6,654 bases of DNA. Origin: a virus. Of the stretch, positions 1-6,654 are shown one piece after another (the stretch's first letter is position 1; each line of letters starts with the position of its first letter). The stretch lies in IMG/VR virus record IMGVR_UViG_3300045018_000082; one strand, 5' to 3'. Below the pieces are notes generated by a model. It saw only the letters and a program-made list of their open reading frames with translations. It did not search any database and was not told the DNA's origin. A program made the translations under genes and the position numbers.

Positions 1-4709: not shown

Positions 4710-4754
4710 GGAGTCCACGTCTTCTAATGGTGGACTCTAGTCCGATATTTCGGA
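4710..4754 (+). other. (+)-strand replication origin core, Ff-type pII nicking hairpin; predicted nick between T4725 and A4726
   Basis: GGAGTCCACGTCTTCTAATGGTGGACTCTAGTCCGA compares with recalled f1 GGAGTCCACGTTCTTTAATAGTGGACTCTTGTTCCA at 29/36 identical. The 8-bp stem is GAGTCCAC 4711-4718 / GTGGACTC 4730-4737. Downstream inverted repeats are GGAC-TCTA-GTCC and TCCGA-TATT-TCGGA (4741-4754). Confidence 0.75.
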
Positions 4755-4756
4755 AA

Positions 4757-4951
4757 TTATTCGTCTTTACCTAGCACTTCTTGTCTGTATCTTATGACTT
4801 CTTCTGCCTTTAAATCTTTTAAGTGATATTTGATAAGAGCGTGAATTACGTCACTTTCTGCCATCAGTGATTTTTTCTGTACGACGAATTTCATCAGTGT
4901 TTCTTTCACGTCTTCAACTTCTTCACTGCGTATTTTATAGACCTTGCTCAT
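4757..4951 (-). CDS. 64-aa divergent transcriptional repressor candidate, ribbon-helix-helix-like
   Basis: This is the only - strand gene. It diverges from rep across an operator-rich region, like rstR/rstA in CTXphi. AAGG lies about 10 nt upstream of the ATG. The pattern is a beta-strand (KVYKIR), helix (SEEVEDVKETLMKFV), turn, then helix (ESDVIHALIKYHL), resembling CopG/Arc RHH proteins by eye. Confidence 0.6.
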   Translation of the reverse strand: MSKVYKIRSEEVEDVKETLMKFVVQKKSLMAESDVIHALIKYHLKDLKAEEVIRYRQEVLGKDE

Positions 4952-4964
4952 TTGTAAACGCCTT

Positions 4965-5074
4965 GTAACTAAATAACTAGGTAACTTTTTTAATATTAAC
5001 TCGTTTTACGAGTTGACAAGTTACCTAGTAATTTTGTTTAATCTTTTAAACGCGGTTACTTGGTAACTTTTTTT
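4965..5074. promoter_or_regulatory. Divergent promoter/operator region between the repressor and rep genes
   Basis: Three copies of CT(A/T)GGTAACTT lie at 4977-4987 (+), 5018-5028 (inverted) and 5059-5069 (+), with starts exactly 41 bp apart. A nested palindrome AACTCGT-TTT-ACGAGTT is at 4998-5014. On the + strand there is a consensus -35 TTGACA (5013-5018) and TTTAAT (5037-5042, 18-nt spacer). On the - strand TTGTCA (5019-5014) overlaps it, followed by AT-rich -10 candidates at 4990-4998. Confidence 0.6.
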
Positions 5075-6295
5075 ATGTTAGATCATATTTGCATTAACGC
5101 TCCATTCGAATCGAGCTTTTTTTCAGTCGATTCTGAAGGGCGTTATTTTTTTGTAGATGTAGATCTGCATTCAATTGAAATACCACTTGCTTCGCGTTCA
5201 GTTCATAAGAATGACGATGGTTCTATTTCTGCTGCTGCTTTATTTCATCCGTATGAGTCAGTGCCAACGCACTACACAGGTATGGCAATGAAAGTGTTTT
5301 TCGATACAAGTTATGAGCCTTATGTTCAGATTAAGGCTTCGCCTGCAAAGCTTTTGCAAGGTCATAACGTATTTGGAAGTGACAACATAGAGCAGGGTGC
5401 AATGGAAATGATTGGCTTTCTACATGAAGCCTATCCAGTCTTAGCAAGAATGCTAGATTGGCCTCGTGCTTGGGTATCACATATCGATGTGACTTACTCT
5501 GCACGATTGAAAGACCAAAGCACGGCTAAAAAAGTTTTGGATTTCTTGAGTAATGTCAGTAATGGCCAGACTCGTTTAAGTAATAAGCGTTTCGATAGTT
5601 CAGTCTATTGGGGAGGTCAGACTTCACGCCTTGTAAATCACAAGTGTTATATGAAGCATGACGAATTTATTGCTCAATTTGAAGAGTATAAAATGCTTTC
5701 AAAGAAGAACGATAAATCAGCTCAACGTGTTGTTGATGTTATGTCTAATCAAGATTTGATCAACTGGACTATCGGTTTATTACGTTTTGAATCACGTTTA
5801 AAAAAACGTTGGCTCGAACGTAATGGAATTCCTACCAATCTCTTTGATTTAATTAAGTTTCAACGTTCTAACCCTAATTTACTTCAAACACTCTGGAACA
5901 AAGCTACTCATAGCATTTTTGAAGCCTTGCGAGGTCAAACTATGAAATTAACAGATGATACAAGTGTACTTGAAGCCATTGAACGCTCAGAAGTTGTAAT
6001 GACCAAATCGGGCAAGGTTTCTCACACTAAAGTACGTAATTTATTCGCAATGTTTTGTCTTATCCGTGAAAAAGGATTTGATGAGATTAAAAATAATTAC
6101 GGTAAGTCTCAGTTTTACAACCTAATTTCCCAATTGTGTGAATGTGGCTTTTCTAAAGCTTATTTACAGAACCTTCATGATGAGAAGGCATCAAACATCA
6201 TTCCATTCGTCAAGCTTGTAGAAATTGACTTCAATCAACAATTGCCAGATTGGTATGAAGAACCAGTCTCTCAATTTAATTATCAAATCGCTTAG
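5075..6295 (+). CDS. gII: Rolling-circle replication initiator, Ff gene II protein homolog (406 aa from ATG 5075)
   Basis: Motifs match my recollection of M13/f1 pII: HPYESVPTHYTGMAMKVF vs HPFESLPTHYSGIAFKIY; IKASPAKLLQGHNVFG vs IKASPAKVLQGHNVFG; HIDVTYSAR vs RIDATFSAR. NVSNGQT is shared. Further pairs are GLLRFESRLKKRWL vs GLVRFEARIKTRYL and PDWYEEPV vs PDWYNEPV. Length is 406 aa vs 410 aa. I prefer ATG 5075 (MLDHICINAPF vs MIDMLVLRLPF) over the track's TTG at 5060. Confidence 0.9.
   Translation: MLDHICINAPFESSFFSVDSEGRYFFVDVDLHSIEIPLASRSVHKNDDGSISAAALFHPYESVPTHYTGMAMKVFFDTSYEPYVQIKASPAKLLQGHNVFGSDNIEQGAMEMIGFLHEAYPVLARMLDWPRAWVSHIDVTYSARLKDQSTAKKVLDFLSNVSNGQTRLSNKRFDSSVYWGGQTSRLVNHKCYMKHDEFIAQFEEYKMLSKKNDKSAQRVVDVMSNQDLINWTIGLLRFESRLKKRWLERNGIPTNLFDLIKFQRSNPNLLQTLWNKATHSIFEALRGQTMKLTDDTSVLEAIERSEVVMTKSGKVSHTKVRNLFAMFCLIREKGFDEIKNNYGKSQFYNLISQLCECGFSKAYLQNLHDEKASNIIPFVKLVEIDFNQQLPDWYEEPVSQFNYQIA
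5942..6295 (+). CDS. gX: Nested in-frame gene X-like product (117 aa C-terminal part of the initiator)
   Basis: The internal ATG at 5942 is in frame with rep (5942-5075=867). GAGG at 5931-5934 lies 7 nt upstream. MKLTDDTSVLEAI aligns with the start of Ff pX, MNIYDDSAVLDAI, at the homologous position. Confidence 0.55.
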   Translation: MKLTDDTSVLEAIERSEVVMTKSGKVSHTKVRNLFAMFCLIREKGFDEIKNNYGKSQFYNLISQLCECGFSKAYLQNLHDEKASNIIPFVKLVEIDFNQQLPDWYEEPVSQFNYQIA

Positions 6296-6306
6296 AGGGC
6301 TACGAA

Positions 6307-6615
6307 ATGTCTCAGAAACAAACAGTTATTGTTACAGGTTTAAAAATGTCTAAGGGTGAATTTACACCTGAGAATGGCATGAATAAAGGCGTACCACAGC
6401 CTTATGATAATTTGAATATTTATGCATCAATTGCTTTTCCTGAAGGTGATATGGAATCGATTGGTGCTAAAGAACAACAATTTAAATTGAAAGGCTCAGG
6501 TAATTTTTATCGCTTTAAAGACGTACAACTACCAGCCGAATGTGAACTCGAGTTTGAGTTTGATTTTACTAAGACGCCACCAAGACCAGTTTTGAAGGAT
6601 ATTAACTTCATATAA
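6307..6615 (+). CDS. ssDNA-binding protein candidate (gene V position), 102 aa
   Basis: GAGGG at 6294-6298 lies 8 nt upstream. It is a small soluble protein immediately after rep, as in Ff gV and CTXphi rstB. I see no obvious similarity to Ff pV by eye, so the call rests on synteny and size only. Confidence 0.5.
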   Translation: MSQKQTVIVTGLKMSKGEFTPENGMNKGVPQPYDNLNIYASIAFPEGDMESIGAKEQQFKLKGSGNFYRFKDVQLPAECELEFEFDFTKTPPRPVLKDINFI

Positions 6616-6654
6616 AACAAAGTGTTAATAATAAAACACTTCGTATAATGTATA
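6528..6654. repeat. Terminal direct repeat, exact copy of 1-127
   Basis: Same comparison as above. Confidence 0.97.

What the first reader, a model, noticed from the sequence alone, without database searches (positions are those of the whole stretch)
4710..4754. Near-copy of the f1/M13 (+)-strand nicking hairpin, placing the origin against the 3' end of the repressor gene
GGAGTCCACGTCTTCTAATGGTGGACTCTAGTCCGA matches my recollection of the f1 origin core GGAGTCCACGTTCTTTAATAGTGGACTCTTGTTCCA at 29 of 36 positions. The match includes both stem arms (GAGTCCAC/GTGGACTC) and the loop T|AAT where Ff pII nicks (CTTT|AATAG). By analogy the nick falls between T4725 and A4726. The downstream inverted repeats (GGAC-TCTA-GTCC, TCCGA-TATT-TCGGA) sit where f1 has the pII-binding repeats. 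This agrees with the Ff-like pII encoded at 5075-6295. Such nucleotide conservation of a cis site in an otherwise divergent, low-GC, Zot/Xer-type phage is notable. The origin lies between the attP hairpin and the stop codon of the convergent repressor gene (4757), so any enhancer-like origin domain would overlap that gene.
Basis: partly seen in the sequence, partly recalled or inferred. Interest (0 to 1): 0.7.

Follow-up and report, generated by a model that had tools for sequence, protein, structure and literature searches.

The report
Ff-type rolling-circle origin in Acinetobacter phage
The flagged 45 bases are the start site for copying the DNA of a filamentous Acinetobacter virus. It is a real but expected relative of the classic M13/f1 origin, because the virus carries the same kind of replication protein and more than 100 related viruses have the same site.

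Summary
Window 4710-4745 matches real fd/f1/M13 origin sequence at 29 of 36 positions. This includes both stem arms and the T^AAT nick loop. About 1e-7 such matches are expected by chance per genome.

The window is a 6527-nt circular Acinetobacter inovirus, close to phage M02. Its Rep (5075-6295) is a full-length pII homologue. It is 36% identical to Ff pII, and the catalytic Tyr and the pX start Met are conserved.

A covariance model built from 12 pII-family phages finds one hit in the window, at 4708-4764 (E 1e-11). It also finds the same module in 49 of 76 sources from genomes and named phages (window included), and 80 matches in 80 viral contigs. The module is a nick hairpin with loop T-Y-T^A-A-T-R, then CTCT(T/A)GT, then a variable palindrome. 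Hits lie on the Rep strand, usually 300-650 nt upstream of rep. Both helices show compensatory changes.

The site is therefore the (+)-strand origin core, equivalent to f1 domain A. The predicted nick is T4725^A4726.

The conservation is family-wide, not special to this phage. There is no evidence for an f1-like enhancer. The neighbouring "repressor" is named only from its position and from another record's annotation.

Verdict: new member of a known kind, of modest interest.

The parts
4708..4764 (+). Core (+)-strand origin, equivalent to f1/M13 domain A (5769-5819)
   Evidence: It is the only hit of covariance model R1 in the window (54.6 bits, E 1.1e-11). It also forms an island of conservation, 4711-4755, among 62 relatives.
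4711..4737 (+). Nick hairpin (Ff hairpin D / 'A1 loop'). Arms are GAGTCCAC (4711-4718) and GTGGACTC (4730-4737). The 11-nt loop is GTCTTCTAATG.
   Evidence: The arms are identical to the fd and IKe arms. All 8 pairs show two-sided changes across relatives and 95% of cells are paired.
4725..4726 (+). Predicted Rep nick, T4725^A4726
   Evidence: These bases align with the Ff nick CTTT^AAT. T-Y-T-A-A-T is nearly invariant in 47 family members. The Erwinia phage PEar4 record is rearranged exactly at the equivalent TTT|AAT. This is inferred, not mapped.
4732..4743 (+). Dyad GGAC-TCTA-GTCC, in the position of the f1 GGAC-TCTT-GTTCC repeats inside the gIIp footprint
   Evidence: Alignment. CTCT(T/A)GT is nearly invariant.
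4741..4754 (+). Second origin hairpin/palindrome TCCGA-TATT-TCGGA (Ff hairpin E / 'A2 loop'), the presumed initiator-binding dyad
   Evidence: It sits at the same offset from the nick as the IKe stem-loop annotated 6582-6599. The arms differ between lineages but stay complementary: 5 of 6 pairs show two-sided changes.
5075..6295 (+). Rep, a pII-family rolling-circle initiator. The catalytic Tyr192 codon is at 5648-5650.
   Evidence: Pfam Phage_CRI (4.5e-49) and G2P_X_C (2.3e-14). It is 36-41% identical over 97-99% of its length to the pII or replication proteins of Ff, IKe, Pseudomonas 42-1/97-1 and Dulem virus 65. Y192 aligns with fd Y197.
5942..6295 (+). Probable in-frame pX-like product from internal Met290
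   Evidence: Met290 is invariant in 13 Rep sequences. In fd the X coding sequence starts at 496, which is codon 300 of gene II as I read it from the translation. That Met290 aligns with fd Met300 is inferred from the 5-residue offset at both flanking invariant columns (window E239 = fd E245, and the 406-aa versus 410-aa ends); it was not checked column by column. GAGG lies 7 nt upstream.
4757..4951 (-). 64-aa ORF divergent from rep. Its stop codon touches the origin core. It is a putative regulator, called 'repressor' only from its position and from another record's annotation.
   Evidence: It falls in phrog_5219, unknown function. It is 44% identical to the protein annotated 'repressor' in Pseudomonas phage 97-1, which abuts that phage's origin hairpin in the same way.
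4596..4697 (+). Forked attP hairpin made of two inverted dif-like sites, ending 13 nt before the nick hairpin
   Evidence: DNA fold z-score -9.3. Inverted repeats I5 and I6. The arm TTCGCATAA-TGCAGA-TTGATGTTA is conserved next to the origin in Acinetobacter relatives.
4967..5069 (.). Operator-like inverted repeats (ACTAGGTAACTT / AAGTTACCTAGT, GGTTACTTGGTAACTT) between the small ORF and rep. This is not the origin.
   Evidence: I2, I3. The origin model has no hit here.

Best explanation
Window 4708-4764 is the core (+)-strand origin of rolling-circle replication of this Acinetobacter filamentous phage. It is homologous to domain A of the f1/M13/fd origin.

The proposed mechanism follows Ff. 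Rep (5075-6295) binds the dyad repeats at 4732-4754 on supercoiled replicative-form DNA. It distorts the nick hairpin at 4711-4737 and cuts the + strand between T4725 and A4726. Tyr192 becomes linked to the 5' end. The 3'-OH primes host polymerase. After one round the regenerated site is cut and the displaced strand is ligated into a circle.

Shown here: sequence homology, family-wide conservation, covariation, cognate initiator, strand and position. Inferred: the exact nick, Rep binding to the dyads, and the dual role in initiation and termination.
For: - Match to real fd origin: 29/36, with about 1e-7 expected by chance per genome.
- A search of the phage database with window 4690-4800 found only M02 and one 32-nt match, in 31 Ff-group records at their origin and in three unannotated records under other names.
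- The fd and IKe GenBank records annotate the aligned positions as the viral-strand origin.
- Rep is a full-length pII homologue with the catalytic Tyr conserved (PMC5405960).
- Model R1 gives a single window hit. It also hits 49 of 76 sources at E<0.01 (genome contigs and named phages; the window is one of them), and gives 80 matches in 80 viral contigs. These lie on the Rep-coding strand with one exception (L167, minus strand). Most lie 300-650 nt upstream of rep; some loci also carry a second copy downstream of rep.
- Covariation: 93% of cells are paired and 13 of 14 pairs show two-sided changes. No shuffle of 500 reached the observed value on four of the five measures (1 of 500 on the fifth). 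Slid registers pair at only 28-48%. An alignment not fitted to the structure gives 91% paired.
- The loop T-Y-T-A-A-T-R and the downstream CTCT(T/A)GT are nearly invariant.
- A conservation island at 4711-4755 has poorly conserved flanks.
- A 2041-nt tandem unit in L099 retains only window 4599 through the circle junction to 124. This places the origin within that module.
Against: - No experimental data exist for this phage or for any Acinetobacter inovirus. Two papers on these phages do not mention an origin.
- Palindrome covariation is equally expected for a dimeric protein-binding site and for an extruded hairpin, so it does not separate those two sub-mechanisms.
- Positions -5, -4, -2 and +4 around the nick differ from Ff; all but -5 lie within the gIIp recognition sequence, which starts at -4.
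- No f1-like enhancer (domain B) or IHF site was found.
- Twenty-seven of the 76 searched sources gave no hit at E<0.01. Some are truncated upstream and some are more divergent.
- The consensus scan also flags 4741-4754 as weakly terminator-like.
Confidence: 0.87

Rival explanations
1. The two hairpins are transcription terminators or RNA-level elements. They would end the + strand late operon, or act on the minus-strand small-ORF transcript, and would not be a replication origin.
For: The consensus scan lists 4741-4754 as terminator-like on the + strand.
Against: The nick hairpin has an 11-nt loop and no T-run on either strand. A much better terminator lies upstream at about 4631-4670, with the GC-rich stem GCCCCAGTGAGA/TCTCACGGGGC followed by TTTTT. 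A terminator would not need invariant loop bases T-Y-T-A-A-T-R or the invariant CTCT(T/A)GT linker. The homology is to a site where nicking by pII was shown biochemically. No Rfam family matches here.
Confidence: 0.04
2. The site is origin-derived but works only as a termination or resolution signal, or is a relic. Initiation would occur elsewhere, for example in the repeat-rich region 4952-5074.
For: In Ff, initiation and termination have partly separable sequence requirements. A truncated second origin can act only as a terminator. Some relatives carry a second origin copy downstream of rep.
Against: The model has one hit in the window, so there is no other pII-type origin. The complete module is present: nick loop, linker and dyad. 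Region 4952-5074 has no similarity to any family origin and looks like operators and promoters. In the relatives examined with extra copies (L099, L116, L117, L158), these belong to tandemly repeated replication modules or partial units, not to a divided origin.
Confidence: 0.05
3. The resemblance to f1 is contamination with a cloning vector's f1 origin, or a chance match.
For: f1 origin sequence is widespread in databases. Three non-Ff records, named lambda, Listeria and ECO95, carry the same match and may be vector-derived.
Against: The seven differences from Ff are shared with independent Acinetobacter, Psychrobacter and Moraxellaceae sequences. The flanks are phage-specific. The chance expectation is about 1e-7.
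Confidence: 0.01

Closest known systems
f1/M13/fd (+)-strand origin, domain A (core origin, M13 5769-5819), nicked by gene II protein at T5780^A5781
   Same: - 29/36 identity over the nick hairpin and linker, with identical 8-bp stem arms.
- The same T^AAT nick context.
- The same two-hairpin layout at the same spacing.
- A cognate initiator 36% identical, with the catalytic Tyr and the pX start conserved.
- Located upstream of the initiator gene on the coding (+) strand.

   Different: - The loop differs at -5, -4, -2 and +4.
- The second palindrome has different arms (TCCGA/TCGGA against GTTCCA/TGGAAC) and a 4-nt rather than 3-nt spacer.
- No recognisable domain B enhancer or IHF site. That space is occupied by a minus-strand ORF.
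- The site is flanked upstream by a Xer attP hairpin rather than by the Ff minus-strand origin hairpins.

IKe (Lineavirus) viral-strand origin stem-loops, X02139 6554-6580 and 6582-6599
   Same: The same module, with identical stem arms GAGTCCAC/GTGGACTC and the linker CTCTTGT. Both hairpins are annotated as the viral-strand origin.
   Different: 25/36 identity to the window. The palindrome arms are GTTGCA/TGCAAC. IKe is a non-integrating phage that encodes a pIV secretin.
Unannotated origins of temperate Zot-type pII phages (Pseudomonas phages 42-1, 97-1, NEU2023; Dulem viruses 52/57/62/65; prophages of Moraxella, Psychrobacter, Haemophilus, Pseudoalteromonas and others)
   Same: The same origin module upstream of rep. 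In 42-1 and 97-1 it also abuts the 3' end of a minus-strand 'repressor' gene. In the case of 97-1 that gene is homologous to the window's ORF.
   Different: Stem and palindrome sequences are lineage-specific, with compensatory changes such as GAGTGGAC/GTCCACTC and GGCACAC/GTGTGCC. None of these origins is annotated in the records I examined.
CTXphi ori(+) with RstA, and the RS1/RS2 modules
   Same: The lifestyle context is shared: a single-stranded hairpin attP used by XerCD, a repressor-rep divergent pair, an origin close to attP, and tandem arrays or a satellite-like replication module.
   Different: The CTXphi origin is 167 bp with several hairpins. It is nicked between G and T in a loop and needs HU. 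It shows no sequence similarity to this site. My recollection, not tested here, is that RstA belongs to a different initiator family from pII.

Membership tests
pII (Phage_CRI/G2P) type filamentous-phage (+)-strand origin core | Nick-site sequence (Ff CTTT^AATAG) in the loop of a short hairpin on the viral strand | tested here: met
   The loop GTCTTCT^AATG lies between perfect 8-bp arms. T-Y-T-A-A-T-R is nearly invariant in 47 relatives.
pII (Phage_CRI/G2P) type filamentous-phage (+)-strand origin core | Initiator-binding dyad repeats immediately 3' of the nick hairpin, within the gIIp footprint (M13 5774-5813) | tested here: met
   GGAC-TCTA-GTCC and TCCGA-TATT-TCGGA fall at the aligned positions 4732-4754. 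The dyad symmetry is kept through compensatory changes across the family. Binding itself was not tested.
pII (Phage_CRI/G2P) type filamentous-phage (+)-strand origin core | Cognate pII-family initiator encoded in cis, with the catalytic tyrosine | tested here: met
   Pfam Phage_CRI and G2P_X_C. 36% identity over 98% coverage to Ff pII. Y192 aligns with Y197 and is invariant in 13 sequences.
pII (Phage_CRI/G2P) type filamentous-phage (+)-strand origin core | Non-coding position upstream of the initiator gene, in the orientation of the coding (+) strand | tested here: met
   The site is 367 nt upstream of rep on the + strand. Of the 129 family matches at E<0.01, all but one (L167, minus strand) are on the Rep strand. 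Most lie 300-650 nt upstream; some loci carry a further copy downstream of rep.
pII (Phage_CRI/G2P) type filamentous-phage (+)-strand origin core | Rep-dependent nicking of supercoiled DNA at the site, and its function in initiation and termination | not testable with these tools
   This needs nick mapping and origin-cloning experiments.
Complete Ff-type origin (domain A plus domain B enhancer) | A roughly 100-nt AT-rich enhancer with IHF sites 3' of the core | tested here: not met
   The equivalent stretch 4765-4855 lies inside the minus-strand ORF. It has no WATCARNNNNTTR match and only 0.38-0.56 identity among relatives. Domain B is dispensable even in Ff when pII is altered or overproduced. 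Failing this test therefore does not affect membership of the core-origin family.
CTXphi-type ori(+) (RstA-dependent) | RstA-family initiator and a multi-hairpin 167-bp origin nicked at G^T | tested here: not met
   The initiator here is pII-family and the origin matches Ff, not the description. Only the integration module is CTX-like.

The most novel reading that the evidence does not exclude
The origin may be part of a self-contained 2-kb replication cassette: attP hairpin, origin, small regulator, rep/pX and ORF102. The cassette is bounded by Xer sites, namely the attP arm at 4598-4630 and the dif-like site at 110-137. It may exist on its own as an RS1-like satellite in tandem arrays. On this reading the 13-nt spacing between attP and the nick hairpin is selected, so that rolling-circle synthesis running from one integrated copy to the next rebuilds the attP hairpin as the last segment displaced. 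That would couple Rep nicking to Xer-mediated integration and prophage rescue. It would be a pII-family counterpart of the CTXphi RS1/RS2 system, evolved with an unrelated initiator.
Probability: 0.3. Interest if true: 0.5.

Novelty: new member of a known kind. Interest (0 to 1): 0.3.

Why it matters
The result gives Acinetobacter filamentous phages, a recently described group linked to biofilm and virulence phenotypes, a precisely placed and testable replication origin and nick site. Neither of the two papers on these phages that I read mentions one.

It also shows that the Ff origin core is a family-wide signature of pII-type inoviruses across Gammaproteobacteria. The signature can be captured in a small covariance model and used to annotate origins in inovirus genomes and prophages.

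In practice the origin and Rep could seed phagemid or single-stranded DNA production tools for Acinetobacter. Conceptually the result is expected, since homologous initiators tend to keep homologous origins.

Tried and rejected
- **Rfam scan of the whole window at E<=1.** Nothing was found at the site. The only hit was a spurious snoRNA match inside rep.
- **Full-text search for the origin sequence strings.** It returned only vector and primer listings, and no comparative origin study.
- **The two Acinetobacter filamentous-phage papers.** Neither mentions an origin, an intergenic region or attP.
- **Testing whether the small ORF is a repressor.**
  - Pfam: nothing above the curated cutoff (one sub-threshold match, MRP-S27, 16.4 bits against a cutoff of 25.9).
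  - PHROGs: a family of unknown function.
  - 128 database homologues: none carries a regulator name, and nearly all named ones are 'hypothetical'.
  - PDB profile search: nothing significant.
  - AlphaFold model: only pLDDT 63, three helices. I judged it too weak for a fold search, so I did not run one.
  - No similarity to the equally sized ORF of Dulem virus 65.
- **Search for an f1-like enhancer.** There is no IHF consensus at 4700-4960 and no conservation beyond about 4755.
- **Alternative origin at 4952-5074.** Rejected, because the origin model has no hit there and the region contains operator-like repeats.
- **Vector contamination.** Rejected, because the differences from Ff are shared with independent relatives.
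- **Erwinia phage PEar6, and Dulem viruses 60 and 63.** They gave no convincing origin hit even with filters off. Aeromonas MBa-2020a gave only a weak model hit, but it has a plausible divergent hairpin, AAGCCAC-GAACTCTAAACT-GTGGCTT, on the Rep strand.

Full report
**What the window is**

The 6654-base window is a circle of 6527 nt with a 127-nt terminal overlap. Its closest named relative is Acinetobacter phage M02: 94% nucleotide identity over the alignable third and 99.3% for Rep.

It has the gene set of a temperate, Zot-type inovirus:
- a small coat-like protein;
- a large glycine- and threonine-rich adsorption protein;
- a DUF2523 protein;
- a Zot ATPase;
- a small minus-strand ORF (4757-4951);
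- Rep (5075-6295);
- a 102-aa ORF (6307-6615).

No ORF matched a pIV-type secretin family. Between zot and the small ORF lies a 100-nt forked hairpin made of two inverted dif-like sites (4596-4697, DNA-fold z-score -9.3). This is the architecture of a CTXphi-type single-stranded attP.

**Checking the observation**

Window 4710-4745 and fd 5766-5801 are identical at 29 of 36 ungapped positions. These include both 8-bp stem arms (GAGTCCAC/GTGGACTC) and the TAAT of the loop.

I searched 2.3 Gb of phage records with window 4690-4800. The search returned:
- phage M02;
- 31 Ff-group records, matched at their origin, which fd annotates as 'origin of viral strand synthesis' at 5782;
- three unannotated records under other names, carrying the same 32-nt match.

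The match is far beyond chance. The binomial expectation is about 1e-7 per genome, and the best match in 200 shuffles was 24 of 36.

Published nick positions are T5780^A5781 in M13 and TTCTTT^AATA. These place the equivalent cut between T4725 and A4726.

**The initiator**

Rep carries both Pfam domains of gene II protein. It aligns over 98% of its length with Ff pII at 36% identity. It also aligns with IKe pII (37%), Pseudomonas phages 42-1 and 97-1 (40%) and Dulem virus 65 (41%).

Tyr192 aligns with Ff Tyr197, the residue that becomes covalently linked to the nicked 5' end. It is invariant in 13 sequences. Met290 is also invariant. From the flanking alignment columns I infer that it corresponds to Met300, the Ff pX start. 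It is preceded by GAGG, so a pX-like product is likely.

**The site is family-wide**

Scanning 17 named relatives with the 36-mer found the same element upstream of rep in IKe, five Pseudomonas phages, phage blackswan219-1, an oral inovirus and four Dulem viruses.

I built a 57-position covariance model from 12 of these. Its results were:
- one hit in the window, at 4708-4764 (E 1.1e-11);
- hits at E<0.01 in 49 of 76 sources, counting the window, genome contigs that encode a Rep relative, and named phages;
- 80 matches in the 80 viral contigs searched.

The hits lie on the Rep-coding strand, with one exception in a viral contig. Most are 300-650 nt upstream of rep. Hosts span Acinetobacter, Psychrobacter, Moraxella, Pseudomonas, Haemophilus, Glaesserella, Xenorhabdus, Arsenophonus, Pseudoalteromonas and others.

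The nearly invariant positions are:
- the loop T-Y-T-A-A-T-R;
- the first GT of the 3' arm;
- the linker CTCT(T/A)GT.

The stems, in contrast, vary with compensation. Examples are GAGTCCAC/GTGGACTC, GAGTGGAC/GTCCACTC, GGCACAC/GTGTGCC and GTGTACAC/GTGTAC. The second palindrome takes at least eight different arm sequences while keeping its dyad symmetry.

On 56 distinct sequences, 93% of cells pair and 13 of 14 pairs show two-sided changes. No shuffle of 500 reached the observed value on four of the five measures, and 1 of 500 did on the fifth. Shifted registers pair at only 28-48%. The MAFFT seed alignment, which was not fitted to the structure, gives 91% paired.

Among 62 sequences sharing the window's stem, conservation peaks at 4711-4755 and falls to 0.4-0.5 on both sides.

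**Mechanism**

The best explanation is that 4708-4764 is the counterpart of Ff domain A. In M13, domain A runs 5769-5819. The gIIp footprint 5774-5813 maps to window 4719-4758.

By homology, the steps are:
1. Rep binds the dyads on supercoiled replicative form.
2. It nicks T4725^A4726 and attaches through Tyr192.
3. The 3'-OH primes rolling-circle synthesis.
4. The regenerated site is cleaved and the displaced strand is joined into a circle.

The homology, conservation, covariation, strand, position and cognate enzyme are shown here. The nick position, the binding and the dual role in initiation and termination are inferred.

Two side observations fit the model.
- The tandem 2041-nt unit in contig L099 keeps only window 4599 through the circle junction to 124. 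The origin therefore lies in that module.
- The Erwinia phage PEar4 record is rearranged with breakpoints exactly at TTT|AAT of its IKe-like origin.

The conservation is not peculiar to this phage. IKe (31/36), Dulem virus 57 (29/36) and the Pseudomonas phages (27/36) are comparably close to fd. A 36%-identical initiator keeping a recognisable origin is what one would expect.

The 'repressor' is unproven:
- its PHROG family has no assigned function;
- none of its 128 database homologues carries a regulator name, and nearly all named ones are 'hypothetical';
- the profile search of the PDB found nothing;
- the structure model is low confidence.

Its claim rests on three things. It is oriented divergently from rep. 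Operator-like inverted repeats lie at 4967-5069. It is 44% identical to a protein annotated as 'repressor' in Pseudomonas phage 97-1, where the origin also abuts the gene's 3' end.

An enhancer overlapping that gene is not supported. There is no IHF consensus and no nucleotide conservation beyond about 4755. In Ff, domain B is dispensable when pII is altered or more abundant.

**Rival explanations**

- **Terminator.** This reading is weak. The nick hairpin has no T-run, a much better terminator sits inside the attP loop, and a terminator would not need invariant loop bases.
- **Origin elsewhere, e.g. 4952-5074.** Nothing supports this.
- **Vector contamination or chance.** Both are excluded.

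**Comparison and novelty**

The element meets every sequence-level criterion of a pII-type core origin. Only biochemical nicking could not be tested. It is not a CTXphi-type origin, which is 167 bp long, nicked at G^T and HU-dependent, even though the integration module is CTX-like.

The phage therefore combines an Ff-type replication module with a CTX-type integration module. This looks like modular reassortment, not a new mechanism.

I found no publication describing the origin of Acinetobacter inoviruses, nor the family-wide motif beyond Ff and IKe. The library does not hold most subscription literature, however.

**Verdict**

This is a new member of a known kind. The finding is correct and useful for annotation and for tool-building, but not surprising. 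Interest 0.3.

Noticed in passing
window 110-137 (repeated in part at 6637-6654) and 4598-4630; locus L099 395-4574: A third dif-like site, ACTTCGTATAA-TGTATA-ATATGTTAAAA, follows ORF102. Viral contig L099 (Rep 100% identical) is a tandem array of a 2041-nt unit equal to window 4599 through 124, that is attP, origin, small ORF, rep and ORF102. The units are joined at a hybrid of this site and the attP arm. This looks like an RS1-like satellite or excisable replication cassette.
   Followed up: partly
window 1-127 = 6528-6654: An exact 127-nt terminal overlap makes the true circle 6527 nt. The contig end coincides, within 3 nt, with the junction of the 2-kb cassette. This suggests an assembly-graph branch between full-length and cassette forms in the source sample.
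   Followed up: partly
window 4596-4697: Forked hairpin of two inverted dif-like sites. One arm has a 6-nt spacer (TTCGCATAA-TGCAGA-TTGATGTTA on the minus strand). The other has a 13-nt spacer that forms a bulge. The loop contains a GC-rich stem followed by TTTTT, a likely terminator of the + strand operon. This is a CTXphi-style single-stranded attP. The 6-nt-spacer arm is conserved next to the origin in Acinetobacter relatives.
   Followed up: partly
loci L027-L029 (Moraxella osloensis), L036/L037 (A. bouvetii), L040/L041, L043/L044, L066/L067, L057/L058: Rep matches recur at phage-length spacings of 6.7-8.5 kb on the same chromosome or contig. This indicates tandem prophage arrays, as CTXphi needs for virion production from the integrated state.
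   Followed up: no
loci L116, L117, L158, L107 (viral contigs): A second origin copy lies about 560 nt downstream of rep. In L116, L117 and L158 it is sometimes paired with a different replication module. This points to mosaic tandem arrangements of replication cassettes.
   Followed up: partly
window 5942-6295: An in-frame internal start at Met290 of Rep is preceded by GAGG 7 nt upstream. The Met is invariant across 13 pII homologues and, from the flanking alignment columns, corresponds to the Ff pX start. A pX-like protein is probably made.
   Followed up: partly
window 4967-5069: Long inverted repeats and direct GGTAACTT motifs lie between the divergent small ORF and rep (AACTAAATAACTAGGTAACTT / AAGTTACCTAGTAATTTTGTT, 90% complementary). 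These are candidate operators of a rep/regulator switch.
   Followed up: no
window 4100-4250: Nested perfect 9-bp inverted repeats (AAAGTGTCT/AGACACTTT and TTGAGACAC/GTGTCTCAA) lie just after zot. They are candidates for the minus-strand origin or the packaging signal.
   Followed up: no
L006 (Erwinia phage PEar6, MT901800) and L179 (PEar4, MT901799 6100-6801): The PEar6 record lacks the 283 nt corresponding to IKe 6471-6753, which include the whole (+) origin. PEar4 has the origin split exactly at the nick (…TGAGTCCACTATGTTT | and | TAATAGTGGACTCTTGTTGCATTTTGCAAC…), with the two halves permuted. This is either a pII-mediated rearrangement or an assembly artefact at the nick.
   Followed up: partly
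one search hits H30-H32 (OR474059 'Lambdavirus lambda', OR845556, OR848931): Three non-inovirus phage records contain the f1 origin core. They have no annotation and are most likely vector-derived sequence in the deposited records.
   Followed up: no
window 6307-6615: The 102-aa ORF after rep sits where Ff has gene V. It matches only phrog_4994 (unknown function), with a faint hit to an 'RstB' family. It has no Pfam match, so its role as a single-stranded DNA-binding protein is only positional.
   Followed up: no
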